This document shows positions 1 to 64,000 of a DNA stretch of 64,000 nt, piece by piece. Origin of the DNA: an uncultured Chloroflexia bacterium (lineage in GTDB: Bacteria > Chloroflexota > Limnocylindria > Limnocylindrales > CSP1-4). The notes under the pieces are model-generated. The model saw nothing but the letters and a program-made list of their open reading frames with translations, was not told where the DNA came from and did not search any database. Both the position numbers and the translations under genes were made by a program. Location: positions 1,383,188 through 1,447,187 of the forward strand of contig OY969885.1 of the NCBI GenBank assembly GCA_963704325.1. The letters run 5' to 3'. Each line of letters starts with the position of its first letter. Position 1 is the stretch's first letter.

Positions 1-223
1 TCACGTGCGGTTTGCCGGCCCACGCACCACGAGATACGGCGCCGCCCACCAGCACGCCGCCGATCAGTCCGACGGCGACCAGCCCGAACGACAGGCGGAT
101 CGGCTCCGACGCTATGCCGTAGACGATCGCGAAGCCGATTCCAGCCAGCAGGCCCAGGTCAAAGGCATGGAGCAGGTTGGGTTTGTCGACGAGTTGCTCG
201 TCGTCTCCGGAGCGGTAGGTCAC
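1..223 (-). CDS. membrane protein, 5'-partial (runs off left edge)
   Basis: Minus-strand frame open to position 1. GTG start near 221-223. Translation is hydrophobic (GLLAGIGFAIVYGIA...LVAVGLIGGVLVGGAV). The overlapping plus-strand ORF 5..232 looks like out-of-frame junk. Confidence 0.3.
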   Translation of the reverse strand, partial: MTYRSGDDEQLVDKPNLLHAFDLGLLAGIGFAIVYGIASEPIRLSFGLVAVGLIGGVLVGGAVSRGAWAGKPHV

Positions 224-246
224 AACCGATAGACTAAGTCGCCGCG

Positions 247-747
247 ATGCCTCACCCAAGCCTTGGCTATCCACCGCCCGATGCAACCGCCGGTCTGCCG
301 CTCGCGGCCGCCCGCCTGCGGACCAACAGGGCACGCGTTGCGAAGGTGGCACTTCAGTCCGCGCTCAAGCACGAGCCCGCGCTGGAGGACCACGGCGAGG
401 TGATGCTGCGGCTCTTCCTGCGCGACTACGAGCAGCACGTGGAGCAGGTCGCCCGGGCGATCGAATCGGGTGACGATTCGTTCGTCGTCAACTACGGCGA
501 GTGGCTGGTGCCCATCTACCGCCGCCGGCGGATCCCCATGCGCGACTTCATGGCACTCGTCGCCGGTCTGCGCGACGCGAGTGCCACCGTCCTGGCGCCG
601 GAGGAGAACCAGGCCGCCGGCGAGCTCTTCGAGCGCTGGGCGGAGAAGCTCAAGCATCACGGCCGCCTGCCCGGCGATCACCGGGGCAATCCCATCCTGC
701 GCTTCTTCTTCAAGGGTGCCGGGATCGGCGACGACAAGTGGGTCTGA
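247..747 (+). CDS. hypothetical protein
   Basis: 166-aa ORF with high GC3 and protein-like composition. The antisense ORF 220..789 is Arg/Gly-rich junk. No family recognised. Confidence 0.5.
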   Translation: MPHPSLGYPPPDATAGLPLAAARLRTNRARVAKVALQSALKHEPALEDHGEVMLRLFLRDYEQHVEQVARAIESGDDSFVVNYGEWLVPIYRRRRIPMRDFMALVAGLRDASATVLAPEENQAAGELFERWAEKLKHHGRLPGDHRGNPILRFFFKGAGIGDDKWV

Positions 748-769
748 GCGCCGCCGTGGTGGACCGCAG

Positions 770-1081
770 GTGACCATCAAGTGGGTCAAGGTTGACCCGC
801 TGGTGATGAACGGCGAGCCGTTCTGCTACGGCACACGGCTGTCCGTCCGCAACCTGCTCGAGATGCGCTCCAGCGGCCTGGGTCCGATTGACATGATTGC
901 CCAGCATCCTGAGCTGCGCCACGTTGGCATCGCCGAGGCCTTCCGTTTCGCCGCGGACAACCGGACGCGCTACTCGGACTTCTTCGAGACAGACGGCTCG
1001 CTGCGCGGCTCAGGCTTCAGCCGCGAGGAAGCGGCCGGTCTGCCCGAGCACCTGCGCGATCTATCGGGCGTGGTGACCTGA
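770..1081 (+). CDS. DUF433 domain protein
   Basis: GEPFCYGTRLSVRNLLEMRSSGLGPIDMIAQHPEL matches the DUF433 consensus (G.P.I.GTR..V..l......G.s...I....P.L). GTG start at 770. Confidence 0.6.
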   Translation: MTIKWVKVDPLVMNGEPFCYGTRLSVRNLLEMRSSGLGPIDMIAQHPELRHVGIAEAFRFAADNRTRYSDFFETDGSLRGSGFSREEAAGLPEHLRDLSGVVT

Positions 1082-1115
1082 GCGCGGCGCTCCCGGTGTA
1101 CGATCTATATCCGAC

Positions 1116-1493
1116 ATGAGCGATCAGATTTCCGACCCGAACCAGTCCCCAACGGCGACCGCCGAGCCGCTGCCTGAAACGGCCGCCCAGGCTGGTGCCG
1201 CGGTCATCGATCCGCAGGCACGAGCGACCGAGCTGGCAATCATGGACGCCCTGCGCGCCGTGGTCGATCCCGAGATCGGAATGAACGTGGTCGAGCTGGC
1301 ACTGATCAGGCAGATCATCCAGTCGCCGCAACTGACGGAAGTCAAGATGATCCTGACCACGCCGTTCTGCCCGTATGCCGGCTCGATGATCGAGCAGGTC
1401 AAGGAGCAGGTCGAGTCGGTAGTGGAAAACGAGGTCAAGGTGACCCTGTTGGCCGAGCGCTGGGATCCGCGCGACGCCGGCCTGGTGTGGTAG
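1116..1493 (+). CDS. DUF59/MIP18-family Fe-S cluster assembly protein (SufT-like)
   Basis: The IMDALRAVVDPEIGMNVVELALI...TTPFCPYAGSMIEQVK motif is characteristic of DUF59 metal-sulfur cluster biosynthesis proteins. Confidence 0.8.
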   Translation: MSDQISDPNQSPTATAEPLPETAAQAGAAVIDPQARATELAIMDALRAVVDPEIGMNVVELALIRQIIQSPQLTEVKMILTTPFCPYAGSMIEQVKEQVESVVENEVKVTLLAERWDPRDAGLVW

Positions 1494-2083
1494 GCAGCCG
1501 CCGGCCAGCCATCGCCAAGAGCGCCGTCGCCACAGGCAAGGGTGACGACGGAACGACCGGCCTGCTGTACGGCGGCCGCATTCCGAAGGACGATCCCAGG
1601 ACAGAGGCGTACGGCACAGTAGATGAGGCCGTGGCTGCGCTGGGGCTGGCCCGCCTCGAACTGCGCGCTGCCGGCTTGACGCAGCTTTCCGAGCTCATCC
1701 TGCGCTGGCAGCGCGAGCTGTTCGTGGTCGGTGCGCAACTGGCCGCCAACCCTGACGCGCTCGACAGACTCCAGGATGGCGTGACCCGGGTTTCCGAGGC
1801 GATGCTCGAGGGCGTGGAGGCGGAGCTGGCCGGCTGGGAAGAACAGGTCGAGATGCCGCGCGAGTTCGTCGTGCCCGGTGAGACGCGGGCGTCTGCCGCG
1901 CTTGAAGTTGCGCGCACGATCCTGAGGCGTGCCGAGCGCCGTGTGATCTCGCTCGAGCGCCACGTTGAGCCACCTGCCGGATGGGCCGTGCCGTACATCA
2001 ATCGGCTGGCTGACCTGCTCTGGGTGCTGGCCCGCGCGGCCGAGCAGGCCGAGCACGTGGCTGCTACAAAGGCGCGCACGTGA
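1487..2083 (+). CDS. PduO-type ATP:cob(I)alamin adenosyltransferase
   Basis: N-terminal TGKGDDGTTGLLYGGRIPKDDPRTEAYGTVDE matches the PduO/MMAB signature. GTG start overlaps the upstream stop. Confidence 0.85.
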   Translation: MVGSRRPAIAKSAVATGKGDDGTTGLLYGGRIPKDDPRTEAYGTVDEAVAALGLARLELRAAGLTQLSELILRWQRELFVVGAQLAANPDALDRLQDGVTRVSEAMLEGVEAELAGWEEQVEMPREFVVPGETRASAALEVARTILRRAERRVISLERHVEPPAGWAVPYINRLADLLWVLARAAEQAEHVAATKART

Positions 2084-2511
2084 TGACCGGCAAGCACCCA
2101 GGTACGCGCCTGATCAGGATTGGGCTCCTGGCCGCTCTGACCGTGGTCGTGCTGGCCTGCAGCGAGATCGGACTTCCGTTCGAGACTGACCCGCAGGCGT
2201 CCGGCATTCGCGGTTTGGTCACCCTCAGCCCCACCTGTCCGGTCCAGGCGTCGCCCGGCGCGAACGATCCGGAGCCGTGCGTCACGCCCTACGCCGCAAC
2301 GCTCGTCGTGCTCGACGGCGAGAACGTGGTCGTCACACGAATAACGTCCGGTGGCGATGGCCGATTCGCGGTTGACTTGCCGCCGGGCGACTACGTGGTC
2401 GCGCCGGAGACCGGCGCCGACTCGTACCCGATCGCCCAGCCGCAGTCGGTCACCGTTGTCGGCGGCCAGTACGCCGAGCTGGAGATCAACTACGACACGG
2501 GCATTCGCTAG
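2080..2511 (+). CDS. lipoprotein, hypothetical
   Basis: Signal peptide with lipobox VLAC|S. Beta-rich PT-containing body. Confidence 0.6.
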   Translation: MMTGKHPGTRLIRIGLLAALTVVVLACSEIGLPFETDPQASGIRGLVTLSPTCPVQASPGANDPEPCVTPYAATLVVLDGENVVVTRITSGGDGRFAVDLPPGDYVVAPETGADSYPIAQPQSVTVVGGQYAELEINYDTGIR

Positions 2512-2515
2512 GCGG

Positions 2516-3421
2516 TTACCAGCGCTCCCGGAGCGGCTGCGCCACCTCGAGCGCCATCGGGCCCAGCGCGTCCGGTGCGGCGGCGCCCGGGATGCCCAGG
2601 ATCACGTGGTCAGCTCCGCTGCTGCGCAACTCCAGCGCACTCGCGAGCGCTGCGCGTCGATCGGCGGCGGTTGAGCCGCAGTCGACCTGGGCGGCGAAAA
2701 GGAAATTGCCCGGATCGCGCCCTGCCGCGGCCAATGCCCGCCTGATCTGGTCGCGCTTCTCGGTGAAGTAGGCAACGTCTCCCGCATGCGTGCCGGGCAT
2801 GGGCCAGCCGGCGCCGTAGCGCGCCATCAGCCGAATGCTGCGCGGTCCCAATCCGCCCAGCCACAGCGGCGGACCACCCGGCGTGATCGGCGGTGGCTCG
2901 TTCGTCGCCCGGTCCAGTGGGTAGAGCGGATCCTGCAACGACACCCCGGGCGACGTGCGGGCAGCGTCGCTGAACAGGGCGGTCAGGACACGCAGCGACG
3001 CCTCGTAGCGATCGACCCGGTCGCGCGGCTCACGCAGCTCGATCCCGAACGCAGCGTGCTCCCCGGCGTGCCAGCCCGCGCCCAGGCCCAGGATGAATCG
3101 CCCGCCCGTGACGATGTCCAGGATGGTGGCCTGCTTGGCCAGCACGGCCGGGTGGCGGAACGTGTTTGCCGCGACCGCCAGGCCGATCCACTTGCCGGCC
3201 ACGCGGTGAGCAAGTGATGCGGCCGTGGTGAACGCCTCGAACGCCGGCCCGCCGCGATCGCGGCTGACATCGGACAGGTGGTCACTCAGCCACCCGGCGT
3301 CGAACGCCTCCTGCTCGCCGGCCAGTGCCCATGTCGCTTCCAGCTTCTGCCAATCGAGCCCGGCGCTACCGGTCGCCGAGATCCGAAAGCCGATCGGCCC
3401 AAGAGTGTTTCCGTGCGTCAC
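2516..3421 (-). CDS. LLM-class F420-dependent (luciferase-like) oxidoreductase
   Basis: 301 aa. Luciferase-like monooxygenase motifs (LSDH, GRFILGLGAGW, HAGEH). Confidence 0.85.
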   Translation of the reverse strand: MTHGNTLGPIGFRISATGSAGLDWQKLEATWALAGEQEAFDAGWLSDHLSDVSRDRGGPAFEAFTTAASLAHRVAGKWIGLAVAANTFRHPAVLAKQATILDIVTGGRFILGLGAGWHAGEHAAFGIELREPRDRVDRYEASLRVLTALFSDAARTSPGVSLQDPLYPLDRATNEPPPITPGGPPLWLGGLGPRSIRLMARYGAGWPMPGTHAGDVAYFTEKRDQIRRALAAAGRDPGNFLFAAQVDCGSTAADRRAALASALELRSSGADHVILGIPGAAAPDALGPMALEVAQPLRERW

Positions 3422-4011
3422 CAGCGATCCCAGTGCGCAAAGTCACTCATGGGAACCCAGCCGCGCTTGAGTGATCCAGAGCGCCTGTCCGGCAGCGGGT
3501 GGCCGACGGTGATCACGCCGACCGGCTGCTGGTCGGGCGGCAGATCGAGCGTGTGGGCAAGCTCCGCCAGTCGGTGCGTGCCGAGGAAGCCCGCGGCGAG
3601 ACCCTCATCAACGGCCGCGAGCAGGATCAGCATCACCGTCGCGCCCACATCGACATACCAGAAGGGAACCGGCCAGTCGATCTCCGTGCCGTCCTCCTGG
3701 ATCTTGTCCGGCTCGCGGTAGCGCGAGTGGTAGGTCTGCTCGGAAACGCAGGGCACGAACAGCGCAGGCGCGCGGCTGATCCACGGGTCGAAGCCGGCCT
3801 CGACGTACTCGGGTTCGCCACATACCTCCGCGATCCGCTGGCGCTGGGCGCTGTCAGTGACGACTACCAGGCGCTGGCCCTGGCTGAATCCGGCGCTCGG
3901 GGCGCGCTGCGCGGCGGCGGCGATGCGCTCTAGTGACTCGCGGCTGACGGGCTTGTCCGGGTCGTAGTTGCGCACCATGCGCCGCTTGCGCACTACCTCA
4001 CTGAACTCCAT
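3418..4011 (-). CDS. nitroreductase family protein
   Basis: MEFSEVVRKRRMVRNYDPDKPV...RAPSAG is a typical nitroreductase N-terminus. The ATG at 4011 is chosen over the longer upstream ORF. Confidence 0.8.
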   Translation of the reverse strand: MEFSEVVRKRRMVRNYDPDKPVSRESLERIAAAAQRAPSAGFSQGQRLVVVTDSAQRQRIAEVCGEPEYVEAGFDPWISRAPALFVPCVSEQTYHSRYREPDKIQEDGTEIDWPVPFWYVDVGATVMLILLAAVDEGLAAGFLGTHRLAELAHTLDLPPDQQPVGVITVGHPLPDRRSGSLKRGWVPMSDFAHWDRW

Positions 4012-4425
4012 GGCGCGAGCGTAGCGCGGCTCAGCGGACGGGTGCGCCGACGCCTGGCCGCGGCCTTCACGGACGCGTTTGTTGGCCACGGCCGAAGTAA
4101 CAGCCAAGTTGTGGGCTGCGCTGCCCCCAAAGCGGGGCATCTGTGCCGTTTGTTCGCGCTGGACGAAGAATTGGGCGAGTTGCTGGCAGTTTGGGCGGCT
4201 TCCTGGCTTTTACTTCGTCCACGGCGAACAAGTGGCGCCAACTCTCGTGCCGGGCCGCGTGGGGCGCCGCGATTGCGCCTCCACGACCCCTGATCTAGAC
4301 TCAATCCTGACGTGGATAGTCGGAATTCGACAGCCTTGGATCCCCTTACAGCGGCCGTCCTTGAAGAGGGCGTGGCGCCGGCCAAGCTTGCCCGCACGCG
4401 GAGCATCTTCCCTGGCACCGGCGCC

Positions 4426-4889
4426 GTGCACTTCTCGACGCGCGGCGAGTACGGGGTGCGCCTGATCGTGGAGCTGGCGCGCCATTTTGGCTCCGGTCCG
4501 GTCAGCCTGGGCGAAGTTGCCGATCACGAGGCCCTGCCGCGCCCGTACCTGGAGCAGCTCGTCATCAGCCTGCGTGAGTCGGGCCTGGTGCGCAGCACGC
4601 GCGGCGCGCGCGGCGGCTACGAGCTTGCCCGGCCGCCGGAGGAGATTCGCATGGGCGAGGTGCTCAGGGCACTCGAAGGGCCGATCGCACCGATGATCTG
4701 CGCGAGCGAGGATCCGGCGCATGCGTCAATGTGCGAGCGGACCGGCTTCTGCAACGTCAATCACCTGTGGCTGACCGTGCGCAAGGCGATCTCCGGCGCA
4801 CTCGACTCGATCACGCTCGCCGACCTGGCCGTTCCCCGGTCACGCCACCCGTTTCACTCGGGCCCAATACCCATTCAGCTGACGGAGTC

Positions 4890-4893
<4 letters not shown>
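4426..4893 (+). CDS. Rrf2-family transcriptional regulator (IscR/RirA-like, 3 Cys)
   Basis: VHFSTRGEYGVRLIVELAR...LEQLVISLRESGLVRSTRGARGGYELARPPEEI with a C-terminal Cys cluster (C-x6-C-x5-C). GTG start at 4426, in frame with the longer ORF. The stop overlaps the sufC start. Confidence 0.8.
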
Positions 4894-5819
<926 letters not shown>

Positions 5820-5845
5820 GTCCGCAGGAAGGGAGTAGCCAAGAC

Positions 5846-7094
5846 ATGGCCATCGTCCGGCCGCTCGATCCAGTCTCCGTGCGCGCCGACTTCGCGATCT
5901 ATGAGCGCGAGTTCCGCGGCCGCCGCCTGGCCTACCTGGACAGCGCCGCAACCAGCCTCAAGCCGCGCGCTGTGGCCGACGCGATGTCGGGCTACCTCAA
6001 CCGCTACAGCGCCAACGTCCACCGCGGCATCTACGAGATCGGCGAGGAGGCCACCGCGGCGTACGAGGGCGCGCGCACGAAGATTGCCAATTTTTTGGGC
6101 GCGGCTGACTCGCGCGAGGTGATCATGGTGCGCAACGCGACAGAGGCGATCAACCTCGTTGCCTACGCCTGGGGACGCAAGAACATCGGCCGGGCGGACA
6201 CGGTCGTGGTGACGGAGATGGAGCACCACTCCAACCTCATTCCGTGGCAGATGCTGACCCAGGAGAAGGACGCCGACCTGGAGTTCGTGCCCTTCGATGA
6301 CGAAGGCCGGCTGATCCAGGACAGCTACGACGTCCTGCTGCGCACCAAGCCCAAGCTCGTCTCGTTCACCGCCGTGTCGAATGGCATCGGCACGATCAAC
6401 CCGGTGCGCGAGATGGTTGACAAGGCGCATGAGGCCGGCGCGCTGGTGCTGATCGACGGTGCCCAGGCCGCTCCGCATGAGCCGGTCAACGTCCAGGAGC
6501 TGGGCTGTCGACTTCTTCGTCTTCTCCGGCCACAAGACGCTCGGCCCGCCAGGCTCCGGCGCGCTCTGGGCGCGGCGCGAGATCCTGGAGGACATGCCCC
6601 CGTTCATGGGCGGCGGCGAGATGATCCGCGAGGTGCACCTGCGCCACACGACATACAACGAGGTGCCCTTCAAGTTCGAGGCGGGGACGCCGGACATCTC
6701 CGCGGCGATCGGCCTCGGCGCGGCGGTCGACTACCTGACCGGCATCGGCATGGAGCACATTCGTGCCCACGAGCGCGACCTGGTCGAGTACGCCCTGGAC
6801 ATGCTGCCGCGCGAGGTGCCCAGCATTCGCATCCACGGGCCGCTGTCGGCATCCGACAGGGCCGGGATCGTCACTTTCAATTTGGCCGACGCGCATCCGC
6901 ATGACGTGGCCACGCTGCTCGACCGCGAGGCCATCGCAGTCCGTGCCGGCCACCACTGCACGATGCCGCTCCACCAGCGCCTGGGCGAGGAAGCCAGCGC
7001 CCGGGCAAGCTTCTACGTCTACACCGATCGCGAGGACATCGACCGCCTCGCGCAGGCACTTCAGAAGGTCGAACGCATGTTTGCCCGAAACTAG
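5846..7094 (+). pseudogene. sufS: cysteine desulfurase SufS, interrupted by a +1 frameshift near 6506
   Basis: The N-terminal 220 aa (5846 frame) and C-terminal 200 aa (6459 frame) are both SufS. The junction ...HEPVNVQELG | VDFFVFSGHKTLGPPGSGALW needs one extra T removed in ctgggcTgtcgac. The PLP-lysine motif SGHK is intact. Confidence 0.8.
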
Positions 7095-7099
7095 GAACC

Positions 7100-7498
7100 G
7101 TGGACGACCTATACCGCGACGAGATCCTCGAGCACTACCGCAACCCGCACAACTTCGGCATCCTGGATTCGCCGACCACGGCCAAGGAAGGCGCCAATCC
7201 GCTGTGCGGCGACCGGATCACGCTGATGCTCTCGATCAACGACGAGGGCACGGTCGAAGACGTGTCCTTCACCGGCCGCGGCTGCGCGATCAGCCAGGCC
7301 TCGGCCTCCATGCTGACCGATGACATCAAAGGCAAGCCGCTGTCGGAGATCGCGCAATTCGACCGACAGCACGTCCTGGACAACCTGTCGATCGAGATCA
7401 GCCCGGCGCGCATGAAGTGCGCGATGCTGTCGATCGAGACGCTCAAGTCGGCCATCGACGATCGCGTCGACTGGCAGGGCAAGCTCGATGAATCCTGA
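7100..7498 (+). CDS. sufU: SufU/IscU-like Fe-S scaffold (NifU N-terminal domain)
   Basis: ILEHYRNPHNFG...CGD...GCAISQASASM...KCA carries the conserved Cys triad. GTG start. Confidence 0.85.
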   Translation: MDDLYRDEILEHYRNPHNFGILDSPTTAKEGANPLCGDRITLMLSINDEGTVEDVSFTGRGCAISQASASMLTDDIKGKPLSEIAQFDRQHVLDNLSIEISPARMKCAMLSIETLKSAIDDRVDWQGKLDES

Positions 7499-8645
7499 TC
7501 GGTCGCTGCCCCTGGCGCGCGGGCCGGTACGCGAGGTGATGCCGGCCGAGGCGGCTGAGCTGATCGCCGCTGGCGCGGTCCTGCTCGACACGCGCGAGCA
7601 GCACGAGTGGAACGCCGGATACCTGAACGGCGCCACGCTGCTGCCGCCGATGCAGGTCACGCAGCGTGTTGAAGAGATCGCGCCGGACAAGAGCAGGCCG
7701 GTCGTGATCTATTGCGCGGCGGGGGCGCGATCCATGCGCGCCGCGGTCCAGCTCGCCCAGATGGGCTACACGGACGTGGCGTCCATGGCCGGCGGCATCG
7801 GACTGTGGAAGTCGGAGGGCCGGCCCACCCAGATGCCGCAGTCGACGCCGGCCGTCGCGAGCAACCCGCGCTACGCGCGCCACCTGGTCATGCCGGAGGT
7901 CGGGCCGGAGGGCCAGGCCAAACTGCAGCAGTCGAAGGTGCTGTTCATCGGTGCCGGCGGGCTGGGCTCGCCCGGTTTGCTGTACCTGGCCGCGGCGGGC
8001 GTCGGGACCCTGGGCATCGTCGATTTCGACGTGGTCGACCTTTCCAACCTGCAGCGCCAGGTTGTCCATGCCGACAACCGGATCGGCATGAAGAAGACCG
8101 CGTCGGCGGCGCAGACGATCCGCGCCCTCAACCCTGAGGTGAAGGTCGTCGCGCACGAGGAGATGCTGACCGAAGAGAACGTCGATCGGCTCATCGCGGG
8201 CTACGACGTCGTGATCGACGGAACGGACACGTTCGAGACGCGCTACACGCTCAACGACGCTGCCGTGCGCGCGGCGATTCCGGTCGTGCATGCATCGGTG
8301 TTCCGCTTCGAGGGCCAGCTGAGCGTCTTCGTGCCCTACGAAGGGCCGTGCTACCGCTGCCTGTATCCCACGCCGCCACCGCCCGAGCTTGCGCCCGGTT
8401 GCTCTGTCGCGGGCGTGCTTGGCGTCGTGCCGGGCGTGATGGGCCTGCTCCAGGCGACGGAGGCGATCAAGGTCCTGCTGCACATCGGCGATCCGCTCGT
8501 GGGCCGCCTCTTGATCTGGGACGCGCTCGACGGAGCGTTCAGCGAGGTGACATTGCGCCGTGATCCGGCCTGTCCGGCATGCGGCGTGGACGCCAGCCGG
8601 CGCGAGGTCGCCGCCGCTCAGCCCGCCTTCGCCAGCGCCGGGTGA
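7488..8645 (+). CDS. rhodanese-ThiF/MoeB (E1-like) fusion, MoeZ-like with rhodanese at the N-terminus
   Basis: Residues 1-120 are a rhodanese domain (active site YCAAGARS). Residues 130-385 are a ThiF/MoeB adenylyltransferase (GAGGLGSP, RQ, CYRC...CPAC zinc motif). Confidence 0.85.
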   Translation: MNPDRSLPLARGPVREVMPAEAAELIAAGAVLLDTREQHEWNAGYLNGATLLPPMQVTQRVEEIAPDKSRPVVIYCAAGARSMRAAVQLAQMGYTDVASMAGGIGLWKSEGRPTQMPQSTPAVASNPRYARHLVMPEVGPEGQAKLQQSKVLFIGAGGLGSPGLLYLAAAGVGTLGIVDFDVVDLSNLQRQVVHADNRIGMKKTASAAQTIRALNPEVKVVAHEEMLTEENVDRLIAGYDVVIDGTDTFETRYTLNDAAVRAAIPVVHASVFRFEGQLSVFVPYEGPCYRCLYPTPPPPELAPGCSVAGVLGVVPGVMGLLQATEAIKVLLHIGDPLVGRLLIWDALDGAFSEVTLRRDPACPACGVDASRREVAAAQPAFASAG

Positions 8646-8665
8646 CCCGGGTCCGAATACCTCCC

Positions 8666-8935
8666 GTGCTGCGCGTCCATGTCGGCGGGCAGAAGGAGGT
8701 GGACGCTTCTGGAGCCACGGTGGGCGAGCTGCTGCGCGAACTCTCGGGCCGCAGCTCTGGACTGGCCGAGCAGCTCTTCACGGACGACGGCGCACTGCAT
8801 CGCTTCGTCAACGTCTATGTCAACGGCCAGGACGTGCGCTACCTGTCGGAGCTCGACACGCCCGTGTCGGAGCGCGATGCGGTGATCATCCTGCCGGCCA
8901 TGGCGGGAGGCTCGGCCGCCGCCACAGGCTCTTGA
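8666..8935 (+). CDS. cysO: CysO/MoaD/ThiS-like sulfur carrier with a 7-residue extension after the Gly-Gly
   Basis: 90 aa with ...ILPAMAGGSAAATGS* at the C-terminus. GTG start. The stop overlaps the cysM TTG start (TTGA). A JAMM protease lies downstream. Confidence 0.7.
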   Translation: MLRVHVGGQKEVDASGATVGELLRELSGRSSGLAEQLFTDDGALHRFVNVYVNGQDVRYLSELDTPVSERDAVIILPAMAGGSAAATGS

Positions 8936-9864
8936 GCGTCAGCGTCTCGCTGCTCGACCTGATCGGGCGTACACCGCTCGTCGATATCTCCCGTTTCTGC
9001 CCAAATCCCGGCGTCCGGCTGCTGGTCAAGCTGGAGGGCGCCAACCCCACTGGATCGGTCAAGGACCGCGTGGCGCGCTACCTGGTTGCCGACCTGGAAC
9101 GCGCAGGCCGCCTTGGTCCGGACGCGATCATCCTGGAGCCGTCGAGCGGCAACACCGGCATCTCGCTCGCGCTTGTGTGCCTGTTGAAGGGCTACCGGTT
9201 GACCGTTGTGATGCCGGACAACGTGACTCGTGAGCGGCGCCAGCTGCTCGAGCTTTACGGCGCTCAGATCATCGATTCACCCGGCGCCCTGGGCTCCAAC
9301 GGCGCGGTGGCGATGGCCCGTCAGCTGGCGGCGGCCGATCCGCGCTACGTCATGGCCGACCAGTACGCCAACCCGGCCAACCCGCTCGCCCACTACGAGA
9401 CGACCGGCCCGGAGATCATCGCCGACTGCCCGGAGATCGACGTCTTCGTCGCCGGACTGGGCACGGGCGGGACGCTGATGGGCGTGAGCCGGCGACTGCG
9501 CGAGCTCGACCGCCCGGTGCGCATCTACGCCGCGGAGCCGATGCCGGGCGAGATGGTCCAGGGCCTGCGCTCGATTGACGAGGGCTTCGTGCCCGAGATC
9601 TTCGACCCGTCGGCCATTGACGGTCGCTTCCTCGTCACAACAGCCGAGTCGATCGAGGCTTTGCGCAGGCTGACCGCGACCGAGGGGATCTTTGCCGGCG
9701 TCTCGGCCGGGGGAGTGCTTGCCGTCGCGTCGCGCATCGCGCTGGGCATGGAGTCGGGGACCATCGTTGCGCTCCTCGCCGACGGCGGCTGGAAGTACCT
9801 GTCCGAAAACGTCTGGTCGCGCGACCTCGATGATGAGTCGGTGGAGAGCCTCAACCTGTGGTGA
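8932..9864 (+). CDS. cysM: O-phosphoserine sulfhydrylase / cysteine synthase CysM (PLP-dependent)
   Basis: TPLVDI...KLEGANPTGSVKDR (PLP lysine), SSGNTG and GTGGT motifs. TTG start coupled to the cysO stop. Confidence 0.85.
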   Translation: MSVSVSLLDLIGRTPLVDISRFCPNPGVRLLVKLEGANPTGSVKDRVARYLVADLERAGRLGPDAIILEPSSGNTGISLALVCLLKGYRLTVVMPDNVTRERRQLLELYGAQIIDSPGALGSNGAVAMARQLAAADPRYVMADQYANPANPLAHYETTGPEIIADCPEIDVFVAGLGTGGTLMGVSRRLRELDRPVRIYAAEPMPGEMVQGLRSIDEGFVPEIFDPSAIDGRFLVTTAESIEALRRLTATEGIFAGVSAGGVLAVASRIALGMESGTIVALLADGGWKYLSENVWSRDLDDESVESLNLW

Positions 9865-10361
9865 AGGAGTCGCTGCCGACGCCCGAAGAATGGGCCGCGG
9901 TCAAGCGCGAGCCGGCCGGCATGGCAGGCGCCGCGGATGAGCTGGCGCATGTCTCGCTGCCGGCGGCTCTGCTGCAGGAGGTGATCGACGCGGCCAGGGA
10001 CGGGCTGCCCAACGAGTCATGTGGGCTACTGGTCAGTGACCGCTACGCGGCGGATGGCGGGACACCGTCGCGCTACATCGCCTTGCGCAACGCGGCGGAG
10101 TCGCCCTACCGCTACCTGATCGACCCCCAGGAGCAGCTCCGCGTGTGGATCGCGATCGAAGACGCCGACGAGGTCGTTTGGGCGATCGTCCACTCCCATG
10201 TGGCATCCCTCGCACGGCCGTCCGCGACTGACGTGGGCCTGGCCTACTTCCCGGATTCGCTGTACGTGATCTGTTCGCTTGCCGCCGCGGATCAGCCGGA
10301 GGTCCGCGCCTGGTCCATCCACGACGGCAATGTCACCGAGGTTCAGCTAGGCGTCGCCTAG
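9858..10361 (+). CDS. mec: Mov34/MPN/JAMM metalloprotease (Mec+-like)
   Basis: The JAMM motif HSHVASLARPSATD (HxHx7Sx2D) is preceded by ...ESCGLLV. The start overlaps the cysM stop. Confidence 0.8.
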   Translation: MVKESLPTPEEWAAVKREPAGMAGAADELAHVSLPAALLQEVIDAARDGLPNESCGLLVSDRYAADGGTPSRYIALRNAAESPYRYLIDPQEQLRVWIAIEDADEVVWAIVHSHVASLARPSATDVGLAYFPDSLYVICSLAAADQPEVRAWSIHDGNVTEVQLGVA

Positions 10362-11184
10362 CAAGCGCTTCGACGAACGACTCCTCAGTGGGCGTTGAGC
10401 CCAGACCGGCCGCCGCGCCTGCACGGGCAGCAAGGGGTGGTTCGAGATACGTCGAGCGGAGCACCTCCCAGCTGGGTTCGGCGAACGCTTCGTGAACCGG
10501 CGCGTCGAGCACAACCCGCCCATCGCGCATGACGATGATCCGCTCGAATGCCTGCGCGACGAAGCCCATGTCGTGGCTGATCGCGACCACGGTCCGCCCA
10601 TGGGCTGACAGCGCGCGAACGATCCCGACCACGCGCTCGATTCCGCGGCGGTCCTGGCCGGTGGTCGGCTCGTCAAGGACGATTGCCGGGGTGCCCATGG
10701 CCAGGATCGATGCGAGCGCCAGCAGCTTGCGCTCGGAGAAGCCGAGGTCGTACGGGTTCGAGTCGGCGTGAGCCTCCAGTCCAACCGATTGGAGGGACTC
10801 CGCGACGGCGTTGTCCAGGGCTTCACCGCGCAGCCCCAGATTGCGCGCCCCGAAGCCGACTTCAGCGCGGACGCGGGCGGAGAAGATCTGGCGGTCCGGG
10901 TTCTGGAAGCTGATGGCGACGTCGCGCGCCAGCTGCGCCACGTGGCGGCGCGCGGTGTCCTTTCCGTTGACGAGGACGCGACCTTCCGTGGGCCGCAGCA
11001 GCCCGTTGAAGTGACGCACGAGCGTGGACTTGCCCGATCCGTTCTGGCCCACGATGGCCACGCGCTCGCCGGCCGCGATGCTGAGCGACACGCCCTCCAG
11101 CGCGCGGGTGCCATCGGGGTACGCGAAGCTGACGTTCTCGATGGCCAGCGCGACGCCGGTGCGACCGGCGGATTCGGCGCTCAT
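10333..11184 (-). CDS. ECF transporter ATPase component (EcfA-type ABC ATP-binding protein)
   Basis: GQNGSGKST, LSGGQ-like FSERK, DEPTTGQD. The ATG at 11184 overlaps the upstream stop by 4 nt. Confidence 0.85.
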   Translation of the reverse strand: MSAESAGRTGVALAIENVSFAYPDGTRALEGVSLSIAAGERVAIVGQNGSGKSTLVRHFNGLLRPTEGRVLVNGKDTARRHVAQLARDVAISFQNPDRQIFSARVRAEVGFGARNLGLRGEALDNAVAESLQSVGLEAHADSNPYDLGFSERKLLALASILAMGTPAIVLDEPTTGQDRRGIERVVGIVRALSAHGRTVVAISHDMGFVAQAFERIIVMRDGRVVLDAPVHEAFAEPSWEVLRSTYLEPPLAARAGAAAGLGSTPTEESFVEALARRRLAEPR

Positions 11185-11984
11185 GTCCAGCCGTCGTCCC
11201 ACGGCTGGCCGGCCGACTCGACCGCCCGACGCAGGCGCACCGGCGCCGGGGGCGCCACTCCCCAGCTTTCCAGGCTAGCGTCGCTGAGGACATCCGCCGT
11301 CTCTCCGCTCGCGACGACCCGTCCGCGATCGAGCACGACCACCTCGTCGCACATGCCCGACAGCAGGTCCGTTTTGTGCTCCACGATCAGGATGCCCGCC
11401 CCGGTCGTGCGTGCCAGACGCTCGAGCGCATCGCCCACCAGGCGGGTGCCGAGCGGATCGAGCTGGCTGGTCGGCTCGTCGAGCACCAGGTACGCCGGCC
11501 GCAGCGCGACGACGCCGGCCAGCGCGACCAGCTGGGCCTGGCCGCCGGACAGCCTGCCCGGGTCACGCTCCACGATTTCGCGGATGCCGAGGACGTCCAC
11601 CGCGGACCAGACGCGCTCGACCAGCTCGTCCAGCGGCAGGCCCAGGTTGCGCGGACCGAACGCGACCTCCTCCCAGACGTTGGGGGCCGAGCCGGACAGC
11701 TGGGTATGCGGCTCCTGGAAGAGGATTCCCGTGCGCTGGGCAAGTTCCGCGGCAGAAGCGGCAGAGGTGCCCAGTTCGTCGATGAGCACGGCTCCAGTGA
11801 GATCGCCACCGATCGTCCGCGGGGCGAGGCCGACGGCGGCCAGGCACAGCGTCGACTTGCCCGCGCCATTGGGCCCGACCACACCCACGATCTGCCCCGG
11901 CGCCACCTCCAGGCTGATCCCGTCCAGCACCAGCGCATTCGACCCGGCGTACCGGTAGCCCACGTTGTGGAAGACGAGGCTCAT
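11181..11984 (-). CDS. ECF transporter ATPase component (second EcfA)
   Basis: GPNGAGKST, LSGGQAQ, LDEPTSQLD. ATG at 11984 (MSLVFHNVGYRY). Confidence 0.85.
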   Translation of the reverse strand: MSLVFHNVGYRYAGSNALVLDGISLEVAPGQIVGVVGPNGAGKSTLCLAAVGLAPRTIGGDLTGAVLIDELGTSAASAAELAQRTGILFQEPHTQLSGSAPNVWEEVAFGPRNLGLPLDELVERVWSAVDVLGIREIVERDPGRLSGGQAQLVALAGVVALRPAYLVLDEPTSQLDPLGTRLVGDALERLARTTGAGILIVEHKTDLLSGMCDEVVVLDRGRVVASGETADVLSDASLESWGVAPPAPVRLRRAVESAGQPWDDGWT

Positions 11985-12631
11985 GGCAGCGCCGCCACGA
12001 AACCGGTCAGGGCTGCGACAACGAGGGCGATTGCAAGGAGAGCCAGGCCCCATCGCAGTGACCGCTGGGCGGCGCTGTCGGGATATGCGCGCAGCACGGA
12101 GCGCCGGCCCGGAGCGGAGAACGCGCGCGCCTCGAGGGCCATCGTCCGATGCTCCACCTCTGTCAGCGCGCCCAGGACGAGCGGCCCGGACAGCGGCACG
12201 AGGCCGCGCAGCCGGGAGCGCAGGCCGCCCTGCGTGTCCAGGCCGCGCGCGCGCTGGGCATCGACGATCTCGCGCGCGCGCTCGGCCATGCGCGGCACGG
12301 TGCCGATGGCCGTGCTCAGGATGAACGCGCCGCGCCGGCCCAGCCCGCGCCGCTCCAGGTCGTCGACCAGCTCGTCCGTGCGCGTCGTCAGCGCGAAGAG
12401 GGCGACCGACGATGCGAAGGCCAGCACGCGCAGTGATGCCTGGCCGGCCTCCGTCAGGCCGCTGCCGGTCGCGCTCAACGGCCCGAGGGTGAAGGCCACG
12501 TCCGTGGCCGGATAGAGAAACGTGTTGATCAGAATGATCGAGATGAGCAGCGGCGATGTGGCCAGCAGGTAGGGCACCAGTCGACGGCCCACCCGCGCGT
12601 AGGCGATCAGGCCAAGCATCACTACCAGCAC
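11981..12631 (-). CDS. ecfT: ECF transporter transmembrane T component (EcfT/CbiQ). The true start is probably upstream of the first canonical start codon.
   Basis: CbiQ-like TM protein. The frame stays open about 43 codons further upstream and encodes the conserved EcfT N-terminus ...ERGPYRSLNPTTKLVVAFASALIAF, but with no ATG/GTG/TTG. Only CTG at 12758-12760 is in frame. Confidence 0.65.
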   Translation of the reverse strand: MLVVMLGLIAYARVGRRLVPYLLATSPLLISIILINTFLYPATDVAFTLGPLSATGSGLTEAGQASLRVLAFASSVALFALTTRTDELVDDLERRGLGRRGAFILSTAIGTVPRMAERAREIVDAQRARGLDTQGGLRSRLRGLVPLSGPLVLGALTEVEHRTMALEARAFSAPGRRSVLRAYPDSAAQRSLRWGLALLAIALVVAALTGFVAALP

Positions 12632-12789
12632 GACGATCGGCGCGGTCCAGCCGCGAACGCCGAACGCGATCAGCGCGCTGGCGAAGGCGACGACAAGCTT
12701 CGTTGTTGGGTTGAGGCTTCGATATGGACCTCGCTCTGGTCGAGCGACGAAATCGGGCAGGCCGCGCGACGACGCGGCGGCGGGGCTCG

Positions 12790-13638
12790 TTACGACGCCG
12801 CGTCCACCGGCGGCAGTGGCTCGTCCACTGGCCGGGTCAGCTTGGGACCGAGCGGGAACCGGGCCAGGAAGCGCGGCGAGAGGCTGACCAGGATCGCGTA
12901 GACCACGAAGCTCGTGATCAGCTTGTCAATGGGATCACTGAAGAACCCTTGTCCGAGCGAGGCCGTGATCACGTCCGCGCCGCCCTGTCGGAGCGCGGCG
13001 ACGATCAGGTCCGTGCCCGATCCGGTCACGCCGCCGAACAGGATGGCGGAGATGGGCGCGGAGACGATCGCCGCGACGACGCCGGTCGCGATGCCGGCAA
13101 TCGCCACCCATAGCGGCGCAAGATCGCGCCGGGCAAAGATGAACCCGACCACGACCAGGGCCATGATGATCGCGATGGTCACTGCGGCTGGAACCGCCCA
13201 GGCGACGAACCCGCCCTGCTCGGGATCCAGGTAGATGGGGTTGCTGATCAGGGGCAGCACGACGAGCAAGGCCAGCGCCGCGGCGATGAGCGCGCCTATC
13301 CACAGCCGCGGGCCACCGGCCGGCCGTGGCCTGAACAGGCCCATCTGTCCCCAGATGCCGGCCAGCAGGCCGATCACCGCGGCGACGATGAAGAAGGGTC
13401 CGATCGTGCCGCCACCGATGACCGGCGCGTACTGCCAGATCAGGTTGGTCAACGCGCCGGTGAGTGCGCCGGCGAGGGGGCCGGCAAGGACGCCGACGAA
13501 GATCGTGCCGATCGAATCGAGGTAGATGGGCAGCTTGAGAACGGTCTGGACCACGTACCCGAGCACGATGTTGATCGCGATCGCGACCGGGATGAGCACG
13601 ATCACCCGGGTGGTGAACTGCCTCGAAATCCAGCTCAT
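12790..13638 (-). CDS. ECF transporter substrate-specific S component (unusually long, 282 aa)
   Basis: Multi-pass hydrophobic protein at the head of the ecfS-T-A-A' gene string, directly downstream of a nucleoside hydrolase. Confidence 0.7.
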   Translation of the reverse strand: MSWISRQFTTRVIVLIPVAIAINIVLGYVVQTVLKLPIYLDSIGTIFVGVLAGPLAGALTGALTNLIWQYAPVIGGGTIGPFFIVAAVIGLLAGIWGQMGLFRPRPAGGPRLWIGALIAAALALLVVLPLISNPIYLDPEQGGFVAWAVPAAVTIAIIMALVVVGFIFARRDLAPLWVAIAGIATGVVAAIVSAPISAILFGGVTGSGTDLIVAALRQGGADVITASLGQGFFSDPIDKLITSFVVYAILVSLSPRFLARFPLGPKLTRPVDEPLPPVDAAS

Positions 13639-13673
13639 TGCGTTCGGCCTCCCTGCCCTCTTGCGCTTCGCGC

Positions 13674-14660
13674 TCAGATTGCCACGTTAGCGCGCGCCGT
13701 GGCCAGCTTTGCGACACGTTCGACGAAGCGCGCAAAGAAGGATTCCACGTCCGCCTCCAGGGCGATGTCCAGGTTCGGCTCTCGACCCCAATGCTGGCGC
13801 CAGTCGGTCACGGTCTGGCCAGCGGTCAGCGATCCCGTCAACTCGACCTGCACGGTCAGGGCGCTGGTCTGGATCAGCGAGGGGTCCAGGGCCGCCGCGA
13901 CCGCCAGGGCGTCGTGGATGAAGGCGCCGTAGAAGCCGTCGTACCTGGCGTGATACTCCATGTAGAAGCGCAGCGCGTCCTCCACGAAGCGCACGAGCGG
14001 CGGTGCAGGCGGCCCGCCCGCCGCGGCGCTCAGTTGGAGCAGATGGTCGGGCAGCATCCTGGCCGTCTCGGTGACATCGAGACCCAGCGCCACCGGCCGC
14101 CCCGCGGCAGGCATCTCGGCCCAGCCGTCGAGCACCGCCTGCATGGCATCGGGATCGACTGCAACGTTCCACTCGCTGGTCGGTGTCGTGTTGCCCGGCG
14201 AGCGGTATGCGCCGGCCATCATGACCAGGCCACGCAAGAGCCTGGGCAGCTCCGGCTCACGCTCCAGCGCGACTGCAAGATTGGTGAGTGGCCCGAGCGT
14301 GATCATGGTCACCTCGCCCGGCGCCGACCGTGCTGCGTCCACGATGACGTCCGCGCCGTGACGGGTGCTGAGCGACGCACGAGCAGGCGGCAGCTCTGCG
14401 TAGCCCAGGCCGCGCGGACCGTGCGTGTCCTCCGCGGTCATCCGCTGCCGGACGAGCGGCACCTCACGGCCGAGCGCCACCTCCACGTCAGCGCGACCGC
14501 CCAGCTCGAGCACCGCGAGGGTGTTCTGGGCAACCTGTCGCGCCTCGACGTTACCCGAGGTGCACGTCACGGCCAGGATGTCGGCCTCCGGCGACGCGCA
14601 CGCGTAGAGCAGCGCCAGTGCATCGTCTATGCCCGTGTCGACGTCGATCAGCAGCTTCAT
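13674..14660 (-). CDS. nucleoside hydrolase (inosine-uridine preferring, IunH/RihA family)
   Basis: N-terminal MKLLIDVDTGIDDALAL (DxDxxxDD Ca-binding motif). 328 aa. Confidence 0.85.
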   Translation of the reverse strand: MKLLIDVDTGIDDALALLYACASPEADILAVTCTSGNVEARQVAQNTLAVLELGGRADVEVALGREVPLVRQRMTAEDTHGPRGLGYAELPPARASLSTRHGADVIVDAARSAPGEVTMITLGPLTNLAVALEREPELPRLLRGLVMMAGAYRSPGNTTPTSEWNVAVDPDAMQAVLDGWAEMPAAGRPVALGLDVTETARMLPDHLLQLSAAAGGPPAPPLVRFVEDALRFYMEYHARYDGFYGAFIHDALAVAAALDPSLIQTSALTVQVELTGSLTAGQTVTDWRQHWGREPNLDIALEADVESFFARFVERVAKLATARANVAI

Positions 14661-14685
14661 CGGTCGTCCCGCAGACTACATAGCG

Positions 14686-15372
14686 ATGACCGTGGATGGA
14701 GTCGCGATCTTGGCTCGCATGCGCCTGCGCGTGTACGAGCATTTCGTGGAGCACGGCGTGCCGCCCGTCGTTGAGCAGCTGATGGCTGAGTTCCAACTGT
14801 CACGCGCTGAAACCGTGTCAGCCCTGGGCGGCCTGGCCGAAAGGCGCGACGTCGCCCTGGTCAAAGGCACCGCGCGCATCCTGATGGCGTGGCCGTTCTC
14901 CGCCGTTGCGACTCCGTTCGTGGTGCGCGCTGGCGGCCGAGCGTACTTCGCCAACTGCTCCTGGGATTCGATCGCCTTCCATGCGCTGTTGCGCCAGCCG
15001 ATCCGGATCGAGTCGCACTGCCACCACTGTGCCGCCGCGATCGCGATCGATATGGAAGATGGCCGCGCCGCGCGCGTTGAGCCGTCGGCGACAATCGTCT
15101 ACCTGGCCCTGCGGCCCACTCAGTGGTGGGAGGACATCATCACGACCTGCTCGAACACGATGGTCTTCTTTTGCTCCGCGGAGCATCGCGATGCGTCCGA
15201 CCTGACTGCGTCGCCCGACCAGGCGGCTTCGCTGACGCCCGATCAGGTGCACCTTCTGAGCATTCCGCTCTACGAGGGCCGCCTCGAGCTCGACTACGAG
15301 CGTCCCGGACGTGAAGCGCTCAACTCGCTCTTCGCTCGCCTTGGCCTGACCGGCCCCTACTGGCAGATCTGA
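14686..15372 (+). CDS. alkylmercury (organomercurial) lyase MerB-family protein
   Basis: AYFANCSWDSIAFHALL and HCHHCAA correspond to the MerB catalytic Cys/Asp/Cys positions. ATG at 14686 chosen; 14719 is an alternative. Confidence 0.65.
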   Translation: MTVDGVAILARMRLRVYEHFVEHGVPPVVEQLMAEFQLSRAETVSALGGLAERRDVALVKGTARILMAWPFSAVATPFVVRAGGRAYFANCSWDSIAFHALLRQPIRIESHCHHCAAAIAIDMEDGRAARVEPSATIVYLALRPTQWWEDIITTCSNTMVFFCSAEHRDASDLTASPDQAASLTPDQVHLLSIPLYEGRLELDYERPGREALNSLFARLGLTGPYWQI

Positions 15373-15857
15373 TGGGCAGCGAAAGGTTCGTTTCGATCAT
15401 CGTGGGTAGTCGGTCCGATCTGGAGATCGTCCAGAAGGCGGCCGATCTGCTCAGCAAGCTGGGCGTGGCCAACGAGCTGCGCGTGATATCTGCCCATCGT
15501 GCTCCGGACCTGCTGGAGAGCTACGTGAGCGGCGCACTGGAGCGCGGAGTGAGCGTCTTCATCTGCGCCGCCGGCCTCGCCGCGCACCTGCCCGGCGTGG
15601 TCGCGTCCAAGACGACCCTGCCGGTGATCGGGCTGCCCATGCCGGGCAACGTGGCCGGCGGCCTGGACGCGCTCCTGTCCATCGTCCAGATGCCCAAGGG
15701 GGTGCCCGTTGCCAGCGTCGGAATCGGCCAGGCGGAGAATGCTGCGCTCCTCGCCGCGCAGATGCTCGGCCTGTCCGACGAGCGGGTGGCGCAGGCTGTG
15801 GCGGACCACCGATCCGACGCCCGACGGCAGATCGAGCAGGATCCCACCAACCAGTAG
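15372..15857 (+). CDS. purE: N5-carboxyaminoimidazole ribonucleotide mutase PurE
   Basis: IIVGSRSDLEIVQKA...ISAHRAP...AGLAAHLPGVVAS is diagnostic for PurE. Confidence 0.9.
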   Translation: MGSERFVSIIVGSRSDLEIVQKAADLLSKLGVANELRVISAHRAPDLLESYVSGALERGVSVFICAAGLAAHLPGVVASKTTLPVIGLPMPGNVAGGLDALLSIVQMPKGVPVASVGIGQAENAALLAAQMLGLSDERVAQAVADHRSDARRQIEQDPTNQ

Positions 15858-16106
15858 TTGGGCCAACTGGACATGGGCCAACCCGAGTTGGCCTAGACCG
15901 CTCACTCCGGTTTGCACCGGGCGGCACAAGCCGCCGGATTACTTGCTCGGCGACACCCTGAAGTCCGCTGTAGCGGTCGGATGTTGCGTCCGACCCAAAA
16001 TTGGATCGCAATCCACTCGGTTGCCGGCCCCCCACGCGCCAATGCCGGCCGTTTGTGCCACGAGGTGCAAACCCGCCCGTGCTGTGCTGCCAAATAGACT
16101 GGCGCC

Positions 16107-16484
16107 GTGATAGAGCTCGACCGGCAGGGCCATCCGCCGGTGGATCCGCGCAAGCCGCAGCGTCTTCCTGAAGCGAAGCCGCCCGTTCTCGGCGACTGGT
16201 TCATCTACCTGTCCGTCGTCGTGCTCATCTGCGGCGTGGTGGCAATCACGGCGTTTGAGTTCGGCAGCCCGTTGACGTCTGCGTTCGTCCGCTTCCCGGC
16301 GCTTATCGCGTTCGGCCTGCTGGTCGTGCTGTCGGCTGATGGAGCGGTGAGAGCCTGGCGGTCGGCATGGGTCTGGCTGCCGGTCGATCGCGTGCGTGGC
16401 TTGCAAAGGTTTGTTTGGGCGGCAGTTTTGGCGGGAATCCTGATCGGGAGCATCGGCGCCATCTGGTTCCTCGTCACACGGTGA
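16107..16484 (+). CDS. small integral membrane protein, hypothetical
   Basis: 125 aa with 3 predicted TM helices. Confidence 0.5.
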   Translation: MIELDRQGHPPVDPRKPQRLPEAKPPVLGDWFIYLSVVVLICGVVAITAFEFGSPLTSAFVRFPALIAFGLLVVLSADGAVRAWRSAWVWLPVDRVRGLQRFVWAAVLAGILIGSIGAIWFLVTR

Positions 16485-17083
16485 GCGACGGTCCAAACGG
16501 CCAGGCGGGCGTACCGCGTTGGATGGCGGCCAACCTGCGCTTCTGCTCGCGCTGTGGCGCGCCGCTGTTCTATGGGCCGTTGCCCATGGAGACGCGCGAC
16601 CGCCTCGCATGCGACGCGTGCGGCTTCATCGCCTACGCCAATCCGCGCCTCGTGGTGAGCACCCTGCCGGTGACCGAAGATGGCCACGTCATCCTGCTCC
16701 GGCGCGGCATCGAGCCCGCCTACGGTGCCTGGGCTCAGCCGGGTGGATTCCTGGAGATAGACGAGACCGCGCCTGAGGGCGCTGCCCGCGAAACGCTCGA
16801 GGAGACCGGGTTGATCGTCGAGCCGACGGAGGTCGTGGGCATCTACACCCGGCCCCAGGCGGCCGTGGTCGTGCTGGCCTGGGAGGCGCGCGTGGTCGGC
16901 GGCAATGCCGGGCCCACGGCCGAAAGCCTGGAAGTGCGCTCGTTTGAGCCGGACCGCATCCCGTGGCCGCTGATTGCCTTCCAGACAACCGCGTGGGCAC
17001 TCACCGATTGGCTGCGCCTGCGTCACCCACGCATCGCTGCGGCCGTGGCAGCAGAGGAACGCTGGCCGGACGAGTCTCCCTGA
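16481..17083 (+). CDS. NUDIX hydrolase with N-terminal zinc ribbon (NudC-like)
   Basis: CSRCGAPL...CDACG zinc ribbon. Nudix box GGFLEIDETAPEGAARETLEETGL. GTG at 16481; ATG at 16523 is an alternative. Confidence 0.75.
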   Translation: MSDGPNGQAGVPRWMAANLRFCSRCGAPLFYGPLPMETRDRLACDACGFIAYANPRLVVSTLPVTEDGHVILLRRGIEPAYGAWAQPGGFLEIDETAPEGAARETLEETGLIVEPTEVVGIYTRPQAAVVVLAWEARVVGGNAGPTAESLEVRSFEPDRIPWPLIAFQTTAWALTDWLRLRHPRIAAAVAAEERWPDESP

Positions 17084-17090
17084 TCCTGGC

Positions 17091-17390
17091 CTAGATCGTG
17101 GCGATGTTTGAGACGCCGCCCACCACGCCGGCCATGACGCCGAACACGAACAGGCCCACGGCCAGGTTTCGGCGGCGTGTGGCGATGATGAACATCAGAC
17201 CCGCGGCAAAGGCCACGGTCACGACCTTGGCCAGCGTCAGTCCGGCGAGGCCGATCTCCTGGTGGAGCAGCACCACGACAGGGTTCGCCTCTGCGGCCAG
17301 CCCATGGCGGCCGATCATGACCAGGAACGATGCGTAGTCAAAGAAGTGCGCGAGAGCGAGTACGCCCATTGCTATCGCGTAGTGGGGCAC
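17091..17390 (-). CDS. small membrane protein, hypothetical
   Basis: 99 aa with 3 TM helices. Confidence 0.45.
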   Translation of the reverse strand: MPHYAIAMGVLALAHFFDYASFLVMIGRHGLAAEANPVVVLLHQEIGLAGLTLAKVVTVAFAAGLMFIIATRRRNLAVGLFVFGVMAGVVGGVSNIATI

Positions 17391-17631
17391 GGTCTTCCGA
17401 TCCAGCTGTGGACGGGACCGGGCTCGCCATTGCTCCGCGCGACCTACGGCGACCGATTGGTTTAGCCGCGCATCTCAGCTTCCCGAACTAGGTCCTGATA
17501 CTCAGGCGTGGCCGCGCTCCTGTCGATATCAGAAGCATGTACGTGTTGACCGAAGTCAACGGCCATGTACACCTCACCCCCTCGCACCCCGGTCGAGCGC
17601 ACAGGACCCGTAGTACCCAGGTCAGGGGTAC

Positions 17632-19119
17632 TCAGCTCAGGTCGACGAAGACGTTCTTGACCTCTGTGTACAGGTCCAGCGCGTTCATGCCCAGCTCGCG
17701 CCCCAGCCCGGACATCTTGTAGCCACCGAAGGGAGCCTCGGTATGGATCGTGTCGTTGCTGTTGACGGCGACCGTGCCGGCACGAATGCCCTTCGCCACG
17801 CGCAACGCGCGGCTTATGTCGCGCGTCCAGACACTCCCGGCCAGGCCGAACGGCGTTGAGTTGGCAATCTGAAGCGCCTCCTCTTCGGTGTCGAAGGCGA
17901 TGATGCCCACAACCGGACCAAAGATCTCCTCGCGGATGAAGCGCATGTCGGACCGCGCGGCATCGAAGATGGTCGGCGCCAGGAACGCGCCGTTGGCCAG
18001 CGCAGCGTCGTCCGGCGCGCCGCCGCCCTGGACCAGATGTGCTCCTTCCTCGCGCGCCGAATCGATGAACTCCTGCACCCGTTCGCGCTGGCGCATGCTG
18101 ACCAAACTGCCCACCTGGGTCCGCTCATCGGCCGGGTCACCCACGACCAGCCTGGCGGTCTGCTCGGCGAACAGCTCGACGACGCGGTCATGGACCGATC
18201 GCTCGACGATGATCCGGCTGCGCGCCGTGCAGTTCTGGCCGGCGTTGTCGAAGACGGACATCGGCGCCGCGGCCGCGAACTTCTCCAGGTCTGCATCGGC
18301 AAAGACGATGTTGGGGCTCTTGCCGCCCAGCTCGAGTGAGATCTTCTTCACGTTGTTGGCGGCCAGACGCATGATCTCCTGGCCGGTCGTGGTCTCACCT
18401 GTGAAGGCGACCTTGCCGACTCCCTGATGCGCCGCGATCGCCGCGCCAACGGTGCCACCCGGCCCGGTGACGACGTTGACAACGCCCGGCGGGAAGCCTG
18501 CCTCGAGCGCCAGCTCGGCCAGCCGGATGGCTGACAGCGGCGTGTACGACGCGGGCTTCAGGATGCACGTGTTACCCGTGGCGAGCGCCGGCCCGAGCTT
18601 CCACGCGGCCATGTTCTGGGGGAAGTTCCAGGGCACGATCATGCCCACCACGCCGATCGGCTCGCGCAGCGTGAAATCCAGTCCGGGCATCGATGTTGGG
18701 ATCGTCTCGCCGAAGTGCTTGTTGGCCGCGCCGGCGTAGTACTCGAGCACGAGGCTGACCGCGAACGACTCGTTGCGCGAGCTGGTGATCGGCTTGCCCA
18801 CGTTCTCGCGATCGATCTGGGCCAGCTCCTCCACGTTCCGCTTGACCAGCTCGGAGTACTTCTGGAGCGTACGGCCGCGCTTTGCCGCGGACCACTTGGA
18901 GTAGGGCCCTTCAAGCGCCTTCTGTGCCGCCTGGACCGCGCGGTCAACGTCCGCCTTGCCGGCCAGGGGCACGTTGGCGATGACCTCACCCGTGGCTGGG
19001 TTGTGCACCTCGAACGTCTGGCCGTCCAGAGCGTCGACTTGCTCCCCGCCGATGATCATCCGGGCGGTGCGCGGCACTCCGGCCTGCGTGGACGCGGCCG
19101 GTTCCTGCTCGACCGTCAT
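17632..19119 (-). CDS. NAD(P)-dependent aldehyde dehydrogenase
   Basis: 495 aa. Catalytic GQNCTA Cys motif and ELGGKSP Glu motif. Confidence 0.9.
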   Translation of the reverse strand: MTVEQEPAASTQAGVPRTARMIIGGEQVDALDGQTFEVHNPATGEVIANVPLAGKADVDRAVQAAQKALEGPYSKWSAAKRGRTLQKYSELVKRNVEELAQIDRENVGKPITSSRNESFAVSLVLEYYAGAANKHFGETIPTSMPGLDFTLREPIGVVGMIVPWNFPQNMAAWKLGPALATGNTCILKPASYTPLSAIRLAELALEAGFPPGVVNVVTGPGGTVGAAIAAHQGVGKVAFTGETTTGQEIMRLAANNVKKISLELGGKSPNIVFADADLEKFAAAAPMSVFDNAGQNCTARSRIIVERSVHDRVVELFAEQTARLVVGDPADERTQVGSLVSMRQRERVQEFIDSAREEGAHLVQGGGAPDDAALANGAFLAPTIFDAARSDMRFIREEIFGPVVGIIAFDTEEEALQIANSTPFGLAGSVWTRDISRALRVAKGIRAGTVAVNSNDTIHTEAPFGGYKMSGLGRELGMNALDLYTEVKNVFVDLS

Positions 19120-19877
19120 CAGTACAGCGTCCGCGTATCGGACGAGACGTGGATCTTGAACACGTCGTCGACCACGACTTCGTCGAGCGCAAACGTGGTC
19201 ACCTCGGAGTGCCGCGTCGTCTGCGCGCCGACGTGCTCGGCGAGCAGCAGGAGCACTCCGGTCTGGACGTCAATTCCGACCTCCAGCCAGTGGTCGGGCC
19301 GGTCGGTCAGCACGTGGCTGGTGCGCGGGTGATCGCAGCGCAGCAGGATCGCCTCGCGCCCGGCGATCGAGGCCGTCCCGCGACGCGTCACCACGCCCGT
19401 GCCGAGCACGTTGCGGCAGAAGCCATTGGGATGCACGAAAGTGTCCGCCAGCGTCTCCGGCGGGAGCGTCGTGACCGGCTGGTAGATACGCGCGAACGAG
19501 GGCAGGTCAACCGAATCCGCCCCAACCGGCCGGCGCGGCAGGCGGCGCGAAGTTGCCAGGCTGTTCGCTGCGCTGAACGTGCGCACCGTCTCGCCGTCGC
19601 TGACCCAGACGTCGAAGTCTGCGCCCGGGCCCTCGCTGCGCGAGCTGATCACCTTGGCCAGCCCCGGATGGCGCACGGTGACGTCAATCGTCTCGGTCTC
19701 ATCGCCGTGCGTCGTGATGCGCCGGTCGACGATGCGCATGCGCAGCGTGTCGAAGCGGAGCTCGGCCTGCGCCATGAATGCGAAAAGCTCGGCCAGCTCG
19801 GGCTGCGTGGTCGGCAGCGTGGGCTGATCGGGCGATCGGAGCGCCGGAAGCTGGGTGGTCGGCGGCACGTCGTGCAT
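19119..19877 (-). CDS. hypothetical protein
   Basis: ATG (MHDVPP...) at 19877. The longer ORF to 20399 would run antisense through aspA and is rejected. Confidence 0.5.
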   Translation of the reverse strand: MHDVPPTTQLPALRSPDQPTLPTTQPELAELFAFMAQAELRFDTLRMRIVDRRITTHGDETETIDVTVRHPGLAKVISSRSEGPGADFDVWVSDGETVRTFSAANSLATSRRLPRRPVGADSVDLPSFARIYQPVTTLPPETLADTFVHPNGFCRNVLGTGVVTRRGTASIAGREAILLRCDHPRTSHVLTDRPDHWLEVGIDVQTGVLLLLAEHVGAQTTRHSEVTTFALDEVVVDDVFKIHVSSDTRTLY

Positions 19878-19952
19878 CGGCTGGCGATTGTAGTCGGGGA
19901 GCACCGCGAAGCGGGTCAAGGCCCGGACGGAAGCGGCGCATAAACTCAACCT

Positions 19953-21467
19953 GTGAGTGATCAACCTGCGACACGCACCGAGAAGGACCCGCTCGGCCCG
20001 CTCGAGGTGCCCGCCGACGCGTATTTCGGCGTCCAAACCCAGCGCGCGATCCAGAACTTCCCGATCAGTGGGCGCAGTCCCGACATCGCCCTCGTGCGTG
20101 CCGCGGTACAGGTCAAGAAGGCCGCTGCACGAGCCAACCAGCAGACGGGCCGGCTTTCCGACCAGCTCGCGGGGGCCATCGTCCAGGCCGCGGACGAGAT
20201 CCTGGGCGTGCGCCAGAGCGACAGACAGGAGACGCTTGTCGGAAGCTTCCGGGTCGATCCATTCCAGGCCGGCGCGGGCGTCAGTCACAACATGAACACG
20301 AACGAGGTCCTGGCCAACCGCGCGATCGAGATCCTGGGCGCGCAGGGTGTCGGGGAGGGCAGGCGCGGCGATTACTCGACCGTCAGCCCGAATGACCACG
20401 TCAACATGGCCCAGTCCACGAACGACACGTTCCCCACGGCGATGCGCGTCGCGACGCTGGACCGTGTCGCCGAGCTGCTACCCGTCCTGGACGAGCTGGG
20501 CGAGGCGTTCGCCGAGCGCGGCCGCGCCTTCGACGGAGTGCTCAAGAGCGGTCGCACGCACATGCAGGACGCGGTGCCCATCCGGCTGGGCCAGGAGTTC
20601 GCGGCCTACGCGCTGACCGTGCGCCGCGCACGAGCGAACATCGCGGCCGCGGCCGAAGGGCTGCTCGAACAGAACATCGGCGCGACCGCGGTGGGCACGG
20701 GCCTCAACGCGGAGCCCGAGTACATCGAGCTGGTCGTGAAGCTGCTGTCCGAGCAGACCGGCCACTCGCTGCGCACCGCCGAGCACCTGGTCCAGGCGAC
20801 CCAGTCGATGGCGCCCATGCTGACCGTATCGGCCGCGCTGCGCGGGCTGGCGGTGGACCTGGCCAAGATCTGCGAGGACCTGCTGCTGATGTCATCCGGG
20901 CCGCGCACAGGGTTTGCAGAGATCCGCCTGCCCGCGCGCCAACCGGGCTCGTCGATCATGCCCGGCAAGGTCAACCCGGTGATGGTCGAGAACCTGTCGA
21001 TGATCTGCTACCACGTGATCGGGGCGGATACGGCAGTTGCCTGGGCGACGTCGCGCGGCCAGCTGGAGCTCAACGTGATGATGCCGATCATTGCCCACGA
21101 GGTCCTCGAGTCGCTCGTGGTGCTCACCAATGGGTCGCGCCAGTTCGCGCGCGAGTGCGTTGCGGGCATCGAGGCGGACGAGGAGCGCAGCGCATGGCTG
21201 CTCGAGCAGTCGAGTGCGATGGCCACTCCGCTCGCGCCGTACATCGGCTACGCCCTCGCCGCCGACATCGCCAAGGAAGCGGTCGCGACCGGTAAGACCA
21301 TTCGCGCGCTGGTCGTGGAGAAGGGGGTTTTCACGGAGGACGAGGTCAACCAGATCCTTGACCCGCACGAGCTGACGGAGCCGGGCGTGGCCGGCGGTTT
21401 CCGCTTCGAGCCGCGCATGCCTGAGGGCTATAAGCGCCCGACTGGCCCGGTCGGCGGCGGAGGCTGA
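19953..21467 (+). CDS. aspA: aspartate ammonia-lyase (class II fumarase/aspartase family) with C-terminal extension
   Basis: GSSIMPGKVNPVMVEN signature. KVNPV favours aspartase over fumarase (KVNPTQ). GTG start. Confidence 0.8.
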   Translation: MSDQPATRTEKDPLGPLEVPADAYFGVQTQRAIQNFPISGRSPDIALVRAAVQVKKAAARANQQTGRLSDQLAGAIVQAADEILGVRQSDRQETLVGSFRVDPFQAGAGVSHNMNTNEVLANRAIEILGAQGVGEGRRGDYSTVSPNDHVNMAQSTNDTFPTAMRVATLDRVAELLPVLDELGEAFAERGRAFDGVLKSGRTHMQDAVPIRLGQEFAAYALTVRRARANIAAAAEGLLEQNIGATAVGTGLNAEPEYIELVVKLLSEQTGHSLRTAEHLVQATQSMAPMLTVSAALRGLAVDLAKICEDLLLMSSGPRTGFAEIRLPARQPGSSIMPGKVNPVMVENLSMICYHVIGADTAVAWATSRGQLELNVMMPIIAHEVLESLVVLTNGSRQFARECVAGIEADEERSAWLLEQSSAMATPLAPYIGYALAADIAKEAVATGKTIRALVVEKGVFTEDEVNQILDPHELTEPGVAGGFRFEPRMPEGYKRPTGPVGGGG

Positions 21468-21544
21468 GGATCGCCACACCAGACCTGCCGCCGTTCGAGC
21501 TGGGCTATTCCGGCACGGAGCTGCGCCGCAAGCTGACAAACGCT

Positions 21545-21865
21545 GTGCTGCGCGGCGAGAAGACGGCGACCGCGGGTCTCGCCGCTGACCATGCGCCGCA
21601 CACGGATGAGCCACTGCCAGTGGCGGGCGACCAGTGGATCATGATCGGCTACGACGATGAGCCGCTGGCGATCATCGAGACGACCGAGGTCTCGGTCGTC
21701 CCCGCGGGCAAGGTTGACGTGGGGTTTGCGCGCGATGAGGGCGAAGGCTTCGAGTCGGTCGCCGACTGGCGCGCAGCGCACGAGCGGTTCTGGTCTGACC
21801 AGGTGATCACTGACGAAACGTTGATCGTCTGCGAACGGTTCAAGATCGTGGAGCGCCTCGCTTGA
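21545..21865 (+). CDS. ASCH domain protein (start probably upstream and non-canonical)
   Basis: The ORF from the GTG is ASCH-like (VLRGEKTATAG...). The in-frame upstream sequence ...PPFELGYSGTELRRKLTNA extends the ASCH N-terminus but has no canonical start. Confidence 0.55.
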   Translation: MLRGEKTATAGLAADHAPHTDEPLPVAGDQWIMIGYDDEPLAIIETTEVSVVPAGKVDVGFARDEGEGFESVADWRAAHERFWSDQVITDETLIVCERFKIVERLA

Positions 21866-22866
21866 GCGCATTCGTCAGACGGGACCGAGCAGCCCGCGAG
21901 GCCGAAGAGGATCAACGGCTTGGAACTGCGGCGACGCGGTCGGCGAAGTCGCGCGGGCGGGTGCGCGACGAACAGCCTGACGAATACCGGACCGCATTCG
22001 AACGGGATCGCGACCGGATCCTGCACTCGAAGGCGTTCCGTCGCCTGAAACACAAGACCCAGGTTTTCATCAACCCCGACCACGATCACTTCATCACGCG
22101 CCTCAGCCACACCCTCCAGGTGACCCAGATCTCGCGTGCCCTGGCAGCCGCGCTGAGCCTGAACGAGACGCTCGCTGAGGCGATCGCGCTGGGCCACGAT
22201 GTGGGCCATTCACCCTTCGGCCACACCGGCGAGGAGGCGCTTTCGCCCTATTTTCCGGGTAGCGAGTGGCACCACGCGGCGCAAAGCGTGCGCATCTTCG
22301 AGGTGCTCGAGGATTTGAACCTGACCTGGGAGGTGCGCGACGGCATACGGGGCCACTCCTGGAAGATCGAGCCACCGCCCGCCACGCCCGAGGCAATGAC
22401 CGTGCGCTACGGGGATCGCATCGCCTACCTGACCCACGACGCGCTGGACGCCATGCGCGCGGGCGTCCTCGCGCCGGACGACATCCCGGTTCGCGCGCGC
22501 GAGCGCTTCGGCCCGCCTGGTCGGATCTGGATCGACGAGATGATCAACGCCGTGATCGACAACAGCCTGGCCACGGGCGAGGTGGTCATGGACGCTGAAA
22601 CGCTGGCGGTGATGAACGAGCTGCGTGACTTCATGTTCGAGCGCGTCTACCTGTCCGAGGACCAGCGCCTGCACACACACAACGCCGTGGCCGTGATCAG
22701 TCGCCTGGTCGACTACCACCTGGCCCACCCGGCCGAGATTCCCGAGTCGTACCGGGACACCGATGCCGACCTGACCGTCCAGGTCGTCGACTACGTCGCG
22801 GGCATGACCGACCGCTACGCGCTCCAGGTCCACGAGCGACTGTTCGGGCCTGAAGGCCCGGATTGA
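21862..22866 (+). CDS. dGTP triphosphohydrolase-like HD-domain phosphohydrolase
   Basis: FERDRDRILHSKAFRRLKHKTQVF...THDHFITRLSHTLQV...HD (dGTPase family HD motifs). TTG start overlaps the ASCH stop. Confidence 0.8.
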   Translation: MSAFVRRDRAAREAEEDQRLGTAATRSAKSRGRVRDEQPDEYRTAFERDRDRILHSKAFRRLKHKTQVFINPDHDHFITRLSHTLQVTQISRALAAALSLNETLAEAIALGHDVGHSPFGHTGEEALSPYFPGSEWHHAAQSVRIFEVLEDLNLTWEVRDGIRGHSWKIEPPPATPEAMTVRYGDRIAYLTHDALDAMRAGVLAPDDIPVRARERFGPPGRIWIDEMINAVIDNSLATGEVVMDAETLAVMNELRDFMFERVYLSEDQRLHTHNAVAVISRLVDYHLAHPAEIPESYRDTDADLTVQVVDYVAGMTDRYALQVHERLFGPEGPD

Positions 22867-23016
22867 GCGGGCCCAGAAGCTGTCGTTGAGCAAAGAGCCG
22901 CGAACTGCTCAACGAAGACGCGATCTCGGGCTGACTGCGCCGCGAGACCGTGTGTGGGGAGTGGCTGAAAGGCCCGCCGCTGGCCGGCGAGCCTTGCCGA
23001 CTAGACTGGCTCACGG

Positions 23017-23592
23017 ATGACCAATTCGACCGACGTCGCCCAAATTCAGGGCGTCGACAGCCAGGCCTACCGCGAGGTCCTGACGCGCTACGCCACGGGC
23101 GTCACCGTGGTCACGACGCTCGACGACGAGGGCGACGGCGCACAGCCGTGGGGGACTACCGTCAACTCGTTCACGGGCATCTCGCTCGACCCGCCGCTGG
23201 TCATGGTCGCGATCGGCCGCGAGCGCTCCATCCATCCGATCATCGAGCGCACCAGGCGCTTCGGCGTGAACATCCTGGGCGAGGACTCGCAGCAGATCTC
23301 GGACTGCTTCGCCGGGGCGCCCTCGCCGCTGCCGCGCTCGGCCTTCTGCAACGCGGCCTACTCGCTCGGCGAAGCCGGGTTGCCTGTTTTGGACGCAGCA
23401 GTCGCCCATCTCGCGTGCGAGGTCGAGCGAGTGATCGAGGCCGGCGACCACACGATCTACCTCGGCCTGGTCGTCGAAGCCGGCTGCCGCGACGAAGTCG
23501 GCTGGCCACTCCTCTACTTCCGCCGCCGCTACCTGCGCATCGAGCGCGCCCTGACGCCTGACGTGCGCGGCAAGCCGGACGCATTGCGCTGA
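23017..23592 (+). CDS. flavin reductase family protein (HpaC-like)
   Basis: FREVLTRYATGVTVVTT...NSFTGISLDPPLVMVAI flavin reductase-like domain. Confidence 0.8.
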   Translation: MTNSTDVAQIQGVDSQAYREVLTRYATGVTVVTTLDDEGDGAQPWGTTVNSFTGISLDPPLVMVAIGRERSIHPIIERTRRFGVNILGEDSQQISDCFAGAPSPLPRSAFCNAAYSLGEAGLPVLDAAVAHLACEVERVIEAGDHTIYLGLVVEAGCRDEVGWPLLYFRRRYLRIERALTPDVRGKPDALR

Positions 23593-23620
23593 GCGGCCCG
23601 TCCTCGTCGGAGTCCCGGCC

Positions 23621-24518
23621 ATGCCGCTGATCCGTGCCAATGGCATCGACGTTCACTACGAGGTCGACGGGGCCGGGCCACCGCTGCTGATGCTGCACGG
23701 GGCGACGTCATCGGCCCAGGAGGACTGGTCGGCCCAGCTGCCCGCCTTCCGCAAGGCATTCCGCGTCCACCTCATCGACGCGCGCGGCCACGCCCGTACG
23801 AAGTGGGACGTGCGCGATGGATTTCGACCGCGACATGCTCGTCGAGGACCTGCTCGCCTTCGTCGATGCGCTCGGGCTGGCCACTTTCCACCTGGTCGGC
23901 TTCAGCATGGGCGCGATGACGGCGCTCGCCTTCGCCACGCGCCATCCCGAACGGCTGCGCACGGCGATCATCTGCGGCATCGACATCGTGCGCGAGCCGC
24001 GCTCTAGCGTGGCGCGACGGCTGATGGATCCCGAGCGCATCCTGCGCGACGAGCCCGAATGGGCGGCCCAGCTGGAGCGGCGCCACGGGCCGGTGCAGGG
24101 CGAGGGAGCCTGGCGCCATCTGTTGCCGGCGATCGCCGCGGACGTGGCCACGGCGCCGCTGCTGACCCACCAGGATCTGCGCCGCATCCGCCTGCCGGTG
24201 CTGCTCGTGTACGGCGACAGGGACGTGTTCGTCCCGGCCGATCACGCCGTGGCCATCTATCGCCAATTGCCTGACGCGCGGCTGCTCATCGCGCCAAACT
24301 CGCCGCACACGGTGATGGTCAGCCAGCCGGCGTTGTTCAACCAGGCCGCGGCCAGCTTCTATCGTTCCACGGAGGCAGTCGCTCGGGCACGCGCCGCGAG
24401 CGGGGCCGAGAACGCGCCAACTTCCGTTGCGGCGACCGATGGCGCCGTGCTCTACGAACCGTCCGCGATAGCCGTGGCCGATGGCGATGACGAGCAGGAA
24501 CCCTTCAGCAAGTGGTAG
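23621..24518 (+). pseudogene. alpha/beta-fold hydrolase, interrupted by a frameshift near 23812-23826
   Basis: N-terminus (LLMLHGATSS...HLIDARGHARTKWDVRDG) in one frame. The rest (FDRDMLVEDLLAFVDALGLATFHLVGFSMGAM... with GFSMG nucleophile elbow) continues in the +1 frame. Confidence 0.7.
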
Positions 24519-24528
24519 GAGACGACCA

Positions 24529-24855
24529 GTGAGTGCAACCCTTCTCGCGATCTTCCGGCGCCCCGACGGCGGCGATGAGGCGCTGACGACCTTTCGGCGT
24601 CGCTATCACGACGAGCACCTGCCGCTCATCGCCAAGGTGCCCGGCCTGCGTGGCACCGTCACCGAGAATGTCGAGCAGCACTACGCGGGTGACGATGTCG
24701 TGATGCTCACGCGCATGGACTTCGATGATCGCGCCGCACTCGACGCGGGCATGAGCAGCGACGAGATGCGCGTCGCAGGTCGCAACCTGCGCGAGATCGC
24801 GCCCGGGCTGCTGACCCTGGTTGCGCTGGAGGAGTCGGGAGGCTCGACCGAATGA
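24529..24855 (+). CDS. EthD/Dabb-like stress-responsive alpha+beta barrel protein
   Basis: ~108 aa resembling the EthD family. GTG start after the hydrolase stop. The stop overlaps the next ATG. Confidence 0.55.
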   Translation: MSATLLAIFRRPDGGDEALTTFRRRYHDEHLPLIAKVPGLRGTVTENVEQHYAGDDVVMLTRMDFDDRAALDAGMSSDEMRVAGRNLREIAPGLLTLVALEESGGSTE

Positions 24856-26444
24856 CCGTCCATTACGACGTGGCCGACGGGGTTGCCACGGTGCGCCTGG
24901 ATCGCCCGGAGGTCTTCAACGCGCTCAACCGCGTCACGCTCGAGGCCGTGCGCGACTCCTTCCGCCAGGCCTCGGCCGATCATTCGGTGGGCGTCGTGGT
25001 GCTGACCGGGACCGGCGAGCGGGCCTTCTGCACCGGCGCCGATCTGGACGAGCAGCAGGCCTTCCTGGCCCGGCCGAATGACTACTGGGACTGGATGGGC
25101 CGCTTCATCGAAGCGATCGAGGCGATCAAGGACTGCGCCAAGCCGGTCGTCGCCCGACTGAACGGCATGGTCGTTGGCGGCGGCAACGAGCTCAACATCG
25201 CGTGCGACCTGGCCATTGCGGTAGATGACGCCGTGTTCCGCCACGTGGGTCCGTCACGCGGCTCGCTGCCTGCCGGCGGCGCAACCCAATGGATGCCGCT
25301 GCTGGTTGGCGATCGACGCGCGCGCGAGGTCCTGCTCCTGAACCGTCCCATCAGCGCCGCCCAGGCGCTCGATTGGGGCTGGGTCAACCGGATCGTGCCG
25401 CGCGCCGAGCTGGACGAGGCGGTCGCCGACTACTGCCGTGAGCTGCTCTCCAAGATGCCCGAGATCGTGCGTGCCACGCGCGTACAGCTCAACTACTGGA
25501 AGAGCCAGTCGTGGGCGATGACCGTCCAGATGGCGCGCGAGTGGCTGACCGTCCACGCCGGGTCGAGCGAGGTGGCCGAGGGGCTCGCCTCGTTCCATGA
25601 GAAGCGCCACGTGGACTACGACCGCGTTGCGGCGCGAGATCACGGAGGCCGGCTCGTGACCGACGAGAAGCCACGGATCAGGGTCGAGGCGCAGGCGGCT
25701 CCGGGCGTGGCGCTGCTGACGATCGATCGGCCCGAGGTCCTGAACGCACTCGACTACCGCACTCTGGGAGAGCTGGTCGAGGCCCTGGAGCGGCTTGACA
25801 CGGACGAGTCAGTGCGCTGTGTCGTGATCACCGGCGCAGGTGACCGCGCGTTCGCGGCCGGGGCGGACATCAGGGAGATGGCTGACGCGACGCCGGTGAC
25901 GCTTCTCGCGGCGAACAACTTTGCGCGCTGGGAGCGATTGAGGCGGATCCGCGTCCCCGTGATCGCCGCCGTGCGCGGCTTCGCCCTGGGTGGCGGCTGT
26001 GAGCTGGCCATGGCGTGCGACATCGTCGTCGCTGCGGACGATGCCACGTTCGGTCAGCCTGAGATCAAGATCGGGATCATCCCCGGTGCCGGTGGCACGC
26101 AACGGCTGACGCGGGCGTTGGGCAAGGCCAAGGCGATGGAGATGATCCTTACCGGCCGCAACCTGACGGCGCGCGAGGCGCACGAGCGCGGCCTCGTAGC
26201 GCAGGTCGTCGTGCGCGAGGAGACTCTGTCCGAGGCGCTCAAGCTGGCCGCCGAGGTGGCGTCCATGCCGCCGCTCGCCGTCCGTGCCGCCAAGGAAGCC
26301 GTCAACCGCGCCCACGAGCTGTCGCTCGAGGCCGGGCTGGAGTTCGAGCGGCGCAACTTCTTCATGCTCTTCGCCAGTGAGGACCAGAAGGAGGGCATGC
26401 GCGCGTTCATCGAGAAGCGCAAGCCAACCTGGAAAGGCCGCTGA
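24852..26444 (+). CDS. tandem double enoyl-CoA hydratase/isomerase (two crotonase domains in one 530-aa polypeptide)
   Basis: Residues 1-250 and 270-530 each carry complete crotonase-fold motifs (e.g. FCTGADL...GGGNEL and FAAGADI...GGGCELAMACD). Confidence 0.8.
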   Translation: MTVHYDVADGVATVRLDRPEVFNALNRVTLEAVRDSFRQASADHSVGVVVLTGTGERAFCTGADLDEQQAFLARPNDYWDWMGRFIEAIEAIKDCAKPVVARLNGMVVGGGNELNIACDLAIAVDDAVFRHVGPSRGSLPAGGATQWMPLLVGDRRAREVLLLNRPISAAQALDWGWVNRIVPRAELDEAVADYCRELLSKMPEIVRATRVQLNYWKSQSWAMTVQMAREWLTVHAGSSEVAEGLASFHEKRHVDYDRVAARDHGGRLVTDEKPRIRVEAQAAPGVALLTIDRPEVLNALDYRTLGELVEALERLDTDESVRCVVITGAGDRAFAAGADIREMADATPVTLLAANNFARWERLRRIRVPVIAAVRGFALGGGCELAMACDIVVAADDATFGQPEIKIGIIPGAGGTQRLTRALGKAKAMEMILTGRNLTAREAHERGLVAQVVVREETLSEALKLAAEVASMPPLAVRAAKEAVNRAHELSLEAGLEFERRNFFMLFASEDQKEGMRAFIEKRKPTWKGR

Positions 26445-26608
26445 CCCTTCAGCTGCCCACCACGACCCGGCGGTGCGACTGAAATGAGCCTGTAACCCCA
26501 CCCGAGTGAACCGTGGGCGGGGGTTCCTGCGAACAGCAATGTGACCGCGCAAATGCGCGGGGTCCGCGTACTCGCGGGCAACTCGATTGCAAACGCAGGA
26601 GTCTTTGA

Positions 26609-27901
26609 ATGCACGTATCAAGAATTGGAGCCGGGGCCCTGGCTGGCCTCCTCCTCGTCGGAGCCTGCACGAGCGGTGCCGGGAACTCACCCAGCGCCCC
26701 CGCAGCATCCAGCACGACTGCCCCCGCGGCAACCCCCAGCGCGTCGATGGACCACTCGATGGATCCCGGCACCTCGGCATCACCGGATGGCTCGATGGGC
26801 ACCGGCGTTGACATCACGAGTGACGCAGCAACGCTGCGCACGGACCTCAACTATCTGCTCGGCGAGCACCTGATCCTGGCCGCCAAGGCGACCGGCGCTG
26901 CGCTCGGTGGTCGGACGGACCAGTTCAACGCCTACGGCACTCTGCTCAACACCAACGGCACCGACCTTGGTGGAGCCATCGGCAGCATCTACGGCACCGA
27001 GGCCCAGGACGAGTGGAACCGCATCTGGAGCGCTCACAACGGCTTCTTCGTCGATTACACGACGGGCGTCGCCACGGCGGACCAGGCCCTGCAGGACCAG
27101 GCCGTTGAAGACCTGACCACGATCTACGTTCCCGAGTTCAGCGCATTCCTTTCGGGCGCGACGGACATCCCCGAGGACGCTGTCGCTGGCCTGGTCACCG
27201 ACCACGTCCTGCAGACCAAGGCCGTCGTTGACGCCCAGGCTTCAGGCGACTTCGACGCCGCATACGCGGCGATCCGCGAGGCCTACGCGCACATGTCCAT
27301 GATCGGTGACGCTCTTGCGCCGGCGATCGCGGAGAAGAACGCCATCGAAGGCGATGCCACCAATCCCGGCGTCGGCTTCCGGACCGCGTTCAACAACCTG
27401 CTCCAGGAGCACCTGTTCCTGGCCAGCTTCGCCACTGACGCCGCACTCGGCGGCCGCAGTGACGAGTTCGCAGCCGCAGGCGACGCGCTCAACACCAACG
27501 GCACGGACATCGGCGGGGCCATCGGCGGCCTCTTCGGCGCCGAAGCCCAGGACGAGTTCAACCGGATCTGGAGCGCCCACAACGGCTTCTTCGTCGACTA
27601 CACGACCGGTGTAGGCGCAGGCGACCAGGCCATGATGGACCAGGCTGTCGAAGACCTGACGACGGTTTACGTGCCCGAGTTCAGCGCCTTCCTCGCCGGG
27701 GCCACCGGGCTTCCCGAGGATGCGGTCACCGCACTGGTGACCGATCACGTCCTGACCACCAAGGCAATCGTCGACGCGCAGGGCGCGGGAGATGCGGCCG
27801 CTGCGGCCGAACTCGACCGTGAGGCAGCGATGCACATGCGCATGATCGGCGACCCGCTGGCCGAGGCAATCGTCAACGCGATGCCGGACAGCTTCCGCTA
27901 A
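26609..27901 (+). CDS. lipoprotein with internal tandem duplication of a ~170-aa helical domain, function unknown
   Basis: Lipobox LLVGAC|T and a PT-rich linker. Then two near-identical modules (LNYLLGEHLILAAKATGAALGGRTD...NGFFVDYTTGV...VPEFSAFL and FNNLLQEHLFLASFATDAALGGRSD...NGFFVDYTTGV...VPEFSAFL). Confidence 0.7.
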   Translation: MHVSRIGAGALAGLLLVGACTSGAGNSPSAPAASSTTAPAATPSASMDHSMDPGTSASPDGSMGTGVDITSDAATLRTDLNYLLGEHLILAAKATGAALGGRTDQFNAYGTLLNTNGTDLGGAIGSIYGTEAQDEWNRIWSAHNGFFVDYTTGVATADQALQDQAVEDLTTIYVPEFSAFLSGATDIPEDAVAGLVTDHVLQTKAVVDAQASGDFDAAYAAIREAYAHMSMIGDALAPAIAEKNAIEGDATNPGVGFRTAFNNLLQEHLFLASFATDAALGGRSDEFAAAGDALNTNGTDIGGAIGGLFGAEAQDEFNRIWSAHNGFFVDYTTGVGAGDQAMMDQAVEDLTTVYVPEFSAFLAGATGLPEDAVTALVTDHVLTTKAIVDAQGAGDAAAAAELDREAAMHMRMIGDPLAEAIVNAMPDSFR

Positions 27902-27981
27902 ACCCGCTAACTTCCTCTCCCTCCCGGCGGCGGACCGATCTCTCGGCCGCCGCCGGGTATTTTCATTTCGAGGTTTCGACC

Positions 27982-28371
27982 ATGAACAAGTTCCTCAAGC
28001 AAGCCGCACTGGGCGGCGTCATTGCGCTCGCATTGGCCGCCTGTGGCGGATCCACGAGCATCACATCGTCGCCGTCGAGCGCACCGGCGGAAGCCATTGA
28101 AGTGACTCTTTCGGACTTCAAGATCACGCCCTCATCGCTCACCTCCGGGAGCGCAGTCTCGATCGCGGTCACGAGCGACGGGCCGACCCCGCACAACCTC
28201 ACCATTCGCGACGCGGCGGATGCGGTCGTCGCGGCAACCGCTGACCTCAGCACAGGTGGGACCGAGACGATCGAGGCCGACCTCGACGCCGGCGAATACA
28301 CGATCTTCTGTTCCCTGGCCGGGCACGAGAGCCTGGGCATGCGCGGCACTCTCACCGTGGCGGCGCAATAG
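27982..28371 (+). CDS. cupredoxin (plastocyanin/azurin-family blue copper) lipoprotein
   Basis: Lipobox LAAC|G. Type-1 Cu ligands His (PHNL), Cys (IFCS), His (AGHE), Met (GM). Confidence 0.75.
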   Translation: MNKFLKQAALGGVIALALAACGGSTSITSSPSSAPAEAIEVTLSDFKITPSSLTSGSAVSIAVTSDGPTPHNLTIRDAADAVVAATADLSTGGTETIEADLDAGEYTIFCSLAGHESLGMRGTLTVAAQ

Positions 28372-28410
28372 GCCGCTGCCGATCATCGTCCCAGGTGCCA
28401 TCATCGGCAG

Positions 28411-29190
28411 GTGCCTGATTCGATCATCCGCGTAACAGCGGACGGTGTCCTGACCCTCACCCTCAACCGCCCGGATGCGCTGAACGCGTTCACGGTCGAG
28501 ATGAAGGAAGGGCTGCTGGCGGCGGTCAAGGATGCGGCGCGCGACCGTGACGTGCGCGTTGTCGTGCTGACCGGCGCCGGACGTGCCTTCTCCGCCGGGC
28601 AGGACCTCAAGGAGCGCCAGGGTCCTGACGCGAACGACCTCGGTACCGAGCTGCGCACCCGGTACAACCCGATCATCCTCGCCATGCGCCGCCTGGAGAA
28701 GCCGATCATCGGCGCGATCAACGGTGTCGCCGCGGGCGCGGGCATGTCGCTTGCGCTCGCCTGCGACATCGTCATCGCCTCTGACAGGGCGACGTTCATG
28801 CAGGCCTTCACGCGCGTCGGCCTGGTTCCGGACACGGGCTCGACGTGGTTCCTGTCGCGACTGGCCGGCTACGCCCGGGCTGCCGAGATGATGTTCAGTG
28901 CGGAGCCTGTCGACGCCGCCACGGCCGAGCGAATCGGCCTCGTCAACAGGGTCGTGCCTGCAGACGAGCTGGCCGCCGTGGCCAATTCGATGGCTGTCAA
29001 ACTTGCCAGTTCGGCGCCTCTCGCGCTCGCTCTCACAAAGCGCGCCTTGAACCGCGCCCTGGATTCGTCCCTCGAGGAAGCGCTCGAGTTCGAGGCGCAG
29101 CTCCAGTCGGTGGCCGGACGATCGAGCGATCACCGTGAGGGAACCGCCGCGTTCGTGGAGAAGCGGCCGGCCAAGTTCAGCGGCGAATGA
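28411..29190 (+). CDS. enoyl-CoA hydratase
   Basis: Crotonase motifs FSAGQDL and GAINGVAAGAGMSLALACD. GTG start. Confidence 0.85.
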   Translation: MPDSIIRVTADGVLTLTLNRPDALNAFTVEMKEGLLAAVKDAARDRDVRVVVLTGAGRAFSAGQDLKERQGPDANDLGTELRTRYNPIILAMRRLEKPIIGAINGVAAGAGMSLALACDIVIASDRATFMQAFTRVGLVPDTGSTWFLSRLAGYARAAEMMFSAEPVDAATAERIGLVNRVVPADELAAVANSMAVKLASSAPLALALTKRALNRALDSSLEEALEFEAQLQSVAGRSSDHREGTAAFVEKRPAKFSGE

Positions 29191-30392
29191 CCGGCGCCAC
29201 GGCTGCCTCGGGCGGCGCGCTGATCGTGGGCGTTGTGGGTGCCGGCACGATGGGCGCGGGCATCGCCCAGGTCTGCCTCCAGGCAGGTCACGAGGTTCTG
29301 CTCTACGACATTGACCATGCCGCGATCGAGCGCGGGCGCAGCCGCGTCGCGGGCGGACTGGCCAGGCTGGTCGACAAGGGTCGACTGTCCATGGACGATC
29401 AGGTGCGCATGCTGGCCGCGCTGCGCGACGCTCACGCCCTGCACGAGCTGGCCGCGGAGGCCGATGTCGTGATCGAAGCGGCGCTGGAGGACATCGAGCT
29501 CAAGCGGACCATCTTTCGCGCACTGGGCGACGGAGCACGGCCCGACGCGCTCCTGGCCACCAATACCAGCGCGCTGAGCGTGTCGGCAGTGGGTGAGGCA
29601 AGCGGCGTCGCCGAGCGAGTCATCGGGCTGCACTTCTTCAATCCCGCACCAGTCATGCCGCTGATCGAGGTTGTCGTTGGCGAACGGACCTCCGGCGCGG
29701 TGGTCGAGCGGGCGATGGCCTTCGCGGAGGCACTCGGCAAACAGCCCGTCGCGTGCTCCGATTCGCCGGGCTTCATCGTCAATCGCGTCAATCGCCCGTT
29801 CACCCTCGAAGCGCTGCGCGTGCTCGATTCGGAGCAGGCCGGAGTGGAGCAGATCGATCGGGCGCTCAGGTCGGCCGGCTACCCCATGGGTCCATTCGAG
29901 CTGATGGACCTGGTCGGCATCGACGTGAACCTTGCCGTAGCCGCAGGGCTGTGGGCGGCCTTCGACAACGCTGAGAGGTTTACGCCCTCGCCCGTACAGC
30001 ACGCGCTCGTTGAGGCGGGACGCCTGGGGCGCAAGAGCGGAGAAGGATTTTACGTCTATCAAACTGGTGCCAGCCCGTCACTCTCGGGACGACTCGCCGA
30101 AGCTGGCGTGCCGGCGCTTGGGCGGGACGAGCGGGTCACGGACGCGGCGATCAGCGCGCGCGTTGAGCTGGCGATCATCAACGAGGCCTATCACGCTGCA
30201 GGCGAGGGCGTGGCCGAGCCGGCCGACATAGATCGAGCCATGAAGCTTGGCGCGAACCACCCGTACGGGCCGTTCGAGCGCGCCGGCCAGCTTGGGTTGC
30301 GCGCCGTGGTCGAGGGGCTGCGCGCACTCGAGACCCAGTACGGCGAGCGCTTTCGTGTGGCGCCCACGCTCTGGCAAGTGGCTTCCATCTGA
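29187..30392 (+). CDS. 3-hydroxyacyl-CoA dehydrogenase (two-domain, PaaH/FadB-like)
   Basis: VGVVGAGTMGAGIA Rossmann motif, plus a duplicated 3HCDH C-terminal domain. Confidence 0.85.
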   Translation: MTGATAASGGALIVGVVGAGTMGAGIAQVCLQAGHEVLLYDIDHAAIERGRSRVAGGLARLVDKGRLSMDDQVRMLAALRDAHALHELAAEADVVIEAALEDIELKRTIFRALGDGARPDALLATNTSALSVSAVGEASGVAERVIGLHFFNPAPVMPLIEVVVGERTSGAVVERAMAFAEALGKQPVACSDSPGFIVNRVNRPFTLEALRVLDSEQAGVEQIDRALRSAGYPMGPFELMDLVGIDVNLAVAAGLWAAFDNAERFTPSPVQHALVEAGRLGRKSGEGFYVYQTGASPSLSGRLAEAGVPALGRDERVTDAAISARVELAIINEAYHAAGEGVAEPADIDRAMKLGANHPYGPFERAGQLGLRAVVEGLRALETQYGERFRVAPTLWQVASI

Positions 30393-30572
30393 TTCGTGGC
30401 GGGAGTAGACTCGGGCGACCGCGCCTCCCGCGCGCAACCCTGCTCCGGCGCTCACGCCACCGGCTCGAAGGGCAAAGGGGACGCCTGTCCTCGGGAGTCG
30501 GTCAGCGGTCCCTGCCGGTGATCGCAGCGCAGCGTGAGTGCGAGGCGAGCGCCCGCATGGGAGACCGATCAC

Positions 30573-31244
30573 GTGACTGAGAACAAGACCCTCAAGCGCC
30601 GCGTTCGCGAGCGCATGTCAAAGACCGGCGAGCAGTACACCTCTGCGCGCCGCCAGGTGCTCGCCAAGGCTACGCAGCCTGCTGCCCGGTCCGATGCACA
30701 GAGTCCTGGGCCGGCCGACGAGCCGCTCCATGGCCCTACGGACAAGAGCTGGTCGGAATGGGTCCGCCTGCTCGACGAGTCCGGCGCGCGCGACAAGTCG
30801 CATCCGGAGATCGTCAAGTGGCTGACCGCCGCGCACGAGGTAGCCCCGTGGTGGCGCCAGGACATCACCATTCGCTACGAGAAGCACATCGGCCGACGCG
30901 TGCTCGGTCAGCGCGGCACCACCTTCTCGGCAACGGGATCCAAGACGATCGCCGTCGGTGCGGCGCGTGCGCGCGAGGCTTGGACGGATGAGGATCAGCG
31001 CACGCACTGGTTGCCCGACGTGGTCCTTCACCAGCGCCCGGGGAGGGCGCTGCGAACTGTGCGTTTCGACGTCAACGACGGTGACGGGCGGGTCACCGTG
31101 ACCCTGGATCCACGAGGCGAGGCGAAGACGTCCATCTCGATCGAGCACGAGAAGCTTCCCGATGCGCAGACGGCGCGGCGCTGGTCGGCCAACTGGCGTG
31201 AGCGGCTCGCCGTGCTGAAGTCGACTCTCGAAGCGGGGCACTAG
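30573..31244 (+). CDS. DUF4287-like domain protein, hypothetical
   Basis: ORF 30534..31244. The central [26 protein letters not shown] segment resembles DUF4287. Start uncertain (GTG 30534 or 30573, or ATG 30617). Confidence 0.45.
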
Positions 31245-31341
31245 CGCAAGGCGAGTACCGGTCTGGAGAACGCGGCCGGGTGACCTTTGGGCTATGACGG
31301 TGCATGGCCGCACCACTCCTACACTACGGCTCATGCCTCGG

Positions 31342-32571
<1,230 letters not shown>

Positions 32572-32572
32572 G

Positions 32573-34938
32573 ATGGACAACGACCTGATGGCCCGGCGGC
32601 TCCGCCCGCCTTCCGAGCCGAGCCGCCCTAACGGGGCGCCATTCATCCCGCCGCCATCGGCCGCACCGTGGGATCCCACGCCGGCGCCGTGGCACGGAAG
32701 CCAGACTGATGCGCCGCTCAACCAGGTGCCCTGGGATCAGCCCGCTGCCGAGACGCCCGTCAAGCCGCTGTCGGATGACGGATGGCCACAGGTTGAGCTG
32801 ACGCCACCGCCGGCCCCGATTGAAGCTGCGCAGAGCCCGGCCGCGGCCGAGCCCACGCCTGTCGATGCCGAGCCACAGGTCGAGCAGATGCCCGAAGCGG
32901 CGGCCGAGCAGGCCGTCGAGGATGTCGATGCCCCGTGGGACGCGCCCGCCGACCCCGTGGAATCAATGGACGCACGGGCCGGAGGCCCCTCATGGGATGC
33001 GCCGTCGCCGTTCGCGATCGATGACGAGCCGCCGTTCGTGGACGATCGCACGCTGGAGATGTTCGACGCGTACGAGGAGCCGGTGGCCGTCGCGGCCACG
33101 GCTGTCGCCAACCCGGCTTCGACGCCGGCCGATGCCGACCGCGAGCCGGAGTCGGTCACAGAGGCTGTTGCCACGCATGCCATTGCCGAGGCGCCCGCTG
33201 CGCCAGAGGCGGCAACCGCGGATGTGGCCAGCGATCCGTACGACGCGGACGCTCCGGTCGTGCCCGAAGTCGCTCGCCAGGCACTGACACCGGCGTGGCC
33301 CAGCTGGAACGGCCATATCGGCGGTGGCCACGAGGGTGAGTCGATGTCACCTTCGCCGGCGTCATCCACGGCCGGCGTATACGAACACGAAGAGCACTCG
33401 CCGGGCGATGAATTCACGGCCAGCGAGTCGCGCGACATCGAGCCTGAGACGCCCGCGCCGTGGGCGACCGATTGGCCCGCCGCGGTTGAGGTGGCCGAAG
33501 ACGCTGACGGCACGGCTTATGACCAGGTGGCAGCCGAAGGCTACGCAGAGCCCGAAGCAGAGGCAGAGCCCGAAGCAGAGGCAGAGCCCGAAGCAGAGGC
33601 AGAGCCCGAAGCCATGGCCGAGCCAGAGGCGACCCCCGCTGGCGATCTGACGACCTCCGAATGGCCCGAGCCCGCAACGCCCGCCTGGGCGCAGCCGGAG
33701 GCTCCTGTATGGACGGATCCTCAGGCGCCTGCCTGGACGGAGCCCGCCGTGCCTGCCTGGGCACAACAGCAAACCAGGCAGTGGATGGCTCCGGCCGACG
33801 CGGTGGCGTCCGAGCCCGAAGCAACCGAGACCGCATCTGAGCAGGAGCCGGCCGTAGAAGAGACCTGGCCGACGGGGCAGGAATCGCAGGAGACGCGCGT
33901 CACGCAGGTCGTGGCCACCGTCCCCGTCGATGCGGCGGCGCTGGCCAACGGTCCGACTACCGTCATAGCCTCCGGGCCCGAGTCGGGCTTGCCGGCGAAC
34001 CTGGTCCTGCGCATCGAGCTGGCCTTCGTTGAGGATGCCAATTCGGATGCACCAGAGCAGGAAACGAACGCATCAGCCGAATCTGTAGCGCCCGAAGCGG
34101 CCCTGCCATGGCTACCTGCCGATCCCGCTTCAGAGTGGCCCACGCTGGTCCAGCCGGACGTCGAATTCGAGGCACCAACCTCGCCGCCGGACGCCGCGCC
34201 GACGACCTTCGAGCCTGACGCCGAAGGCGCTCATGACCCAATCGGGGACGACGCCGCCGCCGAGACGCCCTTCGCGCCACAGCGCAGCACAGGCGCATTC
34301 GGCGACGACCAATGGTGGGGATCTGCCCCGGCACAACAGCCGGACTCCCCGTACGAGCCTGCCGTTCCTGCCTGCTTCCTGCCACGCCTGCCGCGCCGCC
34401 AGCGCCGCCAGCCGCGGCCGCCGCCCCGTCTCCGGCAGCTCCAGGGAGCGTCGCCTGGCCGACTGAATCTGCCGACGAGGACCTTTCGGCGTGGCCGCCG
34501 GTCTGGGAGCCTGCGGCAGCGGAAGCGACGCCGCTGACGGCACATCCCGAGCCGCCTCCCGGGGCCGACTCGTTCGATTGGGGCTGGCCCGCGCCGGCAC
34601 CTGCCGGCCAAGCATCTGTTCCGGACGCCTTGGCGGCCGATACCTTTGCCCCGCCCCCAGCGTGGCCAGCGTCCGTCCGGCCGCTGACCCCGCCCGCGAT
34701 CGCACCGGCCGCACCGGCCGCACCGGCACCCAGGGTGAGCACCATAGATGTGCCTCAGAATGACTTGTGGTTCCTCGCCGCCGAGCCAGCGCCAGTTGCC
34801 GAAGAGTCAGTTCCGGCGCCCGGCGAGGACAGCCCCAGATCGTCAATGCTGACCGCCGGCCTGACGATCGGAATGGCGGTCGTCGTCGTGATCCTCGTGC
34901 TGGTTTTCGTCCAGCTCATGACGTCGCTGCTGCGCTGA
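32573..34938 (+). pseudogene. large acidic Pro/Ala/Glu-rich repeat protein with C-terminal transmembrane anchor, with an apparent frameshift near 34365-34380
   Basis: ATG at 32573. Low-complexity body with recurring P-x-W motifs (PAWAQPEAPVWTDPQAPAWTEPAVPAW, also AWPPVWEP, WGWPAP). The 32471 frame becomes Arg-rich junk after ...YEPAVPA. The 34312 frame continues the same composition and ends in the TM helix LTIGMAVVVVILVLVFVQLM. Confidence 0.6.
33548..33613 (+). repeat. perfect 18-nt tandem repeat (gagcccgaagcagaggca, ~3.7 copies) encoding (AEPEAE)n
   Basis: Seen directly at 33548-33613 inside the acidic protein gene. Confidence 0.7.
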
Positions 34939-34953
34939 GGTACGATCAGCGAC

Positions 34954-35367
34954 ATGCTGAACACGGAAACCCCCGCGACGCCAACCATCCAGGCTCAGCC
35001 AGAGCAGCTCGTCGTCCTCAGTGACGCGGCCGCCAGCAAGCTCCAGGAGCTGGTCGCGGCAGAGCAGAACCCCCAGATGGGGCTGCGCGTCTATGTGTAC
35101 AGCGGCGGCTGCTCAGGCTTCCGCTACGGGATGATGCTGGAAGACCAGCCCAGTAATGAAGACATCACGGTCGAGAGCCGCGGCATCAAGGTCTACGTGG
35201 ATCGCCAGAGCACGCAGCACCTGAGCGGCTCGGAGATCGACTACCTCGATACGCTGATGGGCGCCGGTTTCACGGTTAACAATCCCAACGCCGTATCAGC
35301 CTGTGGTTGCGGAAGCTCGTTCCGCACTGACGACGCCGCCGGCAGCCCCGGTGCCTGTCACCACTAA
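34954..35367 (+). CDS. A-type Fe-S cluster carrier (HesB/IscA/ErpA/SufA family)
   Basis: The C...CGCGSSF motif (three conserved Cys) with the HesB fold pattern. Confidence 0.85.
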   Translation: MLNTETPATPTIQAQPEQLVVLSDAAASKLQELVAAEQNPQMGLRVYVYSGGCSGFRYGMMLEDQPSNEDITVESRGIKVYVDRQSTQHLSGSEIDYLDTLMGAGFTVNNPNAVSACGCGSSFRTDDAAGSPGACHH

Positions 35368-35390
35368 GCCGGTCCTGAATCAGCTGATGG

Positions 35391-35423
35391 GCGGCGAGCC
35401 GAAAGGCTCGCCGCTTTTTCTTT
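35391..35423 (+). terminator. intrinsic (Rho-independent) terminator
   Basis: Perfect 10-bp stem GCGGCGAGCC/GGCTCGCCGC, GAAA tetraloop, then TTTTTCTTT. Sits 24 nt after the erpA stop. Confidence 0.7.
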
Positions 35424-36789
35424 GAGCGGCGTCGAGCCGCGCTCAGCGGCGATCGAGCGCTTCACCGGACCGCTCAACGAGTTCACGCGTAGCAACGTCT
35501 CGGGCGGCATCATCCTCATGGCCGCCGCCGCGACCGCGCTTGTTTGGGCCAATTCAGTCTTCGCCGCAGGCTACGAGTCTCTGTGGCATACACGCCTGTC
35601 CATAGGCCTGGGCGACTTCGTCGTCTCAGAGACGCTCGAGCACTGGATCAACGACGGGCTGATGGCCATTTTCTTCCTGTTCGTTGGCCTGGAGATCAAG
35701 CGCGAGGTGCTGGTCGGCGAGCTGGGCTCTATCCGGCGCGCGATCCTGCCCCTGGGCGCTGCCGCAGGTGGCGCCATTGTCCCGGCGGCAATCTTCCTGG
35801 CCATTGCCGGTGGTCAGGGCGAAGGAGCGCGCGGCTGGGGTGTGCCGATGGCCACGGACATTGCCTTCGCGCTCGGCGTACTCGCACTTCTCGGCAGCCG
35901 GGTACCACGCAACCTGCGCCTGTTCGTTACCGCGCTGGCCATCGGCGACGACCTGCTGGCAGTGATGGTGATTGCCATCTTCTATACGGCCGACCTGTCG
36001 CTGGTCGCGCTTGGCGTCGGGGCCGTCATGCTCGCGGCGCTCATCGTTGCCAACCGCCTTGGCGTGCGTCGGCCGGTGATCTATGCCGTTCTGGGCATCG
36101 GATTGTGGCTGGCGATGCTCGAATTGGGCGTCCACGCCACGATCGCCGGCGTGTTGCTGGCCATGACCATTCCTGCGCGCCAGCGCATCGCCACGAGTGA
36201 CCTGCTGCCGCGTGGCGCCGAGCTGCTCGAGGATGCCGTCAACGCCTCTCCGGCCCGCGTGCGCCAGCGCCACTCGGCGCTGTGGGAGCTGGAGACGCTG
36301 ACCGACCGCGCCCAGGCGCCGATGCTGCGCTTCGAGCATGCCCTGGCGCCGTGGGTAGCGCTGGGGATCGTACCCATCTTCGCGCTGGCCAATGCCGGCG
36401 TGGCGCTGGGCACGGATCTTGGGCGCGTATTCGGCGATCCGACCGTGCTGGGGATCATCCTGGGACTCGTTCTGGGCAAGCAGATCGGCATCACCGCCGC
36501 CGTCTGGCTGATCGTGCGCGCCGGCTGGTCGTCACTGCCCCACGGCGTCCACTGGCGGCACATCTACGGGGCGGCTTGGGTGTGTGGCATCGGCTTCACC
36601 ATGTCACTCTTCATCGCCACGCTCGCGTACGGCGAATCAGATCAGCTGGACCTGGCCAAGCAGGGCATCCTGGCCGCATCGCTGCTGGCCGGCGTGGGCG
36701 GCTACCTGATCCTGCGCTGGGCCGGATCGCCGCCGGCCGGCGGATCACATCAGGTAGCGCAGCCAGACGTAGACGGTCGAGATCACTAG
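35422..36789 (+). CDS. nhaA: Na+/H+ antiporter NhaA
   Basis: SGGIILMAAA...WINDGLMAIFFLFVGLEIKREVLVGEL is the NhaA signature. The only in-frame start that keeps the N-terminus is the TTG at 35422, inside the terminator T-tract. Confidence 0.8.
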   Translation: MSGVEPRSAAIERFTGPLNEFTRSNVSGGIILMAAAATALVWANSVFAAGYESLWHTRLSIGLGDFVVSETLEHWINDGLMAIFFLFVGLEIKREVLVGELGSIRRAILPLGAAAGGAIVPAAIFLAIAGGQGEGARGWGVPMATDIAFALGVLALLGSRVPRNLRLFVTALAIGDDLLAVMVIAIFYTADLSLVALGVGAVMLAALIVANRLGVRRPVIYAVLGIGLWLAMLELGVHATIAGVLLAMTIPARQRIATSDLLPRGAELLEDAVNASPARVRQRHSALWELETLTDRAQAPMLRFEHALAPWVALGIVPIFALANAGVALGTDLGRVFGDPTVLGIILGLVLGKQIGITAAVWLIVRAGWSSLPHGVHWRHIYGAAWVCGIGFTMSLFIATLAYGESDQLDLAKQGILAASLLAGVGGYLILRWAGSPPAGGSHQVAQPDVDGRDH

Positions 36790-38016
36790 TGACATGAGGA
36801 CGACCAGCGCGCCATAGCGCATGAAGGTGAAGAAGCGAATGGGGTGGCCTGCGCGCAACGCCAGGTTGGCAACCACGACGTTGGCTGACGCACCCACGAT
36901 GGTCAGGTTGCCGCCCAGGCACGCGCCCAGCGCGAGCGACCACCACAAGGGCTCCTCCTCGATGCCCGACGCGACGAGCTGCTCGACGATTGGAATCGCA
37001 GTCGCCGTGTAGGGGATGTTGTCGACGATGGCCGAGCCGATTGCCGACAGCCACAACAGTCCAATGCTGGCCACGCCGACGTCGCCGCCGGAGGCCGACG
37101 CCAGCGCCTGGGCGATGGCGCCAACGATGCCCACGTGCACGATGCCTTCGACGAGGATGAACAGCCCTACGAAGAAGAAGAGCGTGGACCACTCCACCTC
37201 CCGGAACGCGTTGTGCGGATCTATGCCGCCAACGAGCATCACGATTGCCGCGCCCATCAGAGCGATCGTGGCCGCCTCGACGCCGATCGCCGAGTGAACC
37301 AGGAAGCCAACGAGCGTGGCCGCGGCAACGATCAGGACGCGCACGAGGAGGCGGCGGTCGGTGATGGTCGCGTCCTCGGTGGCCTCCACGGCTGCCTCGC
37401 GCCGCTCCTGGGGCACTTCCAGGCTGCCCCGGAACATGAGCACGACGATGACCAGGTAGGGCACGAAGATGACCAGCGTGACCGGCGCGAGATTGACCAG
37501 GAAGTCAACGAAGTCGAGCCCGGCCGCTGAGCCGATGAGGATGTTCGGCGGATCGCCGATCAGCGTCGCCGTGCCACCAATGTTCGAGGCCAGGATCGTG
37601 GCGATCAGGTAGGGCACCGGTGACACGCCCAGTCGGCGGCTGATGATGAGCGTGATCGGCGTTGTCAGCACCACCGTGGTCACGTTGTCCAGGAACGCCG
37701 ACAGGACCGCTGTGACGACCGACAGGATGACCAAAAGGCGCAGCGGATGCCCACGCGACATGCGCACCGAGCGCACAGCGAGCCAGTCGAAGAAGCCGGT
37801 CTTGGCCAGGGCAGAGGCGATGACCATCATGCCCGCCAGCAGGAAGATGACGTTGAGGTCGATCGCGGCGAAGGCTTCGTGCTGGTCGATGATGCCCACG
37901 AAGATGACCAGCAGGCCGGCGATCAACGCGATGAGCGTCCGATCGAATGGCTCGACCGCGATCAGGATGTAGGCGATGACGAAGATCGCGCCGGCCAGGA
38001 TGACGTCCGGGCTCAT
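36745..38016 (-). CDS. ArsB/NhaD-superfamily anion permease (SLC13/citrate-transporter fold)
   Basis: 423 aa, 10-12 TM helices, duplicated hairpin motifs (PNILIGSAAGL, GASANVVVANL). The 3' end overlaps the nhaA 3' end by 45 nt. Confidence 0.75.
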   Translation of the reverse strand: MSPDVILAGAIFVIAYILIAVEPFDRTLIALIAGLLVIFVGIIDQHEAFAAIDLNVIFLLAGMMVIASALAKTGFFDWLAVRSVRMSRGHPLRLLVILSVVTAVLSAFLDNVTTVVLTTPITLIISRRLGVSPVPYLIATILASNIGGTATLIGDPPNILIGSAAGLDFVDFLVNLAPVTLVIFVPYLVIVVLMFRGSLEVPQERREAAVEATEDATITDRRLLVRVLIVAAATLVGFLVHSAIGVEAATIALMGAAIVMLVGGIDPHNAFREVEWSTLFFFVGLFILVEGIVHVGIVGAIAQALASASGGDVGVASIGLLWLSAIGSAIVDNIPYTATAIPIVEQLVASGIEEEPLWWSLALGACLGGNLTIVGASANVVVANLALRAGHPIRFFTFMRYGALVVLMSLVISTVYVWLRYLM

Positions 38017-38199
38017 GGCCGGGTCGCTCTGCGAGATCGAGAAGGGCTGGTGAGCGGCCTCAGCAACTAGCCCCGCCGCTGGCCGCCACCACCAGCGACG
38101 CGGGCACTGACACCGCGTTCATCGACTCCGCCTCACTCACGCGGCAAAGCATATGCGCCCGGCGGCGCAAGCGGCCGGTCCCAGTGCTCGCCCCTGGCG

Positions 38200-38790
38200 C
38201 TACTCGCTGAAGCGCTCTTCCTGCCAGGGATCGGCGTCGTTGTGGTAGCCGTAGCGCTCCCAGAAGCCCGGCTTGTCCGTCGCACTGAACTGCAGGCCGC
38301 GCACCCACTTCGCGCTCTTCCAGAAGTAGCGCTTCGGGACGACGAGGCGGAGCGGGTAGCCATGATCCGGCGTCAGTGGCGCGCCGTCGGCAATATCGGC
38401 CAGCAGGACGTCGTCGTCATCGAGCACCTCGATCGGCAGGTTGGTCGTGTATCCCTGCTCGGCGTGGACGATGACGAAGCGCGCGCCGGGCCTGAGCTGG
38501 GCGCGCTCCAGGATGTGCTGGATGGGTACGCCCTCGAAGTCCATGTCCAGACGCGACCAGCGCGTGACGCAGTGGATGTCCGTGTGGAGCGGCTTGCGCG
38601 GGAACGACTTGAACTCTTCCCAGCCGAACTCGAACGGGTTGTCCACCTCGCCCCACACCTTGAAGTCCCACGTCTTGAGGTCCACGCGGGGAACGGAACC
38701 GTAGTGCAGCACCGGCCATTTCTCGGTGAAATACTGGCCGGGAGGTATGCGCTTCTTCTGTTCTTCGCTGACCCGCGGCCCGCGACTCAT
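38200..38790 (-). CDS. sulfite-oxidase-family molybdopterin-binding oxidoreductase domain protein (short, no signal peptide)
   Basis: The segment IHCVTRWSRLDMDFEGVPIQHIL...TNLPIEVLDDDDVLLA...PLTPDHGYPLRLVVPKRYFWKSAKWVRGL matches the oxidoreductase molybdopterin-binding domain. The ATG (MSRGPRV) is chosen over the long upstream extension. Confidence 0.7.
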   Translation of the reverse strand: MSRGPRVSEEQKKRIPPGQYFTEKWPVLHYGSVPRVDLKTWDFKVWGEVDNPFEFGWEEFKSFPRKPLHTDIHCVTRWSRLDMDFEGVPIQHILERAQLRPGARFVIVHAEQGYTTNLPIEVLDDDDVLLADIADGAPLTPDHGYPLRLVVPKRYFWKSAKWVRGLQFSATDKPGFWERYGYHNDADPWQEERFSE

Positions 38791-38872
38791 AAATCCGGTC
38801 ACGGCCTGAGTGTACGCACGGGTGGAACGTACACGGGTGGAACGTAATGGCCTTGGCCCGCGTCTTGCGCCG

Positions 38873-39325
38873 ATGACCCGCATGCTCGCCGTCTCGTTCG
38901 TCGTCCTGCTCGCCGTGGCCTGCTCGGCCGAACCCGTCGTCACGCCCAGCCCACCGGCCGACCTGGCCAGCCTGGCCCTGCCGCCGGGCGTGTCCGGCAT
39001 ACCCGAAGCCGGCGGACCGACCGCCCTGGTCGAGCCGGTCTCCCCGGCGGGAAACGTCCCGATCGGGGTAGCGCAGAACTTCCTGTTGGGACACTGCGGC
39101 CTGGCCTCGCCGATCGACTTCGACGGCAGCCTGTGGGACCCCACGGCGGGCGACAACGGATCCGGGGGCGCACTGACCCCGAATCAGCACGGCGAACTGG
39201 TCAACGCCACTGCCGTGGTGCTCACGCTGGTGGATGCGACGCGCGCCCAGATGGTCACGCCACTCGGCGCGCGGGTGCTCCTCATGCGCCACGCTGGAGC
39301 GCGGCCGTACTTCCTGTGTGACTAG
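38873..39325 (+). CDS. lipoprotein, hypothetical
   Basis: Signal peptide with lipobox LLAVAC|S. Confidence 0.55.
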   Translation: MTRMLAVSFVVLLAVACSAEPVVTPSPPADLASLALPPGVSGIPEAGGPTALVEPVSPAGNVPIGVAQNFLLGHCGLASPIDFDGSLWDPTAGDNGSGGALTPNQHGELVNATAVVLTLVDATRAQMVTPLGARVLLMRHAGARPYFLCD

Positions 39326-39371
39326 CGCCGGCGGTCTCGAACTGGGCCGCCGCGACCCGCGGTGACCTGGA

Positions 39372-39701
39372 TCAGGCCTCGTCCAGCAGACGGACAAGTC
39401 GGCGGGTGATGAAGCGCGCCGCCTCCGCGCTCTTGCCGCCCAGCTTCTGGCCCTCGTCCTGCTCAAGCGCGACCGCCAGGTCGCCCAGGACCTGGTCGAG
39501 CTCATCAGTGCGCGCCAGCGCCCCGTCGGCGAACGCCTGCTCCAGCCGCTCGACGGCCAGGCGGGTGTTGTCCACCGCGTGACCCTTGCGTTCCAGGATC
39601 TGAGCGACCTCGTTGCGCGCCGCCTCTGCTTGCGGACCGGCGCTCGTCAACGAACCAGCGCCTCGTCGCCCACGCGCCCGACCGTCAAGCGGGCCATCCA
39701 T
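39372..39701 (-). CDS. hypothetical protein (weak)
   Basis: 109-aa ORF. Its 5' part overlaps the GNAT 3' end in another frame, so the real start may be internal. Confidence 0.3.
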   Translation of the reverse strand: MDGPLDGRARGRRGAGSLTSAGPQAEAARNEVAQILERKGHAVDNTRLAVERLEQAFADGALARTDELDQVLGDLAVALEQDEGQKLGGKSAEAARFITRRLVRLLDEA

Positions 39702-40261
39702 TCCGACTCGAGCATGCCCATCTGGACCTCATCGTGGAAGCGACCCTCACGCATGATCGCGTCGCGCAGACGGCCCTCGACGCGGAAGCCCGCCTTCTCG
39801 TAGGCGCGGATGGCTCGCTCGTTGTACGAGAAGACCGCCAGGCCCACGCGATGCAGTCCGAGACCCTCGAACGCGTGGCCCACCATCAGCTCAGTCGCCT
39901 CTGTGCCCAGGCCGCGTCCCCACGCATCGCGTTCGCCGATCGTGATGTGAAACAGGACCGATCCGTTGTCGCCATCAAGCGAGCTGAACGTGGTGAAGCC
40001 GATCAGTCGCCACATGGGCAGCTCCACGATCGAGTAGGCGAGCGCGTCCTGGGCGAGCAGGCGCACCTGGAAGAAGCGCTCTATCTCCGCCTGCGTCATT
40101 GGCCGCGTCTGGTAGCGGGTCAGGCGCGCGATCTCCGGGTCGCGGTACCAGCGCACCAGGGCATCGAGGTCGCCCGGCTCCGGCCGGCGCAGCGCAACGC
40201 GCCGGCCAACGATCTGCGGTGGATGCCACAGATCACGGTCGGGCAGGTCCGCGCTTGGCAT
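39647..40261 (-). CDS. GNAT-family N-acetyltransferase (RimL-like)
   Basis: VALRRPEPGDLDALVRWYRDPEI... and HRVGLAVFSYNERAIRAYEKAGF acetyl-CoA binding motif. ATG at 40261. Confidence 0.8.
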   Translation of the reverse strand: MPSADLPDRDLWHPPQIVGRRVALRRPEPGDLDALVRWYRDPEIARLTRYQTRPMTQAEIERFFQVRLLAQDALAYSIVELPMWRLIGFTTFSSLDGDNGSVLFHITIGERDAWGRGLGTEATELMVGHAFEGLGLHRVGLAVFSYNERAIRAYEKAGFRVEGRLRDAIMREGRFHDEVQMGMLESEWMARLTVGRVGDEALVR

Positions 40262-40325
40262 CGTGCCGCCCACGGCCCGATCGTATAACACCGGTCCCGG
40301 CGCTCCCACGGCTACCATCGGCCAG

Positions 40326-42035
40326 ATGCGACGCTGGAGCGAGGTCGCCGCCCGCATCGCGGCCACATCGCGCACCACTGAGAAAGTGTCCGCCCTGGCC
40401 GAGTACCTGCGCTCGCTCAGCGCGGCGGAGCTTCCGCTTGCCGTGACGTACATGACCGGGCGCGCATTTCCCGAGCGTGACCCGCGCACCACCGGCATCG
40501 GCTGGGCGTCGATCGCCTCGATCGCCGAGGCCGTGGTGGGTGGCGCGCCTGGTGCGCTCGGCGCGGCGTACAACCAGTCGTCTGACCTTGGCCAGGCCGT
40601 CGGTGACCTGTTCGAGAGCCACGAACACGTGCCGAGCGGCGAGCCAGCGTCGCTGGTCGACGTAGATGCGGCGCTCTCGGCGGTCGCGACGGCGCGCGGC
40701 GCGGCCGCCAAGGCCGCACCGCTGCGCGAGCTGCTCGAACGGAGCGACCCGCTGACGGCACGATCCATCGTCAAGGTACTCAGTGGCGAGCTGCGCATCG
40801 GACTGCGCGAGGGCCACCTGGAAAACGCCATCGCCACGGCTTTTGGCCGCCAGCTTGCCGATGTGCAGTGGACGGGCATGCTCACCGGTGATCTGGGCCA
40901 CACGGCCGAGCTGGCGCGCGACGACCGCCTGGGCGAAGCGGAGCTGGCCCTCTTCCGGCCGCTCAAGTCGATGCTCGCGTCGCCCGTGGCGGACGAGGAC
41001 GAGGTGATCCGCCGGCTGGGCAGCCCGGTCTGGGTCGAGGACAAGTACGACGGCATTCGCGCCCAGCTCCACAAGCAGGGCAGCGAGGTGCGCCTCTACA
41101 GCCGCGACCTGCACGACGTGAGCGATTCGTACCCAGAGGTAGTCGCGGTGGCCGCGCAGCAGCCCTGGGACGGGATCCTCGACGGCGAGTTGCTCGCCTA
41201 CCGCGACGGCATGGCGCTGCCGTTCATACAGCTCCAGGCACGGCTGGGGCGCAAGAGCCCATCGGCCCAGGTGCAGGCCCAGGTGCCGGTGATCTACGTC
41301 GCATTCGACATCCTTGCGCTGGGCAGCGGGGCCGGCGCGAGCGTCGAGCCATTGCTGCGCATGGGCCTGCGCGAGCGACGTCAGCGGCTCGATTCACTGG
41401 GCCTGCCGCTCGTACCGGGCATGGCCACCGCGAACCTGCTCAACGCGGCCACGCCCCGGGAGCTGAGCGGCATCTTCGACGGTGCCCAGGAACGCGGCAA
41501 CGAGGGGCTGATGGTCAAGGATCCGGAATCGACCTACTCACCGGGCCGGCGCGGCCACGGCTGGCTGAAGCTGAAGCGGCCGCTGGCCACTCTCGATTGC
41601 GTGGTCGTAGGCGTGGAGGTGGGTCATGGCAAGCGCCACGGCGTGCTATCCGACTACACCTTCGCGGTGCGTGACGACCGACCCGGTGGCGCTGGCCGGC
41701 TGGTGACAATAGGCAAGGCGTACAGCGGCCTGACCGACGCCGAGATCGCGCAGATGACGGAATGGTTCGAAGCGCACACGATCCAACGCATGGGCCGCTT
41801 CCACGTGGTCGAGCCGACTGTCGTGGTCGAGATCGCGTTCGACGTCATCCATCGCTCCAATCGCCACGATTCGGGGTTTGCGCTGCGCTTTCCGCGAATC
41901 TTCCAGCTGCGACCTGACAAGGACGTGCGCGAGATCGACACGATCGCCAATGTCGAGACGCTCTACCAACGACTCCAATCCGGCCGGCGCTTCAGCGTCC
42001 AGACGGCGGCCGGCGCGGCGCCGCCGACGACTTAG
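40326..42035 (+). CDS. ATP-dependent DNA ligase (LigC-like)
   Basis: Adenylation motif I EDKYDGIRAQ (KxDG) and downstream ligase motifs. The ATG at 40326 is chosen because the longer ORF start would abut the divergent GNAT start. Confidence 0.85.
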   Translation: MRRWSEVAARIAATSRTTEKVSALAEYLRSLSAAELPLAVTYMTGRAFPERDPRTTGIGWASIASIAEAVVGGAPGALGAAYNQSSDLGQAVGDLFESHEHVPSGEPASLVDVDAALSAVATARGAAAKAAPLRELLERSDPLTARSIVKVLSGELRIGLREGHLENAIATAFGRQLADVQWTGMLTGDLGHTAELARDDRLGEAELALFRPLKSMLASPVADEDEVIRRLGSPVWVEDKYDGIRAQLHKQGSEVRLYSRDLHDVSDSYPEVVAVAAQQPWDGILDGELLAYRDGMALPFIQLQARLGRKSPSAQVQAQVPVIYVAFDILALGSGAGASVEPLLRMGLRERRQRLDSLGLPLVPGMATANLLNAATPRELSGIFDGAQERGNEGLMVKDPESTYSPGRRGHGWLKLKRPLATLDCVVVGVEVGHGKRHGVLSDYTFAVRDDRPGGAGRLVTIGKAYSGLTDAEIAQMTEWFEAHTIQRMGRFHVVEPTVVVEIAFDVIHRSNRHDSGFALRFPRIFQLRPDKDVREIDTIANVETLYQRLQSGRRFSVQTAAGAAPPTT

Positions 42036-42995
42036 ATGACTGAGCCTGGCACGGATGAGAAGCTCACGTCACTGCGCGACCTGCTGCCCGCCACTGGCGC
42101 AGGGATTTACCTCGCGACGGCAGAGCGTGGCCCGCTGCCGGCCGAGACGGCGGCCGCGATGCGTGACGCGGACGACTGGGAGCTGCGCGTCGGGCGAGCC
42201 ACGGAGGGTCGCTCCGAGGACCTCGAGCAGCGCGTGGAAGAGGCGCGCGCAGTGCTCGCGGCGCTCCTCGTGGCAGATCCCTCGGACGTGGTCCTGACGT
42301 CAGGCGTCAACCATGCGCGGCGCCTGGCCGGGGATATCGCTGGCTCGAGCGGCCTGGCCACCGTCGACCACGTCGACCCGAACACAGGCAAGCTGGCCCC
42401 GCCGGCGACCTCGGAAGGGCCGTTCGTCGCTCTCGATGCGTCCCTGTCGGCAGGCGCCGTGCCGATTGACGCTCCGGGGCTGGGGGTGGACTTCGTCGTG
42501 CTCCCCGGGGACAAGTGGTTGCTCGGGCCGGAAGAGACGGCGGCGCTCTGGATCGGCCCGCGGGCGAGGAACCGCGGCCTCGTTCCCGCATCGGAGGGGA
42601 TCGGGCGAACGCACGTCCTCGGGCTGGCGCGCAGCGTGGGCTGGCTGGAGATGTACGTGGGCCTGCCATGGGCCTTCGATCGGACGGCCACGCTTGCCGC
42701 TCGACTGGCTGGCGGGCTGACCCAGCCCGGCGTCGAGCTGCTCACGACCAACGACTCCCTGGCGGCGATCGTCTGCTTCCGGCTGCCGGCGTGGCCGACC
42801 AATGAGCTGCTCGATGAGCTACGCCGGCGTGTTTTCGCTGTCGTCGAGCCGACGCCCGATCTGACCGCCGTAAGGGCATCCGTGGCGTGGTTCAACACCG
42901 AGGATGAAATCGACCGCTTCGCGTTGGCAGTGAGCGAGATCGCGCGCCACACGCCCGCGACCCTGCCGCGCCGCCCGCCGCTGATCGTCCGATGA
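42036..42995 (+). CDS. aminotransferase class V-fold PLP-dependent protein (short or degenerate)
   Basis: VDFVVLPGDKWLLGPEETAALW resembles the SufS/NifS region around the PLP-lysine (SGHK replaced by PGDK). Only 319 aa. Confidence 0.6.
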   Translation: MTEPGTDEKLTSLRDLLPATGAGIYLATAERGPLPAETAAAMRDADDWELRVGRATEGRSEDLEQRVEEARAVLAALLVADPSDVVLTSGVNHARRLAGDIAGSSGLATVDHVDPNTGKLAPPATSEGPFVALDASLSAGAVPIDAPGLGVDFVVLPGDKWLLGPEETAALWIGPRARNRGLVPASEGIGRTHVLGLARSVGWLEMYVGLPWAFDRTATLAARLAGGLTQPGVELLTTNDSLAAIVCFRLPAWPTNELLDELRRRVFAVVEPTPDLTAVRASVAWFNTEDEIDRFALAVSEIARHTPATLPRRPPLIVR

Positions 42996-43342
42996 CCCAG
43001 CGATCGTGGCTCGAGGTGCGCTGGCGACAGCTGCGCAACCCGCCGCCGCCAGTGCTACGGGCGGTGCTCGCAAACCTGGCCGTTGCGATCATCGGCGGCC
43101 TGTTGTTGCTCGCCTACGACGGTGCCACCGACGGCGCCGGGACCGCGCTGGCGACAGTGCTGTACGTGGGCGTGGTGATAATTGCGGGCAGCCTGTTGAC
43201 GTACCTGTGGGTCGAGCTGCCGACCGGCGCGGCGGGCGTCAGACGCAGGTCTGCGTGGGCGGGAATACTTGGCTTCTTCGCCTCGATACCCATCGCCTAC
43301 CTCGTCCTGGTCGTCCTCTTCCAGGTTCTCCCCGGGCGTTGA
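42992..43342 (+). CDS. small membrane protein, hypothetical
   Basis: 116 aa, 3 TM helices. The start overlaps the previous stop (ATGA). Confidence 0.5.
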   Translation: MTQRSWLEVRWRQLRNPPPPVLRAVLANLAVAIIGGLLLLAYDGATDGAGTALATVLYVGVVIIAGSLLTYLWVELPTGAAGVRRRSAWAGILGFFASIPIAYLVLVVLFQVLPGR

Positions 43343-43391
43343 ACGGCCCTGAGCGGTTCAATGCTGCTGTGCGGCACAAAGGGATTTCGCG

Positions 43392-44231
43392 ATGAAGTTC
43401 GGAGTAATCACATCCTTCGGGTCGGTTGGTGACTACGTCACGATGGCCAGGGAGGCGGAAGCCACCGGCTGGGACGGCGTATTTGCCTGGGATGACATCT
43501 CGGTTGACCGGGGTGACGTGTTCGATCCGTGGGTGGTCCTTGGCGGCATCGCGGCGGTCACGGAGCGGATCACCCTTGGCGCGATGGTCTTCTCGCTGGC
43601 GCGTCGCCGTCCATGGAAGGTCGCGCGCGAAACGATCACGCTCGACAATCTCTCAAACGGTCGGCTCGTGGTGCCGGTCGGACTGGGTGGGACGTGGGAT
43701 GGCGGCTATTCGCGTGTCAGCACCGACGATCCCTCCAGGAAGGCTCGCGCGGCCAAGCTCGACGAGTGCCTGGAGATCCTTGACCTTGCGTGGTCAGGCG
43801 CGTCAGTCAGCTACGAGGGCGAGCACTACTCGATGCGTGACCTCCGCTTTGACCCGCGACCGGTGCAACGTCCCCGGATTCCCGTGTGGCCCGTTGGGGC
43901 GTGGCCACATCCGCGATCCCTTGCTCGAGCCGCAAAGTGGGACGGCATTGTCGTGTCCGACTTTTCCGGCACGAGCACAGCGGAATCCGTCGCACCCGCC
44001 GTCGTCGCCGATGTGGCTGCCTGGATGGCCCAGCATCGAACGTTGTCAAGTCCCTTCGACATCATCGTCGAGGGCATCTCGTCCGGTTTCGACCACGCCG
44101 CGGATCGGCAGATCCTGGTGCCACTTGCCGACGCCGGCGCGACATGGTTCATCGAGAGCCGATGGGGGCCAGACCAGTCCGCAGAGACCGTTCTGGAGCG
44201 AATCCGGCGCGGGCCGCCGCAGCTTCAGTAG
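43392..44231 (+). CDS. LLM-class F420-dependent oxidoreductase
   Basis: Luciferase-like monooxygenase fold motifs (MKFGVI..., GRLVVPVGLGG). Confidence 0.8.
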   Translation: MKFGVITSFGSVGDYVTMAREAEATGWDGVFAWDDISVDRGDVFDPWVVLGGIAAVTERITLGAMVFSLARRRPWKVARETITLDNLSNGRLVVPVGLGGTWDGGYSRVSTDDPSRKARAAKLDECLEILDLAWSGASVSYEGEHYSMRDLRFDPRPVQRPRIPVWPVGAWPHPRSLARAAKWDGIVVSDFSGTSTAESVAPAVVADVAAWMAQHRTLSSPFDIIVEGISSGFDHAADRQILVPLADAGATWFIESRWGPDQSAETVLERIRRGPPQLQ

Positions 44232-44303
44232 AGCGCGGCATCACCACAAAATCAGGGCACCCGGGGTGGGCCGCTGAGCACGGTCGGTGTACGATCGAGG
44301 GGC

Positions 44304-44379
44304 GGGGGAGTAGCTCAGTGGTTAGAGCAGACGGCTTATATCCGTCCGGTCCCTGGTTCGAATCCAGGCTCCCCTACCA
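44304..44379 (+). tRNA. tRNA-Ile, anticodon UAU (reads AUA)
   Basis: Manual fold:
- acceptor GGGGGAG/CTCCCCT (one G-U pair)
- D-arm GCTC-AGTGGTTA-GAGC
- anticodon stem GACGG/CCGTC with loop cTTATAt
- variable loop CGGTC
- T-arm CCTGG-TTCGAAT-CCAGG
- discriminator A, then encoded CCA. Confidence 0.75.
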
Positions 44380-44388
44380 TTCGGCCCC

Positions 44389-45549
44389 ATGGATGCCACC
44401 CGCGCCGAGAGCGCCAAACAAGTTGCGCATGATGGCGTCGAGAGTGCACGCTCGGCGCTGATCGATCTTTCGCACCGTATCCACGCCAATCCAGAGCTGG
44501 CCTACAAGGAGCACCTCTCGTCGGGCTGGGTGGCGGAGATGCTCGAGCAGGGTGGTTTCGCGGTATCGCGCGGCGCCGGCGGAATGGCGACGGCCCTGGT
44601 CGGCACGTACGGCAGCGGCCCGTTGAACGTGGCCCTCGTGATCGAGTACGACGCTCTGCCCGAGGTGGGTCACGCCTGCGGCCACAACATCATTGCCGCC
44701 TCATCCGTTGGCGCGGCGCTGGCCCTGGTGCCACTCGCCGACAAGCTTGGCCTGCGCATCTCGGCCATCGGGACGCCGGCAGAGGAGGGCGGCAACGGCA
44801 AGGGCGCCCTGATCGACGCCGGCGTCTTCGCGGACGTGCACGCCGCCCTGATGGTCCATCCCGGGCCGACTGACGTGGCCATGCCCGAAGTGCTCGCTGC
44901 GCAGACGATCGAGGTGACCTACACCGGCCGCAGCGCGCACGCCGGCGCGTTCCCCGAGCGCGGCATCAACGCCAGCGACGCGCTGGTCATCGCCCAGGTG
45001 GCGATCGGACAGCTGCGTCAGGCGCTGATCGCCAGCGATCGCGTGCACGGCATCGTCACGCTCGGTGGCGAGGCGTCGAACATCATCCCGTCGCTGACCA
45101 AGGCTGACTACATGGTCCGCGCCGGGTCCGCGGCGCGCCTGGAGGAGGTTCGCGAACGTGTCGAGCGCTGCTTCCAGGCCGGCGCCCTGGCATCGGGAGC
45201 GCAACTGGATGTCACGCTCCGGCCCATGTACGCGGACATGATCCACGACGCCGACCTGGTCCGGCTCTATGTCGCCAACGCCGAAGCCCTGGGACGCTCG
45301 TTCGGGGGCCAGAGCGACTTCAATCGCTTCTCGACGGACATGGGCAACGTTTCCTACGTCACTCCGTCGATCCATCCCGTGCTGGGGGTCGACGCCGGTG
45401 GCGCCTCCAACCACCAGCCGGCCTTCGCTGCCGCGACCGTCACGCCGTCGGGCGACCAGGCTGTCTTTGATGGCGCGGTCGCTCTGGCCTGGACAGCGAT
45501 TGACGCGGCGCTGCACGAGCAGGTACGCGGCCGGCTTCTGGCCCGCTAG
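44389..45549 (+). CDS. M20-family amidohydrolase/peptidase (M20D, hippurate hydrolase/AbgA-like)
   Basis: HACGHN metal-binding motif plus the M20 dimerisation-domain pattern. Confidence 0.85.
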   Translation: MDATRAESAKQVAHDGVESARSALIDLSHRIHANPELAYKEHLSSGWVAEMLEQGGFAVSRGAGGMATALVGTYGSGPLNVALVIEYDALPEVGHACGHNIIAASSVGAALALVPLADKLGLRISAIGTPAEEGGNGKGALIDAGVFADVHAALMVHPGPTDVAMPEVLAAQTIEVTYTGRSAHAGAFPERGINASDALVIAQVAIGQLRQALIASDRVHGIVTLGGEASNIIPSLTKADYMVRAGSAARLEEVRERVERCFQAGALASGAQLDVTLRPMYADMIHDADLVRLYVANAEALGRSFGGQSDFNRFSTDMGNVSYVTPSIHPVLGVDAGGASNHQPAFAAATVTPSGDQAVFDGAVALAWTAIDAALHEQVRGRLLAR

Positions 45550-45570
45550 CCGGAACCGACGAACGGGCCG

Positions 45571-46497
45571 TCAGCCCGCGCGCAGGACCAGGATGTGCTG
45601 GTGGACGATGTTCGGAACGAAGCCGCGCGGGTAGCCGTAGGGCCGCAGGCGCGTTCCCGCCTGGTACCAGATGAGATCGCCCTTGGTCACGAAGCCCACT
45701 CGCTCCGCGCGTGCGCACAAGTCAGCGCCGGTGAAGCGGTAGCGGCCGTCCTGGTACGCGTCGCGCACGATGATCGTTGCGTAGCGACCCTCGCGCAGCA
45801 CTCGCCGCAGCTCGGCCAGAACCGCCTCCATGCGCGTCAGGTACTCCTCGTAACTGGCGCTATTGGCGAGATCGGCGGGATCGTCGGACACCATCGCGTA
45901 GTCCGTCCGGCGGTTGGCGAAGCGAGTGGCCAGGGGTCCACCGGACATCGTGATGCGCAACTGCGGGTTGTAGGGCGGATCTGTCGCCACGAAGTCGATC
46001 GACCCCGACTCAAGCCCGGCCAGCAGGCCAACCGCGTCGCCCACGACCATCCGGCTGCCTGACGGATCGAAATGCCGTGCGCCGCCCGGATCGGCCGAGC
46101 CCAGATCGGCCAGGGTGTGCGCTGGCCCATCGCCCTCCACGGACTCTGCCTGGGCTACCGCGCTGTAGACGTCCGCCCAGCGCTGCTCCAGCTCGAAGCC
46201 GAGCGCGCGCCGTGGCGAGCGGCAGATTGCAGCGCCGAGCAGAGTGCCACCCACTCCTGCGAACGGATCGAGCACCAGCTCACCGGAGCGGGTGAAGAAT
46301 TCGATCAGGCGGGCCATGAGGCGAGGCGGCTTATTGGCGCCGTGGACCTTGCGTGTCGCGTGGCCTAGCTCGGATGGATACGCCGTCGTCCAGAGCGACT
46401 TGGTGAAGTAGAGCCACTCGTCGCCGGGCAGCTCGTTCAGGACGTTGCCCGGATGCACCGCTCGCTTTGCGGATGACCCATCCGAACCGTCCTTCAC
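45571..46497 (-). CDS. DNA methyltransferase (N6-adenine or N4-cytosine class), no cognate nuclease visible
   Basis: AdoMet motif KPPRLMARLIEFFTRSGELVLDPFAGVGGTL and catalytic VATDPPYN. Neighbours are a peptidase and a LuxR regulator. Confidence 0.8.
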   Translation of the reverse strand: MKDGSDGSSAKRAVHPGNVLNELPGDEWLYFTKSLWTTAYPSELGHATRKVHGANKPPRLMARLIEFFTRSGELVLDPFAGVGGTLLGAAICRSPRRALGFELEQRWADVYSAVAQAESVEGDGPAHTLADLGSADPGGARHFDPSGSRMVVGDAVGLLAGLESGSIDFVATDPPYNPQLRITMSGGPLATRFANRRTDYAMVSDDPADLANSASYEEYLTRMEAVLAELRRVLREGRYATIIVRDAYQDGRYRFTGADLCARAERVGFVTKGDLIWYQAGTRLRPYGYPRGFVPNIVHQHILVLRAG

Positions 46498-46535
46498 CCC
46501 TCAAGTATCAACCAGACCACCGCTATCCTTCGCCG

Positions 46536-49500
46536 ATGGCGTTCATCGGTCGTGAACGCGAATTGGCTGTCCTTGGGTCGGCTTTTCAGCGTGCCCTCGA
46601 CAACGGTCCCACGCGGGTGGCAATCCACGGGCCACTGGGCATCGGGATCACCAGCCTTCTCGACGAGCTCGAGAGCAGGCTCGAGGGCGCGCCGGGTGTC
46701 GCCGTTTGTCGCGTGCGCTGCTATGCGTCGCTGAGCGCGGCGCCGTATGGCGCACTTGCCACCGCTCTCGGCGCGGCCCTGGCGGCGGCGCCCGACGATC
46801 GGCTCGCGGCGGTGGTGCACGGAGCTGGTCACGACACGCTCGCCCTGGTGCCTGCCATGGGGGAGCGAATGGCGCGCCTGGGCATCAGCGCCGATCCGCC
46901 CGCCCTTCAGGCACCCGACCAGCTTGGTGCTCGTGTGCGAGAGGCGCTGTTGGGCGTCATGGAGAGACTGGCCGCCGGACGCCAGCTGTGCCTGATCGTC
47001 GAGGACCTGGAGCACAGCGACCCGGCCACGCGCGGGCTGATCCAGGCCCTGCTGCGCACCAGCCGCCGCCTGTCGCTGACTCTGATCGTGGCCTACCACG
47101 CAGACGAGATGGCGCGCGATCATCCGGCGCGCGCTCTGTTGCGCGAAATGACAGAGAACGCCGAGGTGCAACAGGTCGCCCTGCCGCCACTGACGCGCGA
47201 CGAGCTGCTCGAGCTCGTTGAGCGACTCCACGGCGAGCGTCCCACGCTCGGCTTCATGGCCGCCGTGCTGGAGGGATCGCGCGGCAATCCCCTGCTGGCG
47301 ACTCAGCTGGTAGAGGCGGCACGGCGCCTGGACGGCCTTCGCCTTTCCGATCCACTGGAGGAGATCGTCCAGGCGCGCGTGCAGCAGCTAGACCGCGGCA
47401 CTGCCCTGGCGCTGCGCCTGCTCTCAGTGGCCAGGCGGCCGATCGAGGGCGAGGCGCTCGAGGGCCTGCGCCTGGAGCGCGGTCACCTGCCGCGCGCGGT
47501 GAAGGCGCAGCTGATCGAAAGCGGCCTGGTCGTTGAACGAGGCGGCTCGCTGAGCGTCGTCCACACGCTGTGCGCCGAGGCGATCGAGGCGTCGACCCTG
47601 CCCGGGCAGCGCCGGGCGCTCCACGCCACGCTGGCCGAGCGCCAGTCGGGAGACAGCGCCGAGCCAGCCGAGGCGGCTTGGCACTGGGCGCGCTCGGGCC
47701 GGCCGGCTGAAGCACGCGCCGCGCACCGCGCCGCCGCGCAGCGGGCCGATCGGCTCGACCCGGGCGCCAGCGCCCTGATCCACTACAGCGCTCTGCTCGA
47801 GCTGGGCGACGCGCCCGGCGCGGCGGCCGCGGATAAGGATCCTTCGGCAGATGTGGCTCTCCTCGCCGCGGCGGCGTGCGCAGCCGACGCCAGTGGCGCC
47901 TTCAGGCGCGCCGCGTCGCTCGTCGAGCAGGCCGTCGAGCGGCTCGCAGCGGGTCGCGTGGAGAAGCTGCTCGGCTCGGCCGGCGCCAGGAGCAGCGAGC
48001 CGGTTCGCGAACACGCTTCCCGGCTGCTCGAGCAGCTTGGCCGGCACCGGCGTTCGAGCGGCGACCTGGACGGGGCGCGCGCGGCCTTCGAACAGGCGCT
48101 GGAAGTCGCGCCGGCGAATATGCCCGTTGCACGCGCTCGGGCGCTGGCCGCGCTGGCCCAGGACCTGATGCTCGAGGGCCGCTTCGAGGAGAGTGCCGCG
48201 ACCGCAGAAGCGGCGCGTGCGGCCGCGGCCGAGTCCGGCGACGAGGGCCTGGCAGAGCTGGTTCATGCCACGGACACGCTCGCCGTAGACCTGGGCTTCA
48301 TGGGCCACATCGACCGCGCATTGGGCCTGCTCGACGAGGCCACGGCCGCTGCGCGACGGCTGGGCCGACTGGACGAGCTGATGCGCTGCTACGCCAATCG
48401 GACGACTCTGCTCGACCTCGACCTGCGCCGCGAGGAGGCACTCGCCGTGGTCAAGGACGGCATGGCCGAAGCGAGCCGTAACGGCCTGGGCATGACCTAT
48501 GGCGCGTTCCTGCGTGGCAATGCGGCCGACATCCTCTTCCAGCTCGGTCGCTGGGAGGAAGCCGAGGCAGAGTGCCGTGCCGCGCTCGAGTTTCCGCCGT
48601 CGGGCGTGGCCTGGTTCAGCCCGATCCTCTACCTCGGCATCGTCCTGGTTGAGTCGCGCGGCGATGACGACGCATCGCGCCTGGTCGGGCGGACGCTGCT
48701 TCAGCTCGAGAGCGTGCCCGCCGGGCAGTGGTCGGCGCTCGTCCTGCGCACGGCGGTCAGCCTGGCCCTGTGGCGCGGCGACCTGGGTGACGCGCTGAGC
48801 GCGGCGCAGCAGGGCTGGCCTCGCGTCCGGGAGACGGAGGATCCGTCACAGATCATCATGGCCGCCGCGACAGTGCTCGAGGCGTGCGCCGCCGTTGCCG
48901 AGCAGGGCCGCCAGCGGCGCGACTTCTCGTCTGTCGCGGAGGCCGGCGCGCTGGCCGCCGAAGTCCTCGCCCACGCCACCGAACAGGCTCAGCACCACAA
49001 GCTGCCCGCGTCGCTCGGTGCGCGGCGCGAGTCGGATCTGTACCTGGCCACCGCCCGAGCCCATGCGGAGCGCGTACGCGGCCGGGCCAACCCGCAGGTC
49101 TGGTCACGTTTGGCAGAGGCGTGGGCTCAGCTGCCCGTGCCGTACCAGGCCGCCAAGGCGTACTGGGCCGCCGCGCGCGCCGCGCTGCCCACCAGGGCGC
49201 GCCGCGGTGAGGCTCGACGGGCGCTGCTGGCCGCTTGGAAGATCAGTGGCGCGCTGCCTGCCGATCCGCTGCGCCGCGCGCTGCGCGAGCTCGCCGACCG
49301 TGGCCGCATAACGCTGCCCGAGGACAGGTTCGTGGTGATCCCGATCGAGCGCGAGCGTGAGCTCGTGGCCGTTGGCCCTGGACCGGCGTCCACCGTGCGC
49401 AATGGCGACCAGGACCTGGCCAGCCTCGTTGCCGGCCCGGGCACCCCGCCCGCAGTCGGTCGTTTCGGGCTCAGCCCGCGCGAGAACTCGGTCCTGCTAG

Positions 49501-49712
49501 TGCTCGCCCAGGGGCGCACCAACCGTGAGATTGCCGAGCGCCTGTTCATCAGCGAGAGGACGGTCGCGGTTCACGTGCGGCGCATCCTGGCCAAGCTGGG
49601 CGTCAGCGGCAGGGTTGAGGCGGCGGGCATGGCAATTCGGCTCGGGCTGGTGCCTGACGACCCGCGCGTAGTCGGCTCCCGCCAGCGGTCCGGGAGCGCT
49701 CAGCTGCACTGA
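46536..49712 (+). CDS. LuxR-family (LAL/MalT-like) large transcriptional regulator with degenerate P-loop
   Basis: N-terminal NTPase-like region (GPLGIGITSLL, no Walker lysine), long helical-repeat middle, C-terminal LuxR HTH (LSPRENSVLLVLAQGRTNREIAERLFISERTVAVHVRRILAKLGV). Confidence 0.8.
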   Translation: MAFIGRERELAVLGSAFQRALDNGPTRVAIHGPLGIGITSLLDELESRLEGAPGVAVCRVRCYASLSAAPYGALATALGAALAAAPDDRLAAVVHGAGHDTLALVPAMGERMARLGISADPPALQAPDQLGARVREALLGVMERLAAGRQLCLIVEDLEHSDPATRGLIQALLRTSRRLSLTLIVAYHADEMARDHPARALLREMTENAEVQQVALPPLTRDELLELVERLHGERPTLGFMAAVLEGSRGNPLLATQLVEAARRLDGLRLSDPLEEIVQARVQQLDRGTALALRLLSVARRPIEGEALEGLRLERGHLPRAVKAQLIESGLVVERGGSLSVVHTLCAEAIEASTLPGQRRALHATLAERQSGDSAEPAEAAWHWARSGRPAEARAAHRAAAQRADRLDPGASALIHYSALLELGDAPGAAAADKDPSADVALLAAAACAADASGAFRRAASLVEQAVERLAAGRVEKLLGSAGARSSEPVREHASRLLEQLGRHRRSSGDLDGARAAFEQALEVAPANMPVARARALAALAQDLMLEGRFEESAATAEAARAAAAESGDEGLAELVHATDTLAVDLGFMGHIDRALGLLDEATAAARRLGRLDELMRCYANRTTLLDLDLRREEALAVVKDGMAEASRNGLGMTYGAFLRGNAADILFQLGRWEEAEAECRAALEFPPSGVAWFSPILYLGIVLVESRGDDDASRLVGRTLLQLESVPAGQWSALVLRTAVSLALWRGDLGDALSAAQQGWPRVRETEDPSQIIMAAATVLEACAAVAEQGRQRRDFSSVAEAGALAAEVLAHATEQAQHHKLPASLGARRESDLYLATARAHAERVRGRANPQVWSRLAEAWAQLPVPYQAAKAYWAAARAALPTRARRGEARRALLAAWKISGALPADPLRRALRELADRGRITLPEDRFVVIPIERERELVAVGPGPASTVRNGDQDLASLVAGPGTPPAVGRFGLSPRENSVLLVLAQGRTNREIAERLFISERTVAVHVRRILAKLGVSGRVEAAGMAIRLGLVPDDPRVVGSRQRSGSAQLH

Positions 49713-49759
49713 CGCGCCGGCCGGCGCGACACTCTTTCGCACTTTCGGCCAGAATTGGG

Positions 49760-50248
49760 TTGATGCGTCTCATCCCCGCTCCCCAACGGCGGCTTGTGCT
49801 GCCCGCCGCCCTGTTGACGTGCGTCCTGGTGGTTGCCGCCTGCGGATCCGCCGGTGGCGCCGGGTGGAGCTACGCCCCACTCGGCCCGACTGCGCCGCCC
49901 AGCCCGTCAGGCGAGCCGAGCACAGGGCCCAGCTCTTCGCCAGGCCTGGTGCTGGAGATAGCCACCAACCAGGACCAGCCGCTCACCTTCGTGCCCGCCG
50001 AGCTGGAGGCGCCGCCGGCGACCGTGGTCCAGGTCACCTACAACAACAACAGCAACCTTCCGCACAACATCAACTTCTTCGCCGGGCCTGATGCGACCGC
50101 TGAGTCGCTCGGCGCGACAGAGGTGGTGACAGGGCCCAATGCGCCCGAATCGGTCACCTTCACCACGCCTGACGAGCCCGGCGCGTACTACTTCTGGTGC
50201 GACGTCCATGTCGACACCATGGCCGGCATCCTGAATGTCGGCCCGTAG
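49760..50248 (+). CDS. cupredoxin (blue copper) lipoprotein
   Basis: Lipobox VVAAC|G. Type-1 Cu ligands H (LPHNI), C (FWCD), H (DVH), M (DTM). Confidence 0.7.
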   Translation: MMRLIPAPQRRLVLPAALLTCVLVVAACGSAGGAGWSYAPLGPTAPPSPSGEPSTGPSSSPGLVLEIATNQDQPLTFVPAELEAPPATVVQVTYNNNSNLPHNINFFAGPDATAESLGATEVVTGPNAPESVTFTTPDEPGAYYFWCDVHVDTMAGILNVGP

Positions 50249-50285
50249 CAAGACCAGCCGGCCGATCGTCTGAGCAGTCCTGACC

Positions 50286-51836
50286 ATGTCTAATCCCTCA
50301 CCGGCACTGGCCGCCTTCCTGTCGTTCATCTTCCCCGGCGCGGGGCAGCTGTATGCGGGCGAGCCGCGCAGGGCGATCGTGTGGGCGCTGCCCATGCTCA
50401 TCTTCATCCTGGCCGTGCTGTGGCTCATCTTTGGTGGGCAGGGCGCGATCACGGGCCTTGTCACCGCACCCAAGCTGCTCGGGCTGCTCGTGCTCAACGT
50501 GGCCTTCTTCCTGTACCACGTGGCCGCGATGCTCGACGCCTACCAGCTCGCAGGGCGCGACCGCTTCTCGGGCTACCGCCGATCGGGCAGCGTCGCTCCG
50601 ATCGCCCTTGCCGCGCTTGTCGCCGTGACGATGATCATGCACGGCCTGCCGGCCGTTGCGTGGGGTGTGCCGCTGTACAACTTCGTCGCGTCACAGCAGG
50701 GGCGGCCGGACGTCATCCCCAGCTTCAACCCAGGGCCCACGCCTACGCCATCGGCAGTGCCCAGCGGCGCCACTCCAACGCCGGCGGCCTCCCCGACCGG
50801 CACGCCGGGCGGCTCGGGCAGCCCAACGCCGAGTGGCTCCGGTGGTCCCGTGCCTTCTCCACGCGCATGTGACCCGATCGATCTCGGCAGCTGGGGAATG
50901 GCCGCCGACGGCCGCGTCAACCTGCTCATGGTCGGTTCCGACTCGCGCTCTGACGACGGTGTCAGCGCGGCCAGCATCCGGACCGACTCCATGCTCCTGC
51001 TGAGCATCGACATCGCGTCATGCAAGGCCGCCATGTTCAGCTTCCCGCGCAACATGCAGGAGCCCAAGCCGGGCTCCGACTCGCGCTACCCGAGCTGGTT
51101 CCGCATTCCGCTCGAGAACGGTGGGACATACCCGGGCTTCCTCTTCGGGCTGTGGCGCGATGCTGCCTCGAGCCCGAGCGTCTACCCCGGATCCGATGGC
51201 ATCGGCGCCGAGTGCCAGGCTCAGTTCGACTGCGAGCGCGGATGGCGCGCGCTGACCGTCGCCATCCAGAACATGGCCGGCGTGCAGGTCGACGCCGTGG
51301 TTTCGGTCAACCTGAAGGGCTTCGTTGACGTGGTCGACAACCTGCCCGGCGGCGGCCTGTGGATCGACATTCCGTCGCCGCTCTACGACGAAGAGTACTT
51401 CGACTCGAACCAGCAGCCGATGCTGATCGACTTTGACCGCGGCTGCCAGTTCCTGAACGGCGAAGAGTCGCTCGCCTACGCGCGATCACGCCATCAGGAC
51501 TCGGATTACCAGCGCGCGCGGCGCCAGCAATACGTGATCCAGCAGGTCCGCAAGCAACTCGATCCTCTGGCGCTGCTACCCAACGTGCCGGCGCTGCTGG
51601 GCGTCGCCCAGGCCAACCTGTTCATGACCATTGATGACACGGACATCCCGTTCCTGGCCCAGGTGGCGTCGCGCATCGATGCCGACCGCATGTACCGCTA
51701 CGACTTCGCGCCGGCACGCCTGACCCGGCTCGAGAGCATGCAGGGCATGGCCGACAAGGTGAACAACATCTTCGATGAGCCGGAGCCGACGCCCACCACG
51801 CGGCCCGATCAGGAGCCCTGCCCGCCGCGCACCTGA
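50286..51836 (+). CDS. LCP-family (LytR-CpsA-Psr) cell-envelope phosphotransferase with N-terminal multi-TM domain
   Basis: N-terminal TM domain, PT/GS-rich linker, then an LCP catalytic domain. Confidence 0.85.
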   Translation: MSNPSPALAAFLSFIFPGAGQLYAGEPRRAIVWALPMLIFILAVLWLIFGGQGAITGLVTAPKLLGLLVLNVAFFLYHVAAMLDAYQLAGRDRFSGYRRSGSVAPIALAALVAVTMIMHGLPAVAWGVPLYNFVASQQGRPDVIPSFNPGPTPTPSAVPSGATPTPAASPTGTPGGSGSPTPSGSGGPVPSPRACDPIDLGSWGMAADGRVNLLMVGSDSRSDDGVSAASIRTDSMLLLSIDIASCKAAMFSFPRNMQEPKPGSDSRYPSWFRIPLENGGTYPGFLFGLWRDAASSPSVYPGSDGIGAECQAQFDCERGWRALTVAIQNMAGVQVDAVVSVNLKGFVDVVDNLPGGGLWIDIPSPLYDEEYFDSNQQPMLIDFDRGCQFLNGEESLAYARSRHQDSDYQRARRQQYVIQQVRKQLDPLALLPNVPALLGVAQANLFMTIDDTDIPFLAQVASRIDADRMYRYDFAPARLTRLESMQGMADKVNNIFDEPEPTPTTRPDQEPCPPRT

Positions 51837-51862
51837 TCCGCTAGCCAGGGCGGCGAGCCCGC

Positions 51863-52540
51863 TCAATCGATCAGCCGGCGCCGGCGCAGCTCCCTGAGCA
51901 ACCCACGCAACGTCGTCACGGCATGTACTCCGGCGTCACGCAGCCCCGCCGGTGTTGCCGCTCCGTAGGTCACCCCGATAGCGGCCATACCCGCCGCGCG
52001 TGAGGCGAGCACGTCCCACTTCGAATCGCCCACGTACCAGCAATCTCCCGGGCTGACGCCAAGCTCCTGCGCGGCAAGCAGGAGCAGATCCGGCGCCGGC
52101 TTGGCCCGTTTCACATGAGTTCCGTCGACGATCTTCGGCGCACTGCCCAGGCGGAGTGCCGCGATCGACGCGCCGACCTGCTCGCGCCGGCTGGAAGTGG
52201 CGATCGCCCAGGCCAGGCTGCTCGAAGAGAGCGCCTCGCACAGCGTCCGCGCGCCATGAATGGGCCGCGGCGACGTGTTGAGGCGGTCGTAGATCTCGCC
52301 CGAGCGGTGGTCAAGGCGCTCCGCGCGTTCGTCATCGAGGGCGCGACCGGATCGCTCCGTCACATCGCGGGCAAGCTGCTTGCCGTCAGAGCCGATCAGC
52401 GCCGCAACGTGATCCTTGTTCGCGGTAATGCCAGCCTCTTTGAAAGTTGCCAGCCATGCGGCGACTCGCGTCTGGACCGTGTCGATCAGCGTTCCGTCCA
52501 GGTCGAAGATGACCGCCTGCGGGTCAGGCAGCGCGGAGAT
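51863..52540 (-). CDS. HAD-superfamily hydrolase (phosphoglycolate-phosphatase-like); N-terminus extends past the first canonical start
   Basis: Canonical ORF 51863..52363 has HAD motifs III/IV (KRAKPAPD, WYVGDSKWD). My upstream translation gives in-frame motif I (...PQAVIFDLDGTLIDT) at 52487-52520 with no ATG/GTG/TTG before it. The 5' end is set at ATC 52538-52540 provisionally. Confidence 0.6.
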   Translation of the reverse strand: MSALPDPQAVIFDLDGTLIDTVQTRVAAWLATFKEAGITANKDHVAALIGSDGKQLARDVTERSGRALDDERAERLDHRSGEIYDRLNTSPRPIHGARTLCEALSSSSLAWAIATSSRREQVGASIAALRLGSAPKIVDGTHVKRAKPAPDLLLLAAQELGVSPGDCWYVGDSKWDVLASRAAGMAAIGVTYGAATPAGLRDAGVHAVTTLRGLLRELRRRRLID

Positions 52541-52545
52541 TGCGC

Positions 52546-53159
52546 TCAGCGCCGGTTCCTGGCGAAGATGAACAGCAGGACCGCGCCGATGACGACTGCC
52601 GCAAGCAAGAGGGCAAGCATCAGGTCCGTGCCGGTGCCCGACGGCGACCCATCGATCGGCTCTGCAGTGGCGACCGGCGTGGGGCTCGCGGGAGGGCTTG
52701 AAGTGGGTGCAACGGAAGCGCTGGGCACCGTGGTCGCGCTGGGCGCAGCTGTCGCACTGGGCGTGGCCGTGGCCGCCACGGTTGGGCTGGGCGTGGCGGC
52801 TGCGGCAACGGTGAACGTGAACGTGTCGCGCTCAACACCGTTGTCTTCCGGCGTGACGGTCTGCCAGCGCACCTCGTACGTGCCTGGCTCCAGGGCGGGC
52901 AGTTCGACGACCATGACCGTGGCGTCGTCATCGCTGACGGCACCCTCGGCGACCAGCGCTCCACCAGCGTCCATGACCCTGATGAAGCTGCGCTCCGCGT
53001 CGAACTCTGCGCTGAAGCTCGCGGTCAGCGTGTAGGGCGTACTGATTGTTTCGCCGGCGGCCGGATCGGACTCCTCAAGGTGAGCGTGGCCCAGCACGGC
53101 GAGAGGAGTGAGAGCAGTGAACATGAACGCCATCAGGAGGGCGCTCGTTGCGCGAATCA

Positions 53160-53163
<4 letters not shown>
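52546..53163 (-). CDS. CopC-domain copper-binding protein with PT/AS-rich linker and C-terminal membrane anchor
   Basis: Signal peptide, then [13 protein letters not shown] (CopC N-terminal His motif). Thr/Pro/Ala/Ser-rich linker. C-terminal TM helix plus RNRR. Confidence 0.75.
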
Positions 53164-55187
<2,024 letters not shown>

Positions 55188-55229
55188 TCGCCCAGCGATG
55201 CTACAGCCGCGTGGGTGTCACGCCGCGGA

Positions 55230-56096
55230 GTGACACCACGCACCGTGGGTGGCTATAGTTCGGCCGTGGACAACAACGATTCGGTTGCCCAACTGGTCAA
55301 GCTGGGTCTGACCAGCTACGAAGCGAAAGCGTATTTGACGCTGATCCTGCGCGACTCGTTCACGGCGGCGCAGGTAGCGCGCCAGTCGGGCCTGCCGCGC
55401 CAGCGGATCTATGACGTGCTGGGCAGCCTCGTCCAGAAGGGGCTTGCTGCGGCGCGACCGGGCAACGTTGTCAAGTACGCCGCGACACCGCCTGAGCTCG
55501 CCATCGACCAGTTGCTGACCTCACACCGCGAGCAGCTGGACCGGATGGAGCGCGACGCACGGACCATGGCCAGCAGCCTCAAGCCCGCATTCGACGCCGG
55601 CCAGGAGCACACCGACCCACTCGAGTACATCGAGGTGCTGCGCGATCGGCGCGCGATCAACGAGCGCTTCACCGAGCTCCAGGCGGGGGTCAAGAAGGAG
55701 ATCCTCGTCTTCACCAAGCCGCCCTACGCCACCCCGCCGCAGGAGAACGTGGAGGGCCTCGAGGTGATCCAGTCGCACGAGGCACGTTCGCTGTACGAGT
55801 ACTCGATCTTTGACGATGCGGCCGTCGCGCGCGGCGTCCAGCGCTTCGTGGACGCCGGCGAGGACGCGCGCTTCGTGCCCAGCCTGCCCCTGAAGCTCGT
55901 CATCATCGACGAGACGATCGTGATGTTCGGCATGGAGGACCCGGTCGCGGGCAGCTCGGAGCTGACCATCGTGGTCGTCGAGCACCAGTCGCTGGCCAGG
56001 GTGCTCAAGACGGCCTTTGACGCGATCTGGGCGACGGGTCTGACGTTCGAGCAGGCGCACGATCTGCTCAGTGCGCGAGAGGCAACGACCGCCTGA
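55230..56096 (+). CDS. TrmB-family transcriptional regulator
   Basis: N-terminal wHTH (AQLVKLGLTSYEAKAYLTLI...SGLPRQRIYDVLGSLVQKGL) plus a C-terminal TrmB domain. GTG at 55230 chosen; 55266 is an alternative. Confidence 0.7.
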   Translation: MTPRTVGGYSSAVDNNDSVAQLVKLGLTSYEAKAYLTLILRDSFTAAQVARQSGLPRQRIYDVLGSLVQKGLAAARPGNVVKYAATPPELAIDQLLTSHREQLDRMERDARTMASSLKPAFDAGQEHTDPLEYIEVLRDRRAINERFTELQAGVKKEILVFTKPPYATPPQENVEGLEVIQSHEARSLYEYSIFDDAAVARGVQRFVDAGEDARFVPSLPLKLVIIDETIVMFGMEDPVAGSSELTIVVVEHQSLARVLKTAFDAIWATGLTFEQAHDLLSAREATTA

Positions 56097-56234
56097 GCTA
56101 AGACGGCTTTGAGATGCTTTTGAAATCTGCCACTCGACAGAGTGCAACTTGCGCTCTTACCGGTAAGGAACCACTATGCGTGGTGTCGCGCAAGTAGAGG
56201 CTTGTCGCGCACATCGAGTGAGGTTCCGTCCCGA

Positions 56235-58076
56235 ATGGCACTCAACCGGTCACGCCGCCTGGCCCGTTCCGTCGTGGGCCTGGCAGGAGTCGCGCTTCTC
56301 TTGACGGCGATGCTGCCCGCGGCCAGTCTGGCTGCGCCGGTGAGCGGCCAGCGCTACATGGTCGTCTTCAAGGGCGGCTATGCGCTTGATGGCAGCTATG
56401 CGCTGGGCAAGGGCTATGCCCTGGTGACAGAGGAGCAGACGGCTGCGCTCGACGACACCTACGCGCTGGGCACCGACTACGCGCTCTACGCGCTCAAGAA
56501 GACGTACGCCCTCCTGCGCCAGTACGCCCTGACCGACGATTACGCGCTTGCGGACGACTACGCGCTGTTCGGCGAGTACGCACTCAACTCGGGCTACGCG
56601 CTCGACACCGATTACGCGCTGGGCAACGGCTATGCGCTGGCCCAGGCGACCGCCGGCTACGCCCTCGACAGCTCCTACGCGCTGCTCGATGACAGCGCCG
56701 CCTACGCGCTGGGTGACAACTACGCCCTGCTGGATGCGTACGCCCTGGACGAAAACTACGCGCTTGCGCGCGACTATGCGCTCGAGGTTGTCAGCCTTGC
56801 CGGCGGGACGGTGACGGCCGACCTTACGCGCCAGATCGGGGTGATGATCGTCGACTCCAAGAACTCGACTTTCGCGTCACTGCTGCGCCAGTACGCGCTG
56901 GTCGATTACGTAGGCCAGGACTTCGGCGTCGACATCTTCAAGGGCTTCAATGAGACCTTCGCCCCAGCGCCGGCTCCCAACCCAACGCCCGGTGCGCTCG
57001 ACCCGCTCGAGGAGGCGCAGTGGAGCATGGAGCTCATTCGCGCGCGAGCAGCACACGCCTATGGCACCGGCGCGCGAGTGGACGTTGGCGTACTCGACAC
57101 GGGCATTGACGGCAACCATCTCGACTTCCGCAACCGCTCCGGCGTCTCCGGCGTGGACTGTGCGCGCGGCGCCGACTTCACCGCCGAAGGGCCGGGCGTG
57201 GGCATCCCCGCAGCGTGCGTAGACAACAACTTCCATGGCACGCACGTGGCCGGCATCATCGGCGCCCGGCGCAACGGACTGGGCGTGGTCGGCGTAGCGC
57301 CCAACGCCACGCTCGTGCCGATCAAGGTGTGCGACGGCGACGGCCACTGCTACGTCAGCGACACGGTTGAGGGCATCACCTATGCCGGCGACCTGGGCCT
57401 TGATGTCGCGAACATGAGCTTCTTCGTGGACGACGACGACTTCCAGCAGTCGACCGCATTCAAGTGCCAGAGCAACGACACCCAGCGGGCGTACCGCGTC
57501 GCAGTCGAGCGAGCGCTGGCCTACGCGCGTGGCGAAGGCGTCAGCCTCGTTGCCGCGCTGGGCAACTCGGATACGGATCTCGCCGATCCGGAGGATCGCG
57601 GCGGCCGTAACTGCCGCACCGTGCCGGCCCAGTCGCCCGGCGTGATCGGCACCGGGGCCCTTGGTCCCGACAGTGAGAAGGCTGCATATTCCAGCTACGG
57701 GCTGGGCTGGGCGGACGTGTCCGCACCGGGTGGCAACGAGGCGATCGGTGAGGGCAATTGCCTGACCGAGGTCCTCTCAACTCTGCCCGGCAACAGCTAC
57801 GGCTGCATCCAGGGAACGTCGATGGCCTCGCCCCACACGACTGGCGTGGTGGCGCTCATCGTGGGCCGCTACGGCAGCGGCGACGGCCACGGCGGGCTGC
57901 GCTGGGCACCGGACAAGGTCAGCAAGAAGCTTGCCCAGACGGTGGTCGACATCGGCAAGAAGGGCAACGACGAGTGCTTCGGCAAGGGCCGAATCGACGC
58001 CCTGCGCGCCGTGCGCAACCAGACCTCGTATCTGCGCGACACGAGCGCGCCGATGTGCCCCGAATACACGGAATGA
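56235..58076 (+). CDS. S8-family (subtilisin-like) serine peptidase whose propeptide carries ~20 tandem xxxYAL hexapeptide repeats
   Basis: Signal peptide (MALNRSRRLARSVVGLAGVALLLTAMLPAASLAAP). The propeptide begins YMVVFKGG and ends ...LRQYALVDYV. Catalytic D (VLDTGID), H (HGTHVAG), S (GTSMASPH). Confidence 0.85.
   Translation: MALNRSRRLARSVVGLAGVALLLTAMLPAASLAAPVSGQRYMVVFKGGYALDGSYALGKGYALVTEEQTAALDDTYALGTDYALYALKKTYALLRQYALTDDYALADDYALFGEYALNSGYALDTDYALGNGYALAQATAGYALDSSYALLDDSAAYALGDNYALLDAYALDENYALARDYALEVVSLAGGTVTADLTRQIGVMIVDSKNSTFASLLRQYALVDYVGQDFGVDIFKGFNETFAPAPAPNPTPGALDPLEEAQWSMELIRARAAHAYGTGARVDVGVLDTGIDGNHLDFRNRSGVSGVDCARGADFTAEGPGVGIPAACVDNNFHGTHVAGIIGARRNGLGVVGVAPNATLVPIKVCDGDGHCYVSDTVEGITYAGDLGLDVANMSFFVDDDDFQQSTAFKCQSNDTQRAYRVAVERALAYARGEGVSLVAALGNSDTDLADPEDRGGRNCRTVPAQSPGVIGTGALGPDSEKAAYSSYGLGWADVSAPGGNEAIGEGNCLTEVLSTLPGNSYGCIQGTSMASPHTTGVVALIVGRYGSGDGHGGLRWAPDKVSKKLAQTVVDIGKKGNDECFGKGRIDALRAVRNQTSYLRDTSAPMCPEYTE
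56373..56785 (+). repeat. about 20 tandem 18-nt units (nnn-nnn-nnn-TAC/T-GCG/C-CTN) encoding x-x-x-Y-A-L, in-frame inside the S8 peptidase propeptide
   Basis: Read directly: GGYALDGSYALGKGYAL...YALGTDYALYALKKTYALLRQYALTDDYALADDYALFGEYALNSGYALDTDYALGNGYAL...YALDENYALARDYAL. Confidence 0.8.
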
Positions 58077-58182
58077 AAACGCGCATCGATCGTTGACTGC
58101 GTCGCGGCCGTCCGCCCTCGAGTGAGGGGAAGCAGTCAGCACCACATACGCGACCGGTAAGGACGGGTTCCGGTCGCGGAGT

Positions 58183-58225
58183 AAGCGGCTCCCGAGATGA
58201 CCGGCTCGGGAGCCGCTTCATTTTG
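58183..58225 (+). terminator. intrinsic terminator
   Basis: Perfect 14-bp stem AAGCGGCTCCCGAG/CTCGGGAGCCGCTT, 8-nt loop, then CATTTTG. About 107 nt after the peptidase stop. Confidence 0.6.
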
Positions 58226-58254
58226 TCGGCACGCCACGTTTTACGATTGGGCAC

Positions 58255-58857
58255 GTGCCAGCCCGGGCAGCCGCCCTCATCCTCGCCGCCGGCCGGTCGT
58301 CGCGATTCGGCTCAAACAAGCTGCTCGTGGAGCTTCGCGGCCGGCCGATCCTGCAGCATGTGCTCGACGTCGTCGCCGCGGCACGGCTGCGGCCGGTCGT
58401 GGTCGTGACCGGACCGGACGGCGCGGCGGCATACGCTGCGCTGAAGTGGCGCGCCGAGCAGCTCGTCACCAACCCAAGTCCGGAACGCGGCCTGTCCACG
58501 TCACTCCAGGCTGGCCTGGCCGCGCTGACCGACTCGGACGCCCAGCGTGCGCTCGTGCTGCTCGCCGACCAGCCGCTGCTGTCCAGGGCGCAGATCGGAG
58601 CGATCCTGGCCGAGCCCATGGATGACGCGCGGCCCATCGTCGTGCCGCGCTACGGCGGCAGGCAGGGCAACCCCGTGTTGCTCGAGCGACCTGTGTGGCA
58701 GCTGGCGGCCGGCCTGAGCGGCGACCGGGGCATGGCCCAGGTCTTCCGGACGCGGCCCGACCTTGTCCGCTACGTGGACGTCGCCGGCGTCAATCCGGAC
58801 ATCGACACGCCGGCCGACCTGGCCGCCCTGGCCGCATCGGTCAACGGTGCAGGATGA
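58255..58857 (+). CDS. MobA-like NTP transferase domain protein (MocA-type molybdenum cofactor cytidylyltransferase)
   Basis: N-terminal LILAAGRSSRFGSNKLL (MobA/MocA GxxGxR-like NTP-binding motif). ~200 aa. GTG start. Confidence 0.7.
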   Translation: MPARAAALILAAGRSSRFGSNKLLVELRGRPILQHVLDVVAAARLRPVVVVTGPDGAAAYAALKWRAEQLVTNPSPERGLSTSLQAGLAALTDSDAQRALVLLADQPLLSRAQIGAILAEPMDDARPIVVPRYGGRQGNPVLLERPVWQLAAGLSGDRGMAQVFRTRPDLVRYVDVAGVNPDIDTPADLAALAASVNGAG

Positions 58858-59767
58858 GCCCTATTCGGCCGTACGGCGGGCGCGGATCCGTGTAGACCTT
58901 CAACCGCTCGTCCTCCTCGGACGTGACGGACAGGTCCCACAGCCGGTTCTGGGCCTCAAACGAGACCTCGGAGAGCTGCGGCCAGCGCTCCAGCATGGTG
59001 TGCCCGATCTCGTTGACGAGGTGCTGGATGGAGAGGCTGACGAAGCGATGGAAGACGGCCGCAGCGAGATCGGCCACCTGCTCACCCGAGACGTACTGCG
59101 CGTGCTCGGACGCGACGCCCGTCTGCGCGTCCGAGTAGCGCCAGCCGATGTCCATGTGGACGTACAGCGGCCGGTCGCGTCGCTCAGGCAGGGTGGTGTA
59201 CTCGTCGCGCGCGAAATCGGCGAACGCCGAGCCGGTGACCTTCATCAGCTGCAGGCCCTGTCGCCCCGCGGCCAGGTCGGACAGCTGGACGCCACCCTCC
59301 GCAGCGCGCCCCAGCTCCAGTCGGGCATTGGAACGGTCGCCGTGCTGTCGCTCGAATAGCACGCTGCTCGACTCGAAGCCACTGCCATCCTGGGACGGGA
59401 CAAGGGCCGGTTCGAACGGGATCTCGACGCCGTTGACGCGCAGGCGCTCCATGTGCGGGTACGTGTCGAGGAAGCGCCGGCCGATGAAGAGCAGCCACTG
59501 CTCCAGGGTGGCCCCGTCGAATGCGAGCGACTCGCGGTGGATGAAGTTCTTCATCGTGTCCGTGGCGACCACAAGGCGGTTGTCGCCCTCCGTGTAGGCG
59601 GACATGAAGGCGGTGCCCAGGACCTGGATCTCGATCGAGGCGGCGAGAAGCGTGTTGGACCTGCCGCTGAAGCTCGATTCAGGGATCGCGCCCACGCCGC
59701 TCAACGGCCGGGCGTAAGTGCGGTACGTGGAAACGTCCGCCTTGCCGTAAGAGATCTCGGCTTGCAT
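58841..59767 (-). CDS. factor-independent urate oxidase (uricase)
   Basis: YGKADVSTYRTY...RLVVATDTMKNFI...SIQHLVNEIG...WPQLSEVSFEAQNRLWD...YTDPRPPYG aligns along its length with bacterial uricases (e.g. Bacillus PucL). Confidence 0.85.
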   Translation of the reverse strand: MQAEISYGKADVSTYRTYARPLSGVGAIPESSFSGRSNTLLAASIEIQVLGTAFMSAYTEGDNRLVVATDTMKNFIHRESLAFDGATLEQWLLFIGRRFLDTYPHMERLRVNGVEIPFEPALVPSQDGSGFESSSVLFERQHGDRSNARLELGRAAEGGVQLSDLAAGRQGLQLMKVTGSAFADFARDEYTTLPERRDRPLYVHMDIGWRYSDAQTGVASEHAQYVSGEQVADLAAAVFHRFVSLSIQHLVNEIGHTMLERWPQLSEVSFEAQNRLWDLSVTSEEDERLKVYTDPRPPYGRIGLILHR

Positions 59768-60243
59768 CAGGCCTCCTGGGACACGTTCATCTTGACCAGT
59801 CGGTCACGCGCGATGGCGAAGACATCGTTCAGCGCCCGGTCCAGCTCTGCCTCCCGGTCGGCGTCAATGCGCGACTCCAGGAAATCGGCGATCTCCGATC
59901 GCGGCCGGCCCGCGACGTAGACCACGAAACGGAACCCGAAGCGCTCCTCGTACGCGTCGTTCAGGCGTGCCAGGCGGGCGGCCAGGGCTGCATCGGCGGT
60001 GTCAGGAAGCCGGTCGTAGCCCTGCTCGCGGAACGAAGTGGCAGACACGGTGTCCGGATCCGCGCCGATGCGAGGGTGTCCGTCGATCAGCTCGATGCGC
60101 TCCTCCTCGGGCAGAGTGGCGGCGTGCTGCTCCGCGCGGTCGAGCAGCTCCGTGAGCGTCGCTGCCCGCTCGTCCCGCAGGCGATCCACGAAGCGCGGCG
60201 CGTTCTCGAACAGTAGTGCCAGTCTCGCCTCCATCGAACCCAT
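59767..60243 (-). CDS. uraD: OHCU decarboxylase (2-oxo-4-hydroxy-4-carboxy-5-ureidoimidazoline decarboxylase)
   Basis: LIDGHPRIG motif and the helical OHCU decarboxylase pattern. The stop overlaps the uricase start. Confidence 0.8.
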   Translation of the reverse strand: MGSMEARLALLFENAPRFVDRLRDERAATLTELLDRAEQHAATLPEEERIELIDGHPRIGADPDTVSATSFREQGYDRLPDTADAALAARLARLNDAYEERFGFRFVVYVAGRPRSEIADFLESRIDADREAELDRALNDVFAIARDRLVKMNVSQEA

Positions 60244-60563
60244 CAGCTGCCGCGGTAGCTGGCCACTGAGTACGGCGCCAGCAGCAGCGGCACGTGGTAG
60301 CTGCGCGTGACATCCGAGACGCGGAACGAGATCGAGACGTCCTGGAAGAAGGCTCCCTCAACGCGAAACGAGATCAGGTAGTCGCCCGCCACCAACGGAC
60401 CGTCGAGCAGGCGCCTGATCCGCCCATCGCTGTCGGTCAGTCCGCCACCAGCGGCGTGCGGGCCATCGGCCGCCAGGCGCGACAGTTTGACCGCCAGGTT
60501 GGCGGCGGGCATCCCGTGCTCTGTATCCAGGACGTGCGTGGAGATCGTCGGCCCGTCGTCCAT
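60243..60563 (-). CDS. uraH: 5-hydroxyisourate hydrolase (transthyretin-like)
   Basis: ISTHVLDTEHGMPAANL N-terminus and the C-terminal YRGS signature. Confidence 0.85.
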   Translation of the reverse strand: MDDGPTISTHVLDTEHGMPAANLAVKLSRLAADGPHAAGGGLTDSDGRIRRLLDGPLVAGDYLISFRVEGAFFQDVSISFRVSDVTRSYHVPLLLAPYSVASYRGS

Positions 60564-60603
60564 CGGCCCTCCTCAGCGCCCGGTGTGGGCTACGCTTGCC
60601 GCC

Positions 60604-61035
60604 ATGGGCGATCTAAACATCCGCGTGGGCGACCTCCACTTTACCGCTCGCTGGGAGGCGCAGGCGCCGCTCACGCGTGAGGCGGTCCGTTCGATGCTCC
60701 CCTTGAGCTCCAAGCTCATCCATTGCAAATGGAGCGGTGAGGGCTGCTGGATCCCGTTCGGCGACGAGAAGCTGCCGGTGGGCTACGAGAACCACACCAG
60801 TCATCCGGCCCCGGGCGAGATCATCGTCTACACCGGCGACATATCCGAGGGCGAGATTCTGATTGCGTACGGAGCGTGCGACTTCTCGTCCAGGCTGGGC
60901 CAGCTGTCGGGCAACCACTTCGCCACGATCACCGGCCCGGGCGATCACGACCAGGTGCGTGACCAGCTGCGCGAGATGGGCCGCCGCGTCCTGTGGGAGG
61001 GCGCGCAGGAGATCGTCATCGAGGAGCAGCCGTAG
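60604..61035 (+). CDS. DUF3830-like (cyclophilin-like fold) protein, hypothetical
   Basis: The 143-aa ORF from the ATG (MGDLNIRVGDLHFTARWE...) resembles DUF3830. Divergent from uraH. Confidence 0.45.
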   Translation: MGDLNIRVGDLHFTARWEAQAPLTREAVRSMLPLSSKLIHCKWSGEGCWIPFGDEKLPVGYENHTSHPAPGEIIVYTGDISEGEILIAYGACDFSSRLGQLSGNHFATITGPGDHDQVRDQLREMGRRVLWEGAQEIVIEEQP

Positions 61036-61060
61036 TCGAGCCGGCGAGGCGAAGCTTCGG

Positions 61061-61852
61061 TCAGGGCGTGTAGTAGCTGCCCAGCGACAGCGGTACGGGT
61101 GGCCGGCGGATCACGATCTCTCCGTCCGCCGTGCGAACGCCGAATGCGTAGAGCCCTGCCGGCGCATCGATGAACCTGACGTCCATGTCCGGCAGGGCCG
61201 GTCCCAGCCACTGCCTGGTGAGCGTCTCGTCGCCTACTTCGACCCATGCGATTCCGCCGGGCGCTTGGTCGTGCTCGACCGCGCGCGCCTCGGCAATTGT
61301 GTCTGGATGATCCGCGACCTCGTCCGGCCAGTGCATGAACATCGGCAAGCCCAGTGGCCAGCGATGGTGCCGGTCATCAGGCACGTTCTCGTTGCGATGG
61401 CTGCGGCCGCTGGGCAGACGCCGCTTCCAGGTCATCTCCTTGCCATCGACCCATTTCCCCTCGGCGCCAATCCCGAACCCTGTCCGCTCCGCGATCGCGT
61501 GCAGCTCGTCCATTGTGTCGACCGCGATCACCCAGCCCATGAATCGGTCCGCGCCGCCTGAATCGGCCATCGCCGCCTGGTACCAGCAGCCATAGAAGTG
61601 CGGGGCCGCAAGGAGGGGATCAATCACGCTGTTTATCTCCAAATAGCAGCGTGCCCCCAGTGGAACAATCCGCTGGGCCAGCCCCATGCTTGGATTCCAG
61701 CCCCCGTCATAGGCGCGCAGGCCGGTCTCGACGGTAAGCCGATCGGCCGCCTCATATGGATTTTTGGCGCCGATGCACACGTGGTCGATGCGATGCACGT
61801 GACTCCTCTCAGGCTGATCTGGGCGGCTGGGCTGTGCGATTATCGGGGCCAT
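61061..61852 (-). CDS. VOC (glyoxalase/dioxygenase-fold) family protein
   Basis: HRIDHVCIGAKNPYEAADRL is a VOC beta-alpha-beta-beta-beta module start. Start ambiguous (61852 or 61900). Confidence 0.5.
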   Translation of the reverse strand: MAPIIAQPSRPDQPERSHVHRIDHVCIGAKNPYEAADRLTVETGLRAYDGGWNPSMGLAQRIVPLGARCYLEINSVIDPLLAAPHFYGCWYQAAMADSGGADRFMGWVIAVDTMDELHAIAERTGFGIGAEGKWVDGKEMTWKRRLPSGRSHRNENVPDDRHHRWPLGLPMFMHWPDEVADHPDTIAEARAVEHDQAPGGIAWVEVGDETLTRQWLGPALPDMDVRFIDAPAGLYAFGVRTADGEIVIRRPPVPLSLGSYYTP

Positions 61853-61934
61853 GTCTGCGTCCGCCTCGAGCGTCCGTGGCGAGGTGGGCGACCGCGCCAT
61901 TCCAGGTGAAGCCGTCGCGGCTAACGGCGCCGCT

Positions 61935-63011
61935 GTGGGAGCCTCCCTGGATCTTCAAGGAATCGCGCGCGACTTCGGGACGGTTCGCGCCGTGGATGGG
62001 ATCTCGCTCAACTTGGAGCCGGGTCGCTTCCTGACCATTCTCGGGCCTTCCGGGGCGGGCAAGTCGACCGTGCTACACATGGTCGCCGGCCTGATCGAAC
62101 CCACGTCGGGCACGATCCACATTGACGGCAGGCCCGTCGTCGGAGTGCCGCCGGAACGGCGCAACGTTGGGCTTGTCTTCCAGAACTACGCCCTGTTTCC
62201 GCACTTGTCAGTTGCCCAGAACCTCGCCTTCCCGCTCGAGGTGCGCGGCGTCGATCGGCCCGAGATCCGGCGTCGGGTGGCCGAAACACTCGATCTGGTT
62301 GGGCTGCACGGCCTGGGCCAGCGCCGGCCGCGCCAGCTGTCGGGCGGCCAACAGCAGCGCGTGGCGTTGGGTCGCGTGCTCATCTACCGGCCGCAGGTCG
62401 TGCTCATGGACGAGCCATTGGGCGCGCTCGACCGCAATCTGCGTCAGCAGATGCAGCTGGAGATCGGTCGCCTTCATGCACGGCTGGGACTGACCGTGGT
62501 CTATGTGACTCACGATCAGTCCGAGGCGCTGGCGATGTCCGACCTGATCGCCGTGATGGACAGCGGTCGCATCGCGCAGGTTGGCTCACCGCGCGAGGTT
62601 TACGGTCGACCCCGCAACGCGTTCGTGGCGACCTTTCTGGGGGAGGCGAATCTGCTCCCGGGGCAGGTAGTCAGGGTGGATTCCACCATCGGCGAGGCGT
62701 ATGCCGCTCTGGGGCCCGGACTGGGAGCGAAGGGCCCGATCAACGGCGGACTTGTGGTCGGCCAAGCGGTCACGCTCGTCGTGCGACCCGAAGATGTCCG
62801 GGTAAGGCCTTCGCACGGCGAGGAGGGCGTTCAAGCCCGAGTCTCAGAAGTTGCCTACGTGGGCGATGTATTCCGAGTGCAGCTCATAGACGAAGCCGGA
62901 CGGCAGCTGCTGGCCAAGCTGCCCGCCTCCGCTGACCACGTTCCAATGCGAGGCGACGTGGTCATTCTCGATTGGCCCGCTGCTCGGGCAACGTTCGTCA
63001 CCGCCGACTAG
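61935..63011 (+). CDS. ABC transporter ATP-binding protein (PotA/spermidine-putrescine-type importer ATPase with C-terminal TOBE domain)
   Basis: GPSGAGKST, LSGGQQQRVAL, LMDEPLGALD, and a C-terminal transport-associated OB domain. The GTG at 61935 is chosen so it does not overlap the divergent VOC start. Confidence 0.75.
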   Translation: MGASLDLQGIARDFGTVRAVDGISLNLEPGRFLTILGPSGAGKSTVLHMVAGLIEPTSGTIHIDGRPVVGVPPERRNVGLVFQNYALFPHLSVAQNLAFPLEVRGVDRPEIRRRVAETLDLVGLHGLGQRRPRQLSGGQQQRVALGRVLIYRPQVVLMDEPLGALDRNLRQQMQLEIGRLHARLGLTVVYVTHDQSEALAMSDLIAVMDSGRIAQVGSPREVYGRPRNAFVATFLGEANLLPGQVVRVDSTIGEAYAALGPGLGAKGPINGGLVVGQAVTLVVRPEDVRVRPSHGEEGVQARVSEVAYVGDVFRVQLIDEAGRQLLAKLPASADHVPMRGDVVILDWPAARATFVTAD

Positions 63012-63020
63012 GAGGGGTTA

Positions 63021-64000
63021 ATGCACGCCACCAGGTTCGTCTCGATCATCGCGTTGTTCGCGCTCGGATGCGCCACGGCGGCGCCGCCCAGTGGCTCTCC
63101 GGAACCCACGGATGCTGAGCCCACTGCGGCTGCGTCGGCAAGCGTCGCTCAGGGGCAGCTGGTGGTCAACTCGTGCGGTGGCAGCTACGGAGAAGCCATT
63201 CGCGAAGCGTTCGTGGCGCCCTTCGAGGCGGAAACCGGCATCGACGTGACCTACGACGAGAATTGCGACGACCAGACCACCAAGCTCGCCGCCCAGGTTG
63301 AAACGGGGCAAGTGCAGTGGGACGTCATCGGCGGCTTTGGCGGCCCGCTGTACAAGGACCTGTACGACCAGGGCCTCCTGGCAGAGATCGACCATGCGGC
63401 ACTGGGCTCCGACGAGCTGGAGCTGACGGCAGGCGCGACGGAGCCGTTCGGACTCGGCTTCCATCACGACGCAATCGTGCTCGGCTACCGCGCCAGCGCG
63501 TTTCCTGACCAGACACCCAGCGTGGCGGACTTCTTCAACCTTGACGAGTTCCCGGGCCGGCGCGGCATGACTGCCGGCGGCTTCGAGGATTGGACGCGAC
63601 CCGCAATCACGCTGGTTGCCGACGGAGTGGCGCCTGCAGATCTCATTCCGCTCGACTGGGACCGCGCATTTGCCAAGCTCGACGCGATCAAGCCACAGAT
63701 GCTGTTCTGGCGGGGCGGCACGGAGCAGATGGCCGTGATGCTCGAAAGCCAGGCGCCGATGTGTCTGTGCGGCGACGCACGCATGCTCCAGGCTCAGCGC
63801 GAAGATCCGGACATCCGCCTTTCCTTCGACGGCGCTCTGCGCACGATGCTCTACTGGGCAATGCCGGAGGGTGCGCCGCACGAGGAGATGGCGCTCGAAT
63901 TCCTGGCGTCCACGCTGCTCCCTGAACGCCAGGCGCGCTTCACGGAGATGATCGGCTACTCGGGCGTCGTGGAGGCATCCTACGAGCTGCTCGACGAGGA
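63021..64000 (+). CDS. ABC transporter periplasmic solute-binding lipoprotein (PotD/PotF-like), 3'-partial
   Basis: RBS GGAGGGG 7 nt upstream of ATG 63021. Lipobox LFALGC|A. Family-1 SBP features. The frame is open to the window end. Confidence 0.75.
   Translation, partial: MHATRFVSIIALFALGCATAAPPSGSPEPTDAEPTAAASASVAQGQLVVNSCGGSYGEAIREAFVAPFEAETGIDVTYDENCDDQTTKLAAQVETGQVQWDVIGGFGGPLYKDLYDQGLLAEIDHAALGSDELELTAGATEPFGLGFHHDAIVLGYRASAFPDQTPSVADFFNLDEFPGRRGMTAGGFEDWTRPAITLVADGVAPADLIPLDWDRAFAKLDAIKPQMLFWRGGTEQMAVMLESQAPMCLCGDARMLQAQREDPDIRLSFDGALRTMLYWAMPEGAPHEEMALEFLASTLLPERQARFTEMIGYSGVVEASYELLDE

What the first reader, a model, noticed from the sequence alone, without database searches (positions are those of the whole stretch)
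32573..34938. Giant acidic P/A/E-rich protein with W-P repeats, a perfect 18-nt tandem repeat, a C-terminal membrane anchor and a frameshift
- The protein is about 790 aa, about 25% Pro/Ala and strongly acidic.
- It has recurrent (A/P)-x-W-(A/P/T) motifs, a perfect (gagcccgaagcagaggca) repeat of 3.7 copies encoding AEPEAE, no signal peptide, and a single C-terminal TM helix (tail-anchored topology).
- It is interrupted by a frame change near 34370.
- It is co-directional with the upstream thiolase and the downstream erpA.
- It resembles intrinsically disordered cell-division or envelope scaffold proteins of high-GC Gram-positives, but has no recognisable domain.
Basis: seen in the sequence. 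Interest (0 to 1): 0.55.

Follow-up and report, generated by a model that had tools for sequence, protein, structure and literature searches.

The report
Tail-anchored disordered acidic protein, orphan family
This is one real gene for a roughly 790-residue, almost wholly disordered, very acidic membrane-anchored protein found only in the Limnocylindria lineage of Chloroflexota. Its function is unknown, and its "frameshift" is most likely a sequencing or assembly error.

Summary
The two open frames (32573 to about 34375, and about 34369 to 34938) together encode one 788-aa protein.

- **Composition:** Ala+Pro 38%, D+E 138 against K+R 18, and 28 Trp. There is a perfect 18-nt x 3.8 repeat and a single C-terminal TM helix.
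- **One gene, not two:** About 20 orthologues are single ORFs of 343-975 aa running from the same N-terminal motif (MDNDLMARRLRPPSEP) to the same TM tail. All come from Chloroflexota / Candidatus Limnocylindrales MAGs, and all lie between a thiolase and an ErpA-like gene.
- **Real coding sequence:** dN/dS is 0.2-0.45, and every tandem-repeat period is a multiple of 3.
- **Structure:** AlphaFold gives pLDDT below 50 for 687 of 788 residues. Only the TM helix is confident.
- **No known relatives:** Pfam, NCBIfam and PDB give nothing. An exhaustive profile search finds only 151 relatives or fragments.
- **Frameshift probably artefactual:** Two other conserved enzyme genes in the window are also frameshifted. 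Broken orthologues occur only in Nanopore MAGs or across an N-run, and the site lacks a slippery heptamer.

The best reading is a cytoplasm-facing, tail-anchored polyanionic tether. It carries about six conserved short motifs and a TM helix with one invariant face. The partner and function are inferred, not shown. Interest is modest.

The parts
31294..32571 (+). Upstream thiolase gene. The likely true start is 31345. Its stop lies 1 nt before the start of the gene under study.
   Evidence: Pfam Thiolase_N and Thiolase_C, E 2e-85 and 2e-49. The same 1-nt junction is seen in L001, L020 and L021.
32557..32562 (+). Shine-Dalgarno-like GGAGAG inside the end of the thiolase gene, upstream of ATG 32573.
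   Evidence: Read from the sequence. This is an inference only.
32573..34375 (+). First part of the coding sequence (frame A), residues 1 to about 600.
   Evidence: ORF. Orthologues start at the same Met, and four of them have a stop codon within 0-2 codons upstream of it.
32573..32629 (+). Conserved N-terminal motif MDNDLMARRLRPPSEPSRP. It is the only basic patch in the protein, and residues 3-7 form a short predicted helix.
   Evidence: Alignments A1 and A2. AlphaFold places a helix at 3-7, with pLDDT about 67.
32726..32746 (+). Invariant VPWD-x-PA motif (P53, W54 and D55 invariant).
   Evidence: A2 invariant columns.
32966..33079 (+). Conserved island MDAR..PSWD.P..F....DDR..(E/D)M(F/L).AYEE. 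It is absent from the short orthologue P0020.
33233..33313 (+). Conserved island DPYDxxAPV ... WPSWNG (D221, D224 and P228 invariant; W242 nearly invariant).
33545..33612 (+). Perfect 18-nt tandem repeat, 3.8 copies, encoding (AEPEAE)n. It lies in an insertion that the closest relatives lack.
   Evidence: TRF reports 100% matches and score 136. Alignment with P0012, P0015 and P0020.
33662..33766 (+). Degenerate 8-residue P-A/V-W repeats (WPEPATPAWAQPEAPVWTDPQAPAWTEPAVPAWAQ). This is a window-specific insertion.
33899..34036 (+). Central conserved island ending in the invariant strand-like LVLRIELA(I/F)V(D/E) (R480, I481 and E482 invariant).
   Evidence: AlphaFold does not model it as folded.
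34365..34385 (+). Zone of the frame change (frame A to frame A minus 1). One base is apparently missing in 34373-34378, next to a short C run.
   Evidence: Three-frame translation. CCTGCC spacing of 9, 11 and 9. No X XXY YYZ heptamer in 34237-34537.
34369..34938 (+). Second part of the coding sequence (frame B), residues about 600-788 plus the stop codon.
   Evidence: Frame B carries the family motifs SxWPxVWEPA (34486-34515), DLWFLAAEP (34762-34788) and the TM tail.
34701..34727 (+). Perfect 9-nt x 3 repeat (APAAPAAPA in frame B).
   Evidence: TRF.
34846..34932 (+). C-terminal transmembrane helix MLTAGLTIGMAVVVVILVLVFVQLMTSLL, followed by one residue (R) and the stop. It is the most conserved part of the protein and has one invariant helix face.
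   Evidence: Hydropathy. AlphaFold helix 758-787 with pLDDT 92-97. Across 79 distinct tails, T765, V772, L775 and F779 are invariant, and conservation periodicity peaks at 100 degrees.
34954..35367 (+). Downstream ErpA-like A-type Fe-S carrier gene, always adjacent to the gene under study.
   Evidence: Pfam Fe-S_biosyn, E 1.3e-19. tblastn found it after the gene in 18 of 19 loci; at the exception (L015) the held sequence ends 28 bases after the gene. It was also found in L020 and L021.
35389..35416 (+). Intrinsic-terminator-like hairpin (12-bp stem, 9 GC pairs, T tail) closing the transcription unit after erpA.

Best explanation
**What it is (shown).**
- The region 32573-34938 is a single, genuinely translated gene.
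- Its product is a roughly 790-residue tail-anchored membrane protein.
- It belongs to an uncharacterised family with no recognisable domain.
- Every relative whose source is named comes from the Limnocylindria/Limnocylindrales lineage of Chloroflexota.

**Topology (inferred).**
- The protein has no signal peptide and one C-terminal TM helix followed by a single residue.
- The roughly 755-residue polyanionic N-terminal part should therefore face the cytoplasm. Its net charge is about -120, and about 87% of the whole protein's residues are predicted disordered.

**How it probably works (inferred).**
- The protein acts as a membrane-tethered flexible scaffold, with rapidly evolving repeat-expanding spacers separating about six conserved short linear motifs.
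- The motifs are the basic N-terminal MDNDLMARRLRPPSEP, VPWDxPA, PSWD...DDRPxxML, DPYDxxAPV..WPSW, LVLRIELAIVD and DLWFLxxEP. They would dock partner proteins.
- The TM helix has one invariant face (T761, T765, A769, V772, L775/V776, F779, M783, L787). That face would pack against itself or against an integral membrane partner.
- The gene is tightly coupled to the thiolase gene upstream and co-transcribed with the ErpA-like gene downstream. Partners among these operon products are possible but untested.

**The repeats and the frame change.**
- The perfect 18-nt repeat is one of many lineage-specific in-frame repeat expansions that make family members range from 343 to 975 aa.
- The frame change at about 34375 is most likely a one-base indel error of the assembly, not a feature of the organism.
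For: **One gene.**
- All short-read orthologues, and most long-read ones, are single ORFs running from the N-terminal motif to the TM tail.
- Frame B carries conserved family motifs with no stop for 570 nt.

**Real protein.**
- dN/dS is 0.21-0.45 in eight orthologue pairs, and 0.20-0.58 in the disordered middle.
- All tandem-repeat periods in 19 genes are multiples of 3.

**Family and lineage.**
- Only 22 clusters were found among 5.8 billion.
- Only 151 representatives were found among 1.84 billion.
- The 17 genome loci are all Chloroflexota / Candidatus Limnocylindrales MAGs.

**Synteny.** Thiolase-X-ErpA was found at every locus where the flanking sequence is held.

**Disorder and anchor.**
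- AlphaFold gives pLDDT below 50 for 687 of 788 residues.
- The helix at 758-787 has pLDDT 92-97.
- Hydropathy agrees.

**Conserved TM face.**

**Operon end.** A terminator lies at 35389-35416.

**Frameshift as an artefact.**
- In the same 64 kb, the Aminotran_5 gene is split at about 6505. Its profile positions 2-192 and 189-371 lie in different frames.
- An alpha/beta hydrolase gene is split at about 23815.
- The orthologues that change frame are L009 and L019, both 'MFD' MAGs.
- L012 contains a run of N inside the gene.
- MFD MAGs are Nanopore-only assemblies polished once with Medaka (PMC12313526).
- No slippery heptamer is present.
Against: - Function is inferred from architecture only. 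No partner, localisation or phenotype is known, and there is no homology to any characterised protein.
- Trp residues are not more evenly spaced than chance, which gives no support to a sticker-and-spacer condensate design.
- One conserved island is missing from a close orthologue (P0020), so not all motifs are essential.
- No strain-level relative or reads were available. The frameshift could therefore be a true mutation.
- The sequencing technology behind this window is unknown.
Confidence: 0.6

Rival explanations
1. The frameshift is a genuine mutation. In this strain the gene would be a recent pseudogene. Alternatively it would yield a soluble 654-aa acidic protein that has lost its anchor and ends in an Arg-rich out-of-frame tail.
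For: - The frame change is in the sequence as given.
- The gene is repeat-rich and prone to indels.
- No intact allele of this strain could be found.
Against: - Frame B shows no decay over 570 nt and keeps all family motifs.
- Two unrelated conserved enzymes in the same window are also frameshifted, including a class-V aminotransferase (cysteine desulfurase type).
- Frame breaks in orthologues occur only in long-read MAGs or across an N-run.
Confidence: 0.17
2. The frame change is programmed: a -1 ribosomal frameshift or transcriptional slippage that produces anchored and unanchored isoforms.
For: Frame B is frame A minus 1, so a -1 slip would join the two frames.
Against: - No X XXY YYZ heptamer lies in the 300-nt overlap of the two open frames.
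- About 16 orthologues encode the protein in one frame.
- The shift lies in a non-conserved, window-specific insertion.
Confidence: 0.02
3. The protein is an extracytoplasmic envelope or surface protein. The acidic Trp/Pro-rich region would lie outside the cell, and the C-terminal helix would act as a sorting or anchor signal.
For: - The C-terminal hydrophobic helix ends in a basic residue.
- Pro-rich acidic repeats are common in wall-spanning regions of surface proteins (general knowledge).
- There are weak compositional matches to MSCRAMM and IgA-binding repeat models.
Against: - No signal peptide or N-terminal hydrophobic segment is present. The RRLR in the N-terminal motif is not followed by an h-region.
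- NCBIfam gave no significant match. That library includes C-terminal sorting-signal models.
- The two weak NCBIfam matches score 11 and 21 bits against cut-offs of 1700.
Confidence: 0.06
4. The region is not a protein-coding gene, but chance open frames of a 68% GC genome.
For: - Long ORFs exist on both strands here.
- A gene caller annotated a minus-strand ORF on a Logan contig.
- A GC3-GC2 coding score does not pick the gene up.
Against: - The start, motifs and TM tail are conserved across about 20 species.
- dN/dS is well below 1.
- All repeat periods are multiples of 3.
- The weak GC3-GC2 signal is expected for Ala/Pro-rich codons.
Confidence: 0.01

Closest known systems
Bacterial tail-anchored inner-membrane proteins (E. 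coli ElaB/YqjD/YgaM of DUF883, DjlC, Flk; the Streptomyces coelicolor tail-anchored set). From my own knowledge.
   Same: - No signal peptide.
- A single TM helix at the extreme C-terminus.
- The bulk of the protein faces the cytoplasm.
- The N-terminal part is used to bind a cytoplasmic partner.
   Different: - No sequence relationship (Pfam found nothing at E <= 0.1).
- It is 3-9 times longer.
- It is almost wholly disordered and polyanionic.
- The TM helix, rather than the soluble part, is the best-conserved element.
RNase E C-terminal scaffold of the degradosome. From my own knowledge.
   Same: - A long disordered region tethered to the membrane.
- It evolves fast and carries short conserved microdomains that dock enzymes.
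   Different: - RNase E uses an amphipathic membrane-targeting helix, not a TM tail.
- It has Arg-rich RNA-binding segments and a large catalytic domain.
- The protein here has no folded domain and is strongly acidic.
PopZ (Caulobacter polar hub) and MamJ (magnetosome-to-filament adaptor). From my own knowledge.
   Same: - Acidic Pro/Glu/Ala-rich disordered or repetitive linker.
- A short conserved N-terminal helix used for client binding (PopZ).
- Repeat copy-number variation (MamJ).
   Different: - No homology.
- PopZ oligomerises through C-terminal helices and is soluble.
- MamJ lacks a TM tail.
- Neither is Trp-rich.
TonB and ZipA type anchored proteins with Pro-rich linkers. From my own knowledge.
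   Same: - A single-pass anchor plus a long Pro-rich low-complexity spacer.
- (Glu-Pro)n-like repeats, as in TonB.
   Different: - TonB and ZipA are anchored at the N-terminus and end in a folded binding domain.
- Here the anchor is C-terminal and no folded domain exists.

Membership tests
Limnocylindria thiolase-linked tail-anchored acidic protein family (unnamed; defined here) | N-terminal motif M-D-N-D-L-M-A-R-R-L-R-x-P-S-E-P at the start codon | tested here: met
   The window has MDNDLMARRLRPPSEP. The motif is present in all full-length orthologues.
Limnocylindria thiolase-linked tail-anchored acidic protein family (unnamed; defined here) | C-terminal TM tail ...LT(I/V)GMA..V..LVLVF.QLMTSLL-x-stop | tested here: met
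   The window has LTIGMAVVVVILVLVFVQLMTSLLR in frame B. 79 distinct tails were compared.
Limnocylindria thiolase-linked tail-anchored acidic protein family (unnamed; defined here) | Internal invariant motifs VPWD, DPYDxxAPV and LRIEL | tested here: met
   A2 invariant columns P53, W54, D55, D221, D224, P228, R480, I481 and E482.
Limnocylindria thiolase-linked tail-anchored acidic protein family (unnamed; defined here) | Position between a thiolase gene and an ErpA-like gene | tested here: met
Tail-anchored membrane protein (topological class) | No N-terminal signal peptide or other TM segment | tested here: met
   Apart from two central windows at 446-447 (score about 1.1), 19-residue hydropathy exceeds 1.0 only from 754 onwards.
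Tail-anchored membrane protein (topological class) | Single TM helix within about 30 residues of the C-terminus | tested here: met
   Helix 758-787 of 788 residues, pLDDT 92-97.
Tail-anchored membrane protein (topological class) | Experimentally cytoplasmic N-terminal domain and post-translational insertion | not testable with these tools
   Needs fractionation, protease protection or reporter fusions.
DUF883 / ElaB-YqjD-YgaM ribosome-associated tail-anchored proteins | Match to the Pfam family model | tested here: not met
   Zero Pfam families at E <= 0.1 for both halves of the protein. Zero families at E <= 0.01 for ten relatives.
C-terminal sorting signals (LPXTG/sortase, PEP-CTERM/exosortase and similar) | Signature motif plus TM plus basic cluster, together with an N-terminal signal peptide | tested here: not met
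   - No NCBIfam match for the C-terminal 189 residues.
- No signal peptide.
- Only one residue follows the helix.
Characterised scaffold proteins with solved structures (PopZ, ZipA, TonB, DivIVA and others) | Detectable sequence similarity of the family profile to any PDB chain | tested here: not met
   A2 profile against 177,635 PDB sequences gave 0 hits at E <= 1.
Programmed -1 ribosomal frameshift site | Slippery heptamer X XXY YYZ in the zero frame within the overlap of the two frames | tested here: not met
   None in 34237-34537.

The most novel reading that the evidence does not exclude
This family could be a previously unrecognised type of bacterial membrane organiser. It would be a polyanionic, Trp-studded disordered tether whose invariant TM face locks it to a specific integral membrane complex. 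Its conserved motifs would hold the products of its own operon at the membrane: beta-oxidation enzymes and/or the ErpA-type Fe-S carrier. An example role would be Fe-S delivery to respiratory complexes. Rapid repeat expansion would tune the reach of the tether. A further possibility is that the frame change is real and produces an unanchored form in this strain.
Probability: 0.12. Interest if true: 0.55.

Novelty: new variant of a known kind. Interest (0 to 1): 0.3.

Why it matters
**If the architecture reading is right.**
- The protein would add a lineage-wide example of a giant membrane-tethered disordered protein with short docking motifs in an uncultured soil and freshwater phylum. Such proteins are little studied in bacteria.
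- The family offers a natural series of linker lengths (343-975 aa) around fixed motifs. That series could be used to study how bacterial disordered tethers evolve.

**Practical value.**
- The frame change should not be read as biology.
- The window carries several indel-type frame breaks, so any other 'pseudogene' called in it needs read-level confirmation.

Tried and rejected
**Searches for known relatives that found nothing.**
- Pfam, NCBIfam and PDB-sequence searches of the protein, its halves, its relatives and the family profile found nothing significant.
- The two weak NCBIfam hits are compositional, scoring 11 and 21 bits against cut-offs of 1700.

**Structure.** The AlphaFold model is disordered apart from the TM helix. 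I therefore ran no fold search, because it would have been meaningless.

**Attempts to find the source contig or an intact allele.**
- Exact look-ups of the frame-A product and of three neighbouring proteins were not on record.
- The ErpA look-up returned only a 1.3-kb Logan contig without DNA.
- The metagenome scan returned no strain-level relative.

**Tests with a negative result.**
- The sticker-and-spacer test showed that Trp spacing is no more even than in shuffles.
- The programmed-frameshift test found no slippery heptamer.
- A 727-aa protein without a Pfam domain, lying after erpA in L002, was checked as a possible paralogue. It is an unrelated polytopic membrane protein.

**Candidate frameshifts that were not frameshifts.** Several candidates from the GC3 map proved to be ordinary adjacent genes: ThiS/PALP, Rrf2/ABC and ABC/CbiQ.

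**Literature.** Searches found no description of such a protein.
Full report
**1. The observation**

An ORF in frame A runs from ATG 32573 and stays open to a stop at 34537. Its last roughly 55 residues are Arg-rich, unlike the rest of the protein. A second frame (frame A minus 1) is open from 34237 to the stop at 34936-34938.

Joining the two frames near 34369 gives 788 aa.
- Glu is 10.4% and Asp 7.1%. D+E is 138 against K+R 18.
- There are 28 Trp.

- TRF confirms a perfect 18-nt repeat at 33545-33612, with 3.8 copies at 100% identity. It encodes (AEPEAE)n. A perfect 9-nt x 3 repeat lies at 34701-34727.
- Pro lies within two residues of Trp in 82% of cases, against 54% expected from composition.
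- Hydropathy shows no N-terminal hydrophobic segment and a single strongly hydrophobic stretch at the very C-terminus.
- The thiolase stop (32569-32571) lies 1 nt before the ATG, and the ErpA-like gene starts 15 nt after the stop.

**2. One gene or two**

A search with the joined protein found homologues of 571-724 aa. Each is a single ORF. One is annotated as a hypothetical protein of Candidatus Limnocylindrales.

All share several features:
- the N-terminal motif MDNDLMARRLRPPSEP;
- a set of internal islands;
- a nearly identical C-terminal tail LTIGMA..VI.LVLVF.QLMTSLL-x.

A scan of species-representative genomes gave 17 loci, all Chloroflexota or Limnocylindrales MAGs. In most of them, including every locus not from the MFD set except L012, the N-terminal motif and the TM tail lie in one open frame.

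In the window, frame B carries the family motifs SxWPxVWEPA, DLWFLxxEP and the TM tail. The two frames are therefore parts of one gene. The start is fixed as well: the motif begins at the Met in all orthologues, and four loci have a stop codon within 0-2 codons upstream of it.

**3. Is it really translated**

- dN/dS is 0.21-0.45 for eight orthologue pairs, and 0.20-0.58 in the disordered middle alone.
- Every tandem repeat TRF finds in 19 family genes has a period that is a multiple of three, from 6 to 186 nt.
- A simple GC3-minus-GC2 coding score misses the gene. This is expected, because Ala and Pro codons have G or C at the second position.

**4. The frame change**

Amino-acid composition places the change between 34365 and 34385. 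CCTGCC recurs at 34358, 34367, 34378 and 34387, with spacings of 9, 11 and 9. One base therefore seems to be missing from a 12-nt unit in 34373-34378, next to a short C run. One possible original reading is ...PAVPACFPATPAAPP....

The site lies in a segment that only the window's protein has, so orthologues cannot give the original base.

Three lines of evidence point to an artefact.
- **Other broken genes in the same 64 kb.** The class-V aminotransferase gene is split at about 6505, with Pfam profile positions 2-192 and 189-371 in different frames. An alpha/beta hydrolase gene is split at about 23815.
- **Which orthologues are broken.** L009 and L019 change frame, and L019 does so several times. 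Both are 'MFD' MAGs. MFD MAGs are Nanopore-only assemblies polished once with Medaka (PMC12313526). L012 has a run of N inside the gene.
- **No decay and no slippery site.** Frame B shows no decay, and the 300-nt overlap of the two frames has no X XXY YYZ heptamer.

I could not obtain reads or a strain-level allele. A true recent mutation therefore remains possible, at about 0.17.

**5. Anatomy of the protein**

AlphaFold2 with the family alignment gives pLDDT below 50 for 687 of 788 residues. The only helices are residues 3-7 (pLDDT about 67) and 758-787 (pLDDT 92-97). The protein is thus an intrinsically disordered polyanion with a net charge of about -120 and a C-terminal anchor.

Conservation is confined to islands:
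- the N-terminal basic motif;
- VPWDxPA;
- PSWD...DDRPxxML;
- DPYDxxAPV...WPSW;
- the central strand-like LVLRIELA(I/F)V(D/E);
- DLWFLxxEP;
- the TM helix.

The TM helix is the best-conserved element. Across 79 distinct tails, T765, V772, L775 and F779 are invariant. Conservation shows a sharp 100-degree periodicity, so one helix face is fixed. That pattern suggests specific helix-helix packing rather than a generic anchor.

Between the islands the sequence evolves fast.
- The flanking thiolase and ErpA are 79-94% identical to the window's across loci where X is 32-58% identical.
- The closest relatives have 92-94% identical thiolase, yet their X protein is only 343-420 aa. The window's protein has roughly doubled through insertions that include the 18-nt repeat and four 8-residue P-A/V-W repeats.
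- Other orthologues have their own expansions: 27 nt x 16.8, 33 nt x 11.5 and 186 nt x 3.3.

**6. Context**

Thiolase-X-ErpA was found at every locus where the flanking sequence is held, usually preceded by enoyl-CoA hydratase and 3-hydroxyacyl-CoA dehydrogenase genes.
- The 1-nt thiolase-X junction recurs in L001, L020 and L021.
- A strong terminator-like hairpin follows erpA at 35389-35416.
- In L020 and L021 the next gene is convergent.

X is therefore the penultimate gene of a beta-oxidation-type operon that ends with an A-type Fe-S carrier.

**7. What it most likely does**

*Shown:* it is one gene, it is under purifying selection, it is restricted to one lineage, it is disordered, and it has a C-terminal TM helix with a conserved face and conserved short motifs.

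*Inferred:* the large part faces the cytoplasm, because there is no signal peptide and only one residue follows the helix. The protein then acts as a membrane-tethered flexible scaffold whose motifs dock partners and whose TM face binds itself or a membrane complex.

The identity of the partners is unknown. Operon products are candidates by association only. Trp spacing is not more regular than chance, so I do not propose a sticker-and-spacer condensate design.

**8. Comparison with known systems**

By architecture the protein resembles several known systems:
- bacterial tail-anchored proteins (ElaB/YqjD class);
- the membrane-tethered disordered scaffold of RNase E;
- acidic hubs and adaptors such as PopZ and MamJ;
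- Pro-rich anchored proteins such as TonB and ZipA.

It is a member of none of them.
- Pfam, NCBIfam and PDB-sequence searches are empty.
- The exhaustive profile search of 1.84 billion representatives returns only 151 family members or fragments.

It is not a protein of high-GC Gram-positives, and nothing ties it to division or the envelope.

**9. Verdict**

This is a genuine but uncharacterised lineage-specific protein family with an unusual, extreme architecture. The perfect repeat is ordinary repeat expansion in a disordered linker. The frameshift is most probably an assembly error. Interest is modest at 0.3. Its value lies mainly in defining the family and in warning about indel errors in this window.

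Noticed in passing
window 5720-7091 (+), break at about 6505: A class-V aminotransferase (cysteine desulfurase type) gene is frameshifted. Pfam Aminotran_5 profile positions 2-192 and 189-371 fall in two different frames. The sequence GGCTGTCGACTTC looks like one extra base relative to ...G C D F F....
   Followed up: partly
window 23555-24515 (+), break at about 23815: An alpha/beta hydrolase gene is frameshifted. Abhydrolase_1 profile positions 1-41 lie in one frame and 47 onward in another. The site GATGGATTTC looks like one extra G.
   Followed up: partly
window 35389-35416 (+): A strong intrinsic-terminator-like hairpin (12-bp stem, 9 GC pairs, T tail) lies directly after the ErpA-like gene. 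It separates that gene from the co-directional NhaA antiporter gene.
   Followed up: no
window 4294-9861 (+): A cluster of sulfur and Fe-S related genes: an Rrf2-type regulator, an ABC ATPase, the broken Aminotran_5 gene, and then ThiS-like and PALP (CysO/CysM-like) genes. The functional labels beyond the Pfam names are my reading.
   Followed up: no
window 46467-49712 (+): A 1081-aa ORF whose C-terminus reads like a LuxR-type helix-turn-helix (…TNREIAERLFISERTVAVHVRRILAKLGV…). It is probably a large LuxR/MalT-class regulator. This was read by eye and not searched.
   Followed up: no
L011 3478-6189; L017 6001-8928; L009 6001-8765: Orthologues carry much larger in-frame repeat arrays than the window: 27 nt x 16.8 copies at 97% (L011), 33 nt x 11.5 (L017) and 186 nt x 3.3 (L009). 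These give proteins of 900-975 aa.
   Followed up: partly
L012 about 6001-8326: The orthologue in this short-read MAG contains a run of N inside a tandem EWPEPEAVAEPVAEAE-type repeat. This shows that the gene's repeats also break short-read assemblies.
   Followed up: no
Logan contig of run ERR12037361: A 1305-bp contig encoding an identical ErpA starts, by my arithmetic, at roughly window position 34360. That is the frameshift zone. Its gene caller annotated a minus-strand ORF over the tail of the gene. No DNA could be retrieved.
   Followed up: no
L020 4406-5437 (protein P0020): This close orthologue (343 aa) lacks the whole PSWD...DDRPxxML island. That conserved motif is therefore dispensable in at least one lineage.
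   Followed up: no

What the first reader, a model, noticed from the sequence alone, without database searches (positions are those of the whole stretch)
44304..44379. tRNA-Ile with a UAU anticodon
The anticodon stem (GACGG/CCGTC) is unambiguous and the 7-nt loop is cTTATAt, giving UAU. Most bacteria decode AUA with a CAU-anticodon tRNA converted to lysidine by TilS. Bacterial tRNA-Ile(UAU) species are rare (for example Mycoplasma mobile and a few TilS-lacking lineages) and need special modification to avoid reading AUG. It is striking in a ~70% GC genome where AUA should be very rare.
Basis: partly seen in the sequence, partly recalled or inferred. Interest (0 to 1): 0.6.

Follow-up and report, generated by a model that had tools for sequence, protein, structure and literature searches.

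The report
Conserved tRNA-Ile(UAU) gene in Limnocylindria
This is a real, working transfer RNA that reads the rare isoleucine codon AUA directly with a UAU anticodon, an uncommon solution in bacteria; here it is not a one-off but an inherited feature of a whole uncultured soil and freshwater lineage (Chloroflexota, class Limnocylindria).

Summary
Window 44304-44379 (+) is a canonical 76-nt tRNA gene with encoded CCA and anticodon TAT at 44337-44339 (ARAGORN; Rfam tRNA 70.4 bits). It is the only tRNA in the window.

It belongs to a tight family found at the same chromosomal position in 32 high-GC Chloroflexota genomes (Ca. Limnocylindria and relatives) and in about 100 metagenome contigs. The family has 44 distinct sequences; 99.7% of stem positions pair, many pairs show compensatory changes, and U34-A35-U36-A37 and A73 never vary. 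ATA codons (1.7 per 1000) have the same substitution pattern as ATC and ATT, not ATG, so AUA means isoleucine. There is no GC anomaly, no phage counterpart and no mobile-element context.

The tRNA body has tRNA-Ile-type features (G3-C70, U12-A23, C29-G41). It never occurs with CAU in this lineage, which suggests descent from a tRNA-Ile2(CAU)-type gene by a C34-to-U change.

Not resolved: whether the lineage has lost TilS and tRNA-Ile2(CAU), which IleRS type it has, and whether U34 is modified.

Verdict: a new, lineage-wide member of a known rare kind, of moderate interest.

The parts
44304..44379 (+). tRNA-Ile(UAU) gene, 76 nt, with genomically encoded CCA (44377-44379)
   Evidence: ARAGORN; Rfam RF00005 at 70.4 bits; cloverleaf covariation in the family
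44330..44346 (+). Anticodon arm: stem GACGG/CCGTC and loop CTTATAT (C32 U33 U34 A35 U36 A37 U38)
   Evidence: Sequence. Stem pairs 27-43, 28-42 and 29-41 show compensatory changes across the family. The loop is invariant except position 38, which is U or C and never A.
44337..44339 (+). Anticodon TAT (UAU), complementary to the codon AUA
   Evidence: T34 is present in all 129 high-GC family loci even though position 34 was left free in both collection scans.
43392..44231 (+). Context only: luciferase-like (F420-type LLM) oxidoreductase gene inserted between the conserved upstream genes and the tRNA
   Evidence: Pfam and NCBIfam. Absent at this spot in nearly all relatives; present in L099 but on the other side of the tRNA.
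42036..43342 (+). Context only: conserved upstream neighbours, a divergent cysteine-desulfurase-fold protein (42036-42995) and a 116-aa membrane ORF (42992-43342)
   Evidence: Synteny. The linkage decays with divergence, so no functional tie is claimed.
44389..45549 (+). Context only: conserved downstream neighbour, an M20-family amidohydrolase (the ORF's first ATG is 10 nt after the tRNA; the true start may be further downstream)
   Evidence: synteny

Best explanation
The locus encodes a functional elongator tRNA that is charged with isoleucine and reads the rare codon AUA by direct U34-A pairing. It is a TilS-independent AUA decoder of the kind called tRNA-Ile(UAU), or tRNA-Ile3.

It is a vertically inherited core chromosomal gene of Ca. 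Limnocylindria-type Chloroflexota. It most likely arose from a tRNA-Ile2(CAU)-type gene by a C34-to-U change.

Shown here: the gene, its fold, its conservation, its chromosomal (non-mobile) context, and that AUA positions behave as isoleucine.

Inferred from established knowledge:
- Charging by IleRS. A35-U36 restricts the candidates to IleRS and MetRS, and MetRS requires C34.
- t6A at A37.
- Discrimination against AUG through weak U-G pairing of a probably unmodified (or restrictively modified) U34 in a particular loop context (C32, pyrimidine 38), as in M. mobile and the B. subtilis suppressor.

My further guess, at about 50%, is that this tRNA is the lineage's main or only AUA decoder and has replaced the TilS/tRNA-Ile2 system.
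For: Gene and fold.

Family: 32 Chloroflexota genome loci with 13 distinct sequences, 99.6% of cells paired, 9 of 21 pairs with compensatory changes, 0 of 500 shuffles as high, and all slid controls far lower. With metagenome contigs added: 44 distinct sequences in 129 loci, 99.7% paired, and C32, U33, U34, A35, U36, A37 and A73 invariant.

Vertical inheritance: the same gene order (ligase, desulfurase-like gene, membrane ORF, tRNA, M20, DNA methyltransferase, LuxR) holds at only 67-77% nucleotide identity. GC is uniform at about 0.68.

Decoding: window ATA codons align with Ile 55, Val 40, Leu 15, Met 1. ATA codons in relatives align with Ile 19, Val 9. This is the same profile as ATC and ATT and unlike ATG.

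Identity: G3-C70 in 44 of 44 (marks tRNA-Ile as against Met/fMet, PMC1635315), plus U12-A23, C29-G41 and A73.

Origin and replacement: with position 34 left free, the same tRNA body is only ever UAU in high-GC contigs. CAU versions occur only in unrelated contigs of 41-57% GC. Basal members and Patescibacteria UAU tRNAs carry C4-G69 and C5-G68, which are typical of tRNA-Ile(CAT).

Precedents for mechanism: PMC3575796, PMC3919564.
Against: - Nothing direct shows aminoacylation, expression or the state of U34.
- No sigma-70-type promoter or intrinsic terminator was found nearby. That scan is weak for this phylum.
- A38 and C4-G69, which are determinants for E. coli IleRS, are absent in the window's copy.
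- Whether tilS and a tRNA-Ile2(CAU) coexist in the genome is unknown, so 'main or only AUA decoder' is unproven.
- Both collection scans used patterns anchored on this tRNA, so invariance of the D arm, the T loop and part of the anticodon loop is partly imposed by the search. The stems and position 34 were free.
- Descent from tRNA-Ile1(GAU), as proposed for M. mobile, cannot be excluded, because the lineage's GAU gene was not available.
Confidence: 0.88

Rival explanations
1. A redundant AUA decoder. The genome still has TilS and a tRNA-Ile2(CAU to lysidine), and the UAU tRNA is a second, auxiliary reader of AUA, as proposed for Lactobacillus casei and plantarum, Cyanothece PCC 7424 and Ferrimonas balearica.
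For: TilS is nearly universal in bacteria, and some bacteria carry both systems (PMC3575796). Nothing here shows that tilS is absent. Only one chromosomal region of each related genome was visible.
Against: In the published 'both' cases the UAU gene is reported for individual strains or species. Here it is conserved and syntenic across a deep clade, which resembles the genus-wide, TilS-lacking cases (Bifidobacterium, Neorickettsia). No CAU gene with this tRNA body exists in the lineage's contigs, although position 34 was left free.
Confidence: 0.45
2. A horizontally acquired tRNA carried on a prophage or other mobile element, supplying a rare-codon tRNA.
For: Phages often carry rare-codon tRNAs. 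UAU tRNAs do occur in IMG/VR contigs and in tRNA arrays of two Flavobacteriia genomes (L056, L066). The flank just upstream of the tRNA is variable, with insertions of 0.7-2.8 kb in several relatives.
Against: GC is uniform. The neighbours are ordinary metabolic genes, with no integrase or phage genes. Synteny is conserved on both sides across 32 genomes. No viral contig has this tRNA body; the best match is 62 of 76 positions, in contigs of about 52% GC.
Confidence: 0.03
3. Not an isoleucine tRNA: a tRNA of another identity with a mutated anticodon, or AUA reassigned in this lineage.
For: A38 and C4-G69 (E. coli IleRS determinants; my recollection of Nureki et al. 1994) are missing. G1-U72 is unusual.
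Against: ATA positions have an Ile-type substitution profile with Met at about 1%. G3-C70 excludes Met/fMet by the criterion in PMC1635315. A35-U36 is incompatible with the anticodon requirements of LysRS, ArgRS, ThrRS and AsnRS (established knowledge). The anticodon is invariant across 44 sequence variants.
Confidence: 0.03
4. A pseudogene or chance tRNA-like sequence.
For: None beyond the absence of recognisable promoter or terminator consensus.
Against: A full-length 70-bit match to the covariance model. All canonical tertiary nucleotides are present. Strong purifying selection with compensatory changes.
Confidence: 0.01

Closest known systems
Mycoplasma mobile tRNA-Ile2(UAU) (Taniguchi et al. 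2013, PMC3575796)
   Same: A bacterial elongator tRNA with a genomically encoded UAU anticodon and A37, dedicated to AUA. It is the model for decoding without lysidine.
   Different: M. mobile is a low-GC, reduced-genome parasite with thousands of AUA codons. Its tRNA was judged closer to tRNA-Ile(GAU) (PMC1635315). Absence of tilS, an adapted IleRS (Arg865), an adapted ribosome and an unmodified U34 were all demonstrated there. None of these is known here. This tRNA is from a 68% GC free-living lineage, has a tRNA-Ile2-like body, G1-U72 and a pyrimidine at position 38.
Bifidobacterium and Neorickettsia tRNA-Ile(UAU) (TilS-lacking genera; PMC3575796, PMC8450103)
   Same: Clade-wide rather than sporadic occurrence. 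Bifidobacterium is also high-GC and Gram-positive-type (Terrabacteria).
   Different: Those genera are documented to lack tilS and to have a eukaryote-type IleRS. Both points are untested for Limnocylindria.
Bacterial tRNA-Ile2(CAU to lysidine), the TilS substrate
   Same: Same codon (AUA). Similar body: G3-C70, and in basal family members C4-G69 and C5-G68. CAU tRNAs with the same U38 loop lie directly beside tilS homologues in Sulfurihydrogenibium and in an Acidobacteriota MAG.
   Different: Position 34 is T, not C, in every family member, so TilS cannot act on it and is not needed.
Bacillus subtilis suppressor tRNA-Ile1(UAU) in tilS-deleted strains (PMC3919564)
   Same: It shows that one anticodon change yields a workable AUA reader with unmodified U34, weak AUG binding and near-normal growth.
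   Different: A laboratory G34-to-U mutation in tRNA-Ile1, not a natural conserved gene.
Eukaryotic cytosolic tRNA-Ile(UAU) and archaeal tRNA-Ile3(UAU) of Nanoarchaeum and Korarchaeum (PMC8450103)
   Same: A UAU anticodon used naturally for AUA.
   Different: Other domains of life. Eukaryotes use pseudouridine at positions 34 and 36, an intron-dependent modification (my own knowledge). No homology is implied.

Membership tests
Bacterial tRNA-Ile(UAU), the TilS-independent AUA decoder | Canonical elongator tRNA cloverleaf | tested here: met
   ARAGORN, Rfam 70.4 bits; 99.6-99.7% pairing with compensatory changes
Bacterial tRNA-Ile(UAU), the TilS-independent AUA decoder | UAU at positions 34-36 with A37 | tested here: met
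   invariant in 44 distinct family sequences
Bacterial tRNA-Ile(UAU), the TilS-independent AUA decoder | Isoleucine identity rather than Met or another isotype | tested here: met
   G3-C70 (Ile versus Met/fMet discriminator, PMC1635315), A73, U12-A23, C29-G41 and A35-U36 are present. A38 and C4-G69 are absent in the window's copy. No isotype-specific covariance model was available, so this rests on known determinants.
Bacterial tRNA-Ile(UAU), the TilS-independent AUA decoder | AUA codons are used and mean isoleucine in the organism | tested here: met
   28 ATA in 16,707 codons. The substitution profile of ATA matches ATC and ATT, not ATG.
Bacterial tRNA-Ile(UAU), the TilS-independent AUA decoder | Genome lacks tilS and tRNA-Ile2(CAU) (true of the M. 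mobile, Bifidobacterium and Neorickettsia type; not of the L. casei type) | not testable with these tools
   Neither gene is in the 64-kb window or in 0.73 Mb of related loci.
Bacterial tRNA-Ile(UAU), the TilS-independent AUA decoder | IleRS able to recognise U34 (Arg or Lys at the E. coli W905 position, or a type-2 IleRS) | not testable with these tools
   ileS is not in the window or the held loci. No literature was found for Chloroflexota.
Bacterial tRNA-Ile(UAU), the TilS-independent AUA decoder | U34 unmodified or restrictively modified; AUA bound far better than AUG on the cognate ribosome | not testable with these tools
   Needs tRNA mass spectrometry and ribosome-binding assays.
tRNA-Ile2(CAU), the TilS substrate | C34 (the target of lysidine formation) | tested here: not met
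   T34 in the window and in all 129 family loci, with position 34 unconstrained in both scans
tRNA-Ile2(CAU), the TilS substrate | Acceptor-stem signature G3-C70 with frequent C4-G69 and C5-G68 (PMC1635315) | tested here: inconclusive
   G3-C70 is met in 44 of 44. C4-G69 occurs in only 2 of 44 distinct sequences (L055, L048) and C5-G68 in only 1 (L055); both pairs are also present in the Patescibacteria UAU tRNA of L074. This fits descent from this family, not membership.
Elongator or initiator tRNA-Met | CAU anticodon; C3-G70; for fMet, a 1-72 mismatch and A11-U24 | tested here: not met
   UAU anticodon, G3-C70, C11-G24, G1-U72 wobble
Phage- or mobile-element-borne tRNA | Located in a prophage or island (integrase, phage genes, compositional shift), with a patchy distribution | tested here: not met
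   Uniform GC, metabolic neighbours, conserved synteny, no viral counterpart

The most novel reading that the evidence does not exclude
A whole class of abundant free-living bacteria (Ca. Limnocylindria, with a related C38-type sister lineage) has permanently replaced the near-universal TilS/lysidine system. It did so by converting its tRNA-Ile2 gene from CAU to UAU, and has lost tilS. The same switch may be shared with, or have happened in parallel in, many Patescibacteria. If so, this would be the largest natural TilS-independent bacterial group. It would also be the first high-GC free-living one apart from Bifidobacterium, and it would imply co-adapted IleRS, ribosome or U34 chemistry.
Probability: 0.4. 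Interest if true: 0.65.

Novelty: new member of a known kind. Interest (0 to 1): 0.45.

Why it matters
AUA decoding is a textbook case where bacteria depend on an essential modification enzyme, TilS. Natural exceptions show how the genetic code's machinery can be rewired.

The documented bacterial exceptions are a few Mycoplasma species, Bifidobacterium, Neorickettsia and some sporadic strains. A conserved, syntenic tRNA-Ile(UAU) across Limnocylindria, with similar genes in many Patescibacteria, would widen that list to large uncultured environmental lineages.

It also gives a concrete test case. One can ask whether tilS has been lost, how IleRS accepts U34, and how AUG misreading is avoided in a 68% GC genome. 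Practically, annotation pipelines and completeness marker sets that expect TilS (I recall TIGR02432 being one of the GTDB bac120 markers) and a tRNA-Ile2(CAU) may mis-score such genomes.

Tried and rejected
1. Phage or mobile origin. A viral-collection scan with the same pattern gave 46 loci, none with this tRNA body. Rejected.

2. A dedicated sulfur donor for s2U34. The conserved upstream gene has a cysteine-desulfurase fold and 2-thiolation would favour A over G. However, it scores far below family cut-offs (38 bits against 377). Its linkage to the tRNA is lost in the most divergent members and is present in only 8 of 20 C38-type contigs, and insertions separate the two genes in several genomes. 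I treat it as ordinary synteny.

3. Group I introns in four metagenome copies that break after the anticodon loop (L174, L215, L250, L257). An Rfam E-value scan found nothing, and no 3' half of the tRNA lies within 0.9-2.7 kb. Not introns; possibly half-tRNA remnants.

4. Finding tilS or ileS. They are absent from the window (Pfam over 55 ORFs). An E. coli TilS tblastn over 1.7 Mb of held loci hit only next to CAU tRNAs in other phyla.

5. Literature linking tilS, lysidine, IleRS2 or UAU tRNAs to Chloroflexota, Limnocylindria or Patescibacteria. Nothing relevant was found. Supplementary Table S1 of PMC3575796 is not held.

6. Promoter and terminator consensus scan around the gene. No sites; uninformative for this phylum.

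Full report
**Observation.** ARAGORN reports one tRNA in the 64-kb window, tRNA-Ile with anticodon tat, at 44304-44379 (+). The Rfam tRNA covariance model matches 44304-44376 end to end at 70.4 bits (gathering score 29, E = 2.5e-13) and places CUUAUAU in the anticodon loop.

Read directly, the gene has:
- a 7-bp acceptor stem with a G1-U72 wobble;
- a 4-bp D stem with the G18-G19 pair of the D loop;
- the 5-bp anticodon stem GACGG/CCGTC;
- the loop C32-U33-U34-A35-U36-A37-U38;
- a 5-nt variable loop;
- a canonical T arm (TTCGAAT loop);
- discriminator A73 and an encoded CCA.

The anticodon is at 44337-44339.

**Where it comes from.** GC content is even at about 0.68 across the window. Pfam and NCBIfam annotation of 55 ORFs chosen by third-position GC shows ordinary chromosomal metabolism: an ATP-dependent DNA ligase, Fe-S cluster assembly, beta-oxidation, fumarase, urate degradation, a large LuxR regulator and LytR-CpsA-Psr. 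There are no phage, integrase, tilS or ileS genes.

I scanned one genome per GTDB species with a pattern that fixed only the D-arm 3' side, the loop frame CT.ATAT, GGTC and the T loop. The stems and position 34 were left free. This returned 104 loci. Thirty-two of them carry the same tRNA family, and all are high-GC Chloroflexota MAGs labelled Limnocylindria, Limnocylindrales or 'uncultured Chloroflexia'. Four have a tRNA identical to the window's.

The surrounding genes are collinear with the window: ligase, desulfurase-fold protein, 116-aa membrane ORF, tRNA, M20 amidohydrolase, DNA methyltransferase, LuxR. Nucleotide identity is only 67-77%, so none of these genomes is the same species. The window's proteins sit on a single NCBI/ENA contig of 2,433,234 bp. 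That size and the GC content match the published class averages for Ca. Limnocylindria: 2.39 Mbp and 68.9% GC (PMC10608941).

**Is it a working gene?** The 13 distinct genome-derived sequences fit the cloverleaf in 99.6% of cells. Nine of 21 pairs show changes on both sides. None of 500 column shuffles reached the observed values, and every slid control fell to 33-56% pairing.

Adding those contigs gives 44 distinct sequences in 129 loci:
- 99.7% of stem cells pair;
- some pairs take up to four Watson-Crick types (for example 28-42);
- C32, U33, U34, A35, U36, A37 and A73 are invariant;
- position 38 is U (23 sequences) or C (21), never A;
- G1-U72 occurs in 38 of 44;
- G3-C70 occurs in 44 of 44.

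Caveat: the search patterns imposed the D arm, part of the loop and, in the first scan, the T loop. The informative columns are the stems and position 34.

The C38 subfamily comes from contigs of about 72% GC. It has a different anticodon stem, variable loop and T stem, yet it shares the upstream genes, so it is the orthologous locus in a sister lineage.

**What it decodes.** ATA makes up 28 of 16,707 codons (1.7 per 1000; 3.9% of Ile codons) in the window's genes. In tblastn alignments of 12 window proteins with their orthologues in the 32 loci:
- window ATA codons face Ile 55, Val 40, Leu 15, Ala 2, Met 1;
- ATA codons in the relatives face Ile 19, Val 9, Ala 5, Leu 3, Met 1.

ATC and ATT give the same Ile > Val > Leu profile, whereas ATG faces Met in 57% of cases. 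So AUA is isoleucine here.

From established knowledge, A35-U36 leaves only IleRS and MetRS as plausible synthetases, and MetRS needs C34. By the comparative criterion of Silva et al. (PMC1635315), G3-C70 marks tRNA-Ile and excludes Met and fMet. U12-A23, C29-G41 and A73 agree with what I recall as E. coli Ile determinants (Nureki et al. 1994), while A38 and C4-G69 are missing. No isotype-specific covariance model was available to me.

**Origin.** With position 34 unconstrained, this tRNA body is only ever UAU in the high-GC lineage. The 16 CAU look-alikes (A38, G1-C72) come from unrelated contigs of 41-57% GC with no shared neighbours.

Basal Chloroflexota members L055 and L048 have C4-G69, and L055 also has C5-G68. 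The Patescibacteria UAU tRNA of L074 has both pairs, which Silva et al. describe as frequent in tRNA-Ile(CAT). In the Saccharimonadales locus L074 the UAU gene sits beside an initiator tRNA-Met and an elongator tRNA-Met, exactly where a tRNA-Ile2 would complete the set.

CAU tRNAs with the same U38 loop lie immediately upstream of TilS homologues in three Sulfurihydrogenibium genomes and one Acidobacteriota MAG. That suggests they are TilS substrates, although their 3-70 pair is C-G, so their classification is not settled.

Together this favours descent from a tRNA-Ile2-type gene by a C34-to-U change. Descent from tRNA-Ile1(GAU), as proposed for M. mobile, is not excluded, because the lineage's GAU gene could not be retrieved.

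**Rivals.**
- Phage or mobile origin is not supported. There is no compositional shift, synteny is conserved on both sides, and among 46 viral contigs that match the pattern none has this body; the best reaches 62 of 76 positions at about 52% GC.
- The segment just upstream of the tRNA is variable. The window has an F420-type luciferase-like oxidoreductase there (43392-44231). L099 has that gene on the other side of the tRNA, and other genomes have insertions of 0.7-2.8 kb. This is typical of tRNA flanks and does not affect the gene.
- I considered that the conserved upstream desulfurase-fold protein might feed U34 thiolation. I dropped the idea: the protein is far below family thresholds, and the linkage decays with divergence.

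**What remains unknown.** The point that decides significance is whether Limnocylindria still have tilS and a tRNA-Ile2(CAU). I could not test it.

By analogy, genus-wide UAU genes go with TilS loss (Bifidobacterium, Neorickettsia), while the reported cases of coexistence with tilS are individual strains or species (PMC3575796). On that basis I put replacement at roughly even odds.

The mechanism of AUG avoidance is inferred from precedent. Unmodified U34 binds AUA well and AUG weakly in the B. subtilis suppressor, and in M. mobile on its own ribosome, with dependence on the anticodon-loop context (PMC3919564, PMC3575796). The invariant C32 and the pyrimidine at 38 in this family are candidates for such context, but that is speculation.

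**Comparison and verdict.** This works like the known bacterial tRNA-Ile(UAU) decoders and meets every defining feature that could be tested. The features that separate the TilS-free type from the redundant type are untested. It is not a TilS substrate, because it has T34.

It is best filed as a new, lineage-wide member of a known rare kind. Interest is moderate. It would rise if a genome census shows that tilS has been lost across Limnocylindria, and perhaps across Patescibacteria.

Noticed in passing
window 17406-17492 (-), with ORF 17091-17390 (-): A match to the Rfam c-di-GMP-II-GCG riboswitch aptamer variant (RF03170; 56.7 bits against a gathering score of 47.9). It lies directly upstream of a 99-aa hydrophobic (membrane-like) ORF and just downstream of an aldehyde dehydrogenase gene.
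   Followed up: partly
L005, L011, L012, L018, L020, L029, L039, L041, L062, L063, L064, L068, L074, L077, L086, L092, L098: Seventeen genomes labelled Patescibacteria/CPR (Saccharibacteria, Paceibacterota, Berkelbacteria, Kerfeldbacteria, Yanofskybacteria, Moraniibacteriota and others) carry a tRNA-Ile(UAU), often inside core tRNA clusters. In L074 it sits with fMet and Met tRNAs and has a tRNA-Ile2-like acceptor stem. I found no paper reporting this.
   Followed up: partly
L049 6231-7591, L085 2012-3371, L060 2649-4003, L002 1373-2247: In three Sulfurihydrogenibium genomes and one Acidobacteriota MAG, a CAU-anticodon tRNA with the unusual U38 loop (CTCATAT) lies immediately upstream of a TilS homologue on the same strand. 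This looks like a substrate-enzyme gene pair.
   Followed up: partly
L174, L215, L250, L257 (metagenome contigs): Four contigs hold only the 5' half of the C38-type tRNA-Ile(UAU), up to CTTATAC, followed by unrelated DNA. There is no 3' half within 0.9-2.7 kb and no Rfam intron match. Three share the downstream motif GTGCGTGGA and an inverted copy of part of the D arm. They may be half-tRNA remnants at junctions of integrated elements, or assembly artefacts.
   Followed up: partly
window 43392-44231 (+); L099 3894-4723: An F420-type luciferase-like oxidoreductase gene lies between the conserved upstream genes and the tRNA in the window. In L099 it lies on the opposite side of the tRNA, and it is absent in the other relatives. 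Several relatives have other insertions of 0.7-2.8 kb at the same spot. The tRNA's 5' flank is a hotspot for gene insertion.
   Followed up: partly
window 42036-42995 (+): A 319-aa protein with only a short, weak match to the cysteine-desulfurase (aminotransferase class V) fold: 38 bits against a family cut-off of 377. Its PDB matches include the phosphorothioation protein SspA. It lies next to an ATP-dependent DNA ligase and is conserved across the lineage. Function unknown.
   Followed up: partly
L035 and L076 (both from MAG DATKBB01, SMAG_U14409): One Limnocylindria bin contains two different versions of the same tRNA locus on two contigs. Both have the family's synteny, so the bin more likely mixes two strains or species than carries a true duplication.
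   Followed up: no
L116, L140, L144, L148 (IMG/VR contigs, about 52% GC): Four viral-collection contigs carry a tRNA-Ile(UAU) with a GGGCCCG acceptor stem that resembles the basal Chloroflexota and Patescibacteria type more than the window's (57-62 of 76 positions). The host and the viral status of these contigs were not examined.
   Followed up: no
window 44304 and 44375; family alignment A1: A G1-U72 wobble closes the acceptor stem in 38 of 44 family variants. It also appears in the Spirochaetota CAU/U38 tRNAs and in the tilS-adjacent Acidobacteriota CAU/U38 tRNA (L002). This is an unusual conserved feature of unknown significance.
   Followed up: no

What the first reader, a model, noticed from the sequence alone, without database searches (positions are those of the whole stretch)
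56235..58076. Subtilisin-like protease whose propeptide is expanded by about 20 tandem xxxYAL hexapeptide repeats
- Between the conserved propeptide start (YMVVFKGG) and end (EVVSLAGGTVTADLTRQIGVMIVD...LRQYALVDYV) sits a ~135-aa array of (D/G/N)-x-x-Y-A-L units.
- Each unit is encoded by an 18-nt repeat with a near-invariant TAC/T-GCG/C-CTN core.
- The unit resembles the propeptide's own terminal QYAL segment, as if that motif had been amplified.
- Propeptides are both intramolecular chaperones and inhibitors. A repeat array of Tyr-Ala-Leu pseudo-substrate motifs could act as a multivalent inhibitor, a sacrificial substrate or a slipped-strand phase-variable spacer.
- I am not aware of a described S8 propeptide with this architecture.
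Basis: seen in the sequence. Interest (0 to 1): 0.7.

Follow-up and report, generated by a model that had tools for sequence, protein, structure and literature searches.

The report
Protease prodomain with YAL repeat array
A secreted subtilisin-type protease of a soil Chloroflexota bacterium carries 21 Tyr-Ala-Leu motifs inside its removable folding-helper segment, held in a strict three-residue register across an undescribed protein family, which suggests an unknown structural or control module rather than junk or an assembly error.

Summary
The CDS at 56235-58076 (+) encodes a 613-aa pre-pro S8 protease. Between strand b1 and helix a1 of its I9-like prodomain lie 135 aa (nt 56379-56783) holding 21 Y-A-L triplets, mostly 6 aa apart.

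It is neither an assembly artefact nor a phase-variable tract. More than 100 homologues from independent assemblies (Chloroflexota, Ca. Limnocylindria) carry 14-30 units at orthologous positions. The YAL codons differ only by synonymous changes, and the longest exact DNA repeat is 13 nt. Relatives form a series of 0, 1-2, 4-10 (YAL) and 8-15 (YAV) units, so a hexapeptide of the b1-a1 loop was expanded.

New findings:
- All 1722 YA[LV]-to-YA[LV] distances in 105 proteins are multiples of 3 aa, while the nearby linker varies freely.
- YAL positions are 94% identical and spacers 43%.
- Proline is 0.3% of spacer residues but 10% of linker residues.
- The third residue (L or V) covaries with a YA[LV] inside the I9 core.
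- AlphaFold gives no confident monomer fold.
- No Pfam, NCBIfam, PDB or literature match exists.

Best reading (inferred): a register-constrained, turn-rich repeat module of the zymogen, discarded on activation. The pseudo-substrate idea is the main rival and is untested. This is a new variant of a known kind.

The parts
56235..58076 (+). Complete CDS of the pre-pro S8 protease (613 aa plus stop codon)
   Evidence: ORF list and translation. Full-length homologues at 54-82% identity.
56235..56333 (+). Signal peptide, aa 1-33. The likely signal-peptidase site A-S-L-A|A-P is inferred, not predicted by a dedicated tool.
   Evidence: Sequence MALNRSRRLARSVVGLAGVALLLTAMLPAASLA. AlphaFold models helix 5-25. 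A crude cleavage-site scan was ambiguous between aa 31 and aa 33.
56334..56378 (+). N-terminal segment and strand b1 of the I9-like prodomain (APVSGQRYMVVFKGG)
   Evidence: AlphaFold strand 39-45. Y41, V43, V44 and G47 are nearly invariant.
56379..56783 (+). Array of 21 Y-A-L triplets (aa 49-183). Most are xxxYAL hexapeptides. It is inserted between b1 and a1 of the prodomain. Net charge is -16 and there is no proline.
   Evidence: pLDDT is 29-40 in two AlphaFold runs.
56784..56921 (+). Rest of the I9-like prodomain core (end of a1, b2, b3, a2, b4; aa 184-229)
   Evidence: AlphaFold elements H179-188, E191-197, E203-208, H213-218 and E223-228 with pLDDT about 90. Foldseek match to pro-subtilisin E 3whi over 422 columns.
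56892..56900 (+). The 22nd YAL (aa 220-222), at the a2/b4 junction of the prodomain core. It is in the same frame of 3 as the array, and its third residue covaries with that of the array.
56922..57017 (+). Proline-rich linker between the prodomain and the mature domain (aa 230-261). It contains the unmapped autoprocessing site(s).
   Evidence: pLDDT 55-74. Its length varies freely among homologues. Proline is 10% of its residues.
57018..58073 (+). S8 catalytic domain (aa 262-613). Catalytic residues: D288 (57096-57098), H334 (57234-57236), oxyanion N444 (57564-57566), S529 (57819-57821). It has ten invariant Cys.
   Evidence: PF00082 at 9.5e-47. Alignment to subtilisin BPN' places D32, H64, N155 and S221. 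Invariant columns.
55266..56096 (+). TrmB-family transcriptional regulator directly upstream on the same strand (start codon uncertain). It forms a conserved gene pair with the protease and is the probable regulator.
   Evidence: PF01978 at 7.5e-21. The same pair occurs in L221-L224, and a TrmB gene lies beside the S8 genes in L002 and L003.

Best explanation
What it is (well supported). This is a secreted pre-pro subtilisin-type (S8) endopeptidase of a Chloroflexota (Ca. Limnocylindria-like) bacterium. In its N-terminal I9-type intramolecular-chaperone prodomain, the solvent-exposed b1-a1 connection has been expanded by tandem duplication of a hexapeptide into 21 units of (3 variable, Gly/Asp-rich residues + Tyr-Ala-Leu). 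The expansion is old, is kept by purifying selection on the protein, and defines an undescribed family with 4 to 30 units.

How it most likely works (inferred). The array is not a loose linker. It is a register-dependent repeat module made of short Y-A-L strands joined by tight turns. It probably becomes ordered only in a particular state, such as oligomerisation, Ca2+ binding or docking on a surface or polymer. It exists only in the zymogen, because it is removed and degraded with the prodomain. Its job is therefore to act before or during activation, for example by holding, masking or positioning the inactive pro-enzyme after secretion. Prodomain degradation then releases the active protease. 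Expression is probably controlled by the adjacent TrmB-family regulator.
For: Shown by tool results:
- S8 domain with intact triad.
- I9-like fold around the array and a match to pro-subtilisin E.
- Family-wide conservation, with 14-30 YAL in about 90 full-length homologues and 4-15 YAL or YAV in more distant clades.
- Array-less relatives have proto-units in the same loop.
- YAL positions are 94% identical and spacers 43%, while the catalytic domain is 68% identical.
- Differences among the YAL codons are only synonymous, and the longest exact DNA repeat is 13 nt.

Evidence for a regular structure rather than a flexible linker:
- All 1722 inter-motif distances in 105 proteins are multiples of 3 aa.
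- The 17 distinct array lengths are all 0 mod 3. The 13 distinct lengths of the neighbouring linker in the same proteins spread over all three classes.
- Proline is 0.3% of spacer residues against 10.1% in the linker, and the few prolines sit at spacer position 2.
- Spacer preferences are turn-like: x1 is D/G/A in 69% of units and x3 is G/D/N/S/T.
- The motif follows an invariant big-small-big pattern.
- The third residue of all units covaries with the YA[LV] of the I9 core: 94 YAL/YAL, 16 YAV/YAV, 0 mixed.

Precedent: hexapeptide stacks form oligomer-dependent triangular beta-prisms in tailspikes and MyRF (PMC8326128). Similar ([ST][AS]SYA[LVI])n arrays occur in phage tail-fibre proteins, which are trimeric as a class.

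Neighbourhood: the TrmB-S8 gene pair is conserved.
Against: - AlphaFold2 gives pLDDT 29-40 for the array in two runs. That is what true disorder would also give.
- No Hexapep or other repeat model matches, and no solved structure matches.
- The 3-residue register could arise partly from the mutation mechanism, because slippage between the 9-nt YAL codon triplets creates only in-register indels.
- The L/V covariation may reflect a single evolutionary event, since the tree is unresolved.
- No binding partner, oligomeric state or metal dependence was tested or can be tested here.
- No conserved neighbouring gene suggests a partner.
Confidence: 0.4

Rival explanations
1. Pseudo-substrate or sacrificial-substrate array. 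Each Y-A-L is a P3-P1-like site for the protease itself. The array would then act as a multivalent competitive inhibitor, or as a set of preferred cleavage sites that times prodomain destruction and therefore activation.
For: - The array lies in the part of the protein that S8 enzymes are known to degrade on activation (established I9 biology).
- Subtilisins prefer hydrophobic P1 and small P2. The residue equivalent to BPN' G166 at the bottom of S1 is Val or Thr, which predicts a shallow pocket suited to Leu, Val or Ala (interpreted from published G166 mutagenesis recalled from memory).
- Proline is never found at spacer position 1, which would be P1'.
- Some homologues have extra YAL near the prodomain/mature junction.
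- The low AlphaFold confidence fits an accessible region.
Against: - Cleavage sites need neither a 3-residue register nor 94% invariance of all three residues.
- The position homologous to the classical autoprocessing site reads F-G-x-K-x-F followed by a conserved Pro. It is not YAL-like.
- No S1-pocket difference separates the YAL clades from the YAV clades.
- Nothing was measured.
Confidence: 0.25
2. Multi-copy peptide precursor fused to its own protease. The prodomain is cut in steps, possibly tripeptide steps given the frame of 3, and releases about 22 YAL-containing peptides that have a signalling or other role.
For: - Every YA[LV] in the whole pro-region, including those in the I9 core and the linker, lies in one frame of 3.
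- The most frequent distance from a plausible signal-peptidase site to the first unit is 15 aa.
- Multi-copy precursors processed by S8 enzymes exist in eukaryotes, for example yeast alpha-factor with Kex2 and ustiloxin YAIG cores (established knowledge).
Against: - No modifying enzymes, transporters or receptors are conserved nearby.
- Spacer tripeptides end in D, G or S, which are poor P1 residues.
- The signal-peptidase frame test was only 65% in frame and is confounded by conservation of b1.
- The acidic NMSFFVDDD run that might act as an N-terminus ruler is also present in array-less relatives.
- The catalytic domain resembles endopeptidases.
Confidence: 0.08
3. Functionally neutral low-complexity expansion in a permissive surface loop, tolerated because the prodomain is discarded.
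For: - The b1-a1 loop is solvent-exposed in I9 folds.
- Unit number varies from 4 to 30 among clades, and some lineages show recent duplications such as DEAYALGAGYAL in the P0076 group.
- Relatives without the array are apparently intact proteases.
Against: - YAL is 94% conserved while only synonymous codon differences accumulate.
- Array length is nearly constant and the units are orthologous across 54-82% identity.
- No out-of-register indels occur, although the adjacent linker has them.
- Proline is depleted 33-fold.
Confidence: 0.1
4. Assembly artefact or slipped-strand phase-variable tract.
For: - It is repetitive coding DNA.
- A few database entries are frameshifted fragments of the family.
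Against: - The array is present in more than 100 independent assemblies, including 0.9-2.9 Mb contigs.
- The DNA units average 61% identity, and the longest exact repeat is 13 nt.
- One member is found with identical sequence on 35 contigs, and all members of its 90% cluster have the same length.
Confidence: 0.01

Closest known systems
Subtilisin propeptide / peptidase inhibitor I9 (intramolecular chaperone of S8 proteases; e.g. pro-subtilisin E, PDB 3whi; pro-Tk-subtilisin)
   Same: - N-terminal position.
- Predicted b-a-b-b-a-b fold.
- A Y-x-V-V-F first strand and a V-x-Y-V-G-x-D last strand.
- Structural match of prodomain plus catalytic domain to 3whi.
   Different: - No Pfam I9 hit by sequence.
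- A 135-aa repeat array interrupts the b1-a1 connection.
- A Pro-rich linker of about 30 aa separates the prodomain from the mature domain.
Left-handed beta-helix hexapeptide repeats (Pfam PF00132 Hexapep, [LIV]-[GAED]-X2-[STAV]-X)
   Same: - A 6-residue period.
- An aliphatic residue followed by D/G/A in 69% of units.
- Turn-rich and Pro-poor.
   Different: - Tyr occupies the position that should hold a small residue.
- Steps of 3 and 9 residues are tolerated.
- No Hexapep match even at E = 10.
- AlphaFold does not build a beta-helix.
Triple beta-helix / triangular beta-prism stalks of trimeric phage tailspikes and MyRF, built from stacked hexapeptide repeats (PMC8326128)
   Same: - Hexapeptide stacking units.
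- An oligomer-dependent fold that monomer modelling would miss.
- Association with an intramolecular chaperone that is later cleaved off.
   Different: - A different chaperone (the S74 ICA domain, C-terminal).
- No evidence that this zymogen trimerises.
- No sequence similarity was tested or found.
([ST][AS]SYA[LVI])n arrays of phage tail-fibre-like proteins
   Same: - The same YA[LVI] core with a 3-residue polar spacer.
- Mostly 6, 12 or 18-aa spacing.
- These proteins score against the array part of the profile.
   Different: - Ser/Thr spacers instead of Asp/Gly.
- Non-multiples of 3 occur.
- They sit in fibre shafts, not in protease prodomains.
- Probably convergent.
RTX nonapeptide beta-roll (GGxGxDxUx) of secreted proteases and toxins
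   Same: - Gly/Asp-rich turns alternate with a short hydrophobic strand.
- The period is a multiple of 3.
- Ordered only on Ca2+ binding.
- Found in secreted proteases.
   Different: - A 9-residue unit.
- C-terminal position and type I secretion context.
- No match to this sequence.
- Ca2+ dependence here is pure conjecture.
Acidobacteriota AprX-like S8 peptidases with a C-terminal (GDG + 3 hydrophobic)n tail
   Same: - S8 proteases carrying an array of hydrophobic triplets alternating with Gly/Asp turns.
- Some members read GDGYA[LIV].
   Different: - A different S8 lineage.
- C-terminal position.
- The usual triplet is IVI or VMV rather than YAL.
- Two members carry a precomputed Hexapep hit.

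Membership tests
Peptidase S8 (subtilase), Pfam PF00082 | Profile match above the gathering score | tested here: met
   160.1 bits against a cut-off of 21.8, covering aa 281-585.
Peptidase S8 (subtilase), Pfam PF00082 | Catalytic Asp-His-Ser triad in that order, plus the oxyanion Asn | tested here: met
   D288, H334, S529 and N444 align to BPN' D32, H64, S221 and N155. They are invariant in 121 family members.
Peptidase inhibitor I9 / subtilisin propeptide | Sequence match to the Pfam I9 model | tested here: not met
   No family other than PF00082 at E up to 1 for the whole protein, or up to 10 for the pro-region alone.
Peptidase inhibitor I9 / subtilisin propeptide | A b-a-b-b-a-b fold packed on the catalytic domain, N-terminal to it | tested here: met
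   AlphaFold elements E39-45, H179-188, E191-197, E203-208, H213-218 and E223-228 at pLDDT about 90. Top Foldseek hit is unprocessed pro-subtilisin E 3whi, 422 columns, TM(target) 0.83. This is a prediction, not an experiment.
Peptidase inhibitor I9 / subtilisin propeptide | Autocatalytic removal and inhibition of the cognate enzyme | not testable with these tools
   Needs biochemistry.
Hexapep left-handed beta-helix (PF00132) | Profile match and the [LIV]-[GAED]-X2-[STAV]-X signature | tested here: not met
   No hit at E up to 10. Tyr occupies the small-residue position. AlphaFold builds no beta-helix.
Type VII secretion mycosin (TIGR03921) | Score above the curated cut-off | tested here: not met
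   143.2 bits against a cut-off of 278.75.
Lantibiotic leader-peptide-processing protease (a name some sources give to homologues) | Location in a lanthipeptide gene cluster | tested here: not met
   No lanthipeptide or other RiPP genes in the window or in seven homologous loci. The neighbours are TrmB, a DsbH-like thioredoxin, XdhC, MobA and uricase.
Contingency locus / phase-variable simple-sequence repeat | A long run of identical or near-identical DNA units prone to slippage, with copy number varying among close relatives | tested here: not met
   The longest exact repeat is 13 nt and the units average 61% identity. All three members of one member's 90% cluster are 618 aa, and its exact sequence occurs on 35 contigs.
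Tripeptidyl-peptidase-like S8 (TPPII-type ruler) | Acidic residues that block S4 and bind the substrate N-terminus, specific to enzymes with tripeptidyl activity | tested here: inconclusive
   An invariant acidic run, NMSFFVDDD, follows the strand equivalent to BPN' 125-127. It is equally present in relatives without the array, and its geometry could not be examined.

The most novel reading that the evidence does not exclude
The prodomain array is a genetically encoded multi-copy peptide precursor fused to its own processing protease. Because every YA[LV] from the mature N-terminus to the prodomain/mature linker lies in one frame of three residues, stepwise processing would liberate about 22 Tyr-Ala-Leu-containing tri- or hexapeptides per activated enzyme molecule. 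That would be a bacterial counterpart of Kex2-processed multi-copy precursors, with enzyme and precursor in one polypeptide.
Probability: 0.08. Interest if true: 0.85.

Novelty: new variant of a known kind. Interest (0 to 1): 0.55.

Why it matters
S8 prodomains are the textbook intramolecular chaperones and inhibitors. Known variation among them consists of small loops or extra N-terminal extensions, not a conserved 135-aa repeat module.

This family shows that the I9 scaffold can carry a large accessory element that is selectively maintained and bound to a fixed register. That element exists only in the zymogen, which implies a layer of control over secretion, latency, localisation or activation that has not been described.

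The same hydrophobic-triplet-plus-turn hexapeptide design recurs in phage tail fibres and in another S8 lineage. None of the three has a model in Pfam or a solved structure. Solving one of them could define a new repeat fold that AlphaFold2 does not predict in monomer mode.

The bacteria concerned (Limnocylindria, Chloroflexota) are abundant in soil and fresh water and are poorly studied, so their main secreted proteases also have ecological interest.

Tried and rejected
- **, my own error.** It returned unrelated DNA repeats. No taxonomic census of GTDB genomes could be made, and taxonomy rests on source names.
- A search with the array alone returned only frameshifted fragments of the same family. 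It did not even return the known full-length homologues, so it cannot exclude other contexts.
- It was useful only as a sample.
- I looked for a YAL-like classical autoprocessing site six residues after the I9 end. The site reads FGxKxF followed by a conserved Pro, so the cleavage site stays unmapped and no motif match is shown.
- I looked for substrate-pocket differences between YAL and YAV clades. None appeared at the G166, 152-156 or 125-126 equivalents. Differences at positions 62, 99/101 and 218 cannot be interpreted.
- I tried to count independent L/V switches. The neighbour-joining tree splits the YAV proteins into three groups, but bootstrap support is negligible, so the number of events is unknown.
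- I tested the frame from a predicted signal-peptidase site to the first unit. It was 65% in frame with a crude predictor, which is inconclusive.
- The acidic run NMSFFVDDD as a possible tripeptidyl ruler is also present in array-less relatives, so it gives no support.
- PDB sequence searches with the array and with a phage SSSYAL array found nothing meaningful.
- Literature searches found no description of such a prodomain.
- A second AlphaFold run on the prodomain alone, with 27 close homologues, gave no improvement.
Full report
**1. The observation**

The window holds one long ORF, 56142-58076 (+). The ATG at 56235 gives a 613-aa protein. Homologues share this start and the same kind of signal peptide.

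The protein contains 22 Tyr-Ala-Leu triplets where 0.5 are expected from its composition. Twenty-one form one array at aa 49-183 (nt 56379-56783). The 22nd is at aa 220-222. Sixteen of the 20 intervals in the array are exactly 6 aa. The others are 3, 9, 9 and 15 aa.

A pattern of four YA[LVIMF] at an 18-nt period matches 8 times in the window and never in 100 shuffles. No other frame or gene in the window has such a cluster. Tandem Repeats Finder barely detects the array because the DNA copies have diverged.

**2. What the protein is**

- Pfam finds only Peptidase_S8, at aa 281-585 with E = 9.5e-47.
- The closest solved relatives are true subtilisins. BPN' scores 6e-29 and is about 33% identical.
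- D288, H334, S529 and the oxyanion N444 align with BPN' D32, H64, S221 and N155. All are invariant in the family.
- Ten Cys residues are invariant, which fits an extracellular enzyme.
- AlphaFold2 with an 83-sequence alignment models the catalytic domain and an I9-type prodomain with high confidence. The prodomain elements are b1 39-45, a1 179-188, b2 191-197, b3 203-208, a2 213-218 and b4 223-228.
- The best Foldseek match in the PDB is unprocessed pro-subtilisin E (3whi), aligned over 422 columns.

The array therefore lies in the connection between b1 and a1 of the prodomain. In I9 folds that connection faces solvent (established knowledge of the fold). Pfam's I9 model does not match by sequence.

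**3. Not an artefact and not phase-variable**

A database search returned 2922 related S8 proteins. About 90 of the best 120 are full-length proteins of 590-675 aa at 54-82% identity, with 14-30 YAL each. Where sources name them, they are called Chloroflexota, Ca. Limnocylindria or Limnocylindrales.

The window protein itself is on record on a 2.43-Mb contig. Homologues lie on 2.9-Mb and 0.87-Mb contigs. One member (P0076) occurs with identical sequence on 35 contigs, and all three members of its 90% cluster have the same length.

Within the window array, ten different 9-nt strings encode YAL and every difference is synonymous. The 18-nt units average 61% identity, with 39% in the spacer part. 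The longest exact repeat is 13 nt. This is an old repeat held at the protein level. It is not a slippage-prone tract.

**4. Origin**

Relatives share the same I9 core and the same linker motifs, and together they form a series:

| Stage | Example | Sequence or unit count |
|---|---|---|
| No repeat | P0212, P0158 | e.g. YNVVFEGTATTSGFAVDGGRDAALALVTSAGG |
| Proto-units | P0143 | DGTFAL-GGSYAL-NHDAAL |
| Four to ten YAL | P0094 | GSYAL-DGSYAL-GGNYAL-NHDSAL |
| Eight to fifteen YAV | P0096, P0110, P0136, P0171 | - |
| Long YAL clade | the window protein | 14-30 units |

In the long clade the first three and last three units are the best conserved. Some lineages show recent internal duplications, such as DEAYALGAGYAL.

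**5. Constraints on the array (new here)**

(a) In 72 long-clade proteins the YAL positions are 94% identical pairwise and the spacers 43%. The spacers match the inter-domain linker (44%). The catalytic domain is 68% identical.

(b) In 105 proteins all 1722 distances between successive YA[LV] are multiples of three residues (3, 6, 9, 12, 15, 18). Among 81 long-clade proteins the array has 17 different lengths (84-165 aa), every one 0 mod 3. The roughly 37-aa linker of the same proteins has 13 lengths spread over all three residue classes (36/26/19). The YA[LV] in the I9 core and the occasional extra copies in the linker are in the same frame.

(c) Proline is 0.3% of 6192 spacer residues and 10.1% of linker residues. 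The few prolines sit at spacer position 2.

(d) Spacer preferences are position-specific and turn-like. Position x1 is D, G or A in 69% of units. Position x3 is G, D, N, S or T.

(e) The third motif residue is uniform within a protein and matches the YA[LV] at the a2/b4 junction of the I9 core: 94 YAL/YAL, 16 YAV/YAV, none mixed. The tree is too poorly resolved to say how many independent switches this represents.

(f) AlphaFold gives pLDDT 29-40 for the array, both in the full protein and in the isolated prodomain.

(g) The array has net charge -16 and a pI of about 4.

**6. Interpretation**

Points (a)-(e) are hard to reconcile with a neutral expansion or a freely flexible linker. They are also more than a set of subtilisin cleavage sites would need, because such sites tolerate Y/F, L/M/F and A/S exchanges and any spacing.

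They fit a regular arrangement of three-residue big-small-big strands joined by three-residue turns, in which only in-register changes are allowed. Slippage between the 9-nt YAL codon triplets would itself favour in-register indels. That bias does not explain the total absence of 1-2 residue indels, which the adjacent linker accumulates, and it does not explain the loss of proline.

AlphaFold's failure may mean that the array orders only in an oligomer, with a ligand or metal, or on a surface. Triangular beta-prisms built from stacked hexapeptides in trimeric tailspikes and MyRF are a precedent for an oligomer-dependent fold (PMC8326128).

The prodomain is removed on activation (established for S8/I9). 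Whatever the module does must therefore concern the zymogen: holding, masking, positioning or timing. This mechanistic step is inference, and I give it about 0.4.

Three things fit it: the shallow S1 pocket predicted from Val/Thr at the BPN' G166 position (interpretation from memory of the G166 mutagenesis literature), the absence of Pro at the would-be P1', and the location in a segment destined for degradation. Against it, the site homologous to the classical autoprocessing site is not YAL-like, and no pocket difference tracks the L/V switch.

A peptide-precursor reading (about 0.08) is suggested only by the single frame of three running through the whole pro-region. It lacks any supporting neighbour genes.

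**7. Context**

A TrmB-family regulator (PF01978, 7.5e-21) lies directly upstream on the same strand. The same pair is found in four further long-clade loci. TrmB genes also sit inside S8 gene clusters in a short-YAL locus and a YAV locus. One locus lacks it.

The other neighbours are shared synteny without an obvious link: a DsbH-like thioredoxin, XdhC, a MobA-like transferase, uricase and OHCU decarboxylase. No RiPP-type enzymes are present.

**8. Comparison with what is known**

By membership this is an S8 protease with an I9-like prodomain (by predicted fold, not by sequence). It is not a mycosin (below cut-off). It does not sit in a lanthipeptide cluster, although some sources use that name for homologues. 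It is not a Hexapep protein.

Nothing in Pfam, NCBIfam, the PDB or the searched literature covers the array. Sources label family members only as S8 family serine peptidase or hypothetical protein.

A profile search of 1.84 billion cluster representatives found 185 matches at E up to 0.001. They consist of members and fragments of this S8 family, together with many large phage-tail-fibre-like proteins with ([ST][AS]SYA[LVI])n arrays.

A metagenome pattern scan also revealed an Acidobacterial S8 lineage with a C-terminal (GDG + three hydrophobic residues)n tail that sometimes reads GDGYA[LIV].

These are probably convergent uses of the same design of a hydrophobic triplet plus a turn.

**9. Verdict**

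The feature is real, conserved and undescribed. It is a new variant of a known kind: an S8 zymogen with a novel prodomain-embedded repeat module. Its function is unknown experimentally. The strict three-residue register is the most surprising property and remains unexplained. Interest is 0.55.

Noticed in passing
window 55266-56096 (+), start uncertain; also L221 4066-4896, L222 4422-5252, L223 4983-5816, L224 5022-5852, L002 3494-4297, L003 11674-12507: A TrmB-family regulator (PF01978 plus a weak DUF7436 match, about 276 aa) forms a conserved gene pair with the repeat-bearing S8 protease. In two loci it sits inside clusters of two or three S8 genes. It is probably the protease regulator. TrmB proteins usually sense sugars.
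   Followed up: partly
L206 4535-6460 (+); L134; L119; L149; proteins P0273-P0392: An unrelated AprX-like S8 lineage of Acidobacteriota (Pyrinomonadaceae) ends in a C-terminal array of hexapeptides, GDG plus three hydrophobic residues. Examples are GDGIVIGDGIVV and, in some members, GDGYAI or GDGFAL. A conserved ..GD..(C)M(R/K) end follows. Two members carry a precomputed Hexapep (PF00132) hit.
   Followed up: partly
L132 3283-5130 (+) and 716-3316 (+); L101, L116, L143, L160, L171, L191; proteins P0133-P0270: Many large Ser/Thr-rich proteins from freshwater and marine metagenomes carry ([ST][AS]SYA[LVI])n hexapeptide arrays. One hits tail collar fibre families (phrog_523, 2e-35) immediately after its array. 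No Pfam or PDB match covers the arrays, so this looks like an undescribed fibre-shaft repeat.
   Followed up: partly
window 56548-56814 (+), alternative frame inside the array; proteins P0121, P0123, P0124: The +1 frame of the array reads TRCS(A/T)STRST... and is listed as an 88-aa ORF. Public databases contain frameshifted fragments of family members that switch into this frame. This indicates sequencing or assembly errors, or pseudogenes, in this repeat in some data sets.
   Followed up: partly
window 57018-58073 (+): The catalytic domain has ten invariant cysteines (C309, C328, C366, C372, C411, C460, C509, C524, C581, C608). It also has an invariant acidic insertion, NMSFFVDDD-FQ-STEFKC, right after the strand equivalent to BPN' 125-127. 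This could be a Ca2+ site or a substrate-cleft modifier. It is present in array-less relatives too.
   Followed up: partly
window 53160-55187 (-), 58255-58857 (+), 58841-59767 (-), 59767-60243 (-): The flanking genes are a DUF255/DsbH-like thioredoxin fused to a six-hairpin glycosidase-like domain, a MobA-like NTP transferase, uricase and OHCU decarboxylase. The purine-catabolism block is syntenic in all long-clade loci examined, but it shows no evident link to the protease.
   Followed up: partly
L152 197-2869 (+): An 891-aa multi-pass membrane protein, which looks like an RND/MMPL-type transporter judged by eye only, has four perfect DDDYAL units in a soluble loop.
   Followed up: no
window 56097-56234: The 139-nt intergenic region between the TrmB gene and the protease start was not analysed for operators or promoters. 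A GAGG lies about 14 nt upstream of the ATG.
   Followed up: no
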